Made by a program: the position numbers and the translations under genes. The notes under the pieces are model-generated. The model was not told where the DNA came from, searched no databases, and saw only the letters and a list, made by a program, of their open reading frames with translations. From positions 1 to 55,316 of IMG/VR virus record IMGVR_UViG_3300037485_000169: 55,316 bases of DNA; one strand, 5' to 3'. Origin of the DNA: a virus (lineage: Duplodnaviria > Caudoviricetes). How positions within the stretch are numbered: position 1 is the stretch's first letter; each line of letters begins with the position of its first letter. Shown in pieces: positions 1-55,316 of the stretch.

Positions 1-146
1 ATCATAAGCACAGAGAACTCAGCAGGCATACGTTCGGCGTAGGTAACGGCACGGTCCATGTTACCGTCAGTGATCCGTGCAGCAAGCGACCCAGACAGAG
101 CGTATAGAGTAGCCGGATCAGTCGGCGCGTCAGCAGATGACGGGTT
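1..146. repeat. Terminal direct repeat, copy 1 (circular overlap)
   Basis: 1-146 equals 55171-55316 except G127 vs A55297. Confidence 0.97.
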
Positions 147-908
147 CATAAGCACAGCATCAGGGTTAGGCAGCTTGCGCCATATCCGCATAAAGCCAAC
201 AAACTCAGCCGCTGCCCCCTCACCAACAGCACCCTTGAAGCACTCATACTCAGCCTCGAACGGCACAGCACCAAGCACTGCGGAGACACCTTCGACCCAG
301 CTACGTGGTGTTGGGTTCTGGTCACGTTGAGCATCGAAGTCATGCAACAGACCGGGACGGAAGCGTATGAAGCTAACCACCTCTGGCTTGACGTTGTTGT
401 CCAGCATCCACTTGGTCGAGTCGTTGAGGTCGGTCTCAAAATCCAACGTGGTCTCACGGTTAGCCAGATGGCTGAGGATACGCACTGCACCAGCACGGTC
501 AGACTGCCTGTTACCAGTGGAGACAACCTGCCAGCCATCAGCAAGACGGATGCCATGCAACTCACGGGCCTGACAGATATTGGCCAGCACCTTCTGAAGT
601 TCAGGTCCAGCCTGATTGCGATCATCGAACAACAAGATACCACCACGTTCTGTGCCCGGCTTGCCTTGGTAGGGGAACCAGTCAGGCAGCTTGTAGCTGA
701 AAGACGCATTGGTAGTGGCCATGTCAGGCACACCGAAATCCTCAACCAGAGCGGTCGGCATATGGCGGACAATGACAGGGACATCCAACTCATTACCCAC
801 TTCATGGACGATGGTTGTCTTACCACCGCCGGGAGGGCCGACGATGCAGACAGTGCGTTGAATGTTGAACAGTGCCTTGAGCGTTCCCTTTAGAAGTTCT
901 GCACGCAT
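1..908 (-). CDS. AAA+ ATPase (MoxR/dynein-related type), 5' part; continues across the contig join to 55083 (331 aa in total)
   Basis: Manual translation from ATG at 908: MRAELLKGTLK...GPPGGGKT (Walker A)...GILLFDD (Walker B)...STGNR...NPTPRSW. No stop before base 1, and in frame with the 55083 ORF. Missing from the ORF track because it runs off the edge. Confidence 0.9.
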   Translation of the reverse strand, partial: MRAELLKGTLKALFNIQRTVCIVGPPGGGKTTIVHEVGNELDVPVIVRHMPTALVEDFGVPDMATTNASFSYKLPDWFPYQGKPGTERGGILLFDDRNQAGPELQKVLANICQARELHGIRLADGWQVVSTGNRQSDRAGAVRILSHLANRETTLDFETDLNDSTKWMLDNNVKPEVVSFIRFRPGLLHDFDAQRDQNPTPRSWVEGVSAVLGAVPFEAEYECFKGAVGEGAAAEFVGFMRIWRKLPNPDAVLMNPSSADAPTDPATLYALSGSLAARITDGNMDRAVTYAERMPAEFSVLM

Positions 909-912
909 AAAC

Positions 913-1083
913 TTATTCTCCTGTGTATAGCTTGTGATCCGGGCCAAATGTAACAACGGCACCACGAGCCAAACGATCCCGGTGTCGCTTGGCTTCCATT
1001 TTACTATCGTGGTACACAACATCACCAAACTGGTCGGTGACCAACGGCCCCCGCTTGTGTCGTCGCAGGGCAAATAAACGCAT
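913..1083 (-). CDS. Small hypothetical protein
   Basis: MRLFALRR..., TAATG overlap with upstream gene, GAGGAG upstream. Confidence 0.7.
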   Translation of the reverse strand: MRLFALRRHKRGPLVTDQFGDVVYHDSKMEAKRHRDRLARGAVVTFGPDHKLYTGE

Positions 1084-1670
1084 TATGCAATCTCCTCTTC
1101 TAAGACCTTGTCTAGGTCGTTTGCCACTATGGCATCCCACACAGCCTCATCGCTCGTGAGATAGTCATGCTCTTTCTCCAGCCGGAGGTAGAGGTCACAA
1201 CAATAGTCCCTGATTAGCTCAGTTACATGGTTGTCTAGTTTGTCGATTTCGGCCTGAAGCTCTTGGTCCCACTGTTCGACCACTGCCCTACGGACATCGT
1301 CATCGTCGTAAGTTACAAGCCACCGAAAGGCAGAGACCCCGTTAGCCTCAGCGTAGACAGTATTCTCATGGCAGTAACGGGCAGTGGAGCTACGGGTTAT
1401 CGATATGTCGCAGTCACCCCCCATGGCCAACAGCCTCATCACCCACGGATAGGTCTCAGCGATATCATGGGCTTCGAGGAACGCTTTGGTATCGTTGATA
1501 TAGCCAGTGAAGGACGCACCATCCCCCTGTGACCAGAAGCCAGTGAAGCGCATATCATGGGCTGTGATATGTTTAGTCTTCATGTCCTCAGCGAAGTGAT
1601 AGTAGGTATCACGCCACCACTCATAATCGATGTTGATGTCACGATATTCTTCAATCAGGTCGATATTCAT
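1083..1670 (-). CDS. Hypothetical acidic early protein (FTGFWSQGDGASF motif)
   Basis: 195-aa ORF coupled to both neighbours. Confidence 0.8.
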   Translation of the reverse strand: MNIDLIEEYRDINIDYEWWRDTYYHFAEDMKTKHITAHDMRFTGFWSQGDGASFTGYINDTKAFLEAHDIAETYPWVMRLLAMGGDCDISITRSSTARYCHENTVYAEANGVSAFRWLVTYDDDDVRRAVVEQWDQELQAEIDKLDNHVTELIRDYCCDLYLRLEKEHDYLTSDEAVWDAIVANDLDKVLEEEIA

Positions 1671-2020
1671 GCTACGAAGCCCCCTATCCGGTTAGCTGCT
1701 AGTGTTTGGAACCCACGCTCCGCCAAGACTTGTATCTGTTGCAGTGACAGAGGGTGAAGCTCAGTCAGGGGATGGGTCTGACTGGCATGTTTGGTAGTGG
1801 TCCTACTGGTCTTGTTATAGTTAGCGAACCAACGGCCAACGGTCTCATCCCATACCAACAACGGCCAATGAGCACCGTAACTATACACTACATAGCGGTC
1901 GCTATTAACCCACTTGCCGTAGAGTTGTTTGTTAGAGTTATGGAAGGGTTGTTTATTTTGGACATAGGTCCGGCATTTCCAGCCAGATACCCGGGTCGAT
2001 TTAGCGGATTTCTCAGACAT
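1667..2020 (-). CDS. Hypothetical early protein
   Basis: ATG at 2020 preceded by GGAG; ATGA overlap with next gene. Confidence 0.8.
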   Translation of the reverse strand: MSEKSAKSTRVSGWKCRTYVQNKQPFHNSNKQLYGKWVNSDRYVVYSYGAHWPLLVWDETVGRWFANYNKTSRTTTKHASQTHPLTELHPLSLQQIQVLAERGFQTLAANRIGGFVA

Positions 2021-2044
2021 GTCTGTCTCCATCGTAAGGGGTCT

Positions 2045-2100
2045 GCCTCATCAGCAGTGAGTAACCAATCTCACTGGACGCCCTGTCAGGGCGTTTCGGC
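2045..2100 (-). ncRNA. Type II hammerhead ribozyme
   Basis: Minus strand reads GCC-GAAA-CGCCCU(GAC)AGGGCG-UC^CAGUGAG(AUUGGUUA)CUCACUG-CUGAUGA-GGC. All conserved core nucleotides, three stems and a GUC cleavage triplet are present. Confidence 0.93.
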
Positions 2101-2376
2101 TTAACTGTGGAAACCAAAGTGATCACCGTGCCACACAGCACCGATCTGGTAAGCAATGGGTTGGGGATCATCGTTATCATGCCGCCAATAGGTAGCTACC
2201 AACTCAGGGTTACCGTCATAGACACCACCGATGATCCTTACCCTTGCTAGAGGCAGGTTCCACTGGCTGAGATAACCAATGGCTTGGAATAGCTCTTGGT
2301 TACCAGTGATCTCAGCGATTGCGGTCAGGGTCTCTGGTTCGAGACCAAATTCTACAGTGCGGTTAGTGTAGCTCAC
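2101..2376 (-). CDS. Hypothetical early protein
   Basis: 91-aa ORF, GTGA overlap with upstream gene, stop abuts the ribozyme. Confidence 0.75.
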   Translation of the reverse strand: MSYTNRTVEFGLEPETLTAIAEITGNQELFQAIGYLSQWNLPLARVRIIGGVYDGNPELVATYWRHDNDDPQPIAYQIGAVWHGDHFGFHS

Positions 2377-2654
2377 AGCTTGATCTCCACAGTGCGGTCA
2401 TAGTTGTATTGGATAGTGGCATGGGTATAGCCATGTTGAATGAGGGTCCGTTTATCCAGAACCGATACCAGACAGCCATGGAATGGTGAGTCATAATCAC
2501 TGACAGAGAAGTCGTGACCAATGGTGAAATCATACACAGCATCAGAGGCCGATAGATAGTTACGGCGGACAGGACGTATAGTTACGTTCTTCAAACGAGG
2601 TGTATAGATACCCTTAAGGTCAGCGAAATTGGTATAGATATTGGTCCGGCTCAT
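2373..2654 (-). CDS. Hypothetical early protein
   Basis: ATG at 2654 with AGGAG 8 nt upstream. Confidence 0.75.
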   Translation of the reverse strand: MSRTNIYTNFADLKGIYTPRLKNVTIRPVRRNYLSASDAVYDFTIGHDFSVSDYDSPFHGCLVSVLDKRTLIQHGYTHATIQYNYDRTVEIKL

Positions 2655-2739
2655 TGCCATCACTCCTGTAAAGTTAGGTAACTGAACAGCCAAATCAAAA
2701 TTCAGATAAGTTTTTATTTTGTTTGGCGGCTCGGCTCCG

Positions 2740-2768
2740 ATTGTGCCGGTTTTCGGGGTCGGTGTCAA
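2740..2768 (-). promoter_or_regulatory. Sigma70-like promoter for the leftward early operon
   Basis: TTGACA-17 nt-CACAAT on the minus strand, about 85 nt upstream of ATG 2654. Confidence 0.65.
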
Positions 2769-2777
2769 GTTACGGCG

Positions 2778-3400
2778 CAAGTCGTTGATTTTTCGAGGTT
2801 TTTTCGCCGAACGCGGCAGAGTGTATAGTAGAGCTAAAAAGTGTAAAAATTAAAATAAAAACGCGTTTGAAATTTAAAATCAAAATAAAAACGTGTTTGA
2901 AATTTGTTTTGATTGTGTAAAGTTAGGGGTAAGTGCTTGAGAAACCACGATAAAGCTGTAAGTATACAAGTTACAACAATATAGTATAGTTAGCCAAATA
3001 ATCTACTGTAAGTGTTTGAAATATAACGGATGATATAGATAATATAGTTTTTTGGAGATAATAAGCTGCGCGAGGGTGTGTTTGTTAGAGAGCGAGGAAA
3101 CTATACACGTTTAAAGAAAAGTTATCCACAGGGGGTCAAAACATTTTGCTCTGCTTTAAAATTTTCTTGATTTTTTATATTATTTATATTGTTTAAAACA
3201 CAACTATCTCCTGAGACCCTTGGATTTCCGTGGTTTTTTACAGCGCAAAGTGTATAGTATGTATAGTTAACCAATAATATAAAAACGGGTCTGATCAGGA
3301 AAAAGTAGATTATTTAAAAGTTAAGTCATTGATTTTGTTACAAGTATTTATATAACTATACACATTTCTGATATAACTATACAGCCCCCCTGTATAGTGC
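2778..3400. other. AT-rich non-coding control region, candidate replication origin
   Basis: Strong AT enrichment; IHF consensus matches at 2778-2790 and 3322-3334; DnaA box TTATCCACA at 3122-3130; repeated GTGTATAGTT boxes. Confidence 0.55.
2852..2905 (+). repeat. Direct repeat, 24 bp x2 at a 30-bp period
   Basis: AAAATAAAAACGCGTTTGAAATTT / AAAATAAAAACGTGTTTGAAATTT. Confidence 0.9.
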
Positions 3401-3475
3401 CTGATAGCGGCGTTAGCACAGCTATAAACCCCCGACGTATGGGAGGCGAAGCCGACCCAAACGCGCAGCGCAGAC

Positions 3476-3509
3476 AAAAAGAAACCCCACCAGCCGGAGC
3501 CAGTGGGGT
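3476..3509 (-). terminator. Intrinsic terminator
   Basis: Minus strand ACCCCACTGGC-TCCG-GCTGGTGGGGT then TTCTTTTT, just after the stop at 3515. Confidence 0.85.
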
Positions 3510-3514
3510 GAGGG

Positions 3515-3703
3515 TTAGACGAATTCTTCTTTGGTTGTGCGTTCGATCCAGTCGATGGCTTCACGCCTGCTGTCTGCGACAGCGAAGACGTTGCCGTGGA
3601 TGACACACCACTTGCCGGAACGAGGGTAGACGAGGAAGTCGCCTGCCGTGGTGATGTAGAGCGTGGACATGTCCGCGCCTAGGCTATGTGCAATTACACG
3701 CAT
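3515..3703 (-). CDS. Small hypothetical protein
   Basis: ATG at 3703 with GGAG RBS; followed by terminator. Confidence 0.75.
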   Translation of the reverse strand: MRVIAHSLGADMSTLYITTAGDFLVYPRSGKWCVIHGNVFAVADSRREAIDWIERTTKEEFV

Positions 3704-3721
3704 GTTAATCTCCAAGAAGGT

Positions 3722-3743
3722 GGGAGGGACTTGCGTCCCTCCC
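3722..3743 (-). other. Intergenic GNRA-tetraloop hairpin
   Basis: GGGAGGGAC-GCAA-GTCCCTCCC on the minus strand. Confidence 0.75.
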
Positions 3744-3750
3744 GTTTAGG

Positions 3751-4038
3751 TCAGTCGAAGTAGGCGCTCTTGCGCTTGGCGACCACGCCGTCCCGCTTGG
3801 GGAGTAGGGCGAGATACGGGTTGCCCCACTTGTCGGCGAGGATAACCGGTTCGGTTCCCTTTGCGTCGGGCTTGAAAACCCGGGCAACCAACTTGTGTTC
3901 CTTGGCCAGAGCCTGAACCCGCTTGTGAACCGCTGCTGCGTCTTCCGCAGTGTATTTGCCGTCCACGAGCTTGCCGAGAACCACTTCACCCTTGCCGTTG
4001 GCCTTGATGCCAAAACGACCTTCATAAACCTTAGCCAT
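3751..4038 (-). CDS. Hypothetical basic protein, first gene of the leftward arm
   Basis: MAKVYEGRFG..., GGAG RBS, phage-like codon usage. Confidence 0.8.
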   Translation of the reverse strand: MAKVYEGRFGIKANGKGEVVLGKLVDGKYTAEDAAAVHKRVQALAKEHKLVARVFKPDAKGTEPVILADKWGNPYLALLPKRDGVVAKRKSAYFD

Positions 4039-4049
4039 GCTAAGTCTCC

Positions 4050-4162
4050 AGTTTGCCCATCCCGAGGCTTTCAAAGATCAGACAGGGTGGGATAGTCCCT
4101 GCCGCCGCAGCGGTGTTCCGCTTTGGCCTATTCTTTATCGCCTAATTCGCCATGAATGTAAA
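4050..4162 (-). promoter_or_regulatory. Putative early promoter and structured leader with boxA-like element
   Basis: TTTACA-17-GATAAA (weak -10), two hairpins, then TGATCTTTGAAA at 4080-4069. Confidence 0.4.
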
Positions 4163-4356
4163 GTTTCGGGGCCAACGCGTGCGCGAGCGCGTGCGTGTGT
4201 GCGTGCGCGCACCCCGCCCACATGGACTGCGGGATGCTAGGCCCCCCGTAGTGTAGTAAAGTTCACAATCCAACACCCCAAAAATCGAACGTGTATAGTT
4301 AGCCCTACCAAAAATTTTGCCGCCCCAAAAACAAACGTGTATAGTTACGCGCTATC

Positions 4357-4384
4357 TTGACGGACCCCACCAAAATGCTACCAT
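4357..4384 (+). promoter_or_regulatory. Sigma70-like promoter for terS (predicted leaderless transcript)
   Basis: TTGACG-16 nt ending in TGC-TACCAT; ATG begins 7 nt after the -10; no SD. Confidence 0.55.
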
Positions 4385-4390
4385 CCCCCG

Positions 4391-4888
4391 ATGGACAGCC
4401 TGCCTCTACACCTGACCAAGTGGACCGACCGCCTAGCGTTCGACGTGGCTCTATGTCTGGAAGGGTCCGGCGAAAGTTTGGACGAGATCAAGGACCGCCA
4501 CAGGATAGATGCCAATGATCTCTTGGTGTTTAACCGCGACTCGGTGTTCCTCAAGCGTGTGGAGAGCTATCGCGAGGAAGTGAAAGAGAAGGGACTGACG
4601 TTCCGACTCAAAGCGCGGGCACAAGCGGAAGAACTCCTGACGACAAGTTATATGTTGATCCACGACCCCGCTGTGTCACCTGCCGTGAAGGCAGACCTGA
4701 TCAAGAGCACAGTCAAGTGGGCTGGTCTGGAGCCGAAGAACAACGAGAATGATGCCAACGCTGGCGGTGGCGGGGTTAAGATTATGATCAACCTTGGCTC
4801 ATCCCCACAGGACACACGGGTCATCGACGTTACACCACGGGTAATTGAGGATAGCTCCGATGATGTTGACCCCGATGAGTACATATGA
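4391..4888 (+). CDS. terS: Probable terminase small subunit
   Basis: First rightward gene upstream of terL; helical core and C-terminal GGGVKIMINL motif. Confidence 0.65.
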   Translation: MDSLPLHLTKWTDRLAFDVALCLEGSGESLDEIKDRHRIDANDLLVFNRDSVFLKRVESYREEVKEKGLTFRLKARAQAEELLTTSYMLIHDPAVSPAVKADLIKSTVKWAGLEPKNNENDANAGGGGVKIMINLGSSPQDTRVIDVTPRVIEDSSDDVDPDEYI

Positions 4889-5033
4889 CGGCGTCCCCTG
4901 TTTTAGGTTAAAGACCGCTGGTGGTGCCTCGGCAGCCGAGGCCATGCTACGCGACGAGGGTAGATCGTTCCGGACCAAGATAACGAAATCCAGAAAACAT
5001 GGGATCGAGTATATCGTCATGGTGTTGGACTGA
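4875..5033 (+). CDS. Small hypothetical protein
   Basis: MSTYDGVPCF..., fills the gap between terS and the next gene. Confidence 0.6.
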   Translation: MSTYDGVPCFRLKTAGGASAAEAMLRDEGRSFRTKITKSRKHGIEYIVMVLD

Positions 5034-5036
5034 GCC

Positions 5037-5243
5037 ATGAGATTTGGGTGGGCAGCAGCGATGGTCTATGAGGACGATGGAGGGTATCATGCCCACATCA
5101 TACCGATTGATGACCTGCGGGAGCATGAGCTTCATGCCGATTGTTGGTGCAACCCTGACGAAGACGACGATGAGTATGGCATATGGGTCCACCGTGCGCT
5201 GGACCGGCGCGAAGAATATGAGACTGATGGGATGAAACACTGA
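5037..5243 (+). CDS. Small His/Cys-rich protein, possibly metal-binding
   Basis: HIIPIDDLREH...DCWCNP...WVH; TGATG coupling to terL. Confidence 0.7.
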   Translation: MRFGWAAAMVYEDDGGYHAHIIPIDDLREHELHADCWCNPDEDDDEYGIWVHRALDRREEYETDGMKH

Positions 5244-6631
5244 TGGCTCTGGAAATTAACTATACGCCGCCGCCTACTGGCAAACGGTTCATGGAGAGCA
5301 ACGCCAAGATGCGAGCACTCATGGGTCCGGTCGGGTCTGGCAAGTCGGTAACCTGCTGCTTCGAGATCATACGCCGAGCGTCCATGCAGGAGCCTGATGA
5401 GTCGGGGAAGCGGCGCACGCGTGCTGCTGTGGTCCGTGAGACTGCCCGGCAGTTGGAAGATACGACGATCAAGACGTTCCTTGACTGGTTCCCACCGGGG
5501 CAGTGTGGGGTGTGGCTGCGGACCAAGAAGACCTATTTCTTCAAGGTGGGTGATGTCGAGTGCGAGATTATGTTCCGTGCGCTTGATGACGCGGACGATG
5601 TGGCCAACCTGAACTCGCTGGAGCTTACCTTCGCATGGTTCAACGAGTGCCGGGATATCCACCCTGATATTGTCGACGCCATGTCAAAGCGTGTTGGACG
5701 CTTCCCGTCTGCGAAGGATGGTGGGCCGACATGGCATGGGATGTGGGGGGATACCAACCCGCCGACGATGGACACATGGTGGTACTACCAGTTTGAGAAG
5801 CTCGACCCCAAGGACGGTGTGTCGGCTAACGACAATGGCTGGGACGTGTTCAAACAGCCGTCAGGTCGCAGTCCCTACGCCGAGAATATCGAGAACTTGC
5901 CGGAAGGGTATTACGACACGCAGGGTCGCTCGGAAGAGTATGTGCGTGTGTTCATCGACGGGGACTACGGCCTGTCGAGCGCAGGGCAGCCGGTGTACAA
6001 ATACTTCAGGCCGGACTACCACATGGCCAAGCAGATGCTCAGGCCGATTGTTAACGGTGTGCGGCCCATCATAATCGGGATGGACTTGGGGCTAACGCCT
6101 GCGGCTGTCATCGGGCAACAGGACCCGAGGGGGCGTGCGCTCATCCTCGCCGAGGCAGTCAGCTTCGACATGGGCATCCAGAGGTTTGTCCGCACCGTAC
6201 TTAAGCCGCTGCTCTACGAGCGCTTCTCGGGTGTGCCTGTGATGGTGGTGACCGACCCGGCAGGTATTCAGCGAGCGCAGACTGACGAGCGCAGTGCCGT
6301 GGACATTATCAAAGCGGAGGGGCTGCGTGTCATGGCGGCCAAGACGAACAATGTCTCGGCGCGGATTAACGCGGTTGATGAGTATCTCATGCGGCAGGTT
6401 GACGGCGACCCGGGGTTCCTGCTCGATCCGCGATGCACCGCGCTTAAGGCTGCCATGATGGGCGGCTACAGATACAAGCCCAAGACTGACGGGATGATCG
6501 ACAAGAACAAGCACAGCCATATCGCCGAGGCGTTGCAGTATCTGTGCCTCCACCTCCATAGTGCGGGTGAGGGAGCCATGGTTACGCAGCGGCGCGAGAT
6601 CAAACGGGTTGCATCCGCAGGCTGGACCTGA
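5243..6631 (+). CDS. terL: Terminase large subunit
   Basis: GPVGSGKS Walker A, WFNE Walker B, GDTNP, and C-terminal RNase H-like IGMDLG...HIAEALQY. Confidence 0.95.
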   Translation: MALEINYTPPPTGKRFMESNAKMRALMGPVGSGKSVTCCFEIIRRASMQEPDESGKRRTRAAVVRETARQLEDTTIKTFLDWFPPGQCGVWLRTKKTYFFKVGDVECEIMFRALDDADDVANLNSLELTFAWFNECRDIHPDIVDAMSKRVGRFPSAKDGGPTWHGMWGDTNPPTMDTWWYYQFEKLDPKDGVSANDNGWDVFKQPSGRSPYAENIENLPEGYYDTQGRSEEYVRVFIDGDYGLSSAGQPVYKYFRPDYHMAKQMLRPIVNGVRPIIIGMDLGLTPAAVIGQQDPRGRALILAEAVSFDMGIQRFVRTVLKPLLYERFSGVPVMVVTDPAGIQRAQTDERSAVDIIKAEGLRVMAAKTNNVSARINAVDEYLMRQVDGDPGFLLDPRCTALKAAMMGGYRYKPKTDGMIDKNKHSHIAEALQYLCLHLHSAGEGAMVTQRREIKRVASAGWT

Positions 6632-6668
6632 TACATATTTCGCGCTTGCTTACCGAGCACAACCTAAT

Positions 6669-6714
6669 CCCCGTTGAGCGCACCATCTCCACCAGTGCTG
6701 CTCCGGGGTTTTTT
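6669..6714 (+). terminator. Intrinsic terminator after terL
   Basis: CCCCG..GAGC.GCAC / GTGC.GCTC.CGGGG interrupted stem then TTTTTT. Confidence 0.7.
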
Positions 6715-6719
6715 GTTTG

Positions 6720-6748
6720 TTGCCACCCCGAACACACCGTGCTAAGTT
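6720..6748 (+). promoter_or_regulatory. Sigma70-like promoter for the head operon
   Basis: TTGCCA-17 nt ending in TGC-TAAGTT directly after the terminator. Confidence 0.5.
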
Positions 6749-6770
6749 TAGCCAAATATCTTAGATAGGT

Positions 6771-7127
6771 GTGGACATGACGATCTATTCGACGAACCCC
6801 AAAATGGACACGTCCGGTGTTAAGGGCGAACAGCCTGTCTACGGCTATATGGGCAATAAGATCGGTACCAAGACCAAGACCGGCGGCGACTTGTATATGG
6901 AAGCCATCAAGGAACAGGCCGACGAGTACGGCATGGGCAAGGCCAAGGCGCTGACTTCCAGCGCCAATATGCGTGCTGCTGCTGGCTATGTGAACCAAGG
7001 CATGTCGTGTGACCATGCGTTCGATATCGTCAGCAAAGACAGCATGTGGATGCCTGACAAGGTCGACGAAGTTAAGGCACGAGCCAAAGTCATCAAGAAG
7101 ATGTCCAAGGGCGGCAAGGGTTACTGA
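6771..7127 (+). CDS. Hypothetical protein
   Basis: 118-aa ORF upstream of the portal gene. Confidence 0.75.
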   Translation: MDMTIYSTNPKMDTSGVKGEQPVYGYMGNKIGTKTKTGGDLYMEAIKEQADEYGMGKAKALTSSANMRAAAGYVNQGMSCDHAFDIVSKDSMWMPDKVDEVKARAKVIKKMSKGGKGY

Positions 7128-7130
7128 TAG

Positions 7131-9185
7131 ATGGCAGGTCTTACATTCCTGAGAGTTGTCGGAAACGACGAACTTGCTCGACAAGAGCAGGAGGCGGCAG
7201 ACCGCGCTCTTCAGGATCGACAGAACCAGCCTGTTATCCTCGGCCTGACGGGCTACCTGCGTCAGTGCTGGGATGTGGCCGAGATGGCCAAGCGACCCAT
7301 CGAGCAGATCATGCTCCGGGCCATGCGTCAGCGCAACGGCGAGTATGACGCTGACAAACTTCAGCAGATCAGGAGCCAAGGCGGTTCCGAAATCTATATG
7401 ATGATCACCGAGGTGAAGTGCCGTGCGGCTGAGAGTTGGCTGCGTGACATTCTCCTCGAAGGCGGCGGTCCCCCGTGGGACCTTGACGCTACACCCATTC
7501 CTGATCTGTCACCCGCTCAGTCCGCTGAGGTGCAGAGTGCCTTCGCTGAGAAGGTGCTCGAAATTGTCCAGAACACCGGACAAGCGCCGACCAAGATGCA
7601 GATGCTTGAGCTTCGCGAGATGGTTAGTCAGGACTATCGCTTTGCGATCTTGCGCCAGACCCAGATCAGGGCTGACCGGATGAAGACGAAGATCGAGGAT
7701 CAGTTCGCCCAAGGCGGCTGGGACACGGCGTTCAACGACTTCATCACCGACCTCGTTACATTCCCGGCTGCGTTCATCAAGGGACCGATTGTCCGGCGGC
7801 AGCGTGCACTGGGTTGGAAGACGACCGGCGGTCGCACACGGGTTGAGGCCATTGAGCGCCTTGGTCCTGAGTATGAGCGGGTCGATCCGTTCCGTATCTA
7901 TCCCGAGCCGGGGATCAGTACCCTCAACGAGGGATATGTCTTTGAGCATCATCGTCTGTCACGCACAGAGTTGTCTGATCTTATCGGTGTACCGGGTTAT
8001 GACGACGACGCCATCCGCAAGGTCCTCGATATCGGCAACGGTCAGTCGTGGATCAACGAGGATGTGGAGCTTCAGAAGGACGAGGAAGAACGCAAATACT
8101 ATAGCTATATGCGCCCGACGACCGAGTTCGATGCTCTTGAGTTCTGGGGTAAGGTGAGCGGTAAGATGCTCATCGAGTGGGGAATGAGTGAAGATGAGGT
8201 CCCCGACTCCGCTCGTGAATATGACGCCAATGTCTGGGTTGTGGGTAACTACGTCATCAAGGCGGTTCTGAACTATGACCCGCTGGGTGAGAAGCCTTAC
8301 TCGAAGTCCAGCTTCATCAAGTGCCCCGGTGCATTGTGGGGTAAGGGTATCCCCGAGATTATCGAGGACCTTCAGGGTGTCTGCAACGCAGCCGCTCGTG
8401 CGCTGGTCAACAACATGGGTATCGCCTCTGGGCCGCAGGTCGAGGTTAATCTCGAACGCATCCCGCCCAACGAGGACATCACCCAGCTATCGCCTTGGAA
8501 AATCTGGCAGACGGTCAACGATCCCGTTGGGTCGTCCGCGCCAGCGATCCGTTTCACGCAGCCGGACTCACGCGCTAGTGAGCTTATGGCGGTCTATGAG
8601 AAGTTCTCCAGACTTGCTGATGATCACTCGGGTATTCCGGCCTATGTGTATGGCGACCTGAATGTGCAGGGGGCTGGCCGTACTTCGTCAGGTCTTTCAA
8701 TGCTGATGGGTGCTGCCGGAAAAGGCATACGTCAGGTCGTCATGCACATCGACAGTGACATTGTGAAACCCATCGTCGAGCGCCAGTTCGTGTATAATAT
8801 GCGCTATGACGATGATGAGTCCATTAAGGGCGACGTTGAGGTAGTGGCCAAGGGTGCCATCAACCTCGCGGTCAAGGAGACCGTCAACGTGCGCCGCATC
8901 GAGTTCCTTAACGCAACCGCCAATCCTTTCGACATCGAAATCATTGGTAAGGACGGTCGTGCCGCGATCCTTCGCGAAGTGGCCAAAGGGTTGCAAATGT
9001 CCGTGGATGACGTTGTCCCATCCCGGGAGAAGTCCGTGTATGATCAGCAACAGACGGCGCTCGCAATGGCTGCTATGCCACAGCAGACCCAGCAAGCCCT
9101 ACCTGCCCCGACTGATGCAAGCGGCGCTCCCAAGGGTGGGATGGAAGGAAACACGGTCACTAACCGCGTGAGTGGGGCAGCATGA
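7131..9185 (+). CDS. Portal protein
   Basis: 684 aa; position after terL; WGKGIPE and RTSSGLSMLMGAA motifs typical of podophage portals. Confidence 0.88.
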   Translation: MAGLTFLRVVGNDELARQEQEAADRALQDRQNQPVILGLTGYLRQCWDVAEMAKRPIEQIMLRAMRQRNGEYDADKLQQIRSQGGSEIYMMITEVKCRAAESWLRDILLEGGGPPWDLDATPIPDLSPAQSAEVQSAFAEKVLEIVQNTGQAPTKMQMLELREMVSQDYRFAILRQTQIRADRMKTKIEDQFAQGGWDTAFNDFITDLVTFPAAFIKGPIVRRQRALGWKTTGGRTRVEAIERLGPEYERVDPFRIYPEPGISTLNEGYVFEHHRLSRTELSDLIGVPGYDDDAIRKVLDIGNGQSWINEDVELQKDEEERKYYSYMRPTTEFDALEFWGKVSGKMLIEWGMSEDEVPDSAREYDANVWVVGNYVIKAVLNYDPLGEKPYSKSSFIKCPGALWGKGIPEIIEDLQGVCNAAARALVNNMGIASGPQVEVNLERIPPNEDITQLSPWKIWQTVNDPVGSSAPAIRFTQPDSRASELMAVYEKFSRLADDHSGIPAYVYGDLNVQGAGRTSSGLSMLMGAAGKGIRQVVMHIDSDIVKPIVERQFVYNMRYDDDESIKGDVEVVAKGAINLAVKETVNVRRIEFLNATANPFDIEIIGKDGRAAILREVAKGLQMSVDDVVPSREKSVYDQQQTALAMAAMPQQTQQALPAPTDASGAPKGGMEGNTVTNRVSGAA

Positions 9186-9397
9186 TCCGCCCCGATCCTC
9201 AAGTAGTCAAAGCGCTTGCCGCTACTGTCAGGCAGTTTCCTGTCCTTCTGGACTGGCTGCGTGAATGGGAGATGCAAGAACTCCGCAGGCTGCCGCAAGC
9301 GGTAGACAACACTGGTGTTTTTCAGGGCAGATGCCAAGTGTTGGGTGAACTCACCAAGTTCGCCAATGATGCCCCCAACCTAGCGGCTGATTTATGA
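9182..9397 (+). CDS. Small portal-adjacent protein
   Basis: ATGA overlap; QGR..VL motif; usual position between portal and scaffold. Confidence 0.75.
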   Translation: MIRPDPQVVKALAATVRQFPVLLDWLREWEMQELRRLPQAVDNTGVFQGRCQVLGELTKFANDAPNLAADL

Positions 9398-9433
9398 GCC
9401 GACTAATCAAGCTCACAGATTGGAGCAATTAAC

Positions 9434-10462
9434 ATGGCAATTCCAGCGCAAGTTCGTAAGCAGTCCGAAGCCGTACAGGAACTGTACAAGCAGCTTAATG
9501 GCGATCCAACCCCGGCAGGTGAAGACCAGACCGAGGACGAGGCCGTAGGTAGCGAAGACATGGACCAATCGGCTGACGAGAGTGTCAGCGAGGATGCCGC
9601 TCAAGCACCGGGAGGCGAGCACACTACCGGTGCGTCAGATACGGAAGATGAAAACTCTGACACCTATGCTCAGAGATGGCGTTCCCTACAGGGTTCGTAC
9701 AATGCGACGGTTCGGCAGAAGTCCGAGCTTGAGCAACGTGTACAGCAGATGGAGCAGTTACTAGCTACGCTCTCGCAGTCGCAGTCATCCACGCCGGAGC
9801 AAACTGAGAAGGAGGCAGAGCCTGTGCGCTATGTCACCGATCAGGAAGCCAGCGAGTATGGCGAGTCGATTGATGTGATGCGCAAGGTAAGTCGCGAGGA
9901 ACTTGTCCCCGTGGCCCAACGCCTTGCTCAGATCGAGGGTCTCCTCCAGCAGATGCAGGCAACGGTGGTACCGCAAGTTCAAGCGGTGTCGCAGCGTCAG
10001 CAAGTGTCGGCGGAACAGCAGTTCTGGGCTGATCTGACTAACTACGTACCCAATTGGCGAGATGTTAACGACGACGATGGTTTTCAGGCATGGCTTCTGG
10101 AAACCGACCCGCTTACCGGCGGAAATCGTCAGAACTATCTCGAAGACGCGCAACGCTCTCTCGATGCCCATCGGGTGAGCGCATTCTTCCGGACTTGGCT
10201 TGAGACCACTGGACAAGCCCCTGTTGCTCAATCCTCTCCTAACCCTGCTATCGAGCTTGAAAAGCAGGTTGTTCCCGGTCGCTCACGCGGCACTGGTTCA
10301 GCCTCTGCCAAGCAGCCCAAGACCTACTCGCCTGACGACATCAAGAAGTTCTTCGATGACGTTCGGACTGGTAAGTACAAGGGTCGTGAACAGGATCGGA
10401 GCCGTATCGAACGCGACATCTTTACCGCGCAGCGGGAAGGTCGTATTACTGTCAATGCTTGA
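9434..10462 (+). CDS. Probable capsid scaffolding protein
   Basis: Acidic N-terminus, coiled coil, C-terminal IFTAQREGRI; immediately upstream of the capsid gene. Confidence 0.75.
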   Translation: MAIPAQVRKQSEAVQELYKQLNGDPTPAGEDQTEDEAVGSEDMDQSADESVSEDAAQAPGGEHTTGASDTEDENSDTYAQRWRSLQGSYNATVRQKSELEQRVQQMEQLLATLSQSQSSTPEQTEKEAEPVRYVTDQEASEYGESIDVMRKVSREELVPVAQRLAQIEGLLQQMQATVVPQVQAVSQRQQVSAEQQFWADLTNYVPNWRDVNDDDGFQAWLLETDPLTGGNRQNYLEDAQRSLDAHRVSAFFRTWLETTGQAPVAQSSPNPAIELEKQVVPGRSRGTGSASAKQPKTYSPDDIKKFFDDVRTGKYKGREQDRSRIERDIFTAQREGRITVNA

Positions 10463-10478
10463 TTAGAAAGTTTTTATC

Positions 10479-11402
10479 ATGTCGTATCCTGTTTCTCCCG
10501 GTCGTCCGAATTACTCGGGCAACTTCATCCCCGAAATCTGGTCGGGCAAACTGATCGAAAATTTCTACGACGCCACCGTGCTCGCAGCAATTTCGAACAC
10601 CGACTATGAAGGTGAAATCCGCCAGTATGGCGACACCGTCAACATCCGCACCACGCCGGAAATCACGATCCGTGACTATGTCAAGGGTCAGAGCCTGACG
10701 GTTGAAAACCCGGACAAGCCGAAGCTCCAGCTTGTCATCGACAAGGGCGAATACTTTGCCTGCGTCGAAGACGACGTAGATAAGGTTCAGTCGGACATCA
10801 ACCTGATGGACACTTGGTCGAAGGACGCTTCCGAGCGCATGAAGATCAAGATCGACCAGCGCGTCCTGACCGACCTGCTGCCGGACATCGCTGCAACCAA
10901 CAAGGGCGCAACTGCTGGTGAGCAGTCGGCTTCGTTCAACCTCGGTACGACCGGCGCTCCGCTGACCGTCACCAAGGACGGCGCTGGCGGCACCACTTCG
11001 GTGATCGACCTGATCGTCGACATGGGCACCGTCCTCGACGAAGCAAATGCTCCTGAAGCTGACCGCTTCCTCGTCATTCCCGCCAAGATGGCTGGTCTGA
11101 TCAAGAAGTCGGAACTGAAGGACGCTTCGCTGACCGGCGACAGCCAGTCGATTGTCCGCAATGGCCGTCTCGGCATGGTTGACCGGTTCACTCTCTATGT
11201 GAGCCACAACCTGTACGTGTCTTCGGGCAAGTACAACATCATCTCGGGCCACAAGATGGGCTTCACCTTTGCCTCGCAGATGACCAACATGGAAACCATC
11301 CGCTCTGAAACGACCTTCGGTAACATCATCCGTGGTCTTCAGGTGTATGGCTACAAGGTCGTCAAGGGCGAAGCGCTCTCGACCGCTGTGGTTCAGTTCT
11401 GA
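10479..11402 (+). CDS. Major capsid protein (P22 coat-like, HK97 fold)
   Basis: FIPEIWS, YEGEI..GDTVNI, RGLQVYG motifs; strongly biased codons. Confidence 0.92.
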   Translation: MSYPVSPGRPNYSGNFIPEIWSGKLIENFYDATVLAAISNTDYEGEIRQYGDTVNIRTTPEITIRDYVKGQSLTVENPDKPKLQLVIDKGEYFACVEDDVDKVQSDINLMDTWSKDASERMKIKIDQRVLTDLLPDIAATNKGATAGEQSASFNLGTTGAPLTVTKDGAGGTTSVIDLIVDMGTVLDEANAPEADRFLVIPAKMAGLIKKSELKDASLTGDSQSIVRNGRLGMVDRFTLYVSHNLYVSSGKYNIISGHKMGFTFASQMTNMETIRSETTFGNIIRGLQVYGYKVVKGEALSTAVVQF

Positions 11403-11406
11403 TTTT

Positions 11407-11430
11407 GATGGGGGGCTACGGCCCCCTGTC
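11407..11430 (+). other. Intergenic hairpin with C(UACG)G loop after capsid gene
   Basis: GGGGGC-TACG-GCCCCC; no long U tract. Confidence 0.7.
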
Positions 11431-11450
11431 TTGCTCGAAAGGTTTTTAAA

Positions 11451-11903
11451 ATGGCTGCTTATACTGACTCTCTCGGCTTCAATAAGGGTACTGCTGCGTA
11501 TCCGGACACTGCATGTGTCTACAAGTTTGAAGTCGAACTCGACTTTGCTGCGATTGTCGCGGCGCGTGCTGCTGCTGGTGCCACGGCTCTGGCTGCTACC
11601 GACACCCTTCAGGTGATTAGCCTCCCGGCTTATTCGGTGGTTCTCGCTGCTGGTCTGAACGTCGTCTCGGCGGAAACGACCAACACGACTGCGACGTTTG
11701 ACTTCGGTTATACCGGCGGTTCGCCTGCTGCTGCCAACGTGTACTGCGACGACCTTGCGTCGAACGCTGTAGCGATGGACTCGGACAACCTTGCTAACCC
11801 CACGGTTATCAAGACGGCTGACACCATTGACCTTCTCCTCAACACTGCGGTTCCGGCCAACGCTGTTGTGAAGGCATGGGCTATCGTCGCTAACTGCGCT
11901 TAA
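11451..11903 (+). CDS. Probable capsid decoration/cement protein
   Basis: 150 aa, Ala/Thr-rich beta-type sequence right after the capsid gene. Confidence 0.55.
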   Translation: MAAYTDSLGFNKGTAAYPDTACVYKFEVELDFAAIVAARAAAGATALAATDTLQVISLPAYSVVLAAGLNVVSAETTNTTATFDFGYTGGSPAAANVYCDDLASNAVAMDSDNLANPTVIKTADTIDLLLNTAVPANAVVKAWAIVANCA

Positions 11904-11973
11904 TAGTTTGGGGCTGCTGGCTGGATTGGGGGTTCCCGGTCGGAAGGCAGCCCCTCCTTCTTAGGAGGTTATC

Positions 11974-12288
11974 ATGGGTGTTTATCGCGGTATTACTCAG
12001 GACAATGTGACTATTCAGGGCGGCACGCTCTACAACGTCACGCTGTCCGGCGCTACGCTTGGCGGCACGCTCACTGGCAATGTCGATGCGACCACTGGTT
12101 ATATCCAGCTTCGCACCAACACGGCTGCTGAGATCGGTGCCATTGGCAACGCAGTCAACACGGTCGGCAAGGCTGCCGGGACTATCGTCTTCGATACGAC
12201 CAACAGTCGTCTGATGATTGCTACTGGTGCCAACGCGAACTCGACTTGGGTTCGTGCTGATGGTTCAAACGCCGTCACCCCGGCGTAA
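11974..12288 (+). CDS. Virion structural protein, head fibre-like
   Basis: AGGAGG RBS; Gly/Thr-rich; GTIVFDTT...W motif. Confidence 0.55.
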   Translation: MGVYRGITQDNVTIQGGTLYNVTLSGATLGGTLTGNVDATTGYIQLRTNTAAEIGAIGNAVNTVGKAAGTIVFDTTNSRLMIATGANANSTWVRADGSNAVTPA

Positions 12289-12329
12289 CGGATGGGGGCC
12301 TTGTGCCCCCATCAACATAGGATAGAGAT

Positions 12330-14108
12330 ATGGCTGGCAAACGCATTCCCGACCTTGATCCGCTTTCTGGCGCAGCATCTGCGAACGACGATAAGCTCGT
12401 CATCTACGATAGCTCGACGACATCGACGAAGCGCATCGACCGGTCACAACTTGCCGCTGGCCTTGTAGGCGATCTCCCCTACACCCCTTCAGGTGGCATC
12501 TCTGCCACGACCATCCCGACTGCCATCGCAGAACTGGATAGCGAAGCTGCCAAGTCGGCTACGCTTGCTGCATCTGGCGGTGCTGCGCTGATTGGTAATA
12601 CTCCAGCAGGCACAATTGCAGCTACGACAGTTCAGGGTGCGATCAACGAGATCGTCAGCGACTTAGCGGCGTCCTCTGGTTCATCACTCGTCGGTCACAT
12701 TGCAACAGGCACTGGCGCAACCGCACGCACGGTGCAGAGCAAGTTGCGTGATATCGTTTCGGTTAAGGACTTCGGCGCTGACCCGACGGGTGTTGCAGAT
12801 AGCGCAGCAGCTATTCAAGCCGCTTTTGACGCGTGCCCAAGCGGCGGATCGGTTGTTTTTTCTGCCGGAACTTACACTGTTGGTTCTACGCTGACTATCG
12901 GGCAAGATAACATCGTAATTGACGGCCAAAACGCTACAATCTTAGCCAAAAACGCGACTAATTTTGAGTTTGTGCTTGTCGGCACAGGGCGCAGTAATGT
13001 TCAGGTGCGAAACATCCGCATTAACGCCAACAAGGCTGGGCGCTCGTCCGGGCAAAATATACGGTTTATGGGTGCTGCATTTATCGACAGCACGGACTGC
13101 ACGTTTAACAATGTATATGTCGAAAACGCTAGGGGCTATAGCTCCATCCCCGGTGTGGGGCTTGCGATTGGCGGCGTTTCAGTTCGGTGCAAAATTGAGA
13201 ACTGCACCGCTGCAAACTGCGGAGATGCTGGCGGCACCGCTGCTGACGGATATTTTACGTCCGGCGAGTCCAACCTCATAATCGGAAGCCTTGCTGTTAA
13301 TTGCACGGATACCGGCTTTGTTATCGAAAGTTCTAACGCTTCGGGTATTAGCGGTTGCATTGCAAGAAGCTGCAATGCTGGCGCAGCAATCACTAACGCT
13401 GTTAACGACGACAAATACGGAAATTTTATCTCTGGCCTAACGGTTCTTGACTGGAATAGTTCAGTGACGGGCGGCATCCAAATTGGCTGCCCTGTTAGCA
13501 CTACCACCGGCGCGCTATATGATACAGTGGTATCTGATGTCACTGTGGTTGCCGTGGCTGTCGGCAAAGGGACTGGGCCTGCAATTAACATCCGCAAGAC
13601 CGGCACGCCAAAAACCGTCAGGCTAACACTAAACAACATCCGCATCCGGGGCGCTTCAACGCAGGGGATTTTGGTCGATGGTGACCAAGTATCCATTCGC
13701 GGTTGCGATATTTCGGGTACAACCGCTGCTTGTATCCAGTTTGCAACTGGTAGCGTCACCAATTTTGTCAGCGGCTGCACGATGATCGGCGGCAGCTTTG
13801 GCATTGCTACACAAGGTACTTCGATAGTCACAGCAGAAGCCAATTTAATGAACAGCCAAACGCAGTGGGGGATTTTCGCGTTTGATACGTCGACCGTAAA
13901 TTCTATGTTTAATATCGTGCAGTCACCCGGCGTTAACTTTTTTGGTAAAGACGTGGGCGCTGCGTTGAATTTAGTTGGCGCGATTGCAAACGATTTATCG
14001 GTCAACAACGCCGCAGGCTCGGCAACGTCTGGGTCAATCGTGAATAAATTTGTTGTAACTGACCGGAACGGAACACCATTAGGGTTTGTTCCAGTTTACA
14101 ACACCTAA
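12330..14108 (+). CDS. Tailspike 1 with predicted beta-helix (pectate lyase-like)
   Basis: RTVQSKLRDIVSVKDFGA...DSAAAIQAA neck motif followed by beta-helix-like repeats. Confidence 0.8.
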   Translation: MAGKRIPDLDPLSGAASANDDKLVIYDSSTTSTKRIDRSQLAAGLVGDLPYTPSGGISATTIPTAIAELDSEAAKSATLAASGGAALIGNTPAGTIAATTVQGAINEIVSDLAASSGSSLVGHIATGTGATARTVQSKLRDIVSVKDFGADPTGVADSAAAIQAAFDACPSGGSVVFSAGTYTVGSTLTIGQDNIVIDGQNATILAKNATNFEFVLVGTGRSNVQVRNIRINANKAGRSSGQNIRFMGAAFIDSTDCTFNNVYVENARGYSSIPGVGLAIGGVSVRCKIENCTAANCGDAGGTAADGYFTSGESNLIIGSLAVNCTDTGFVIESSNASGISGCIARSCNAGAAITNAVNDDKYGNFISGLTVLDWNSSVTGGIQIGCPVSTTTGALYDTVVSDVTVVAVAVGKGTGPAINIRKTGTPKTVRLTLNNIRIRGASTQGILVDGDQVSIRGCDISGTTAACIQFATGSVTNFVSGCTMIGGSFGIATQGTSIVTAEANLMNSQTQWGIFAFDTSTVNSMFNIVQSPGVNFFGKDVGAALNLVGAIANDLSVNNAAGSATSGSIVNKFVVTDRNGTPLGFVPVYNT

Positions 14109-14138
14109 CGATATTGCCGTGATTTAAGGACCTAACCA

Positions 14139-15242
14139 ATGCCAACTAACCTCACAGGCTCGCAGATCAACAGCACGTATGATCAGTTGCTGCATATCGA
14201 TGGCGGTCCGATTGCGTCTGAGCAGATAGTCTACAGCGGCACGGGTGTGGCGACAGCCCTGAAGCTCGGCACTGTGTCTGCCTCGGTGGACAACATCCAG
14301 TTCAACGGCAACACCATCTCGACGCTGGATAGCGGCAACCTAATCCTAACTCCCGGTGGGACGGCTACGGTCAACATCTCACGCGCTGCCATCACTGGCG
14401 GTTCGATCACGGGGATCACTGACATCGCCATCGCTGACGGCGGCACGGGTGCTTCAGACGCCACGACTGCCCGGTCCAACCTCGGCCTTGGTTCTATCGC
14501 CACGCAGAACTCGAACAACGTCACCATCACGGGTGGCGCGATCTCAGGCGTGACCTTCACCGGATCGTTCTCGGGGGTCACGTCTATTGAGTCCGGCACA
14601 TTCGCTACCAGCGCCGCAGCCGCAGGATGTAACCTGAACGGCAACACGCTTGCTGCTGATGGGACCGACACGAACATCGACATCAACATTACCCCGAAAG
14701 GGACCGGTGAAGTCAACGTCACCAACATCGATGTTCTAAGCGGAAAGGTTCCGTTCAGCACAATCACCAACCGGGCATATGCTTCATTCTCGGACATTAC
14801 CGACCAGACGGGTAGCACAACTGTCCCAGCCGCTGTGAAGTTTGGCACGGTTGAAATCGCTGGCTTGGGCATCACGGTAGTTACGGACGGCACTAACCTC
14901 ACTCGCCTGACGTTTGCTGCGGCGGGTACATATGCCCTGACGCCAAACCTACAATTGACCAACACGGACACCAACGACCACGACGTAACAATTTGGTTTG
15001 CGTTGAACGGCACGAATATCACCCGGTCAGCGACGAAGATTACTGTGCCGAAATCCACTGATGGCGGTAACATGTTCTTCCAAATCTCGTTCTATGTAAC
15101 CGTGACAGCAGGGCAATATGTCCAGCTATATTGGCTTCCGGAGAACACCGCAGTTTCGCTTGACCACACTGCTGCGGTCGTTGGACCCCCGGCAATCCCT
15201 GCTATTCCATCAGCAATCATGTCGGTCGAAAGGATCGCGTAA
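14139..15242 (+). CDS. Tail/virion fibre protein
   Basis: DIAIADGGTGAS...ARSNLGL and ITGG repeats typical of fibres. Confidence 0.7.
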   Translation: MPTNLTGSQINSTYDQLLHIDGGPIASEQIVYSGTGVATALKLGTVSASVDNIQFNGNTISTLDSGNLILTPGGTATVNISRAAITGGSITGITDIAIADGGTGASDATTARSNLGLGSIATQNSNNVTITGGAISGVTFTGSFSGVTSIESGTFATSAAAAGCNLNGNTLAADGTDTNIDINITPKGTGEVNVTNIDVLSGKVPFSTITNRAYASFSDITDQTGSTTVPAAVKFGTVEIAGLGITVVTDGTNLTRLTFAAAGTYALTPNLQLTNTDTNDHDVTIWFALNGTNITRSATKITVPKSTDGGNMFFQISFYVTVTAGQYVQLYWLPENTAVSLDHTAAVVGPPAIPAIPSAIMSVERIA

Positions 15243-15496
15243 TGGCTAAAACTCCTGCGTGGCAACGGAAAGAAGGTAAGTCCGAAAAAGGCGGCCTGAA
15301 CGCCAAGGGACGCGCTTCCTATAACAAGGCTAACCCGGGCAAGCCCGGCCTCAAACCTCCGCAGCCTGAAGGTGGTCCGCGCAAGAAGTCATTCTGCTCG
15401 AGAATGGAAGGCATGAAGAAGAAACTCACCTCGGCGAAGACGGCCAACGATCCGAACAGCCGCATCAATAAATCACTCCGTGCGTGGAAGTGCTGA
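15242..15496 (+). CDS. Small basic protein (DUF6321-like)
   Basis: GGLNAKGRASY...RKKSFCSRM...SLRAWKC. Confidence 0.75.
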   Translation: MAKTPAWQRKEGKSEKGGLNAKGRASYNKANPGKPGLKPPQPEGGPRKKSFCSRMEGMKKKLTSAKTANDPNSRINKSLRAWKC

Positions 15497-15497
15497 G

Positions 15498-15665
15498 ATG
15501 GCCAGTCCCAAACCAACCAATCCGTCGCTATGGTCGAGGGTCAAGGCGCAAGCCAAGACCAAGTTCGACGTATATCCTAGTGCCTACGCAAACGCTTGGG
15601 CTGCCAAGGAATACAAGAAGCGCGGCGGCGGTTGGAAGGGTCCAGACAACCGGGTGAAGAAATGA
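15498..15665 (+). CDS. Small basic protein
   Basis: MASPKPTNPSLW...YPSAYA...YKKRGGGW; ATG 1 nt after the upstream stop. Confidence 0.75.
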   Translation: MASPKPTNPSLWSRVKAQAKTKFDVYPSAYANAWAAKEYKKRGGGWKGPDNRVKK

Positions 15666-15895
15666 GCAAGGGCGGCCTCGGCAAATGGTTCGGCGAGAAG
15701 TGGGTCGATGTAAAGACCGGCAAGCCTTGCGGTCGATCAGGTGCTGAGAAGTCCAGCCGTGGATATCCTGCGTGCCGCCCGGAAGCGGCTGCGAAAAAAC
15801 TAACTACTTCGGAACGCAAAACTATGGCAGCAAAGAAGTCCGGCCCGGCGCGTCAGTCGTGGCCGGTGTCGCCATCTGGCAAAAGGAAGAAGTGA
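15662..15895 (+). CDS. Small basic protein (DUF5872-like)
   Basis: GLGKWFGEKWVDVKTGKPCGR...YPACRP; ATGA overlap. Confidence 0.75.
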   Translation: MSKGGLGKWFGEKWVDVKTGKPCGRSGAEKSSRGYPACRPEAAAKKLTTSERKTMAAKKSGPARQSWPVSPSGKRKK

Positions 15896-15896
15896 T

Positions 15897-16064
15897 ATGG
15901 CTAAGAAACCCAACAAGGTGGCTGTCGTCATGGGAGAATTTAAGCGTGGTACGCTCCACGCTGGACGTGATCCCAAGGGTCCGAAGAAGGCACCCGTCGT
16001 TAAATCCCGCAAGCAGGCCATAGCTATCGCACTCAGCGAAGCTGGCAAATCGAAGAAGAAATAG
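15897..16064 (+). CDS. Small basic protein (DUF6496-like)
   Basis: Manual translation, 55 aa: KVAVVMGEFKRGTLH...VKSRKQAIAIALSEAG; below the ORF-track cutoff. Confidence 0.8.
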   Translation: MAKKPNKVAVVMGEFKRGTLHAGRDPKGPKKAPVVKSRKQAIAIALSEAGKSKKK

Positions 16065-16076
16065 GAGGATATTCAA

Positions 16077-16238
16077 ATGCCCGCATACAAAGGAACCAAG
16101 AAGCTGTACACCGCTGGCACCGTCAAGGCGGAGAAAGCAGCTAAAGCTAATCGTGATCCGGCTCGCGCAGCGCGTGCTGAGGAAATCCTGAAGAAGGAAG
16201 GCACCACGTATATAGGCGGTGGCCGACCCAAGCGGTAA
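16077..16238 (+). CDS. Small basic protein
   Basis: Manual translation, 53 aa: MPAYKGTKKLY...GGGRPKR; AGGAGG RBS. Confidence 0.75.
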   Translation: MPAYKGTKKLYTAGTVKAEKAAKANRDPARAARAEEILKKEGTTYIGGGRPKR

Positions 16239-16249
16239 AGGAAGAAACA

Positions 16250-16531
16250 ATGGAAGAGAAACTCTATATCCGCGTCAAGGCTGACGGGTTCATCTATGAG
16301 TATAACGAGCGTATGGCGGTTCATCCTGCCTGCGAAGTGATCTCCGAAGAGGAAGCATATCCTGAGCGGTTCATCACTCCCATGGTAGCTGAGAAGATCG
16401 AAGCTATCGCCAAACCCAAGCGTGCAAGAAAGGCACGTAAGGGCCTCGATCTTACTACTGACATTCCCGCAGAACCTGTGTATACTGATCCCGAACTAGC
16501 TGCTGAGGCTGTACGGGGTTGGCCTGAATGA
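16250..16531 (+). CDS. Hypothetical protein
   Basis: 93-aa ORF with AAGGA RBS, coupled to the next gene. Confidence 0.75.
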   Translation: MEEKLYIRVKADGFIYEYNERMAVHPACEVISEEEAYPERFITPMVAEKIEAIAKPKRARKARKGLDLTTDIPAEPVYTDPELAAEAVRGWPE

Positions 16532-17172
16532 CACCTGCGGATATCATCGCTGAAGCACGAGTACTTATTCAGGACTCGCGGACCCCGTATCGCTATAGCG
16601 ACACGGTACTGTTGGGCTTCGTCAATCAGACGCTGCGCCGCATGTCGATCCTGCGACCTGATCTGTTCTTGGTCATCGGTGATATCCCCACAACCGCAAA
16701 CACGGTTATCCAGAGTTGTCCTAGCGACTCGCTGCGTTTGGTCGAGATTTTCCAGATCAAGAACGGTGACGCTGTCACTGAGGTCAATCGGGAAGTTCTC
16801 GACCAGATGAGTCCCGGGTGGGTCAACGAAGCGGCAGGTACGCCGCTGAACTTCATGCGGCACGTCCGCAACCCCAATAAGTTCTTTCTGTACCCTCGTC
16901 CTGCGACGGGGGTTATCCTCGTTGGGGAATATGCTCAGGTGCCTCCGGCCTACACGCTGAACCAGACAGTTGCGGCGCTCCCTGATGCCTACCTCCCTGT
17001 GGCTGCGGACGGCGTCGTGTTCCTCGCCGAGTCGGTCGATAACGAGCATGTCAACTCAGGCCGGGCCAAACTGTTCCAAGACTCATTCAACCAGACGCTG
17101 GCGGCAGGTCTCCAGACCCGGACCATTACCGACACAGAGGACGCTGGGCTTAACCCGAGGCAGGTGATCTGA
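16528..17172 (+). CDS. Probable head-tail adaptor
   Basis: I..AR.LIQD...RYSD..LL.FVN...RPD N-terminus and FFLYP motif. Confidence 0.65.
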   Translation: MTPADIIAEARVLIQDSRTPYRYSDTVLLGFVNQTLRRMSILRPDLFLVIGDIPTTANTVIQSCPSDSLRLVEIFQIKNGDAVTEVNREVLDQMSPGWVNEAAGTPLNFMRHVRNPNKFFLYPRPATGVILVGEYAQVPPAYTLNQTVAALPDAYLPVAADGVVFLAESVDNEHVNSGRAKLFQDSFNQTLAAGLQTRTITDTEDAGLNPRQVI

Positions 17173-17945
17173 TGGTTGATCGTGCGTTCTCCACTCTGGC
17201 TGCCAAGATCAACCCGAGCGTTCCGGGCTGTCCGACTGCGACGATGGTCCAGTACATCCGTGACTCGGCGATCCGGACCTGTGAGCGCACACTGGCATGG
17301 CGCTATGAAGTGCCACTGTTCGATCTCCTTCCGGGCGTCCATGAGTACGCTTACGACAAGCCGGTCAACACGGATGCACACGCAGTCTTCGCTGCTATCG
17401 TCAACGGTAGCCATCTGGAAAAGCTAACGCTCGACGACGCGCTGCGGCTCTATCCGCAATGGGCTGATCTCTATTCGGGTGAAGACCCCAGTGTCCTGTG
17501 GAGCCTGACGCCTCCGGGAAGCTACAACAACTATGAGTATAACGAGGCGCTGTTCAACGATGGCGAACCGTTTGTCCTGCCTGACTCCGTGGTTGCTGAC
17601 GCGAGCACGCCGCGTTCGATCTGTCAGATAACTCCTGACAAGTTTGTCGTGCTGCCGTTGCCGGATAACAACGAGCCGTATACGATGCGGATGTTCTTGG
17701 CGCTCAAGCCCAAGCGTGATGCCTCGGGTATGAACTCGGTTATCTTCGACGACCTCGAAGAAGTTATCATGCACGGGGCGCTTCAGCATTTGCTGGTCCT
17801 ACCAAACCAGTACTGGTCTGACCGGGAACTCGCGGCCTATCACGCCAAGCAGTATACCTACCAGATCGCCGAGCGTCGTGCCCGTGCCAACCTCGGTAAT
17901 GTGCGCGGCACGTACCGCGCCAAAATGCAACCGTTCGGAGCCTGA
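17172..17945 (+). CDS. Probable second adaptor/tail tubular protein
   Basis: INPSVPGCP...AIRTCERT..W...IMHGAL..L..LPNQYWSD; coupled to the adaptor gene. Confidence 0.6.
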   Translation: MVDRAFSTLAAKINPSVPGCPTATMVQYIRDSAIRTCERTLAWRYEVPLFDLLPGVHEYAYDKPVNTDAHAVFAAIVNGSHLEKLTLDDALRLYPQWADLYSGEDPSVLWSLTPPGSYNNYEYNEALFNDGEPFVLPDSVVADASTPRSICQITPDKFVVLPLPDNNEPYTMRMFLALKPKRDASGMNSVIFDDLEEVIMHGALQHLLVLPNQYWSDRELAAYHAKQYTYQIAERRARANLGNVRGTYRAKMQPFGA

Positions 17946-17947
17946 CC

Positions 17948-18277
17948 ATGGGTGTGAAAGTAACCAACAATGCTACGACAACCACGGTAGGGGCAGTCTC
18001 CAGTACTGCGCTGTCTCTCACGGTGGCCAGCGGCACGGGTGTGATCTTCCCGGTCCTCTCGACTGGTGACTATTTCTACGGCACCTTGAGCGACACCAAC
18101 AACAATTATGAGGTGGTCAAGGTCACGGCTCGCACTGATGACGTGATGACCATCGTGCGTGCTCAGGAGGGAACCCTTGCTTTACCTTTTCCTACTAACA
18201 GCCGCTTTGAGCTTCGGGTTACTGCTGCTAGTGTTCTGGAGTCGTTCGTCTCGAACTACGACTTCCTGCTTTTGTGA
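17948..18277 (+). CDS. Tail fibre attachment-domain protein
   Basis: EVVKVTART...TIVRAQEGT...ELRVTA; paralogous to the N-terminus of 18782-20824. Confidence 0.7.
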   Translation: MGVKVTNNATTTTVGAVSSTALSLTVASGTGVIFPVLSTGDYFYGTLSDTNNNYEVVKVTARTDDVMTIVRAQEGTLALPFPTNSRFELRVTAASVLESFVSNYDFLLL

Positions 18278-18288
18278 AAGGTTAGACT

Positions 18289-18642
18289 ATGCCTACTGTT
18301 TCTCCAACCTTCGACTTCGTTACTACGCAGTCCTCTAAGACGCCGCGTATTACATGGGCCGACGTAGCTACCGGGGATACGATTACGCCGTTCTCAGTCG
18401 ATGCACAGGCAGCTATCGCTGGCGCAGTTCAATTTGCCGGTACCTTTGGCGGCGCTACGGTAAAGCTACAGGTATCAAATGATGGAACGACTTACTTTGA
18501 TATGAAGGACCTCGGCGGCACTGTCATGAGTGCTACGGCTGCGGCTTTGTTCGAGTTCACTACGGCTGCGGCTTATATCCGTCCGGCGATTAGCGGCGGT
18601 ACGGGCGATGCCGTAGATGTAATTATGGTTTTGCGGGGCTGA
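18289..18642 (+). CDS. Small virion protein
   Basis: GTFGGATVKLQVSNDGTTY beta-sandwich-like motif; lies in tail module. Confidence 0.65.
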   Translation: MPTVSPTFDFVTTQSSKTPRITWADVATGDTITPFSVDAQAAIAGAVQFAGTFGGATVKLQVSNDGTTYFDMKDLGGTVMSATAAALFEFTTAAAYIRPAISGGTGDAVDVIMVLRG

Positions 18643-18643
18643 T

Positions 18644-18769
18644 ATGCTGGCGATTACGTTGATCATGCGCCGGGTACGACGCCAGACCTCTGAGCTACTC
18701 AACAATTTGCTGTTAGAGACCGGCGATGATATACTACAGGAAGACGGGTCGTACCTTCTTCTCGATTAA
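18644..18769 (+). CDS. 41-aa protein with LLLETG..ILQEDG motif
   Basis: Manual translation MLAITLIMRRVRRQTSELLNNLLLETGDDILQEDGSYLLLD; fills the gap exactly. Confidence 0.65.
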   Translation: MLAITLIMRRVRRQTSELLNNLLLETGDDILQEDGSYLLLD

Positions 18770-18781
18770 TGCGGGGACAAT

Positions 18782-20824
18782 ATGGGTGTCATTCTAAAGA
18801 ACAACGCGAATAGCACGATCACCACTGCGATCAGTGCGTCTGACGTTGGTCTGGCTGTCGCTACCGGCACCGGTTCGATCTTCCCCGTCCTTGGGGCGGG
18901 TGATTACTTCTATGCCACGCTGGTAAGCTCCGGCGGCACTTACGAGATCGTCAAGGTCACGGCGCGGGTCGGCGACACCATGACCATCGTCCGTGCGCAG
19001 GAAGACACCACGGCCCAGAGCTTTGCTGCTGGGTCCAGCTTCGAGGCTCGCGTTACTGCTGCGTCCATTCGTGATACTGCGACCGACATTGTCCTAACTC
19101 GGCTGGGTAGCACCGCAGCAGGTGACGGTGCCTCGCTCGTTGGCGTGCAGGATGTTGGAAACTATTACGCCGCGACAACGGTCGAAGGTGTCCTCCAAGA
19201 ACTCGGCGCATCCGGCGGCACGGTCGGCATCAACGCCATCGTGGACAACTTCACCGGTAATGGCAGCACGGTTAACTTCACGCTGTCCAAAGCCCCAGTG
19301 TCGCAGAACACCATCGACGTGTTTATCAACGGTGTCTACCAGAACAAGACCGACTTCTCGTTTGCTGGCACGACGCTGACGTTCACGCAGGCTCCCCCGC
19401 TTGGGTCTGAGATCGAGGTCTGCATTAACACCAACGCTCTGGCGGGAACCGTCATGGCGAGTAACGTCTCCTACAACCAAGGCGGCACAGGAGCGGTCAA
19501 TAGAACTGTTCAGTCCCGCTTGCGGGACTATGTTTCGGTCAAGGACTTCGGCGCTGTTGGCAATGGCGTAGCAAATGACACAGTTGCTATTCAAGCGGCG
19601 CTTAATAGCGGCGCAAAGTTTGTCACACTAGACGAAGGCACTTTTCTGTTTTCGGCGCTCACCATCCCATCTGGTGTTATCCTTCAAGGCGCAGGAAAAG
19701 GGGCAACAATCCTTAGCTCCACAAGCAGCGGCAGCGCTATTACCGTGCAAAACGTCATCGACGCAGGGCTGCGCGATTTACGCATTTCTGCACCTTCTGC
19801 AACACGCGCAGTGCATGTTATTTCTACATCTACTTTCGTCATGCGTCCGCTGTTTGAGAACATATTTATTTCGGCATTTGCAAGCAACGGCATAGGCATC
19901 TTTTTTGATGTGCAGGGCGCTAACCCAATCTATTTCCCGCGCATGTATAATTTGGACATAGACGGTGGAAGTTTTGCGCCTGCTGTCGGAACGCGCATAG
20001 GTATTGCATATGGCGGCGCTGGATCGACCATAACTGTTGGGCCGTCAATTTTTGGCGGACGTGTCACGAATACCTTGCAAGGTATTACCCATAGCAAGGT
20101 TGATACTGCGCTTGGCTTCGGTGTTCAGCTTGACGGCCAGACGGACGGTTCATCTGCGGGCGTTGGTCTTTTGTTTGGCTCCGGCGGCGGCGGGTACAAT
20201 AAATATTGGGGTACTCGCTTTGAGTCCACGGCAGTCGACACATTCATAGCGTTTAACGCTGGGTCGGCAGACAATTTTGTTGAAGGCACTTTTGGTGGCG
20301 CTGCACCTAGTAAAATAACAGACGCCGGCGTTAGAAACTCATGGTCAGGGACCGACGGGTCTGGCGGTCTTGTCGATAACACCGCTTCAATCGTTAATTT
20401 TCAAAGCGGTATTAAATTTGGGGGTGGAACCACTCTTCAAAACTATGCCGTTAACACGTTTACACCGACTGTTTTTGGTGGGACCACCGCAGGGACCGCA
20501 ACCTATGCGTATCAGGTCGGGGAATACACCCGCATCGGGAACAAAGTGTTTTTTAGCCTAGCTATTAGTTTTTCAGGCCATACTGGAACTGGATCGCTTA
20601 ATGTCGGCGCGCTACCTTTCACGGCTGCAACGCGCACTGACATGAGGTGGAACCAAACGCTGAATATGCAGAACATAGCGTACACCGGCCCAGTTCTGAT
20701 CGGCGTAGTCCCTTCTGCGTCTAACTTTGTTCAGTGCAGCCAGATAGCTACTACAGGAACGACATCCGCAGTCCCGATAGCTGCGTCTGGGTTTATCTCA
20801 GTTTCCGGATTTTACGAGGTCTAA
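18782..20824 (+). CDS. Tailspike 2 (attachment domain, beta-helix, C-terminal domain)
   Basis: RTVQSRLRDYVSVKDFGAVGNGVANDTVAIQAA; C-terminal TFTP...GEYTRIGNKV. Confidence 0.8.
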   Translation: MGVILKNNANSTITTAISASDVGLAVATGTGSIFPVLGAGDYFYATLVSSGGTYEIVKVTARVGDTMTIVRAQEDTTAQSFAAGSSFEARVTAASIRDTATDIVLTRLGSTAAGDGASLVGVQDVGNYYAATTVEGVLQELGASGGTVGINAIVDNFTGNGSTVNFTLSKAPVSQNTIDVFINGVYQNKTDFSFAGTTLTFTQAPPLGSEIEVCINTNALAGTVMASNVSYNQGGTGAVNRTVQSRLRDYVSVKDFGAVGNGVANDTVAIQAALNSGAKFVTLDEGTFLFSALTIPSGVILQGAGKGATILSSTSSGSAITVQNVIDAGLRDLRISAPSATRAVHVISTSTFVMRPLFENIFISAFASNGIGIFFDVQGANPIYFPRMYNLDIDGGSFAPAVGTRIGIAYGGAGSTITVGPSIFGGRVTNTLQGITHSKVDTALGFGVQLDGQTDGSSAGVGLLFGSGGGGYNKYWGTRFESTAVDTFIAFNAGSADNFVEGTFGGAAPSKITDAGVRNSWSGTDGSGGLVDNTASIVNFQSGIKFGGGTTLQNYAVNTFTPTVFGGTTAGTATYAYQVGEYTRIGNKVFFSLAISFSGHTGTGSLNVGALPFTAATRTDMRWNQTLNMQNIAYTGPVLIGVVPSASNFVQCSQIATTGTTSAVPIAASGFISVSGFYEV

Positions 20825-20826
20825 GC

Positions 20827-21675
20827 ATGGCGGATAAAAAAATATCAGCGCTACCCGCTGCAACAACGCCGTTAGCCGGTACGGAAGTGCTGCCAATTGT
20901 ACAAGGTGGAACCACAGATCAGGTGTCAGTGGCTAACCTTACGGCAGGCCGCGCTGTCAGCGCCTTGTCGTTAGCAACGCCTGACACCGACGCGGCCACA
21001 TCTATCACTGCGTCTGGCTTGAGCATAGGACGCGGCGCAGCATTTGCTGGCGGTCAGACAGAATTGTTCACTGTAGGCACACGCCGTATGGGCCTTGGTA
21101 CTACCGGATCAGCAGCCTTCTATTTGTACACTGCATCTACAGAAGCGGTAGCTATTGACACATCCCAAAATGTAAAAGCCACAACTGGCAACCTCGTAAT
21201 CGGCACCGCTGGCAAAGGCATCGACTTCAGCGCGAACACGCACGCGGCAGGCATGACCAGCGAATTGCTGAATGACTATGAAGAAGGTACTTGGACGCCT
21301 GTGGTTGCAGGGTCGGGAACCGCAGGGACATATGAAATAGGGACGAACGGCAGTACCTATACAAAAGTCGGGCGGATGGTAACTATCCAAGGCTTTATCC
21401 AGTTTGCAGCCGTAGTTACCGGCGGCGGAACGGGCGATCTGCGGATTACTGGATTGCCTTATACCAAGACCGCAAACTCCTACCCCGTCGGTTCAGTTTA
21501 TCTGGCCCTTGGCACATGGTCAGGAAATCATCCGACAGTTGTTTTTGGGTCTTTTAGCGCAAGTTCCACGCTATTGCTTCAGCAAGATGCCAGCGGCGGT
21601 TACGGCACGGCTATACCGATTTCGTTCGCAAGCGCGAACGCTTACCTTACGTTCACTATTTCCTACGAGGTGTGA
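20827..21675 (+). CDS. Tail fibre protein
   Basis: MADKKISALP N-terminus; LNDYEEGTWTP...YTKVGRMV C-domain. Confidence 0.75.
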   Translation: MADKKISALPAATTPLAGTEVLPIVQGGTTDQVSVANLTAGRAVSALSLATPDTDAATSITASGLSIGRGAAFAGGQTELFTVGTRRMGLGTTGSAAFYLYTASTEAVAIDTSQNVKATTGNLVIGTAGKGIDFSANTHAAGMTSELLNDYEEGTWTPVVAGSGTAGTYEIGTNGSTYTKVGRMVTIQGFIQFAAVVTGGGTGDLRITGLPYTKTANSYPVGSVYLALGTWSGNHPTVVFGSFSASSTLLLQQDASGGYGTAIPISFASANAYLTFTISYEV

Positions 21676-21676
21676 T

Positions 21677-23221
21677 ATGGCGCTTACAAAAGCCACCTAC
21701 GCTATGATTGAAGGCGCAACGGTCAATGTATTCGATTACATGACTGACGCTGAAATCGCAGATGTGACCGCAAATACTGCGTTATTGGACGTAACGGCTA
21801 AAATTCAAGCTGCTATTGATTCCGCGAACACTGGCCTCACCGTGTTTCTACCCAGCGGTACATATCGAGTAACTAGCACGATTTTCCTGCGCCGCAGTGG
21901 TGTGCATATTGTTGGTGCTGGCGTTGGATCTACAAACGTCAAATATGTAAACGCGGCAGGCGGAATTGTTTTTTCTGGCGATACCAATAAAACAAATTCG
22001 TTGGCGCAATATGAAAGCTGTTCACTAGAAAATTTTGAGGTCGCTTCGTCGGGCAGTGCTTCGACAGACCCGTCAATTGTGGTCGACCTAACTTCATTCT
22101 CCTACAGTCATTTTAATATTGAAATTCAATCGCGTCGGGTCGGGGCGACCTTGTACTATGGCCAAGGGAACGCAGGCACAGCACCATATTTTAATCATAT
22201 TGAAAGCACCGGCTTGTTTGGCGGCGCTGATAAAACGCAGCGCGCATTTGGTTTTGAAGGTGGTGCGTGGGCTGGCGGTAGCAATGGCCCCAACGCTAAT
22301 ATGATTGGCCCGATCACTCGCGCAGCATCACTTGCTACTGTGATTGATTTGAAAACCGGCCAAGGTAATATGTTCAGCAACATCGGCGCTGAAAGCATAG
22401 CTGGAACCTTTATTTTGCTTGGCGGCAACGCGGCGGCTGATACAGGTACGTCAAGCGGATCAAACACCGCGACAACCTTAAAAGACACCACGCAAACATG
22501 GGCTACTAACGCCTATATCGGCGGCGGCGTGCAAATTACGGGTGGCGTTGGCGCAGGACAAATCCGGCGAATTGCCACCAACACAGCCACAGAACTTTCG
22601 CTGCAATTTCCTTGGGCGACCATTCCCGACGCAACCAGCCAATATTCCGTGTTTGAAGCAAAATCGAATGACAATAAATTTGTCAACATTCGCCAAGAAG
22701 GCGACGGGACCGCTGATTTTATTTTTGCGTGGCCTGACTCCGCAAACACTGAGGTCACGCAGACTTCAGTGCAGTCGGTGGGGGGTTATCTGAATGACCG
22801 TAGCTGCTCGCCGTACAATAAATTTTTCGGCCAATCTCGCACACTTTTGCAGCACACCTTTGTAACCCCCGGCGCGGCGGCTAACATTAACGCATACCCA
22901 AAAAGCAGTGTGTTCGGCGGCGTAAAACTGGCCGGACAATATGTTGTGGATTTTGTCTACGTGGAATGCACGGCTGCGTCTCATGGAGATACCGCGACAG
23001 TAACAGTTGATTGCGGCGGGGTGGCTGTAGGCGGCGGATCGCCAACTTTTGCGATAGGTATCCCCAATAACGAAACTGCTGGCGCCGCTTTCCCTTCACT
23101 GCAACGGGTCCAGAAATCCGGCGTCAACGAAGGTATTTTCTTAAACTTGCAGACCGGCGCTGCGTTTTCAGCAGGCGTCAGTGTTTTGGTCACGATAGGT
23201 GTGACACTAACATCTGCGTAA
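21677..23221 (+). CDS. Tailspike 3 (beta-helix)
   Basis: MALTKATYAMIEGA...DVTAKIQAAID...VFLPSGTYRVTSTI. Confidence 0.75.
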   Translation: MALTKATYAMIEGATVNVFDYMTDAEIADVTANTALLDVTAKIQAAIDSANTGLTVFLPSGTYRVTSTIFLRRSGVHIVGAGVGSTNVKYVNAAGGIVFSGDTNKTNSLAQYESCSLENFEVASSGSASTDPSIVVDLTSFSYSHFNIEIQSRRVGATLYYGQGNAGTAPYFNHIESTGLFGGADKTQRAFGFEGGAWAGGSNGPNANMIGPITRAASLATVIDLKTGQGNMFSNIGAESIAGTFILLGGNAAADTGTSSGSNTATTLKDTTQTWATNAYIGGGVQITGGVGAGQIRRIATNTATELSLQFPWATIPDATSQYSVFEAKSNDNKFVNIRQEGDGTADFIFAWPDSANTEVTQTSVQSVGGYLNDRSCSPYNKFFGQSRTLLQHTFVTPGAAANINAYPKSSVFGGVKLAGQYVVDFVYVECTAASHGDTATVTVDCGGVAVGGGSPTFAIGIPNNETAGAAFPSLQRVQKSGVNEGIFLNLQTGAAFSAGVSVLVTIGVTLTSA

Positions 23222-23260
23222 CGATATTGCCAGTCTACAACATTAACTAGGGTATAAGCT

Positions 23261-23569
23261 GTGAGCGAAGAGAACGTACTAACCGTCAAAATAGATATGC
23301 TTCACAGCGATGTTGTCGACATGAAGACCGCGCTGAACGAACTGTCGAAGGCAATTACGAAGCTGGCACTTGTCGAAGAGCGTCAGGCTCAGACGGCTAA
23401 TGCAATGGAACGTGCGTTCAAAGCTATCGGTAAGATTGAGGATCGGCTTTCTTCATTGGAGCTTACAGCGCCCAAGACGAAGGAAACCAACGCTTGGATG
23501 GATAGGTTCATCCTAGCTATCGTTGTAACCGCTGCGGGTTTCGCAGGGACAAAACTGGGTATGTTGTAA
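23261..23569 (+). CDS. Coiled-coil protein with C-terminal TM helix (lysis-associated, XhlA-like architecture)
   Basis: Heptad pattern then FILAIVVTAAGFAG. Confidence 0.6.
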   Translation: MSEENVLTVKIDMLHSDVVDMKTALNELSKAITKLALVEERQAQTANAMERAFKAIGKIEDRLSSLELTAPKTKETNAWMDRFILAIVVTAAGFAGTKLGML

Positions 23570-23580
23570 GGAGGTTTATT

Positions 23581-23706
23581 ATGCCGGGTAAAAAGATGAT
23601 GTCCTATCAGAAGGGCGGTATGGTTTTCAAACCGTGTGCCAAGTGTCCGTCGCCTGCCAAGTGCCGCGCTATGGGTAAGTGCATGGCTAAAGCGAAGGGT
23701 AAGTAA
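23581..23706 (+). CDS. 41-aa basic Cys-rich protein
   Basis: AAGGAGGT RBS; MPGKKMMSYQKGGMVFKPCAKCPSPAKCRAMGKCMAKAKGK. Confidence 0.75.
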   Translation: MPGKKMMSYQKGGMVFKPCAKCPSPAKCRAMGKCMAKAKGK

Positions 23707-23707
23707 C

Positions 23708-23998
23708 ATGGCTAAGAGCTACTGGAACACTAAGGCGGGTAAGCAGGCAACAACCAGCGCTGCTGCGGCTGACTATGCTGGAGCAATGAAGGTGAGTCCC
23801 GGCTTCCGTGCGGGTAAAAGTCCAGTAGTCTCTGGCTCTCCTGCCATGGGTACGCTCAATATGGGCAAGCAGGTCTCGCAGGGTCCGACCACTGGCTTCG
23901 GTTCTTTCCGTGGTCCCAGTTCGGAGTACGACACGACTATGCTTGGGCAGTTCGAACCTGCGCGGAAGGTTGATGGTTTCGATCCATCGATGGGGTAG
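23708..23998 (+). CDS. Hypothetical low-complexity protein
   Basis: MAKSYWNTKAGK...; ATG 1 nt after the upstream stop. Confidence 0.65.
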   Translation: MAKSYWNTKAGKQATTSAAAADYAGAMKVSPGFRAGKSPVVSGSPAMGTLNMGKQVSQGPTTGFGSFRGPSSEYDTTMLGQFEPARKVDGFDPSMG

Positions 23999-24000
23999 TT

Positions 24001-24393
24001 ATGAGCATCACGTTAGGTTCTCGTTCGCTCTCTCGCCTTGAAGGTGTCCACCCTGATCTTGTGCGCGTGGTCAAGCGTGCTGCGGCTATGTCCGACCTCG
24101 ACTTCACCGTCTTGGAAGGGCTACGCACCGAAGCACGCCAGCGCCAACTGTTCAAGCAGGGTGCGACCAAGACACTCAACTCGCGTCACATAACCGGACA
24201 CGCTGTTGACCTAGCTCCTATGCTCGACGGTAAGGTATCTTGGGATTGGCCGCTCTATCACCGGTTGGCCAAGACCGTGAAATCTGCTGCCGATCTGGAG
24301 AAAGTGCCCCTGCAATGGGGCGGAGACTGGAGAACTTTCAAGGATGGCCCACACTGGGAACTGCCTTGGAAGCAATATCCGAAAGGAAAGTGA
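24001..24393 (+). CDS. Endolysin, peptidase M15 family (L-Ala-D-Glu type)
   Basis: EGLRT...SRHITGHAVD...WGGDW..FKDGPHWEL. Confidence 0.93.
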   Translation: MSITLGSRSLSRLEGVHPDLVRVVKRAAAMSDLDFTVLEGLRTEARQRQLFKQGATKTLNSRHITGHAVDLAPMLDGKVSWDWPLYHRLAKTVKSAADLEKVPLQWGGDWRTFKDGPHWELPWKQYPKGK

Positions 24394-24394
24394 T

Positions 24395-24577
24395 ATGAAT
24401 TTTGTCCATTGGCTTCTGGCCCGAATGAAAGAACCGAGCACCTATGCTGGCCTGTCCGGCCTTGCGCTCGCCTTCGGTGTGTCCACTGAGTTGTACACTG
24501 CGGCGTCCACTGCACTCGCTGGTGTCGCTGGCCTTGTTGCTGTTGTACTCGCTGACCGTACCGAGCACTCCGAATGA
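24395..24577 (+). CDS. Holin-like protein
   Basis: RMKEPSTYAGL with two hydrophobic segments, directly after the endolysin. Confidence 0.7.
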   Translation: MNFVHWLLARMKEPSTYAGLSGLALAFGVSTELYTAASTALAGVAGLVAVVLADRTEHSE

Positions 24578-24792
24578 TCCGGTTCTTGACGGCCCTACTG
24601 GCTGCTATCGATAAGATATTCACGTTCTTTGACCAGCAGCATTGGAAGCAGCAGGGCCGTCAAGAAACCATCAAGGAGATGAATGATGCGATTAACCACC
24701 AGATCGAACTCGGCGAAGCTGCTGTTGCTGTCCCTGATCCTGAGCGCGACGAGCGGCTGCGTAACCGATTTGACAGAGCACGTTCCGACTAA
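24574..24792 (+). CDS. Putative i-spanin (Rz-like)
   Basis: Hydrophobic N-terminus plus helical C-terminus; overlapped by a lipoprotein ORF. Confidence 0.55.
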   Translation: MIRFLTALLAAIDKIFTFFDQQHWKQQGRQETIKEMNDAINHQIELGEAAVAVPDPERDERLRNRFDRARSD

Positions 24793-24928
24793 TGGCTATT
24801 GCTCGATGACTAAACCCATCAGCTACGATAGCAAGAAAGACACGCCTGAAACCGTAAAGCAGATCGAGGCCCATAACTCCCGCTGGGCTTGCGTCTGCGA
24901 CAATGATTGCCCGACCAATGCTAATTAA
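24683..24928 (+). CDS. Putative o-spanin lipoprotein (Rz1-like)
   Basis: KLLLLSLILSATSG^C lipobox; overlaps the Rz-like gene in another frame; Cys-containing C-terminus. Confidence 0.7.
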   Translation: MMRLTTRSNSAKLLLLSLILSATSGCVTDLTEHVPTNGYCSMTKPISYDSKKDTPETVKQIEAHNSRWACVCDNDCPTNAN

Positions 24929-25535
24929 GATCATCAAGAACGACCGGCACTTTGCCCAGAACGGGCCGACCGGTATTCGCATCCACACTGGTACTCGGTA
25001 TTTCGCCGCCGTTCTGCTTCAGGAGTGGTACGAGTTTACCCGCTATGTGTTCTGGTTCTGGGGTATCCCTGTGGCGCTTTGGGCTGCTGCGTGGGGCGGA
25101 TACGCCCTTGGTCTTGATGATGCGCTGTGCGGTGCTCTGGCAGTATCCGGTGTGGCGTTTATGCTGTTGGTCACGATGCGTCTCGTTCCGTTCAATCTGG
25201 CGGACCGGGAGTTGACTGGGCAGGCTATTGAGATTGCTGCGATCAAATTGCTCTATAAGCGTCCCGACATGGAGAGCGAATACCGGATACAGGCCCGGTC
25301 AATGATCCGGTCGGACAGCCCCTATGTTAGCAAGGGGTACTGGAGCGATCTCGATCCAGTCGACCCGAGTATTTACACCAACGAGGACGCACGCATGGGA
25401 ACTTATCACCCTAGCATCGCTCGCATGGTGTCACGGCTAAAGGCTCGGCAACCTTTTGCGGAGCGTTATGTGCGAGCCAATATGGATAAGCTGGAAAAGT
25501 GGAAGCCGCTGGGCGCTGACGGGCTAGGATATTGA
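24918..25535 (+). CDS. Hypothetical membrane protein (about 2 TM helices)
   Basis: YVFWFWGIPVALWAAAWGG and ALAVSGVAFMLLV hydrophobic segments. Confidence 0.65.
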   Translation: MLIKIIKNDRHFAQNGPTGIRIHTGTRYFAAVLLQEWYEFTRYVFWFWGIPVALWAAAWGGYALGLDDALCGALAVSGVAFMLLVTMRLVPFNLADRELTGQAIEIAAIKLLYKRPDMESEYRIQARSMIRSDSPYVSKGYWSDLDPVDPSIYTNEDARMGTYHPSIARMVSRLKARQPFAERYVRANMDKLEKWKPLGADGLGY

Positions 25536-25574
25536 GAGTGACTGCCCCTCCAAAATGGAGTAAATGAGTATATC

Positions 25575-27995
25575 ATGGCTGGCGTGAAAATCACAAACTT
25601 CTTTGGTATCGCACCAAAGATTTCACCGGAACTCCTACCGGAGACCGCCGGGCAGATTGCGCGTAATACGAAGCTATACTCTGGCGACCTCATCCCCTAC
25701 CCGCAGCCTGTCGTGGTCGGCAACACGGGACGCACCGGCACGATCAAAACGCTCTACGCTCTCAAGGACCCACTTGGCGTCAACCAGTGGCTGTCATGGA
25801 CCACCGACGTAGACACCGCTGTCGTTACCTCATCTGACATATCGGACCAGCGCTTCTACTATACCGGCGACGGTGTGCCCAAGGTCAGCAATTACTCACT
25901 GGCGTTCGAAGGGATAGGCCCCTACCCCACCAACTATTACGAACTCGGGCTGCCGCTTCCGACAACCAAACCGACCGTGACGGTTACGCCGTTCACCACG
26001 GCGATGACTGCGACCTACGAGCGCGATAACAATAACACGGCAACCCTGACGACCGGTTCACCTCATGGCCTCAAGGAAGGGGCCTATATCACGGTAACCG
26101 GGTTCAGCTATCTGGCAGGGTCCTACACCTATGTCGGCACCACGGTGACGTGCACTATCGCGAGCCATGGTCTGACAGGTACACCTCAAGTTATTCTCGA
26201 CTTCACTTCGGGTGATGCCATCGACGGCGTCTACACGGCCACGGTCACGGGGCTTAACACCTTCACAGTCAACGTCCCTGTGGCACCGACTGCTGTCGGC
26301 ACTGTCCGCCTCAGCATGACCTCGTTCAACGTGACGGGTATCCAAGCTACGGTCATCGACCCTTCGACCATCGAGTATTTTAGCCCGGGTCCGCAGATCG
26401 CAACGACTGCCTTTGCTGGTGGTAACATCGACCTCGGCGGTCCGACACAGTCACGCTCATATGTCTACACATGGTATACGCCGTGGGAAGAAGAGAGCAT
26501 CGCGTCCGACCCGACCGATGATGTGTTCGTCAAGGAAGGGGTGACCATCACGGTCAGCAATCTTCCGAGTGCGAAGCCATCGGGCGACAACTTTGTGCGT
26601 GGTATCCGGCTCTATCGCACGCTCGCCACTGCTGCGGGTACAGAATATTTCCGCCTCAAGACCCTGTGGTTTCCTACCGATCTGGCTACTGTCAGCCGGG
26701 CCAGTAGCGTATCGACCGTCAAGCTGGAGTTCCCGCACAACCTCGGCATCGGGGACCGGTTCAAAATCAGCGGCTGCTCTGACGCTTCGTTCGATATCAC
26801 TGGCGGTATCGTCGTCGATATCCCTGACGAGTATACATTTACCTATGCGCAGGCTGCTGCCGATGTGGCTACCACCACTGTCGCTGCGGGAACGCTCTAC
26901 CATGACGTATCTGAGGACCCACCTACGACAGCCGCTCGGTACTGGGGTGACGCGGGTAACTATGATTTCGTCGATGACTTCAACCCACTGAACCTGATCG
27001 ATATCCTCGCGTCTGATGAATATGACGCGCCGCCTGACGGTCTCCAAGGTCTGATCGCTGCGCAGAACAACATCCTCGCTGGCTTCGTCGGGAACAAACT
27101 TTACCTGACAGAGCCTGCGATCCCGCACGCATGGCCCATCGCTTACGCGATTACCTTTGAGTATGACATCGTCGGTCTGGCACCGGTCAACGGTTCGATC
27201 TTGGTCCTGACCAAGGGATATCCCTACCTCGTAGCTGGCAGTGACCCGGCTGCTGGCATGGGTGTTCAGCGGATCGACGCGCTCTATCCTTGCCTCAACC
27301 GCAAGGGCATTGTCGCTATGAACTATGGCGTGGTCTATCCCACCCACGACGGTATGGCTGTGTTCTCTCCGGCCAGCGGCCCGACGATCATCACCCGCTC
27401 GAACTTCAACAACGATACGTGGGCAGTGGAACTGGACCCCACCACCATTGTCGGCGAGTTCTATGGTGACGCCTATCTGGCGTCTCACTCCACGGGCGGC
27501 TTTGCCTTTGAGCCGGACAGGAACATCGGCGGTCAGTATGTTGATCTCGACTTCACATACACCGCTTCATGGTACGACTCCATCGGCGGTCAACTCTTCT
27601 GCGTCACCGGCACCAACGGCGATGTGTATGAGTGGGATAATCTTGATCAGCCTGCGCTCACGCAGGAGTGGAAGTCCAAGGTCATCAAGACGCCGGATAT
27701 GATCAACCTTGGGGCGGCCCGGGTTATCGCTGACTTTGCCGAGGTGACGACGACTTGGGACTCTGCCTCACAGCAGTGGCAGAACGACACATCTCCTTGG
27801 GCCACGGCGGACAACATCACGTTCAAGTTCTGGGTGGACAAGCAACTTCTCATGACCACGACGGTCACTGATATAGGCACCTTCCGCCTCCCGACCGGCT
27901 ATCGCTCTGATACGTTTGAGGTTGGCGTTACCGGCGACATCCGGGTCCGGGCTATCCACCTTGGTGAAACCCCGCTCAGTCTGAAGGAAGCATAA
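25575..27995 (+). CDS. Tail nozzle/stabilisation protein (tubular protein B-like)
   Basis: 806 aa; FFGIAPKISP.LLP...EP..PHAWP...WKSK beta-propeller-like motifs; position before ejection genes. Confidence 0.7.
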   Translation: MAGVKITNFFGIAPKISPELLPETAGQIARNTKLYSGDLIPYPQPVVVGNTGRTGTIKTLYALKDPLGVNQWLSWTTDVDTAVVTSSDISDQRFYYTGDGVPKVSNYSLAFEGIGPYPTNYYELGLPLPTTKPTVTVTPFTTAMTATYERDNNNTATLTTGSPHGLKEGAYITVTGFSYLAGSYTYVGTTVTCTIASHGLTGTPQVILDFTSGDAIDGVYTATVTGLNTFTVNVPVAPTAVGTVRLSMTSFNVTGIQATVIDPSTIEYFSPGPQIATTAFAGGNIDLGGPTQSRSYVYTWYTPWEEESIASDPTDDVFVKEGVTITVSNLPSAKPSGDNFVRGIRLYRTLATAAGTEYFRLKTLWFPTDLATVSRASSVSTVKLEFPHNLGIGDRFKISGCSDASFDITGGIVVDIPDEYTFTYAQAAADVATTTVAAGTLYHDVSEDPPTTAARYWGDAGNYDFVDDFNPLNLIDILASDEYDAPPDGLQGLIAAQNNILAGFVGNKLYLTEPAIPHAWPIAYAITFEYDIVGLAPVNGSILVLTKGYPYLVAGSDPAAGMGVQRIDALYPCLNRKGIVAMNYGVVYPTHDGMAVFSPASGPTIITRSNFNNDTWAVELDPTTIVGEFYGDAYLASHSTGGFAFEPDRNIGGQYVDLDFTYTASWYDSIGGQLFCVTGTNGDVYEWDNLDQPALTQEWKSKVIKTPDMINLGAARVIADFAEVTTTWDSASQQWQNDTSPWATADNITFKFWVDKQLLMTTTVTDIGTFRLPTGYRSDTFEVGVTGDIRVRAIHLGETPLSLKEA

Positions 27996-28342
27996 TGACT
28001 AGGTTTTCGGCGATCCCTAATCCACCGCAGTCCGATATGACGGGCTGGCAATATTATATGCTCAACGCACTCAAGGAGAATGTGGACCTCCTGACCGGTG
28101 CGCGGGGCGAGAAGGACGGCGCAAGCCGGGCGATCACCAAGGCTTCGGTGACCATCACTTCAGTGCCAGCGCAGTCAATGCGGCAGGTCACAGCCCAAGG
28201 GGCTGGGGTTAATATCGAAGGCGCAGTGGTTCCTGCATTGGAAGACTATGTGGAACTACTCAAGAATGTACAATCACTCGCTAACGATGTAGCATCGCTA
28301 CGAGACACACTAAACACGCTTATTGGACAGTTACGAGGGTAA
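27995..28342 (+). CDS. Small tail-associated protein
   Basis: LKENVDLLTGARG; C-terminal coiled coil. Confidence 0.65.
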   Translation: MTRFSAIPNPPQSDMTGWQYYMLNALKENVDLLTGARGEKDGASRAITKASVTITSVPAQSMRQVTAQGAGVNIEGAVVPALEDYVELLKNVQSLANDVASLRDTLNTLIGQLRG

Positions 28343-28343
28343 T

Positions 28344-29165
28344 ATGGAAAATCCTGTGATGACAGCACTGAACCCGCAGGTGGCTTCGACCACTTCGTTG
28401 GACCTCCCTCCGGCACTGGCCAGCATATTGGCTATGCCTGCGGCTAACGCGGCTCCTGTCGCTGCGCCTATGGCCCCTATGCCTGCTGCTGGTCCATCAC
28501 CCACACTCGGCGGTGCACTGGGCGGTCAGTCCACGGTTGCGCAGCAGCCGCTTCCCAGCTTCCAAGAAGGTGGCATGGTCGGCCCCGGCGGTATGCCGAT
28601 GGGTGGTATGCCTGCGGGTGCGCCCGCTCAACCTTCTGCGCCGATGGACCCGATGCAGCGCGACCAGCTTCTCAATCAGTCGTTACAGCAGAACCCGCAG
28701 GTCGTGCAGGAAATCCAAGCGACCCTGATGGCCGGTCTTCAGTCCGGTGAGATCACAGCGCAGGAACTGAACATGATCATCCAGCTTACTCAGTTGGCTG
28801 CACAGAACCCTGACATGTATCCTTATGTCCGTCAGTTCGCAATCCAGCAGGGTATCGCTACCGAAGAGGACCTGCCTGCGCAGTATGACGAAGGTCTGCT
28901 GGTGGCTATGCTCACGGTGGCCAAGTCTGCACAGCAGTTGATCCAAGGCGGTCAGCCCATGGCGACTGGCGAAGCACCGATGACTGGACAACTCGAAGCT
29001 ACGATGCCATCGATGAAAGAAGGCGGCACGGTTAAGGGCAAGAACGACGCTCCGGTCCCGATCATGGCCCACGAAGGGGAGTATGTGATCCCCAAGAATG
29101 TGGTGCAGATGAAGGGTCGTGAGTTCTTCGACCGGCTAGTGGAGCAGTACAAGGATAAAGCGTGA
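28344..29165 (+). CDS. Pro/Gln-rich internal virion protein
   Basis: FQEGGMV and MKEGGTV...VPIMAHEGEYVIP motifs. Confidence 0.6.
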   Translation: MENPVMTALNPQVASTTSLDLPPALASILAMPAANAAPVAAPMAPMPAAGPSPTLGGALGGQSTVAQQPLPSFQEGGMVGPGGMPMGGMPAGAPAQPSAPMDPMQRDQLLNQSLQQNPQVVQEIQATLMAGLQSGEITAQELNMIIQLTQLAAQNPDMYPYVRQFAIQQGIATEEDLPAQYDEGLLVAMLTVAKSAQQLIQGGQPMATGEAPMTGQLEATMPSMKEGGTVKGKNDAPVPIMAHEGEYVIPKNVVQMKGREFFDRLVEQYKDKA

Positions 29166-29599
29166 GTGAAGTAAGCATAGAACTTTTATCGACGAATAGG
29201 GCCATTGCGCTGTGGCCTGAGATCGCCCCCTTGGCGGAACAGTCCGTCCGTGGTAACGATATGTCCGCTTCCGACATGGATGCACAGTATATTTTTAACG
29301 CAGTATGCGCTGATGAGGCTGTGATCTTTGCGGGATTTATAGACGGTAAGTTGGAGATGGTACTAGGGTTTCAGTTCTCCGACGCCAACGGACACAAGTG
29401 TGCCGATATTATTGCCATGGCAGGTAAGCATCTGACCATGTTCAAGCGACGGTACTGGGAGGCCATCATGGCGTGGTTACGAGCCAATGATGTAGAGTTT
29501 GTTGATAGCTATGTTCCGATTAATCGCGCTGTGTTATACATGAATAAATTCGGATTTGATAAATCCTGCGCACATATCCGGATGTCTCTGGGGAATTGA
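29162..29599 (+). CDS. Hypothetical protein, possibly GNAT-like
   Basis: Size and alpha/beta pattern ending in LYMNKFGF; position typical of podophage acetyltransferase-like genes. Confidence 0.5.
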   Translation: MSEVSIELLSTNRAIALWPEIAPLAEQSVRGNDMSASDMDAQYIFNAVCADEAVIFAGFIDGKLEMVLGFQFSDANGHKCADIIAMAGKHLTMFKRRYWEAIMAWLRANDVEFVDSYVPINRAVLYMNKFGFDKSCAHIRMSLGN

Positions 29600-29600
29600 T

Positions 29601-30692
29601 ATGGGTAAAGTTGTAAAGACGGTTCTGAAGGTCGCTGCGGTAGCAGCTATCGCGTACTTCGCTCCTCCATTGGCGGGTGCTGCGCTGGGTTCTGTCGGGG
29701 TCTCCTCTGCCCTTGCGACTACGGCTCTGTCTTCCGCCATTGGCGCAGGTATGGGCGAACTCTCTGGTGTCGGGTGGAAGGCTGGGGCCTTAGCTGCGGG
29801 ACTAGGAGGCGCGAATAGTTCCGGTCTATTTGGCGGTGCTCCCGCCGCTGGTGCTGGTGCGGCTCCCACAACTGCTGGCGCAGCCGGTGCTCCTGCCGCC
29901 GCTGGTACTGCTGGCGCTGCTCTTCCGGGTGTCGAAGCCTATATGGCATCGCCCGGCTTTACTGCCGCCGCTGGTACTGAGGCTGCTGCCGCTGGTGTTG
30001 GCGGCGCTGCCGCCGCTCCACAGACTATTGGCCAAGCATTATCCGGTGCTGCTGCGAAGCCAACGAGTGTACTCACCGGAGGCATTTCGAATATAACGAA
30101 GGGTCTCGGCGGGGCGGTTAATGCTGTCGGCCTTGGTGGCGTGGCAGGTGGTCTCAATCTTGGCGCTGTTGCTCCGGGGCTGGTTGCCGCTGGTCTTACC
30201 TCGACGCCGGGGGCTGCGATCACTCGGGCACAACAGGCTGAACTTGCACGGGCACAGGGCGTAAATGCTGCTGTTACCCAGCAACGCATCGACGAGGCCA
30301 ACAAGCTGATCGGCGAAGCCGCCTATTATGATCCTGAGTATATGGCCCGGCAGGCAGCGGAAGCAGCCCAAATCCGTGGTGGTATCCAAGAGACTGAGGG
30401 AACCCGGGGACTTACCGGTGAGCGCTTGGCTGCTGAACGCCGTCGCTATCGCCTCGGCACTGCCCGCAGTGCGGGTTCTGCATATCAGCAAGGTTATGGC
30501 ACGGGCGTCAGCGCCCGCACGCAGACACGTCAGGCTGGCATCCAGTCACTTCCGACCAGCTTCCCGACCACTTCGGCAGAGAGTAGTGCGGCGCTCCGGG
30601 ATCGTTACATGGCCGATGAGGCACGCCGTAGTCAGGAAGCCGGTCTTGCTGCATTGTTTGGTCAGGCTCTCAACCGCCCGACTACCACTTAA
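29601..30692 (+). CDS. Probable DNA ejection (pilot) protein
   Basis: Gly/Ala-rich hydrophobic N-terminus plus helical C-terminus. Confidence 0.6.
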   Translation: MGKVVKTVLKVAAVAAIAYFAPPLAGAALGSVGVSSALATTALSSAIGAGMGELSGVGWKAGALAAGLGGANSSGLFGGAPAAGAGAAPTTAGAAGAPAAAGTAGAALPGVEAYMASPGFTAAAGTEAAAAGVGGAAAAPQTIGQALSGAAAKPTSVLTGGISNITKGLGGAVNAVGLGGVAGGLNLGAVAPGLVAAGLTSTPGAAITRAQQAELARAQGVNAAVTQQRIDEANKLIGEAAYYDPEYMARQAAEAAQIRGGIQETEGTRGLTGERLAAERRRYRLGTARSAGSAYQQGYGTGVSARTQTRQAGIQSLPTSFPTTSAESSAALRDRYMADEARRSQEAGLAALFGQALNRPTTT

Positions 30693-30706
30693 GATAGGAA
30701 CACTTC

Positions 30707-32800
30707 ATGGCGATTGGTTCGTTTCTCTCTAGCGCTGGCCGGATTGGTGAAGGTATCGAGCGATACCAGACCGAGAGCGAACTGCGGCGTTTGCAGCGTG
30801 AGCAGGCAGCCCTTACCCGTGGAGAACTGGCGCGTCAGGAACAGTTTCGTCAGCTACAACTCGAAGCTCCTGTCACCGAACTTCCAGACCAAGGTCTCCT
30901 TCTTGGCGCACCCATGCAGGTTGCCGAGCCTGAGTTCCCCCGCGCTGGCCGTATCGCTGCCGCTGGCCTTATGGCCCCGGCTGGTGTTGAGGCTGCTGCT
31001 CCTGCCGCTGCCCCCGCTGCTGCTCCTGCCGCTGCTGCACCCAAGCCGGTAAAGCTCGGCGGGGTTACCATCCCCGGTTTCGACTCACGCAAACCTGTGC
31101 GCCTTGGCGCTGGCGTGGCTGGCTTCCTAAAGATCGAGCCTAATGCGTCGGACTTCGACAAAAAATATCGCCGTGGCGTTAATGACCTTCGTCTCGACAA
31201 AGCCCTCGACAAGCTATCCAACGTCGCCGCTGCTCCGTTCAGCACCATCCGGAAGCCGTTCGTCGGACAGGATGAGAAGCGTAACTTGGAGATGCGCGAT
31301 GCCGCTGCTTCGTACTACAGCAGCAATGTCGCCCGTGAGTATTTCAGCCGTAACCCTGAGATGCTGGCCGTTGCCCAGAAGAACCCGGTCGAGTTCTTCC
31401 AAAAGGTAGGCGCTGCGAATTTACAGGCGGCAGAGGTTGAACGTGCCAAACGTGCTGGTGTCGCCACTCCGACTGCTGCGGCTGCTGCGCCTGCGCAAGG
31501 CGGTCTAGCATCCACTATTGCTAGGATCGGTGGTGCTGAGAGCGGCGGTGTCGCTAACCCATATCAGACGCCCAACCTCGCTGGTGCATCGTCAGCGTTC
31601 GGCAAGTACCAGTTTACCCGTGATACGTGGATCAGCACATATCGCAAACTGAACCCGAGAACTGGGTTGAGCGACGACCGTATCTGGGCACAGCGCACCA
31701 ATCCGGAACTGCAAGAGCGCCTCATGGTCAAACTCACGCAGGATAACTCTGCGAAATTGGAGAAGGCAGGTCTTCCAGTCAACGACGGTACGCTATATCT
31801 GGCGCATTTCCTTGGTTCCGGCGGTGCGACTAAACTCCTGCGTGCTGACGCCAACACACCCGCTGACCGCGTTCTCACACAAGATCAGATCAACGCCAAC
31901 CCCACAATCCTCAAGGGTAAGACTGTTGGTCAAGTAGCTCAGTGGGCTGCTGGTAAGATGGGCGGTGCTGCTCCCGCAGGTGGTGGTGCTCCCGCTGGAG
32001 GCGTTCAGATAGCTAGTGTGCAGGACACTCCTGTTCCGGTGCGTATCGATCCGTCGAACTTCTATCTCGCCAACCCGAACGCTACATCTCGCGATACCCG
32101 CATGGCCCTCCAGAACAGGCAGGAACTTGCGCGTATGGCGGATATGTACCGCCGCGCCGGTATGGGTAATGAGTTCACGGCCACACGTCTGAAGCTCATC
32201 GAACTGGATAACAGCCTGATCTACCTTCAGGGTATGCAGGGGCTACAGGAACTGGCTCTGGCCAATGACCCTCGTCGTCTTGCCGCAGTGTGGTCTGACT
32301 ATGCTGGCGTTCCTGTCCAGCTTCAGCCACAGACTGATGGCTCGTTTAATATTCTGGTCAATGGCCGGGTGACCCAGCGTGGTGTTGCCCGTAATTCTGT
32401 GATCGATGCTGCCCGTTCGTCGTTCGACAAGCAGTATGTGCAGACGCAGTCCGCAGCAGCAGCCGAGCAGGCCACAGAATATTTCAAGAGCCAGCTTCGT
32501 ATGACCGAAGAGGCAGCCAAGGCGTCAGCCAAATTTGCTGCTGATATCCAGCTTAAGCTCCTCGAAGGCGACAACGCCAAGGCCACTGAGCTTATCAAGC
32601 AGATGGACCCCAACGGTAAGATCACGATGCTGCCCGATGGCAGTGGTCAGGCGATCCTTCAGGTGCAAGGTCAGACATTGCTTATTGATAAGGGTGGTGT
32701 ACAAATAGAAGGCGCACCCGAGGGTATGGTTTCAGGTCCGTCTGCCCGACCCATTACTGGTTTGCCGCAGCGCGTTGCAGGTGTTGGTACTGGAGGATAA
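30707..32800 (+). CDS. Internal virion protein with lytic transglycosylase-like domain
   Basis: AESGG...SSAFGKYQFTRDTW...LYLAHFLGSGGA. Confidence 0.8.
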   Translation: MAIGSFLSSAGRIGEGIERYQTESELRRLQREQAALTRGELARQEQFRQLQLEAPVTELPDQGLLLGAPMQVAEPEFPRAGRIAAAGLMAPAGVEAAAPAAAPAAAPAAAAPKPVKLGGVTIPGFDSRKPVRLGAGVAGFLKIEPNASDFDKKYRRGVNDLRLDKALDKLSNVAAAPFSTIRKPFVGQDEKRNLEMRDAAASYYSSNVAREYFSRNPEMLAVAQKNPVEFFQKVGAANLQAAEVERAKRAGVATPTAAAAAPAQGGLASTIARIGGAESGGVANPYQTPNLAGASSAFGKYQFTRDTWISTYRKLNPRTGLSDDRIWAQRTNPELQERLMVKLTQDNSAKLEKAGLPVNDGTLYLAHFLGSGGATKLLRADANTPADRVLTQDQINANPTILKGKTVGQVAQWAAGKMGGAAPAGGGAPAGGVQIASVQDTPVPVRIDPSNFYLANPNATSRDTRMALQNRQELARMADMYRRAGMGNEFTATRLKLIELDNSLIYLQGMQGLQELALANDPRRLAAVWSDYAGVPVQLQPQTDGSFNILVNGRVTQRGVARNSVIDAARSSFDKQYVQTQSAAAAEQATEYFKSQLRMTEEAAKASAKFAADIQLKLLEGDNAKATELIKQMDPNGKITMLPDGSGQAILQVQGQTLLIDKGGVQIEGAPEGMVSGPSARPITGLPQRVAGVGTGG

Positions 32801-32802
32801 TA

Positions 32803-35800
32803 ATGGCTCAGGCCGGTCTGTCGAATTTGAACCCGCTAGTATCTCCGGCGGGTTCTGACCTTAATCCTTTGGTCAATCGTACACCTCCGGCTATGTCGGG
32901 TCTCGATGCGCTCCAGCAGAGCTTGGCTGGTATCACAGCCATGGGTGAAGCGGCTCGTGCGCAGGTGCGCGCTCCAGAGATCGCGGCTCCTCCGGCGCAG
33001 CAAGCGCCGACGCCGACCATTGCGTTCAGCCCATCTCGTGGCGAGTTCTTTGTGCAAGGTCGCACGTTCTCCAAGGACGATGCGCAGAGCGCGATTGAGA
33101 GCGAGGCTCTCTTGGGTCAGCCGGGCGCTCCGCTCCCCACTGGTGACTGGGTCCCCGTCGATCCGCAAGCCTATGCGGGTTACCTCCAAGGGATTAAGGA
33201 ACCGAGCCTCGGCACGTTGTTCTCTAAAGGTATCGGTCGTGGTATCGATACCAGCCAACTTCTGATTGGCCGTGGTCTCCAACTTGCTGGCGCTGAAGAA
33301 TTTGGCGGTGGCATTGTTACGCAGCAGATGGAAGACCTGCGCCGTGGGATGCCCTTCAGCCGTCAGTTCACCGACATCCAAGACCCGGGCGATGCGCTTG
33401 AGTGGTTCGTTGCAGGCTTCGGTGAGCAGGTTCCTAACCTCCTTGAGTCCGTTGCTGTCGCAGGCGCTGGTGCCATTGGCGGCACATTCACTGGTGGTCC
33501 CGGTGTCGGTACGGCTGCGGGTGCTCTCGCTAGCCTCGCTGGTAAGTCTGCGTTTAAACAGCAGGTTCTTGCGGCTGCTCGTAAGAAGGCAGCCGGTGAG
33601 GTTCTCGACCAAGCCGAGAAGAAAATTCTCCGCAGCGCAGGCGCTCTCGTTGGGGCCACGGCGGCAACATTCGCTAACAGCTACCGCACTGGTGCGGCTG
33701 ACATCTATGGGGAACTCCGCGAGCAGGGTGCCGACCCGGATGACATTTCATCCAAGATGCTCGCACTTGCAGGAGCATTTCCCTATGCGTTGGCAGAAAG
33801 CGCTACTGAGTATCTGTTGGCCGGTCGTGTCCTTGGCGGGATTGCTGCTCCTCGTGCCATTCCTGCTGGTACTTCTCTCCCTCGTCGTGGTGCTGAACTT
33901 CTGCGCCGTGGTGCTGTGGGCGGTGCAGTGGGTGGTATCGCCGAAGGCGGTACGGAGCTTGCGCAAGAGTCACTCCTCCTAGGTCTGTCTGATCAGGACT
34001 TCAGCAAGCCTGAGAACATCGAACGCCTCATCAACTCATTTGCCGCTGGCGCTGCTATCGGCGCACCCATCGGTGGTATCGCCAACCTCAGAGGGACCAA
34101 GCCTACCAGCTTGCTGGGTGGGGAAGCCGATATGCTGGCTCTACCCCCGCCGCCTCTGCGTCTACCTCCACCTGCTGGACCTGAAGCTGGACCGCCGTTG
34201 CTTCCTGCTCCCATGGGTAACCAAGGCACGCTACCACTGACAGGTGGTGGTATGAATGTCCTTACGCCGCCCGCGCCGCCCGCGCCCGGTCAGGTGGAAA
34301 TGTTCCCCGGTGCCGACCTTGGCGCTGCTCCTGACGCTGACCAACTGGAACTGCCTTTCGCCACTGGCATCACGCCTGCCGCAGCACCGGCACCTACTGG
34401 TCTGCCTCCAATTCAAGATGTCCTGCCGTTCGAGTCTGGTCTGGCACCACGATATCTTGCGCCGATTGAGCCTGTAGCAGCGCCCGGTGCGCTGGCTGAT
34501 AACCCTGTTCTGCGTGCAATCCAGCAGCAACAGCAGCAAGCACAGATGGCCGCGCAGCGGCAGGCCGAGTTCGAACAGGCACAGGCTGCCCGTACTGCCG
34601 TCCCCGAAATTAGTGCACTTGATCAGCGTCTGGCTGAGTCGCAGCCCTTCTTGGATGTTGTCGGCACTGAGGGCACGCTGCTTCCTGAACCTACCTATGG
34701 CGCTACTCCCGCAGAAGCAGCCGAAGAATGGCGTGCACTGGCTGGCCGTGGCCGCCCCAAGCCGTTTGCCAACTTCCTACCCGAAATCCAGAACCAGTGG
34801 ATCGATGCGCTCAATATGGCGCAGGCAGGTGAACTTACTGTCGATGATCTCAGGACCATTCGTAACGAACTGGTGGCCGCAGAGAACGCTGCGCGTCTTA
34901 CAAAGTCCGCACCTCGCACAGTTGTCACTGGCGACATAACCCCGACACCTACCCCGCCGAAGGGAGGCAAAGCCCGTGCCCTTAAAAAGCCAAAAGCAAC
35001 TGCGGTGGCTCCAAGCAAACCGACCGGAACTCGCGGAGAAACTCTCAAGCGACCTGCTGCCCGAGCAGTTGCAGAACCTACCGGAAAGCCAGCCGCCAAG
35101 CCAGAAGCCAAAGCCAAGGTCGAAGCCGCACCTGTTCAGAAGGGACAGGGACAAGCTGTTCAAGATGTAGCGAAAGCTCCTGCGAAGCCGAAGGCCGTAG
35201 TTCCGCCGGGCCAAGCCCGTGGGGAAATGACTGACGCTGCGCGTATCGACGACGCCATTACGTTCGTTGAGGAAGCCACGACCAAGACCAACCGCGACGA
35301 TGTGCGCGATGCCTATTACGATATCTTGGAGCTTGCCTTCTTCGAGCGCCTGTCCAGTGGCACAGTCGAGGGTCGCAAAGCGATCCAGACCAAGGCGCGT
35401 GACTTCCTCAAGGGTCCGATCTCCAAGTGGCATCAGCCCTCGCTGGCCAAGGCGTTCCGCGATATCATGCTGCGTGAGGACACTCTCCCCGCTGATGGTC
35501 CGTGGTTCCAGTTCATGATGGACAACGACCTTACTGATGCGTTCCCGGCCAAGGCGAAAGCCAAGGTTACCAACGTCAGCAAGATCAAGGACGATGCGCT
35601 TCGAGCACAGGCCGAAGAGATGTTCATGGTAGAAGAGCAGCCTGCGGTCACCGCACAGGCAACATACCAGAGCAGGTTTGTGAATGTTGAAGCACCCCTT
35701 CAGAAGCTCGCATCTCTACTGACATCCATGCCCAAGGTCATGAGCTTGGACCGCCCGTTCGTGTTCCGTCAGGAGCAGTATGAGAACTTGCCGTTCGCAC

Positions 35801-38800
35801 TCGAAGACCTGTTTGCTGAGGTCAACGAGGCTGACCGCAATGCGCTGGTCAATGGCTATCCGCTGAAGGATTACTTCACCAAGGACGGCGAAGCCAAGTT
35901 CGAAACCACACCCAGTGGCCTCAACACTCCGACTGCCAAGAAGGATGATGGTCGTTTTGCTTTGGCCGCGTTCAACCAGCCTGATCGCGCTGATCCTGCT
36001 ATGGGTAAGTTGCGTATGGCGGTCACACGGTTCGTGTCGAAGCTGGCGACCAAACCCAAGGTCGCGGTGTTCAAGAACCAAGCCGACATGAAGGCGAATA
36101 ACCCCGCGCTCTATCGCGAGGCTGTGGCTGCGCGTCCTGAAGGCGACTTCGATACCGCACTGGCTGCGGGTTACTCGTTCGGCGATGGCAAGGTTATCAT
36201 CTTCTCAGACCGTATCGCCAACGAACAGCATCTCAACTTTGTGCTGGCGCATGAGACCCTTGGCCACTTCGGTTTGCGTGGGATCATCCCGGCCAAGCAG
36301 TTCGACGCAGTCATGGAAGCGATCTACAAGGCCAGCCCGGCCATCCGCTCGGATGTGGATATCGCAATGGCAGACCGCGACCAGTCTCGTTCGGAAGCTG
36401 TCGAGGAGTATCTCTCTGACTTTGCCGGTGTGCTCGACACCAGCGTGGTGGCCCGGATATGGAACGCCATCAAGAACGCACTCAACAAACTGGGCATCAA
36501 GTTCGGCGACGAGATGGTGCGCTACATCCTGAAGCAGTCACGATCCTACGTGCGCAGTGGCAAGTCGAGTATGTTCGATGCGGCCAAGGTCTTCACCGAT
36601 CTCCAAGATGTGGAATATGGTAAGGGCTATGCGTCCACCGGGCGGTTCAGCACAGTGGGAGATATCTACGCAGATAACCGCACGGCTGAACTGGTGCGCG
36701 ACAACATCGCTAACGCACCGCTGAACTGGGAGAAGGCGTGGGCCACAGTCAAGGGCATCACTGGCAATAGCGGCGACCGGTTCGACCGGTTCAAAGCTGA
36801 GTTCCTCAGCCTCGCCAACTTCCGTTCGCGCAACAACCCCGGCCTCAACCGCTTGGAGGAAATCCTCGAAGCGGCGCGTGACCTTACATCCAGCATCCGG
36901 GTGTCCAGCAACGAGCGCAACGCAGAGGTGTTCGACGCTGCCGTCTTTGGCAAATACTTCGGTGTTACCGACGAACAGACCGACTCGATCAACAAGCTGA
37001 TGTACGCTGCACAGCGCTTCGCTGTTGGTAAGATCAAGGACATCCGCCAACTCAGGGGTGCACCCCTCTATGAGTTCAAGAACGGTGTGCTGACGCCGAA
37101 CCAGACCGAGATCGACAAGCTCATCAAGCAGGGTATGGTCACCTTCGAAGAAGCGCGGGACGGGTTTACCTATGAAGTCCAGCTTCCTGATGGAACCACA
37201 CGCAAAGAGAAGTTTGCAGGTATCCCCGGCCTGACCAAGCAGAGTGTCGAGTGGCGTGGATATCTCAGCCTGCGTGAGACGGTCAATGATGTGGAGCTTC
37301 AGCTTCTGCGTGCCCGTTACCAGAGCCTGTTCGAAGACCAGCAGATCGCGTTCAAACAGTTCGACGAACTGGTCGAGAACAAGCGCCTGACCAACGCAGA
37401 GCGCGATCTTTTGCGCCGCATCATCAAGACGTACAACGATCTCTACACGGCAGACATCACCTTCGATGAGCGCGGCTATCCCAAACTCAACGCAGAAGCC
37501 ATGGAGAGCGGTAACGATTTCGTCGTGGCCATCAATAAGGCACTGGTCCTTGGTCAGGACCGGGACTTCCGTGCAGTCGCTGACTTCTTTGAAGGCAAGG
37601 CGGCTGACGATATGGTCGCCAAACTGCGTGAGTTCCGCAAGCGCCTGAAGATCGGGGCCGAGAACAAATTCACCATCCAGAACCGGGTCAAGCAAATCCT
37701 GATGCTGGAAGTGTCGAACGCTGACGCTGATCTCTATACCCGCCGCACAATCGCCACTGGCTACACCCCGCTGTTGCGTGAGGGTCAGTTCCAAGTCCGT
37801 GTCGAAGCAGTCAACCCGCGCACAGGTAAGGTCGTCCGTCTGGCCGATGCCTATCGTGAGCAGCTTATCTACTCGCAGGTGGAGAAGCAAAGCGAAGCGC
37901 GGCAGATCGCCGAAGGCATCAACAACGTCTTCAAGGACAAGACCTACGAAGTCGACGCCTATAATCAGGACGCTGGTGAGTTTACCAAGCAGACCGTGAT
38001 CTTCCGGGCCGTCCCAGAGACAGCGCTCGACGCCATTGCCGGACCTCCTGAGTTGAACCTCAACGAGTTTGTGTATGGTTTGCGTCAGCTTGATATTGTT
38101 CTGACGCCGAAGGAAGTCGAGCGCGTGGTCACTGCCCTGACCAAGCAGAACAGTTCGGCGCGTAACCGCCTGCTGCGTGCCTTCACTCCGGGCGCTGATC
38201 CGGACGCCATCAAGGCCATCTCACAGCATATCGACTCGCGTGCTTCGACCATCTCCAAGACCATGATGCGTCCGCAGTTGAGCGAGCTTATGAACTTGTC
38301 GATGGAGTCCACACAGCGCTTGTGGAATGGTGACGCCCGACTGCTGGCCAGCCTCAAGACTGCGGCAGAGAACACCAACTTGTCTCCTGATGAACGTGCC
38401 ATCGCCCAGCGAGAGTACGAGCGGTACAAGTATATGTACGAACAGACCAACCCGAAGGGTAAACCGAAGCGGGGCAATCAGTTCTACAACGAAGCCTCAC
38501 GCACAGTGTCGTTCCTCGATGACAACCGCAGCGTGACCGAGTCGAACTTCGAAAGCGGCGAGGTAGTCTCGCGGGTCCGTGCTGCTACCAGTATCATGCA
38601 GCTTGGTGGCTCTATCGCCACTGGTGCGCTCAACCTGATCAGTGCCTACACCAACGGTCTTCCGTTCCTTGCCAGCTACAATCCCAGCAATGGTTTCGGT
38701 GGCGGCTTCGGTATCGGTCCCTCGGTTGCTCAGTTCCACATCGCGGCCAAGCAGGTCGGTGCGCTGGGCATCGCCAACATGAAGGCCAACACGGCTGAGT

Positions 38801-40143
38801 TCTACGATGAGATAGCTGCCACTCCCGATCTACAGGCGCGGTACAACCTGAAGAAGCATGAGGCTGAGTTCATCGCACGAGAAATTCGTGAGGGTGCCAT
38901 GATCCCGGCGCAGACCAACGCGCTGATTAACACTGCCCGTGGCCAGATATCGTCAGGTTTCGCACGTAAATTTATCGATGGTTGGATGTTGCCGTTTAAC
39001 CTTACGGAGCAGGCATCTCGCCGCACATTGGGTCTGGCTGCCTATCGCCTTGAGTATGAGCGCCAGATCGCAGGTGGTAAGGGCGAAGCCAAAGCAAAGG
39101 AAGCGGCCCGTCGCTTCGCCGTCGATGCTCTGAACCTGACCATGGGTGAGTACTCGGTGCTCAACCGTCCGCCTGCATGGCGTTCGGGTATCCAGTCGTT
39201 CCTCTATATGTACAAGGTCTTCCCGACCACCTCGATCCAGTTGTTCTCGAACCTGTCGCGTGGTGGTAAGATCGCCATGCTGGCATCTCTGTGGATGCTC
39301 TCTGGTTTGCAGGGCCTGCCGTTCGCCGAAGACCTCGAAGACTTGATCGACACACTGGCTCAGGCTCTTGGGTTCAAGGTCGGCAGCATCCGCATGGAGA
39401 TCGCCCAGTTCATCGACGGTATCTTCCCCGGCATGTCACCCTACTTCCTACAGGGTGTGGTCAACTCGGCAGTACCCGCCGACATCGCTGGTCGTGTCTC
39501 CATCGGCAACCTGTTCCCCGGCACGGGTATCCTCCTGTCGGGTGCGGATGTGGGCCGTGAGCTTACTGACATCGCTGGCCCTGCGCCTTCGGCCCTGATC
39601 GGGTCGGCCCAGTTCTTCGCTGACCTGATGCGTGTGCCGTTCTCTGATCGCATCCAGCTTGTTGACGTGCTCCGCGAGGCTCCAATCACCATGTTCCGTG
39701 CAACCGGTGACGCTGTTGCCTACGCCAAGTCAGACGCCATTGTGGACCGCCGTGGCTATGTCGTGGCTGATGACGCCAACGCTGGAGTTATCGCTACCCG
39801 TCTGCTTGGGTTCTACCCGTCCGCTGCTGCTGAACAGTATAGCGCGATCCGCGTCGCAACCCGAGTGACTGACTACCAGAGAGATGTTGTGGCAGGCTTC
39901 CGTCAAGCATGGATCAAGGCCACAATGGAAGGTGACGCCAGCCGCGCCCGTGAGATCGAGCAGGCAGTGGATAGCTGGAACGAGGGTGCCAAGGGTACAG
40001 GGCTTGAGATTGCCGACTTCCGTCGCCGGTCACAGCGTGCACTCAAGGAAGCTCAACGTCCGGCCAAGGAGCGCACACTCAGGACTACTCCCAAAGCCGG
40101 TCGCGAGGATATCGAGAAGGCGTTCGACGCCCTCTCTTACTAG
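32803..40143 (+). CDS. Giant ejection/polyvalent-type protein with zincin-like motif
   Basis: 2446 aa; VLAHETLGHFGLR...AVEEY (HExxGH...EE); C-terminal SGLQGLPFAEDL region; last gene of the late arm. Confidence 0.75.
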   Translation: MAQAGLSNLNPLVSPAGSDLNPLVNRTPPAMSGLDALQQSLAGITAMGEAARAQVRAPEIAAPPAQQAPTPTIAFSPSRGEFFVQGRTFSKDDAQSAIESEALLGQPGAPLPTGDWVPVDPQAYAGYLQGIKEPSLGTLFSKGIGRGIDTSQLLIGRGLQLAGAEEFGGGIVTQQMEDLRRGMPFSRQFTDIQDPGDALEWFVAGFGEQVPNLLESVAVAGAGAIGGTFTGGPGVGTAAGALASLAGKSAFKQQVLAAARKKAAGEVLDQAEKKILRSAGALVGATAATFANSYRTGAADIYGELREQGADPDDISSKMLALAGAFPYALAESATEYLLAGRVLGGIAAPRAIPAGTSLPRRGAELLRRGAVGGAVGGIAEGGTELAQESLLLGLSDQDFSKPENIERLINSFAAGAAIGAPIGGIANLRGTKPTSLLGGEADMLALPPPPLRLPPPAGPEAGPPLLPAPMGNQGTLPLTGGGMNVLTPPAPPAPGQVEMFPGADLGAAPDADQLELPFATGITPAAAPAPTGLPPIQDVLPFESGLAPRYLAPIEPVAAPGALADNPVLRAIQQQQQQAQMAAQRQAEFEQAQAARTAVPEISALDQRLAESQPFLDVVGTEGTLLPEPTYGATPAEAAEEWRALAGRGRPKPFANFLPEIQNQWIDALNMAQAGELTVDDLRTIRNELVAAENAARLTKSAPRTVVTGDITPTPTPPKGGKARALKKPKATAVAPSKPTGTRGETLKRPAARAVAEPTGKPAAKPEAKAKVEAAPVQKGQGQAVQDVAKAPAKPKAVVPPGQARGEMTDAARIDDAITFVEEATTKTNRDDVRDAYYDILELAFFERLSSGTVEGRKAIQTKARDFLKGPISKWHQPSLAKAFRDIMLREDTLPADGPWFQFMMDNDLTDAFPAKAKAKVTNVSKIKDDALRAQAEEMFMVEEQPAVTAQATYQSRFVNVEAPLQKLASLLTSMPKVMSLDRPFVFRQEQYENLPFALEDLFAEVNEADRNALVNGYPLKDYFTKDGEAKFETTPSGLNTPTAKKDDGRFALAAFNQPDRADPAMGKLRMAVTRFVSKLATKPKVAVFKNQADMKANNPALYREAVAARPEGDFDTALAAGYSFGDGKVIIFSDRIANEQHLNFVLAHETLGHFGLRGIIPAKQFDAVMEAIYKASPAIRSDVDIAMADRDQSRSEAVEEYLSDFAGVLDTSVVARIWNAIKNALNKLGIKFGDEMVRYILKQSRSYVRSGKSSMFDAAKVFTDLQDVEYGKGYASTGRFSTVGDIYADNRTAELVRDNIANAPLNWEKAWATVKGITGNSGDRFDRFKAEFLSLANFRSRNNPGLNRLEEILEAARDLTSSIRVSSNERNAEVFDAAVFGKYFGVTDEQTDSINKLMYAAQRFAVGKIKDIRQLRGAPLYEFKNGVLTPNQTEIDKLIKQGMVTFEEARDGFTYEVQLPDGTTRKEKFAGIPGLTKQSVEWRGYLSLRETVNDVELQLLRARYQSLFEDQQIAFKQFDELVENKRLTNAERDLLRRIIKTYNDLYTADITFDERGYPKLNAEAMESGNDFVVAINKALVLGQDRDFRAVADFFEGKAADDMVAKLREFRKRLKIGAENKFTIQNRVKQILMLEVSNADADLYTRRTIATGYTPLLREGQFQVRVEAVNPRTGKVVRLADAYREQLIYSQVEKQSEARQIAEGINNVFKDKTYEVDAYNQDAGEFTKQTVIFRAVPETALDAIAGPPELNLNEFVYGLRQLDIVLTPKEVERVVTALTKQNSSARNRLLRAFTPGADPDAIKAISQHIDSRASTISKTMMRPQLSELMNLSMESTQRLWNGDARLLASLKTAAENTNLSPDERAIAQREYERYKYMYEQTNPKGKPKRGNQFYNEASRTVSFLDDNRSVTESNFESGEVVSRVRAATSIMQLGGSIATGALNLISAYTNGLPFLASYNPSNGFGGGFGIGPSVAQFHIAAKQVGALGIANMKANTAEFYDEIAATPDLQARYNLKKHEAEFIAREIREGAMIPAQTNALINTARGQISSGFARKFIDGWMLPFNLTEQASRRTLGLAAYRLEYERQIAGGKGEAKAKEAARRFAVDALNLTMGEYSVLNRPPAWRSGIQSFLYMYKVFPTTSIQLFSNLSRGGKIAMLASLWMLSGLQGLPFAEDLEDLIDTLAQALGFKVGSIRMEIAQFIDGIFPGMSPYFLQGVVNSAVPADIAGRVSIGNLFPGTGILLSGADVGRELTDIAGPAPSALIGSAQFFADLMRVPFSDRIQLVDVLREAPITMFRATGDAVAYAKSDAIVDRRGYVVADDANAGVIATRLLGFYPSAAAEQYSAIRVATRVTDYQRDVVAGFRQAWIKATMEGDASRAREIEQAVDSWNEGAKGTGLEIADFRRRSQRALKEAQRPAKERTLRTTPKAGREDIEKAFDALSY

Positions 40144-42989
40144 ACTACTTTCATCTGCCCGAGCACTTGCGCATCGTGAGCCTGATCGGCTTCATCGAGG
40201 ATACCGCGCAGTCTCGGGTGGCATAGGTTGATCGCCACGACATAGGACTGACCCATCTTGATGTCGGTTCCCTTACCGAGATATGCCTTGTTGTTCTTCA
40301 CAGGGACGATGATGTTCTCGGCTTCGAGGTCCCGTATGAGTTGGCGATAGTCGACATGGTGTGACGCCAGCCAGTTACGCAGGTGGGTCCGGTCAACCAT
40401 CACAGTGCCATGATCAAACACACCGTTCGGCTGGTGACGCCGGATGTCATAGCGGACCCTGACTTCACCTTGCGGCATCCGGTTGAACAGCGGTGCTGGT
40501 GGCTGCGTGGCCGTGTGCATGACCGTAAGCGCTACCCGCGTATTGTCGCTGAGATATTCTGAGAAGATATCGAAGCTGTCCATCTTGTTGGCGACGATGT
40601 TTTCCCTGATAGTTCCGGTCTGTTGGAGTACCCAGTTAATGGCCAAAGCCGGGTCGAACTTAATCCAGTCCTTCTCCTTGGCTATGCGCAGAGCCAAGTC
40701 CGTGAGGATAACGGCGATCTCCCAGTAGCGTTCTTCACCGCTGAACTCAGCAGGATATCTCTGGGGGAATGTGGTCATCGCTTCGTCAATCATCTCCTTG
40801 ATCGCAACAGGTCCCATGGCCAGCAGGTGCTTCACGAACCGGGGTCCGATCCAGCCATAGTTGCCGGTGATGAACTGGAATATCTTGCGGCCACCGGAGG
40901 TGCCGTCTGCGAACACAGGGTGCGGGTCGACTGTCACTTCCAAGAGGCGCATCATCTGCGCATCGGTGGCGCTGCCCATGGCAGCCAGCTTGGTAGCCCA
41001 CGGGATGTTGGTCGAGATCGTCACGCCGGTTGCCCAACGCTTGGTCTCCCGCTCCTCTGCCGAGCGGGTCAGGCGGGTCTTATCCCGGCCCTGTGTGACC
41101 ATGTACAGGAAGTCACCGACTTCTTTGTCCGTAACAACCGTGGCTTCATCGATGGTCATCGGCAGATTGCAGTAGAACCCAAGCCGATTATACAGGCTGT
41201 TCATCGTGAACTTGGCTGCGAAGTGTAGTTTCTGCGGATCACCCCACAGCGATTGCTGCCACAATTGGGCCAGAGACTTACCAGTACCAGTTGGACCAGA
41301 CAGCGACAGCGTCAAGCCGTTCAGCCCGGTCAGTTCGATCATGGGTGTGGCGAGGCTGAACCCTAACGCAAACATCTGCGCTGGCATATTGGCGGCTTGC
41401 AATACCGAAGTGAAGTCGATCCACCCCTGCTCACTGCCAGCGGTGTTGTAGAGTTCCCCGCCCAGCCTCTGGCTGCTCGACGATAGGGTGATGTTCTCCT
41501 CGACGACAGTGCCGTCATCCATCCTGCGTAGGAGTGTATTGCCGTGGACGAACTGCTTATAGTCGTCCTTCCATCCCATGCTGTTATAGAGGTTCGTCAT
41601 TGCACGCATTTCGCGTAGCTTGTCCATGTAGGTACGGAGCATAAACTGGAAACTCGCGGTTTGTTTTTCTGTTTTGAGGACGATCCCCTGATCAGCGACG
41701 GCGGTTGTGAACTCGCGTAAACGTGTGTCTGTGAGATATGCTTGGCGCAGTGATAGCTCTTGCCATCCCATATGCTTGCGGTCCCAGTGGTAGCGGACGG
41801 TCTCGTAGCCAAGTGCTTCGTCCCTGCCATACCCAACGGGGTAGATATCGAACGGGCAGATATCGAGGTCTGTACCATCGACAGTCTGCTTGATCCCTGA
41901 TGAAGTGCGCTTGTAGCTACGTGGCAGGGGTACTCCAGCACCGACTTTATCGGGGGCCGTTTCGGATATTTCGATTGCGCTGAACTGTGTGCCGATCTGC
42001 GTGGGTGCTGTGATCTTACCAGCGAACTTGCACCCCTTACATCCTGCGGGGCGTTCTTCTAGGAACTTCTTACATGTGGCCGGGCCAGAGACTGACTGCT
42101 TCCAATGCTCCATCTTGCGGACGGTGCGGCTGCGCTCATAGTCTGGGTGCTTGTCTGACCACGAGACAGCGGTGTTCTCAGCGTCGATGCAGAAGGCAGC
42201 GACACCCAGCATGGCATACCAGAACGGCTCGGTTACCTCTGCTTGGTTCTCGATACCCCACTTAATCTGCTGGCACTTGGACGCAACGGCATCAGGGTTA
42301 GCGTCAGGGAACTCGCTCTCAACAGCAAGAGCTTGTGACAACACACTAGTGCGTGTTGATCCTCCGAATGGAGTCATTAGTGTATTCACGACAAAACCAC
42401 TGAGCGCGGTGCGCATCACGTCGGCATCCACTGGGGCTGCGTCGACCAGCAATTTGACCTCGGCTCCACCCTTCGGATTGATGGTGCCCACAGGTCGTAG
42501 CAGCCGGGCACTGTCGCCCGGTACGCTCATGTCGATTGCAAAGCCCTTCGCCTTGGCTGCGGCCTTGAGTGCAAGACCCAGTGGTCCCCACTGCGTAGGC
42601 GCAAGCGCCTCGGCCAGTATCCAGTAGACATGCAGACCGTTGCCTGAGTGCACGATCATGGGTCTGGGTAACTTCAGGTCAGTGATGAACTGACTAAGGG
42701 CAAGCAGCCCGTCCTTCCACGTTTCGTAGGGTTTGTCCGAGCCACAGTCCACGTCGATGAACAGGGTCTGGGTAAGGTGAGTGTTGCGCTGACTACGCTC
42801 TGAGTTGTCCTGCATTGAGGAAACCGCGTAGTATATGTTGCCGCCTCGTTGGCTGGCAGATTGTGCTGCTACTGCTAGGTCTTCCACTGAGTCGTAGAAC
42901 TTGTGGATCATCCCCCTTGGGGTCAGTTGTGCACTAACGTACACACCTTCCGGCGGCAGCACCCTCTCTAAAAATGTCGTTGTATCCAT
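40140..42989 (-). CDS. Primase-helicase fusion (AEP/RepB-like primase plus DUF927-type helicase)
   Basis: FIDVD and HSGNGLHVYW primase motifs; Cys cluster; GW...F; GPTGTGKS; TIDE. Confidence 0.88.
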   Translation of the reverse strand: MDTTTFLERVLPPEGVYVSAQLTPRGMIHKFYDSVEDLAVAAQSASQRGGNIYYAVSSMQDNSERSQRNTHLTQTLFIDVDCGSDKPYETWKDGLLALSQFITDLKLPRPMIVHSGNGLHVYWILAEALAPTQWGPLGLALKAAAKAKGFAIDMSVPGDSARLLRPVGTINPKGGAEVKLLVDAAPVDADVMRTALSGFVVNTLMTPFGGSTRTSVLSQALAVESEFPDANPDAVASKCQQIKWGIENQAEVTEPFWYAMLGVAAFCIDAENTAVSWSDKHPDYERSRTVRKMEHWKQSVSGPATCKKFLEERPAGCKGCKFAGKITAPTQIGTQFSAIEISETAPDKVGAGVPLPRSYKRTSSGIKQTVDGTDLDICPFDIYPVGYGRDEALGYETVRYHWDRKHMGWQELSLRQAYLTDTRLREFTTAVADQGIVLKTEKQTASFQFMLRTYMDKLREMRAMTNLYNSMGWKDDYKQFVHGNTLLRRMDDGTVVEENITLSSSSQRLGGELYNTAGSEQGWIDFTSVLQAANMPAQMFALGFSLATPMIELTGLNGLTLSLSGPTGTGKSLAQLWQQSLWGDPQKLHFAAKFTMNSLYNRLGFYCNLPMTIDEATVVTDKEVGDFLYMVTQGRDKTRLTRSAEERETKRWATGVTISTNIPWATKLAAMGSATDAQMMRLLEVTVDPHPVFADGTSGGRKIFQFITGNYGWIGPRFVKHLLAMGPVAIKEMIDEAMTTFPQRYPAEFSGEERYWEIAVILTDLALRIAKEKDWIKFDPALAINWVLQQTGTIRENIVANKMDSFDIFSEYLSDNTRVALTVMHTATQPPAPLFNRMPQGEVRVRYDIRRHQPNGVFDHGTVMVDRTHLRNWLASHHVDYRQLIRDLEAENIIVPVKNNKAYLGKGTDIKMGQSYVVAINLCHPRLRGILDEADQAHDAQVLGQMKVV

Positions 42990-43004
42990 GTTGCCCCTGC
43001 GTCT

Positions 43005-43026
43005 GTGGGGGGATCGCTCCCCCCAC
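43005..43026 (-). other. Intergenic GNRA hairpin upstream of the primase gene
   Basis: GTGGGGGGA-GCGA-TCCCCCCAC on the minus strand. Confidence 0.75.
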
Positions 43027-43030
43027 TATC

Positions 43031-43312
43031 TTAACCTTGATCGAGTATCTGTTGGAGGCGTTCCTTCCTCTGCTTCTGATCTGCGGCGATCACCTCCGGC
43101 ATGGGCCATGCGTGTTCTGTCATAACCCCAAGCAACCTCTTTAGCATAACCCTGACGGCCTCGTCATTGGATTTACGGATCGGTTTACCGCGTAACCAAC
43201 CATAGTACGTCGCACGGGTTACACCAAAGAGATCAGACATGTCCTGAATTGTTAGGAGCATGTGCTTCCGCAGTGCCTCCACCTTGATGAAGTCAATTGC
43301 GGTCTTAGTCAT
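43031..43312 (-). CDS. XRE-family helix-turn-helix protein
   Basis: LRKHMLLTIQDMSDLFGVTRATYYGW. Confidence 0.8.
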   Translation of the reverse strand: MTKTAIDFIKVEALRKHMLLTIQDMSDLFGVTRATYYGWLRGKPIRKSNDEAVRVMLKRLLGVMTEHAWPMPEVIAADQKQRKERLQQILDQG

Positions 43313-44306
43313 CGCTGTCCATACCTCCAACGAGTGCGGCGATCTCGTCAGCCAGAGACATGGCATTGCTGTCCGCAGCGACTGCTACAGGAGCAGCCTT
43401 CGCTTTTGGCGCAGCCTTGGGAGCCGGGGCGGGAGCCGGAGCTTCCTCTTCCACAGCTTTTGCTGCACCGAAACCACGCTTGGGAGCAGCCGCTTCAGGC
43501 GCAGGGGCAACTGGCTCTTCCACGACTTCAACCGGAGCGGGTTTCGGTGCAACAGGCGCAGGTCGGGCGACCTGAACCGGAACTTCAACAGGGCGGCTAT
43601 TGGTTTTCTCACCAGTGATCTCAAGGACCTGATCGCTACCGAACAGACCGTCGACAGCACCCTGAGTTTCAGCTTCAAGGAACCCACCAAAGCCAAACTT
43701 CAGCTTGGGGAATGAGGCATCAGTGTCGAACGACAGCACAGTCTTGACCACCTCGACAGGGATACCACGAACGGTCAGTTCCTTCTGGTACTGGTTGAGA
43801 CCCTTGAGTGCAGCGGGGGTAACCTGAAGCAGGTACACCGGACCCGTGGGGTCTTCTGCTGCCACGATGGCGAGGCGCTTCTGATCTGCGCAAGCCTTGA
43901 TCTGCTGGCCGTTGGGACTGATCTTGGAACCCCATGCGTTCATGGGGCATGACGCACACAGATCGTTCTCAGGGTTCTGGACAGAGGCGTCAGGGCCGAT
44001 ACCATCCAGCGAGAAGCAGTCAGGGCCAGACGGTTCATCATTCGGGTCCCACTGCTTGGCGTAGTAGGTCTTGGACAGGCGCGGGTTAGCGCCGACGATA
44101 ACAACATTCAGCTTGGTCTGATCCAGCACAGTCTCGGTCTTGCCTTCGACGATGCGGAAGCGCGAACCCTTGAGGCTGATGCGGGGGTAGCTCTCACCAG
44201 AGGCGAGGCCAGCGGCAAGTGACGCAGCCAGAGCCGACTGCTGCCCGATGCGGGTAGCAAGGTGAGCGGGGACTTGGATGTTGGTAGGGATAAGTGACGT
44301 GCTCAT
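43305..44306 (-). CDS. Putative ssDNA-binding/annealing protein
   Basis: RISLKGSRF, PDCFS.DG, CASCP, KAC motifs; Pro/Ala linker and acidic C-terminus; in replication module. Confidence 0.55.
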   Translation of the reverse strand: MSTSLIPTNIQVPAHLATRIGQQSALAASLAAGLASGESYPRISLKGSRFRIVEGKTETVLDQTKLNVVIVGANPRLSKTYYAKQWDPNDEPSGPDCFSLDGIGPDASVQNPENDLCASCPMNAWGSKISPNGQQIKACADQKRLAIVAAEDPTGPVYLLQVTPAALKGLNQYQKELTVRGIPVEVVKTVLSFDTDASFPKLKFGFGGFLEAETQGAVDGLFGSDQVLEITGEKTNSRPVEVPVQVARPAPVAPKPAPVEVVEEPVAPAPEAAAPKRGFGAAKAVEEEAPAPAPAPKAAPKAKAAPVAVAADSNAMSLADEIAALVGGMDSDD

Positions 44307-44330
44307 AAATTCTCCTGTGTTGAGCGTGTT

Positions 44331-44672
44331 TTAGTAGTTGAGTTTGGCGTAGGTGGTGTTGTTGTTAAAGCTACCCAAATTCATTTCATACTGGTGGCCC
44401 ACACCCAATGTGGTACGAGCCTGTTCTGCGACGATATGTTCTGCGATCTCCGTATGGTCTTTGCAATAGGTAAGAACTGGCATCTTCATCGTCTGGTTGA
44501 GGAGCGCCCGATCAAACGTCCGGATAACATAGCCGTTGCCGATGCGATAAACCATGATGCTAGGGCTTGACTCACCCAAAGCCGAGATCGCACCTCGGGT
44601 TTCCTCATATGTGTCCGGTGGGTACACCGGCCTTTCAATACCCAGCCACCTTCGTAGCAGTTTCTTAACCAT
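44331..44672 (-). CDS. Hypothetical protein
   Basis: 113-aa ORF with GGAGG RBS. Confidence 0.7.
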   Translation of the reverse strand: MVKKLLRRWLGIERPVYPPDTYEETRGAISALGESSPSIMVYRIGNGYVIRTFDRALLNQTMKMPVLTYCKDHTEIAEHIVAEQARTTLGVGHQYEMNLGSFNNNTTYAKLNY

Positions 44673-45077
44673 TTAATCCTCCACTTTTGCTGTTGGTTTG
44701 CGGACGCTGACCTCGATCTTGGTGCCGTAGTTGACACCCGGGGGGACAGCCTTGTTCTGTTCGATGTAGCCACGCACTGCGGTCTTGTTCACCGCCTTGT
44801 TCAGCATGTCGTAGGCACCGGTCTCTTTGATGAAGTTCAGTGTCGCATCCCAGTTCTCGACATTGGCATAGTCCTTGGTGGTCAGGAACGCCGTGCCATG
44901 CTTGGTCTTGAACGAGGTGACACCCAACGTGTCTGCCTGTCCTTTGATCCACGCTTCGATCTTGTCCATGCTGGCTTCGATCTGGGATACTTCGTCTTTG
45001 ATCTGGGCTTCGATCTCCGCTTTCTTCAGCCGGAGTTTCATATAGGCCGCGACGGCCTGATCTACCGTGATACTCAT
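44673..45077 (-). CDS. Hypothetical replication-module protein
   Basis: Coiled coil plus KTKHGTA...VPPGVN. Confidence 0.75.
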   Translation of the reverse strand: MSITVDQAVAAYMKLRLKKAEIEAQIKDEVSQIEASMDKIEAWIKGQADTLGVTSFKTKHGTAFLTTKDYANVENWDATLNFIKETGAYDMLNKAVNKTAVRGYIEQNKAVPPGVNYGTKIEVSVRKPTAKVED

Positions 45078-46627
45078 CGTCTTGTTTCCTCTTGGATTAG
45101 GTCGAGCAGCAGACCTTGTAGCTTTTGTTTATTCCTCAGCCGCTCATACGCTCTATGCTCAAGATCGGTCGCCTCGATATGGATCACATTCGAGGTCTTG
45201 TTCTTACCGATCCGTTCGATACGCCCGTTCGCTTGGACGTATGTCTCGTTGCTGTTGACAGGTCCGTACCAGATGATGGTCGACGCAGTCGTCAGCGTAA
45301 GCCCGTGTGCCATGGTGCCGGGGTGGGCGATCAGGACATGGGGGTCTCTACTATCTTGGAAGTCTTTGAATATGACATCGCGCTTGGATGATGAGACCTG
45401 CCCGTTCACAACGCCTACCGACCAGTGCTTGGACAGTTCCTTCTCCAGCATATGAAGTGTGCCAGTAAGGGGCACAAATACGATGACCTTCTCACCGGCT
45501 TCCTCGATAATCTCCTTGACCACCTTGACCCGTGGGCTGGCATCGATCTCGATGTTCTGGCCATCATCCCCATAGGCCACGCCACAGGCGATCTGGATCA
45601 GCTTCTGGACCTTGACCGCCTCGTTGACCGCGCTGATCGTACCGTCACTACCCACTTCGGCTATGAAGTCCTTGAGCATAGCCTTGTAATGCTTCTGCTG
45701 TTCGGCGGTCAGCGCAACCTGACGTGTCTGGATAATGGTCTCAGGTAGGTCGAAGCACTCGTCTCTGGTGAACCTGACCGCTGGTTGCAGGATGTCCTTC
45801 ACAATGTCGGTGGACTCAGGACGCGGCACATATTTCCACTGGCCGATCTTCATCATCACTGTCTCACGGAACGAGGTGAATGTGGACTTGCAGTTGGGAC
45901 TGTCTACCAGCTTGGCCAATGCCCATGCGTCGGTTGGATCATTAGGGGTAGGCGTACCGGTCATCAACCACAGACGTGCCTGTGTATTGTTCAGCATCCA
46001 CTTGCGGAAGAACTTGAACCGCTGCGTACTGGGATTGCGCAGCACCGCTGCCTCATCGACGATGATCAGGTCGAACATACCCTCCGCTTCCTCAGCGATG
46101 ATCGAGAAGCCGTCGTGATTGACGATGTAGAAGTCGACATCCATCTTGAGCAGCTTGCGCCTGCGCTCTGCCGTGCCATGCAGCACAGTGAACTTGCGGT
46201 GCGGGAAGCCCATGAATATCCCATCACCCCAGACACGTTCCAGTGTGGAGAGCGGAGACAGGATCAGGACCTTCTTGATCTGCTTGGTTTCCAGCAGGTA
46301 GTCCGCTGCCCACAGGGCAGACTGGGTCTTACCAGTGCCGATGTCATTGAGCACCAGCCCCTTGTTGTTGAGCGTAAGGAACGCAGCCGTCTCCTTCTGG
46401 TGGTCGAACGGAGTGAACCGACCCGGCCAGTCATAGTAATGGAGGATAGGTGACGGCGCTTTGATACCCATGTTGTTGAGGACACGCACTTCATCGAGCT
46501 TGTGCGGTGCGACTACGAGGTCCATACCACGCACAGAGATATGCTTGGCAGTTGGTATCGTGTCGAGGATACGGTTGGGGTTGTTCAGCTTCAGCGCAAG
46601 CGCCTTGGCTTTCTCAATTACTAACAC
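45074..46627 (-). CDS. SNF2-like (SF2) helicase
   Basis: DIGTGKT, IIVDEA, MTGTP, HGLTLT, QANGRIERIG. Confidence 0.92.
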   Translation of the reverse strand: MLVIEKAKALALKLNNPNRILDTIPTAKHISVRGMDLVVAPHKLDEVRVLNNMGIKAPSPILHYYDWPGRFTPFDHQKETAAFLTLNNKGLVLNDIGTGKTQSALWAADYLLETKQIKKVLILSPLSTLERVWGDGIFMGFPHRKFTVLHGTAERRRKLLKMDVDFYIVNHDGFSIIAEEAEGMFDLIIVDEAAVLRNPSTQRFKFFRKWMLNNTQARLWLMTGTPTPNDPTDAWALAKLVDSPNCKSTFTSFRETVMMKIGQWKYVPRPESTDIVKDILQPAVRFTRDECFDLPETIIQTRQVALTAEQQKHYKAMLKDFIAEVGSDGTISAVNEAVKVQKLIQIACGVAYGDDGQNIEIDASPRVKVVKEIIEEAGEKVIVFVPLTGTLHMLEKELSKHWSVGVVNGQVSSSKRDVIFKDFQDSRDPHVLIAHPGTMAHGLTLTTASTIIWYGPVNSNETYVQANGRIERIGKNKTSNVIHIEATDLEHRAYERLRNKQKLQGLLLDLIQEETRR

Positions 46628-46916
46628 AGATAAACGCCTCTACTTGGGTGATGGTGTCGTCGTCGTACACAAGGAACCACATACCACCTGCCTCTTTGAT
46701 CTCGTGCCCTGTCTTCCATTGCAGGGCTGTCGGCTTCTTCGTCTTGTCTGCCTTCACCTCGATGCCCACGAACCGACCACGCACGATGGCGATAATGTCG
46801 GGCAGCCCGGACTTCCCAAACCCGTTGTTACCCGGGAAGAAATACCAAACCTTATGCTTGCGCAGCATCTCAGTGAGACGGCGTTTCACTCGTCCTTCGG
46901 GGGTCATCGCGGCCAT
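46614..46916 (-). CDS. VRR-NUC nuclease
   Basis: TPEGRVK...GLPD...FVGIEVK...PTALQ. Confidence 0.88.
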   Translation of the reverse strand: MAAMTPEGRVKRRLTEMLRKHKVWYFFPGNNGFGKSGLPDIIAIVRGRFVGIEVKADKTKKPTALQWKTGHEIKEAGGMWFLVYDDDTITQVEAFICVSN

Positions 46917-46958
46917 ATGAACCTCCTACTATACCATACATGTGTGTCAAGTATGAAA

Positions 46959-47642
46959 TTAACGCCGCGCCCATTTACATGTGGATTGTGCAGGACACCA
47001 ACCGCATAGCCCACTCGGTCTGGCTGGCCAGTTGTTGAAGTGCAGTGCCTGTTCGATGCGGCTGGTAGCCGACAGGATACCGCCCCAGATACCAGTGATG
47101 TCGATGCGGGTGTAGGTCTCGTCGTCCTTCTTCATATCCTTGAGCCAGACCAGTACGGTCTTGACCCGCTGGACTTCAGGGAAATGCTTGAACACCTGCC
47201 CCGCAAAGATTTCCATCTGGAAGAAGTCTGGCTTTCGCTTGCCGGTTTTCCAGTCCATTACGACAGCATCACTACCCTTTATCACAAGCACGTCGAGCTT
47301 AGACCTCAGCCATGCGTCACTGTCCCACCAACCTGTCGGTAGGTGATTGTCGTTTAGCACTAGTTCTTTCTCGACATACAACTCACCGCCTTCAGCCAGC
47401 TTCTCAACAGACTTACACAGAGCTTCATACGCGGCGGCTTCCTGCGGTAGCTCTAGGTTTTCCTTGAGCCTGCGCTCCAACATCTCATGGATACGCTCAC
47501 CATATTTGCTGGCCTCGCCACCTTCATCCCTGATATCTTTCAGGATGCGTTGCCGGTAGTAACGCTGTGGGCAGTTCTCGAATAGCTTCAGCGCCGAGTA
47601 TGAGTGCGCTAACCGGATACCCTTGTCTTCAAAATCTGACAT
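46959..47642 (-). CDS. PD-(D/E)XK nuclease (Cas4/RecB-like exonuclease)
   Basis: SYSALKLFENCP, G..IH, KLD, DWKTGK, C-terminal CGWCP...C. Confidence 0.88.
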   Translation of the reverse strand: MSDFEDKGIRLAHSYSALKLFENCPQRYYRQRILKDIRDEGGEASKYGERIHEMLERRLKENLELPQEAAAYEALCKSVEKLAEGGELYVEKELVLNDNHLPTGWWDSDAWLRSKLDVLVIKGSDAVVMDWKTGKRKPDFFQMEIFAGQVFKHFPEVQRVKTVLVWLKDMKKDDETYTRIDITGIWGGILSATSRIEQALHFNNWPARPSGLCGWCPAQSTCKWARR

Positions 47643-47706
47643 CATGTTCCTCCCATTCGTAAATATCCCAGCCAAAGTTCTCTTGCAGGAAGCGGCGTAG
47701 GGTCAT
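47629..47706 (-). CDS. 25-aa small ORF
   Basis: GGGAG RBS; MTLRRFLQENFGWDIYEWEEHDVRF; overlaps the start of the nuclease gene. Confidence 0.5.
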   Translation of the reverse strand: MTLRRFLQENFGWDIYEWEEHDVRF

Positions 47707-47727
47707 GTCAAAAATCTCCCGTTTTCT

Positions 47728-47982
47728 TTACGTGTCGCTGGAACGTGTAAAGGTTTTGCCGGTCTCCTCAATGAGTGCGCGGACTATCTCGACCGCCCTT
47801 GCTGACGTTATTGACTTCCATTCACACCATGCCCCGCAACCGCATTCGCTTTCCTCTCGCGCAAAGCAGTCGCATAGTCTTGCATCGGCTTCTAGAGCAT
47901 CAGCGCAAGCCTTAACGCCAGCGTTATATCCTGCTTGCCATTCATTCGCCGCGTCCCGATCAGCCTGTGTGATCTCGGTCAT
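47728..47982 (-). CDS. Small Cys-rich hypothetical protein
   Basis: CDC...CGCGAWC; ATGA coupling. Confidence 0.7.
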   Translation of the reverse strand: MTEITQADRDAANEWQAGYNAGVKACADALEADARLCDCFAREESECGCGAWCEWKSITSARAVEIVRALIEETGKTFTRSSDT

Positions 47983-48479
47983 CGTTCTGTCTCCTGTAGT
48001 GCTTTGCGGATAAAATCATCAAGGCAACCTTCGCAGGTATCATACATCCACTCATCATGGATGCAGCGGTCATGCTTGCTGGAGGACAAATCCATGCGCC
48101 ACGACTTCCCAAGCGGTCGCGGATACGTTGATGCCTCTATCTGTTTCAAAGCCTCACGCAGCTTCACCTTGTCGGCTTGCAGGGCTTCGATGCGACCAGT
48201 GGCGTCGGCTTCTGCTTGTTTGAAGGCGATAACCCATCTTTCATTTGCGGCTCGCAGTTCTTCAATGGTGTTTACCTGCGCCCCGCGGTCGTTTAATGCC
48301 ATCTGTTCATTAAACTCTTGGCGTTCTTCAGCCACCTTCGCAACGCGCTCGAAACTTTCACTTAATGCAAGTTTGTGGAAATTGTCGGATGTCGGGTCAA
48401 TAGCCAGCTTACCTGCACCTATGTCGCCTTCCTCTTGCTTTGCCATGTTGATGCACCATTCCTTGCTGATTTCAGTCAT
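47979..48479 (-). CDS. Mosaic hypothetical protein with coiled coil
   Basis: Shares the NTIEELRAANERWVIAF segment with 48824-49102. Confidence 0.7.
   Translation of the reverse strand: MTEISKEWCINMAKQEEGDIGAGKLAIDPTSDNFHKLALSESFERVAKVAEERQEFNEQMALNDRGAQVNTIEELRAANERWVIAFKQAEADATGRIEALQADKVKLREALKQIEASTYPRPLGKSWRMDLSSSKHDRCIHDEWMYDTCEGCLDDFIRKALQETER
48151..48282. repeat. Dispersed direct repeat, copy 1 (about 132 bp)
   Basis: Aligns with 48933-49064; 54-nt core with a single mismatch. Confidence 0.9.
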
Positions 48480-48527
48480 CGCTCTTCTCCCTTATCTCCA
48501 GCCCACGGGCTTCCAGTGCGGTGCGGG

Positions 48528-48827
48528 TCACAGCGACCTCATGACAAGCGAAAGGTTGTCCAGTCCGTCCACGCGCGCCATTGGAACCTTGCTATCAAAA
48601 TAGTGCGTAGCGTAGTTGTTCGCGCCGACTATCTCGCCGTCGCAGTCAACCGTGACTGTGCAATATCCTGAATATCGACAGGCACCTTGCACCTTGTCAT
48701 AGTGCGAAACGATAACGTGCATATGCCCGTTACGAGCACCAAAGCCGCCCCGAATAGGGTAAACGTTTCCAACCATATCTGGGCCCGTTGCGGGAATGGG
48801 GATGTTCGTATCAATTTCGATTTTCAT
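48528..48827 (-). CDS. Hypothetical protein
   Basis: MKIEIDTNIPIP...; GGAG RBS and ATGA overlap. Confidence 0.7.
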   Translation of the reverse strand: MKIEIDTNIPIPATGPDMVGNVYPIRGGFGARNGHMHVIVSHYDKVQGACRYSGYCTVTVDCDGEIVGANNYATHYFDSKVPMARVDGLDNLSLVMRSL

Positions 48828-49102
48828 TTCGTTTCTCCCAAGGCTGCGCTGATTGCGTCATCTACAACAGATGCACAGCGGTCGTAGGTGTCTACCTGCC
48901 ACCAATCCCATGCGTCCTTAATCTCCTTCACCGCCTCACGCAGCTTCGCATTGTCGGCCAGCAGGGTTTCGATGCGACCGTTGGCGCGTTCTTCTGCTTG
49001 ATTGAAGGCGATAACCCATCTTTCATTCGCGGCTCGCAGTTCTTCAATGGTGTTTGCCTGTGCCTCGCAGTTGGGGCAATATTGGCTAAGGCTGTCAGTC
49101 AT
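48824..49102 (-). CDS. Mosaic hypothetical protein (CPNC plus coiled coil)
   Basis: MTDSLSQYCPNCE; AAGGAG RBS. Confidence 0.7.
   Translation of the reverse strand: MTDSLSQYCPNCEAQANTIEELRAANERWVIAFNQAEERANGRIETLLADNAKLREAVKEIKDAWDWWQVDTYDRCASVVDDAISAALGETK
48933..49064. repeat. Dispersed direct repeat, copy 2
   Basis: Aligns with 48151-48282. Confidence 0.9.
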
Positions 49103-49475
49103 CGCTGCGCTCCTTTTCGAATGCGTCAAGCATGTCATAAATATCAAGGATGGCCCTTTGGTATGCCTTACCCTCTCTGCCCATAAATTCCGGCGAGGGA
49201 TTGGCAGCGGCTTCGTTGCGTATCATAAGAACTCGGCTTTTGATTTCTTTTAGCATCCCGTCGATCATATCAACCGGCTCAACACCTTCCTCAACCACCT
49301 CGCGGCGCACACCATGCACAGCTTCGTAGGGGACGTAGTAGGTCGACCATGCCAGCCACGCCCAGTCGGCGTTCACTTTCTCACCGTCCTCATCGACGCT
49401 GGCCAGCATATCCTTGGCCCAGAACGGTGGGTAATCACCGTGATTACGGGGCATCCATTTTACATATTCGGTCAT
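49095..49475 (-). CDS. Hypothetical protein
   Basis: TGATG coupling to the polymerase stop. Confidence 0.7.
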   Translation of the reverse strand: MTEYVKWMPRNHGDYPPFWAKDMLASVDEDGEKVNADWAWLAWSTYYVPYEAVHGVRREVVEEGVEPVDMIDGMLKEIKSRVLMIRNEAAANPSPEFMGREGKAYQRAILDIYDMLDAFEKERSDD

Positions 49476-51358
49476 CAACAATCTCCATAGTTGTCTGCAC
49501 GTCCTGCTTCGCAGGCTACTGGTAAGTCAGGTGCCCACGCTGGTGGCATGGACATGATATTAATGATCTCGGTCTCAGCTTCGGTGGCCGTCTCGATTGG
49601 CACTACGCAGACATTCTCGTCATGCACTTGGAACGCGACGAAGTGCCCGGCCTGTCCGATCAGGGTCATCTGCCAGCGCACGATGATACCAGCCAAAGCC
49701 TGCACGATATTCTCAGTGACCTTGCCACCATAAATCTTGATCCACGGTAGGTCGTCGAGGTTGCCACCTGAGACCCTGTCCCTGATCGCCTTGCGGTAGG
49801 TCCGTGCATCATTGATATACTGGAACCCATCCTTGGTTTGGCGCAGTGCAGGGTAGGTAATGCGCAGCTTGTTCGGCAGCAGGATACCGCCGCTATCATA
49901 GGTGATAACTTCTTTGAGTGTGCCGCTGCGGTTGCCTGCCATGTCCTTGAGTATCTGGTTACAGGTCTGCCATAGCTGGACGATCTTCCAATATTTCTGG
50001 CGGTACAAGCGCACGATGCGCTCGGCTTCATGTTCCTCGATGATGATCTTACTAAGAGCCAGTGTCTTGCGGAACTTGTCAGCCCCCATGCCATAGCCGA
50101 GGCCAAGGATGCAGGTCTTACCTACGAACCGTTCGATTGCGTCAGCCTTGGTTACAGTCTTACCATACACGTCACTGGCAAACTCTGAATAGACATCGCG
50201 CCCCTCACGGAACGACTGCACCAGATCATCTTGTCCTGCCAGCCATGCCACTGTCCGCGCTTCGATCTGGCTGGAGTCACAGGCGATGATCTCATATCCC
50301 TCCGGTGCTCTGAGTGCTTGGCGGATGGTGGTGTTGCCCCGACTGGGCAGGTTCTGGAGGTTCACCTTGTCGCCACCTGAGAACCTACCTGTGTGTGCCC
50401 CATAATAGTTGAGCATGATAGGCAGTGGGCCACGGCCAGCGATGCCAATGAACGCTTCTGTCCGTGTCTCCTCGATGGTGGACTTGGTCCCTAGCCGTGC
50501 CTCAACCGCTGCCCGGACACGGTCGTCAGGGTGCTCAAGCAGGGCGAGAAATCCTTGGTCAGTCTTACTGAAAGCGAACGCTTCCTTACCAGTACGGGGA
50601 CTGGTCTTCGTCGGTGCAACGACACCCAACATATCCAGCAGCTTGGCAAACTGGGGGTTGCTCATAAGCAGGGTCTTCAGAGCGTTCGGGTCGAACCGCT
50701 CACCCATACCGACAACATCAGCCAGTTCCCTGAGCACCTCCTCCTTGCGCTGACGTACCTCACCGAGATGTTTCTCCAACAGGGGTACATCCAGTTCGAT
50801 CTTGGGTTCGATGTACATCCGTAGGGTCTGGTCAATCACCAACAACTCAGAGGGTGGCAGTTCTTTCTTGAGGTTGAGCCACAGTTGATAGGTAATCTCT
50901 ACGTCATTGACGCAGTAGGCAGCGTACCGCTCCAGTTCCTCCTTAGAGAAGTCAGCATAGCGTTTACCCAGTGCGTTGATAACCTCGTCGCCCTTCTCAC
51001 CCAGCTTATAGTACTGGGCCAGTGCCTTGAGGCTGCCGCCGACAGTGACGTTATGCAAAGGCCGTGCCATCGACATGGTATCCAGCCACAGCTTGGGTCT
51101 CACACCGTAGTGCCATGACAGGATAGCCCCATCGAAGGCAGTGTTGTGACAGAGGATCGCCGCCTTGCTGAAGTCGACAGCTTTGAGGAACGGCCCGATC
51201 AGGTTCTTGGGTATCCACTTGACCGGGCCGCTGTTCTTTTTGATCCCCATCATGATCGCTTCGAACTGGGGATCGCGGACGTACCGCTCGGTGGTTATCT
51301 TCGAGAGACTATACTCTCGTGAATAGTAAGTTTCAAAATCAATTGTATAGATATCCAC
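49475..51358 (-). CDS. Family A DNA polymerase with 3'-5' exonuclease
   Basis: IDFETY and HNTAFD exonuclease motifs; HTGRFSG, NLQNLP, DSSQIEAR (motif A), KTCILGLGYG (motif B), QVHDE (motif C). Confidence 0.95.
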   Translation of the reverse strand: MDIYTIDFETYYSREYSLSKITTERYVRDPQFEAIMMGIKKNSGPVKWIPKNLIGPFLKAVDFSKAAILCHNTAFDGAILSWHYGVRPKLWLDTMSMARPLHNVTVGGSLKALAQYYKLGEKGDEVINALGKRYADFSKEELERYAAYCVNDVEITYQLWLNLKKELPPSELLVIDQTLRMYIEPKIELDVPLLEKHLGEVRQRKEEVLRELADVVGMGERFDPNALKTLLMSNPQFAKLLDMLGVVAPTKTSPRTGKEAFAFSKTDQGFLALLEHPDDRVRAAVEARLGTKSTIEETRTEAFIGIAGRGPLPIMLNYYGAHTGRFSGGDKVNLQNLPSRGNTTIRQALRAPEGYEIIACDSSQIEARTVAWLAGQDDLVQSFREGRDVYSEFASDVYGKTVTKADAIERFVGKTCILGLGYGMGADKFRKTLALSKIIIEEHEAERIVRLYRQKYWKIVQLWQTCNQILKDMAGNRSGTLKEVITYDSGGILLPNKLRITYPALRQTKDGFQYINDARTYRKAIRDRVSGGNLDDLPWIKIYGGKVTENIVQALAGIIVRWQMTLIGQAGHFVAFQVHDENVCVVPIETATEAETEIINIMSMPPAWAPDLPVACEAGRADNYGDC

Positions 51359-51397
51359 CGGGGTACTCCTATGGTTTACGTCTGCGAGACTAGCTTA

Positions 51398-51604
51398 TTA
51401 TACAGCTCTGTCAAGCAGCCCATGATTTTCAGCGACGATCCGCAGGTGGTGGGGCGCACTGCCCCACAGACCGAAAGCCTTGTCATACTCACGGCATAGC
51501 ATCCTGAGTTCCTGCTCGTTGGTCCGTACCAATGCACGTATCCGGTCCTGTTCTGCGAGGGCTATGGTTGCACGATCCATGATCTCTCTCTGCTCACTGG
51601 TCAC
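51398..51604 (-). CDS. Small hypothetical protein
   Basis: GTGA coupling; 68 aa. Confidence 0.65.
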   Translation of the reverse strand: MTSEQREIMDRATIALAEQDRIRALVRTNEQELRMLCREYDKAFGLWGSAPHHLRIVAENHGLLDRAV

Positions 51605-52041
51605 TTCGCGTCTCCTCTCAGCCGGTCAGCCACCAGCTTGGCATAGCCAGCGATGTCATCCCATGAGTCGATGTAATTGGGATCGCCGTTCAAGATGCGC
51701 CCGATCTTGTGGAAGATCATATCGAGGGCTTCGACCTGATCGGAGTCAAATGCCTTACCTTTACTGACAGCAAACTCATACGCTGCCTTCTTCAACCCCT
51801 GCGTCACATGGGCATGGTCCTTGAATATACCGTAGCGAGAGCCACGCTCTTCGAGGATGCGGTCTATCGTGTTTACATCCTGCACTTCGACAGGCTCAAC
51901 ATCCTCAGACTTATCCTTGAGCCATTTATTCTCGACCTGAGTGACGTAGACCGGATGACACCCTACGCGATCTGCGATCTGCCACTTGTTGAGGTGGGGG
52001 AAGTCGCACATTGTGCGGATGATCATTTCTTTCTTAGTCAT
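51601..52041 (-). CDS. HTH plus DUF6378-like domain protein
   Basis: WQIADRVGCHPVYV; LEERGSRYG...KIGRILNGDPNYIDSWDDIAGYA. Confidence 0.75.
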   Translation of the reverse strand: MTKKEMIIRTMCDFPHLNKWQIADRVGCHPVYVTQVENKWLKDKSEDVEPVEVQDVNTIDRILEERGSRYGIFKDHAHVTQGLKKAAYEFAVSKGKAFDSDQVEALDMIFHKIGRILNGDPNYIDSWDDIAGYAKLVADRLRGDAK

Positions 52042-52676
52042 TATAGTCCTCCTAACTTGCTTGCTGCCAGTACTGCGGTCAGCTTGGTTGTATCGATCTC
52101 GGGTGCTGCCCGATCTGATTTGGTACGCTCGACGATCTGCTTGTGTCTCTCCTTGGCATACTCAGGGACCAGTTCCCACAGCGGGGGCCATGCCTTCAGG
52201 GCCGGAGCCAGTGTCGAGTAGGACGCAAGCACTTTGGATACGCCTTCGACAAACGTCTGTGACTGACCACGCATGGCTGCGCACCGCTGCTTCCACTCGT
52301 CTACCTCGGCCTTTAACTCTGCCCACACAGGGTCATCGTTGAGCCAGACGTTATCGCCATACATACCCCTCTCGGCAGGTGCATCGCTGGGTAGGTTCAT
52401 AGGCCACCGCTTGGCCGAGGATAAATTGAAGTTTAAACTTACTGGCGATCCGGATATCCGGTTCACTGTGAGTTTGTCCTTCGTATAGAACATCTCGCTG
52501 GGCAGTTGCTCCATGATGGGGATATGCTTACCCAAAATCTTCTCATAGATATACTCACCCCACTGTTCGCCAGTGGGAGCACTCGCCTCTGCCGCTTTAA
52601 TCCGGTCAAAGAACTTACTCTTGGCGACGTCAAGGATATCCTCGGCGAGTTGTTTAGTTATGCGTACTACGGCCAT
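52041..52676 (-). CDS. Nmad5-like protein (nucleotide modification-associated domain 5)
   Basis: N-terminal VRIT and C-terminal STLAPALKAWP.LWELVP resemble this family. Confidence 0.5.
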   Translation of the reverse strand: MAVVRITKQLAEDILDVAKSKFFDRIKAAEASAPTGEQWGEYIYEKILGKHIPIMEQLPSEMFYTKDKLTVNRISGSPVSLNFNLSSAKRWPMNLPSDAPAERGMYGDNVWLNDDPVWAELKAEVDEWKQRCAAMRGQSQTFVEGVSKVLASYSTLAPALKAWPPLWELVPEYAKERHKQIVERTKSDRAAPEIDTTKLTAVLAASKLGGL

Positions 52677-52890
52677 CTTCATTCTCCATATCATCATACA
52701 AATTGGACAAGCTCTCATATGTCTGAGCTAGGAACTCATGCTTGGGGACACCGCTCTGTTCGGCACAGTCAGCCATAAGATACAGCAACGCGGTCACCAC
52801 CGTGCCCATCTCATAGCCAGAACAGATCGTACCAAGCTCGATAACGAGGGCACTAAGGCCCTCGGGTTCGTCAAAATCTTCGATCACCAT
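52654..52890 (-). CDS. Small acidic hypothetical protein
   Basis: 78-aa ORF overlapping both neighbours. Confidence 0.65.
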   Translation of the reverse strand: MVIEDFDEPEGLSALVIELGTICSGYEMGTVVTALLYLMADCAEQSGVPKHEFLAQTYESLSNLYDDMENEDGRSTHN

Positions 52891-54017
52891 TTTATTACTT
52901 CTCCAAAGGGGGCTTTCTCAGCACCATCGCTGACCCAAAGCACAGGGTAGTCAGGCTCCGGACCAAAGTCAGAGCAATACAGATCGGTCAGAAACACACA
53001 GGCAACAGGCTCGATGCCATGCTCCTCAGCGTAGCGAAACACAGGGCTGAACGCAGTGCCACCGCCACCATGCGGCTTGATATCCAGCATGTCACCGGGT
53101 TCATACACCTCTGCATGGGACACCTCGCTGTCGAAGTACACGACATGCAGTTTGCGGGGACGGAAGTGCTCGAAGACCTTGGTAATCTCAGCCGCTGCCT
53201 GATTGATCTGTTGTGCTGTGATCGAACCGGAACAGTCGACAGCCCATAGCATCTCACCCATGGTCTCACCGGTCACGCTGGGCAGATAGATACCCTGCGA
53301 TATGAACCGCCGGTTGGGCCGTGCGAAGGTCCGGCTATCGTTCTTGCACTTCTGGAGGAACCGCCACATGACATCGACCCAGTTGACCTTGGGCTGAAGC
53401 ACCTCGTCGACAAGTCTCTGCATGTTGGCCGATAGTTTGCCCATCATCTTGGCAGCCTGTGCTGCCTGAGCAACCTGCACTTTCATCTCGGCAGCGGCCT
53501 GTGCTTGCTCGGCAGGACTACCACCGCCATCGAGGCAGTCATCATAGGCATCGCCGCCATTGTCATTGTCCTCATCAGGCAGCAGGTTGAAGATGCCATC
53601 GCTTGTGCCATTACCTGCATTATACAGGCTGGGATCGAGGCAACCGCCGGGTATAAACTTGCCGATACCCTCCTGTGTCAGGTGGTGGTTGATCACATAG
53701 TCACACGCCTTGTTCCACTTGGCAGGGTCACGCTCGGCACGGCGATAGTTATGCTCCAGCATGGGGTGGAAACACTCATGCGCCACAAGAAACTTAAGCT
53801 GCTCGTCACACAGCGTGTCGATAAAGTGTGGGTTGAACTTGACGTACTTACCGTTGGTTGCCGCAGTGGGGACAGACTCGTCCAGCGTGAACGGCATGTT
53901 GAGAGCGATGGTCCCGACGAAGGGATGCTCTAAGATGAGGGATGTCTTGGCCTTGGCCAGACGGCGGGTGAGGGCGTTGAGATCGCCCGTAAACTCACGC
54001 TTGATTGCTACCTGCAT
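52884..54017 (-). CDS. Metallopeptidase-like plus vWA domain protein (DUF2201-like)
   Basis: PTAATNG, AHECFH (HExxH), VDCSGS (MIDAS), GGGGTAF, FLTD. Confidence 0.88.
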   Translation of the reverse strand: MQVAIKREFTGDLNALTRRLAKAKTSLILEHPFVGTIALNMPFTLDESVPTAATNGKYVKFNPHFIDTLCDEQLKFLVAHECFHPMLEHNYRRAERDPAKWNKACDYVINHHLTQEGIGKFIPGGCLDPSLYNAGNGTSDGIFNLLPDEDNDNGGDAYDDCLDGGGSPAEQAQAAAEMKVQVAQAAQAAKMMGKLSANMQRLVDEVLQPKVNWVDVMWRFLQKCKNDSRTFARPNRRFISQGIYLPSVTGETMGEMLWAVDCSGSITAQQINQAAAEITKVFEHFRPRKLHVVYFDSEVSHAEVYEPGDMLDIKPHGGGGTAFSPVFRYAEEHGIEPVACVFLTDLYCSDFGPEPDYPVLWVSDGAEKAPFGEVIKW

Positions 54018-54868
54018 TAGTTTGCTCCCATGAATACGGACATTGCGTCCATGATTTTGCGTGCTTCTGCGGCTGTATCCTGCCGGACATCGAGGTCATT
54101 ACGCAGGGTATCAGGGTGGAAATCCAACAGCTTGCGCTCGACCTGTTGCCGCATGTTCTCAAGGTTCGGGTCTTCAGCTATGTTCAGACGTGTCAGTAGG
54201 TCACATGTCTCCCTTGCGTTGTCGATCATACTGTCACGGAAGATATTCTTGGGGTCGGATAGCTTCTCGGTGATATGTTCCACATGCTTGTACAGCCGAT
54301 GCCAACAGTCATTCATCGCCTCTTGCTGGATCGAAGTCATCCGGCTTTCGAGGTCCTCTTGGATACGGGTAAGCTCATCGCTGGACAGTGCCACACGGAA
54401 GTCATTGCTAGGCACAGGGAAAATACCCATGTCCATGTTGAACTTACCCATGATGCTGTCCTTGGATGGATAGTCCTTCTCGTCGTACAGATCACCCAGC
54501 CACCGCTTGGCCTCGGCTACCAGATACTCATAGTTGTCGAGGAATGTGGTAACTAGCGTCTGCCACTCGGACTTTTCCTTGCGGAAATCCTGCATGAACT
54601 GGAGGTAGTTGGCACTAGGTAACATGCGTGTACCATCGATGCCCCATGGCAGGGTGTTCTTAGCAAATTTCTCACGGATAACACCAGTCTTCTGATGCAC
54701 GTTGGCAAGCAGATCGTTGAGCGGCAGGAGAGACTTGTTGTACCGGCCAGCACTGGTGCTGGCACGGTTGATATCGGCGACATCCTTGGTCGCTTTCTTG
54801 TCGAGTTTACGTGCCGTCCACTGTGATATGGACAGGCTAACGAGAAGGGCACGGTCATTGAGTTTCAT
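54017..54868 (-). CDS. Helical protein of the AAA/vWA module (DUF3150-like)
   Basis: ISQWTARKLD...TLPW...DYP; GGAG RBS before ATG 54868. Confidence 0.65.
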   Translation of the reverse strand: MKLNDRALLVSLSISQWTARKLDKKATKDVADINRASTSAGRYNKSLLPLNDLLANVHQKTGVIREKFAKNTLPWGIDGTRMLPSANYLQFMQDFRKEKSEWQTLVTTFLDNYEYLVAEAKRWLGDLYDEKDYPSKDSIMGKFNMDMGIFPVPSNDFRVALSSDELTRIQEDLESRMTSIQQEAMNDCWHRLYKHVEHITEKLSDPKNIFRDSMIDNARETCDLLTRLNIAEDPNLENMRQQVERKLLDFHPDTLRNDLDVRQDTAAEARKIMDAMSVFMGAN

Positions 54869-54882
54869 AGTAATATACTCCA

Positions 54883-55083
54883 CTATTTGCCAAGCAGACG
54901 CTGCTTGGTTTTGAAAACGAGGTAATCTTCAGGGTAATCCGCCGTCAGTTCTACGAGTCGCTTGACTGCTACCTGCCTAACCTTGGTACTGGCATCCAGC
55001 ATGTTAGAGAGATGTCCCAACCTGATGTGAAGATGTGGCTGACGCTCCCTAAGAAACACCAGCCACTGCCTGACCCCATCCAT
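54883..55083 (-). CDS. Small hypothetical protein
   Basis: TGATG coupling to the ATPase stop. Confidence 0.55.
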   Translation of the reverse strand: MDGVRQWLVFLRERQPHLHIRLGHLSNMLDASTKVRQVAVKRLVELTADYPEDYLVFKTKQRLLGK

Positions 55084-55316
55084 CAGAACAGCACGTCCTG
55101 ATGAGCAAGGCTCCACTTGATGAACGCTTGTGTCGCAGACAGGTCAGGGTCACGACGAACCGCTTGACTGATCATAAGCACAGAGAACTCAGCAGGCATA
55201 CGTTCGGCGTAGGTAACGGCACGGTCCATGTTACCGTCAGTGATCCGTGCAGCAAGCGACCCAGACAGAGCGTATAGAGTAGCCGGATCAGTCGGCACGT
55301 CAGCAGATGACGGGTT
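55083..55316 (-). CDS. AAA+ ATPase, 3' part (continuation of 1-908)
   Basis: In frame across the terminal overlap; stop TGA at 55085-55083. Confidence 0.85.
   Translation of the reverse strand, partial: NPSSADVPTDPATLYALSGSLAARITDGNMDRAVTYAERMPAEFSVLMISQAVRRDPDLSATQAFIKWSLAHQDVLF
55171..55316. repeat. Terminal direct repeat, copy 2
   Basis: Matches 1-146 with one mismatch. Confidence 0.97.

Follow-up and report, generated by a model that had tools for sequence, protein, structure and literature searches.

Type II hammerhead ribozymes that have a pseudoknot are described by Perreault et al. (2011; PMC3088659) as very common among bacteria and as present in prophage operons. A contact between loop I and the 3′ tail was defined there for the type II class and probed by mutation; a pseudoknot of at least 4 bp is found in the majority of type II members. 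Phage hammerheads were proposed in the same paper to cut long transcripts into gene-length mRNAs, and clustered prophage hammerheads were reported that bracket genes and cut in vitro, one set cutting in E. coli. Three type II hammerheads located by phage-like genes in Desulfovibrio vulgaris cleave in vivo, as reported from cyPhyRNA-seq (PMC8782182). A review published in 2019 (PMC6765202), where it deals with these elements, treats a role in phage-transcript processing as suggested but still unproven, and refers to bacterial and phage hammerheads as functional orphans. By the account in PMC3328962, the sole bacterial ribozyme with a known fate is glmS in B. subtilis, where the 5′-OH end targets the cleavage product to RNase J1. 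Further literature searches gave nothing more specific on the function of phage hammerheads.

The DNA analyzed here, which we call the window, covers the whole of a 55,316-bp IMG/VR virus record labeled 'linear', with a CheckV completeness of 100. A cmscan of all 55,316 bp on both strands against 4227 Rfam families at gathering thresholds gave a sole match within the 55-kb record. This match, to Hammerhead_II (RF02276), lies at 2101-2037 on the minus strand and spans positions 1-66 of the 66-position model with a score of 50.0 bits against a gathering threshold of 37 (E = 2.3e-7); a single-family search of the record with RF02276 gave an E value of 5.4e-11. A permissive Rfam scan of the record (E ≤ 1) returned nothing beyond the Hammerhead_II match, and RF02276 had no match in 14 control genomes. 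The search with this model had been put forward as a check on the original prediction, namely that a complete type II hammerhead is present on the coding strand, and the full-model score together with the sequence, which is as it had been described, bears the prediction out. The element is composed of the following parts:

2037..2101, minus strand: whole type II hammerhead including the 3′ tail (Rfam RF02276 span, our covariance model R1 and minimum free energy fold)
2098..2100, minus strand: 5′ strand of stem II, GCC (11.3-11.1), which pairs with GGC at 2047-2045 (sequence)
2094..2097, minus strand: core residues G12, A13 and A14 plus A15.1, GAAA (sequence, Rfam alignment)
2079..2093, minus strand: stem III hairpin, CGCCCU-GAC-AGGGCG (sequence, fold)
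2077..2078, minus strand: U16.1 and C17, with the predicted scissile bond at 2077/2076 (place in the Rfam alignment)
2055..2076, minus strand: stem I hairpin, 7 bp CAGUGAG/CUCACUG with the 8-nt loop AUUGGUUA (2069-2062) (sequence, fold)
2048..2054, minus strand: core residues C3-A9, CUGAUGA (sequence, Rfam alignment)
2045..2047, minus strand: 3′ strand of stem II, GGC (10.1-10.3) (sequence)
2040..2043, minus strand: 3′ tail GACC, candidate pseudoknot partner of loop I GGUU (4 bp possible)

The UAA of the gene at 2101-2376, located at 2103-2101, directly adjoins stem II. Stem III is formed by CGCCCU (2093-2088) with AGGGCG (2084-2079) around the loop GAC (2087-2085) and is closed by the pair A15.1 (2094)-U16.1 (2078); in stem I, CAGUGAG (2076-2070) pairs with CUCACUG (2061-2055); and the tail after the stem II GGC reads AGACCCCU. 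The conserved core, C3 U4 G5 A6 N7 G8 A9 with G12 A13 A14, is present at every position, and the posterior probability over the model core is '*'. Residue 17 ahead of the predicted scissile bond is a C (2077), i.e., non-G, and forms part of a GUC triplet. The permutation is that of type II: stem II is the open one, and loops close stems I and III. Overall, the core, the closing pair of stem III, the helix order and the score that define Rfam Hammerhead_II are found in the window element. Both core segments and the GUC triplet are where they had been placed before, as are stems I-III, the cut at 2077/2076 and the beginning of the ribozyme right after the TAA of gene 2101-2376. Compared with the type II hammerheads described by Perreault et al. 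(2011; PMC3088659), the element is alike in its core, topology, GUC site, G-rich loop I facing a C-rich tail and intergenic setting in a phage operon, and we saw no essential difference. Judged by these features, it is a genuine type II hammerhead ribozyme and is very probably catalytically active. The D. vulgaris examples likewise share the ribozyme type, the hypothetical or phage-like neighbors and, at the minimal size, fragments of ~30 and 39 nt (PMC8782182); they cleave in cells, and for the window ribozyme cleavage is predicted from sequence. Two open reading frames that run over the ribozyme, 1754-2104 (plus strand) and 2013-2180 (minus strand), were discarded as genes because relatives show indels, compensatory stem changes, or no 66 nt at this place.

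Related contigs were gathered from viral and metagenome collections through searches with both flanking proteins. The same ribozyme, in the same place and on the gene strand, was found with Rfam in L010/11/12, L013, L016, L025, L029, L035 and L036 (handles denote individual contigs or loci); among 39 whole viral records, 11 contained one Rfam-level Hammerhead_II each and 28 contained none. A core-anchored descriptor identified 46 instances in 148 sequences, a count that includes repeat fetches of identical contigs, and 46/46 were on the strand of the flanking genes. Our own covariance model, R1, was built from seven equal-length copies and scored the window ribozyme at 55.5 bits; at E ≤ 1 it returned 27 matches from a set of 100 sources and 14 from a set of 40.

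Covariation in related phages was another check proposed with the original prediction, and it was evident when 18 distinct copies, whose sequences are related, were fitted to the model structure (alignment A5). An alternative MAFFT alignment (A3) was left out of the counts because its stem III gaps were misplaced. Standard pairs were formed by 99.0% of the 299 stem cells, and both-sided changes were seen in 13 of the 17 pairs (61 cells). The covariation score was 0.597 versus 0.197 ± 0.021 in shuffles, with 0/500 shuffles as high, and when the 3′ partners were slid by 1-3 columns as a control, pairing fell to 30-52%. Stem II (helix 1) was 100% paired in the 18 copies, its middle pair being C-G in 12 and U-A in 6; stem III (helix 2) was 99.1% paired with both-sided changes in 4/6 pairs; and stem I (helix 3) was 98.6% paired with both-sided changes in 8/8 pairs. 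The sequence of stem III is wholly different among lineages: CGCCCU/AGGGCG in the window, CAGGGA/UCCCUG in L013 and CCGG/CCGG in L016. On the other hand, GAAA and GUC were present in 18/18 copies, as was the A15.1-U16.1 pair, and the 11 core bases (CUGAUGA plus GAAA) were invariant in 17/18; the exception, L131, reads CUGACGA, a change at the free position N7. An invariant core combined with varying stems is the pattern of a working ribozyme, despite the alignment being fitted to the structure and the sequences being related.

These data bear directly on whether the element might be a chance or decayed look-alike that is inactive, or a pair of hairpins acting merely as a stabilizer or attenuator, with cleavage irrelevant. 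Some hammerhead-like candidates examined by Perreault et al. (2011; PMC3088659) were found to be inactive, and plain hairpins do occur at the ribozyme's junction in other relatives. However, the window element is a full-length match at E = 2.3e-7 in which each core position fits the consensus, and the same 11 core bases stay invariant in 17/18 diverged copies while the stems covary; a plain hairpin needs no such core. We therefore consider a look-alike of either kind highly improbable.

A blastn search with 1500-3500 of the window against 50,697 phage records gave no match, and the best TerL identity, found with tblastn, was 45.6%, to a Pseudomonas phage. A search for the family of the 91-aa protein encoded upstream of the ribozyme in 185,579 species genomes gave 12 pattern matches, none of which was confirmed. 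By these sequence comparisons, the ribozyme lineage belongs to an uncultured family of ~55-kb phages without a close cultured relative. A different RNA element was encountered in a related ~57-kb phage, where a group I intron containing a large insertion (L017:5355-6212) matched RF00028 with 79.1 bits against a gathering threshold of 50.

Folding of the 65 nt alone gave a minimum free energy (MFE) structure identical to the secondary structure of the hammerhead, at −23.3 kcal/mol (z = −2.35; equalled by 5 of 200 shuffles). In a 141-nt context both hairpins were kept and the 3-bp stem II was replaced by other pairings in the MFE structure. The loss of stem II suggests that the active fold depends on a tertiary contact, and its absence from the longer-context MFE is expected of a type II hammerhead. 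A pseudoknot between GGUU of loop I (2066-2063) and GACC of the tail (2043-2040) had been proposed and is the candidate for this contact. The proposal stands insofar as 4 bp can form, one of them G-U; taken alone, however, the pairing is no better than chance, as 4 bp were also reached by 76% of 2000 shuffled tails. Most shuffled tails pair equally well because loop I is G-rich and the tail C-rich, a composition that leaves this per-sequence test with little power. Across the 18 copies, the best pairing between loop and tail had a mean of 4.22 bp versus 3.35 in shuffles and 3.45 when loops and tails were mismatched between lineages. Moreover, the lineages switch both partners in place, with the combinations UGGUU/AGCCA, GGUC/GACC, UGACC/GGUCA, GCC/GGC and GGUU/AACC, and the UGACC/GGUCA lineage forms 5 Watson-Crick pairs. 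A GGUU/GACC pseudoknot in the window is consistent with these switches within the family and with the mutation tests of Perreault et al. (2011), which together constitute its backing.

All genes around the ribozyme are on the minus strand. The surrounding features, in the direction of transcription, are as follows:

3484..3509, minus strand: intrinsic-terminator-like hairpin of 11 pairs (7 G-C) followed by a T-run (consensus match only)
2781..3483, minus strand: AT-rich non-coding region of ~700 bp, 30-33% GC, with promoter-like sites (consensus matches only)
2373..2780, minus strand: first of two genes ahead of the ribozyme, 3′ of the AT-rich region
2101..2376, minus strand: upstream gene, encoding the 91-aa protein, whose GTG start overlaps the TGA of gene 2373-2780 (GTGA, 2376-2373)
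1667..2020, minus strand: downstream gene, encoding 117 aa (121 aa from an ATG at 2032), with GGAG at 2030-2027, 6 nt before the ATG at 2020

The ribozyme occupies the 80-nt spacer from the stop codon at 2101 to the ATG at 2020. The predicted cut site is located 24 nt past the upstream UAA and 56 nt ahead of the ATG, which agrees with the ~55 nt anticipated. The stop of gene 1667-2020 overlaps the ATG of gene 1083-1670 (ATGA, 1670-1667). Next downstream is an AAA ATPase gene (3-1073), and the far end of the record has genes for DUF2201/vWA, Nmad5, DNA polymerase, exonuclease, helicase and primase/helicase. The original prediction of ATPase/vWA and replication genes downstream is thus supported by the gene content, as is that of two promoter-proximal genes upstream (2373-2780 and 2101-2376), which come just after an AT-rich region that is promoter-like by consensus matches only.

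Neither flanking protein had a match in Pfam or PHROG. The 91-aa protein belongs to a conserved family, for which 122 loci were fetched. AF2 models of the 91-aa and 117-aa proteins (pLDDT 92.9 and 77, respectively) yielded no PDB fold match by Foldseek at E ≤ 0.001, and the top PDB rows for both, with TM values of 0.3-0.4, were dismissed as noise. Comparison with the Atlas gave no lead for the 91-aa protein and a weak lead to DUF8033 for the 117-aa protein. The row downstream of the ribozyme comprises a MoxR-like AAA ATPase (3-1073), a DUF2201 metallopeptidase/vWA protein (52884-54017) and Nmad5 (52041-52718), all on the minus strand. Nmad5 proteins are nucleotide modification associated, and the row may represent a DNA-modification or anti-defense module. 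Elsewhere in the window, a very long ORF of 2446 aa (32803-40143, plus strand) is located at the end of the structural gene block.

Fifteen promoter-like sites were called in 1-5300 versus 5.3 ± 2.7 in shuffles, most of them within 2781-3483, all being consensus matches only. The −10 elements of those on the minus strand end at 3100, 2983, 2820 and 2740, and region 2781-3483 is the probable start of the ribozyme-carrying transcript, as judged from such consensus matches only. The hairpin at 3509-3484 ends a short preceding minus-strand unit, its call as a terminator being a consensus match, and from 2780 to 1 the minus strand had no terminator-like call. By the gene layout and the lack of a called terminator, the ribozyme is therefore placed within a long operon, ~0.7 kb from its beginning, where it separates two gene blocks that are each translationally coupled; this placement is based on consensus scans and ORF geometry. 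Contigs from the four public sequencing runs compared with the locus, runs that contained 0.05-0.08 of the sampled words, did not reach 1222-2331 and yielded no molecule ends. Region 2781-3483 also contains repeated TATAGT/CTATAC-like motifs, a direct repeat of ~30 nt (uuucaaacRcguuuuuauuuu...) and promoter-like sites on both strands; it may be an early promoter cluster or an origin. At the downstream gene, the start codon at 2020 is central in a small palindrome (CAGAC-AUG-UCUG region, 2012-2026, minus strand) that forms a 5-bp hairpin in the fold, and a weaker version of it is present in L010. This hairpin may influence translation initiation.

From the sequence and layout of the locus, we consider it likely that the polycistronic early transcript cleaves itself at 2077/2076, between the two translationally coupled gene blocks. 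A minus-strand transcript that probably starts near 2800-3100 would carry the ribozyme in the 80-nt spacer, and the ~65 nt, once transcribed, would fold and cut the RNA between C17 (2077) and 2076. The cut would part an upstream block coupled through GTGA at 2376-2373 from a downstream block coupled through ATGA at 1670-1667. The upstream two-gene RNA would then end 24 nt past its UAA with the stem III hairpin, UC and a 2′,3′-cyclic phosphate, and the downstream RNA would carry a 5′-OH directly on the first base of the 7-bp stem I hairpin, with the ATG at 2020 following after 56 nt. From then on, lifetime and translation could differ between these two RNAs. The glmS ribozyme is comparable in that self-cleavage inside an mRNA leaves a 5′-OH on the coding part and decides its fate; it differs in having another fold, in being metabolite-dependent and in its location, which is a 5′ UTR and not a spacer between cistrons (PMC3328962). 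There the 5′-OH makes the message unstable by way of RNase J1, contrary to the protection from 5′-monophosphate-dependent decay that had been assumed for the phage message. Since the glmS 5′-OH product is degraded by RNase J1, an effect on stability can run either way.

The junction that follows the 91-aa gene was compared across the 122 loci; 4 with <110 nt downstream were dropped, and identical sequences were collapsed to give 71 distinct junctions. A hammerhead was found at 18 of these and was lacking at the other 53; a 19th candidate, a regex match in L102, was dropped because the covariance model finds nothing there. At 4/71 junctions there is instead an intrinsic-terminator-like hairpin, GGGGCAG-NNNN-CUGCCCC followed by a T-run, and the other 49 show direct gene coupling, plain hairpins, a conserved two-hairpin spacer or other arrangements. 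In the close relatives L014, L015 and L030 the two genes abut directly. By this comparison of sequences, the hammerhead is an optional module of these phages. It is dispensable, even among close relatives, and any benefit is therefore conditional or small. The terminator-like and other hairpins found at the same junction in relatives fit with a transcript boundary at this point.

Two of the alternative junction types were recorded separately. The GGGGCAG-NNNN-CUGCCCC hairpin with its T-run falls in the first 40 nt past the stop of the 91-aa gene in L041-L045 and L073-L075. The two-hairpin spacer, exemplified by L020:3930-3995 and also seen in L021, L022, L084, L093 and L018, is conserved in its loops, GUGACAG and AAUGUC, and its stems show what look like compensatory changes. 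It could not be assigned to an Rfam family, as its best match, SAM-SAH at 15.3 bits against a gathering threshold of 40, is at chance level.

The distribution of the ribozyme was mapped on a tree of 67 91-aa proteins, a short protein for which many forks are unresolved. The 17 carriers in the tree need at least 4 changes versus 15.2 when shuffled (0/500 as low), and 14 of the 17 lie within one set of 20 that has 99% support. This pattern fits mainly vertical inheritance with few gains or losses. Other arrangements were seen in individual relatives. In L025 the ribozyme is beside a different downstream gene. L131:1016-1104 and L065:611-683 have the CUGACGA variant (N7 = C) with a 37-nt insert in stem III, upstream of the gene cluster; whole-record Rfam searches at E ≤ 0.01 did not report this variant, and R1 scored the L131 copy at 28.8 bits and did not report the L065 copy, which was found by the descriptor only. 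L053 contains two type II hammerheads (382-448 and 871-937; R1 scores of 101.7 and 95.3 bits, respectively), in which the 68-nt repeat (AAGCC...CACCUU, one mismatch) coincides exactly with the ribozyme and is placed at two different junctions. These two copies bracket a homologue of gene 1667-2020, which, as read from the sequence, would be released as a single-gene RNA with 5′-OH and cyclic-phosphate ends. The clustered prophage hammerheads of the A. tumefaciens ardA region, A. caulinodans and C. scindens similarly flank single genes or short blocks (PMC3088659), as in L053; they differ from the window, which has a single copy and whose flanking genes are not ardA. L058 has, at 1505-1563, a degenerate partial hammerhead in which the CUGAUGA box is missing, accompanied by a second copy of the ~17 nt that end the 91-aa gene. 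It is read in frame as part of the gene 1667-2020 homologue, where it maps to a variable loop of the encoded protein, and may be a scar left by recombination or an artefact of assembly.

Such variety raises the question of whether the 66-68-nt unit is a neutral or self-propagating cassette, one that spreads between junctions by recombination or other copying and persists because it is harmless. Its patchy presence (18/71 distinct junctions, 11/39 viral records), the duplication in L053 of precisely the ribozyme at two different junctions, the use of other junctions in the same gene cluster (L036, L131 upstream of the first gene, and L025) and the degenerate in-frame partial copy in L058 all point in this direction. 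The compensatory stem changes and invariant core argue that catalytic competence is under selection, the clustering of carriers on the 91-aa protein tree fits mainly vertical inheritance, and no terminal repeats, target duplications or second ribozyme, as a mobile RNA or DNA element would require, were seen at the window copy. We consider such a cassette unlikely. It is worth noting that a selfish element must cleave too and differs from processing of the early transcript only in who benefits; self-cleavage between the two gene blocks remains our preferred explanation.

In 17 of the 18 ribozyme junctions, the distance between the stop of the 91-aa gene and the first base of stem II ranges from −1 to +9 nt; in the 18th, L036, a 50-aa extra ORF intervenes and its TAA directly adjoins stem II, and in the second copy of L053 stem II comes directly after the TAA of another ORF. 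At four junctions, the G of a UAG doubles as the first base of stem II. A start codon is found within a few tens of nt after the ribozyme, which therefore fills the intergenic spacer. Cleavage might then be gated by translation: a ribosome terminating at the stop codon would sit over stem II and the GAAA core and reach into stem III, such that cutting would take place mainly on poorly or not-yet translated transcripts and the fate of the downstream message would be coupled to translation of the upstream genes. In line with this are the −1 to +9 nt spacing in 19/19 copies examined, the UAG whose G belongs to stem II at four junctions, a stem II of only 3 bp and the remark by Perreault et al. 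(2011; PMC3088659) that the pseudoknot might be suited to regulation. However, the dense packing of phage genes gives equal proximity without any gating. Fast hammerheads can also fold and cut co-transcriptionally, possibly ahead of the first ribosome, which counts against gating. Overall, we find a translation-gated switch quite improbable.

A broader and tentative idea, which we rate as unlikely, is that the unit is a portable 66-68-nt cassette for 'transcript punctuation', swappable within this one family of uncultured phages with terminators, hairpins or direct coupling at junctions of the early gene cluster, and copyable to adjacent junctions such that single genes become bracketed, with cutting that is gated by ribosomes at the stop codon it adjoins. 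If true, it would be a protein-free, translation-sensing means by which the phage balances early products encoded near the promoter against distal ones.

The window ribozyme is an expected find, another type II hammerhead in a phage intergenic spacer, and relatives from metagenomes may already be included in the supplementary alignments of Perreault et al. (2011; Dataset S1). Neither is the idea of transcript cutting new, having been proposed in the same study (PMC3088659). The biological role of bacterial and phage hammerheads is a question that has been standing since 2011, and for this question the locus provides a clean natural experiment, in which one conserved gene pair is joined in different relatives by a ribozyme, a terminator-like hairpin, other hairpins or no spacer, or has two ribozymes bracketing one gene. 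The added value of the locus is in this natural set of junctions, which allows a direct test of the effect of cleavage on the flanking messages, including its direction.
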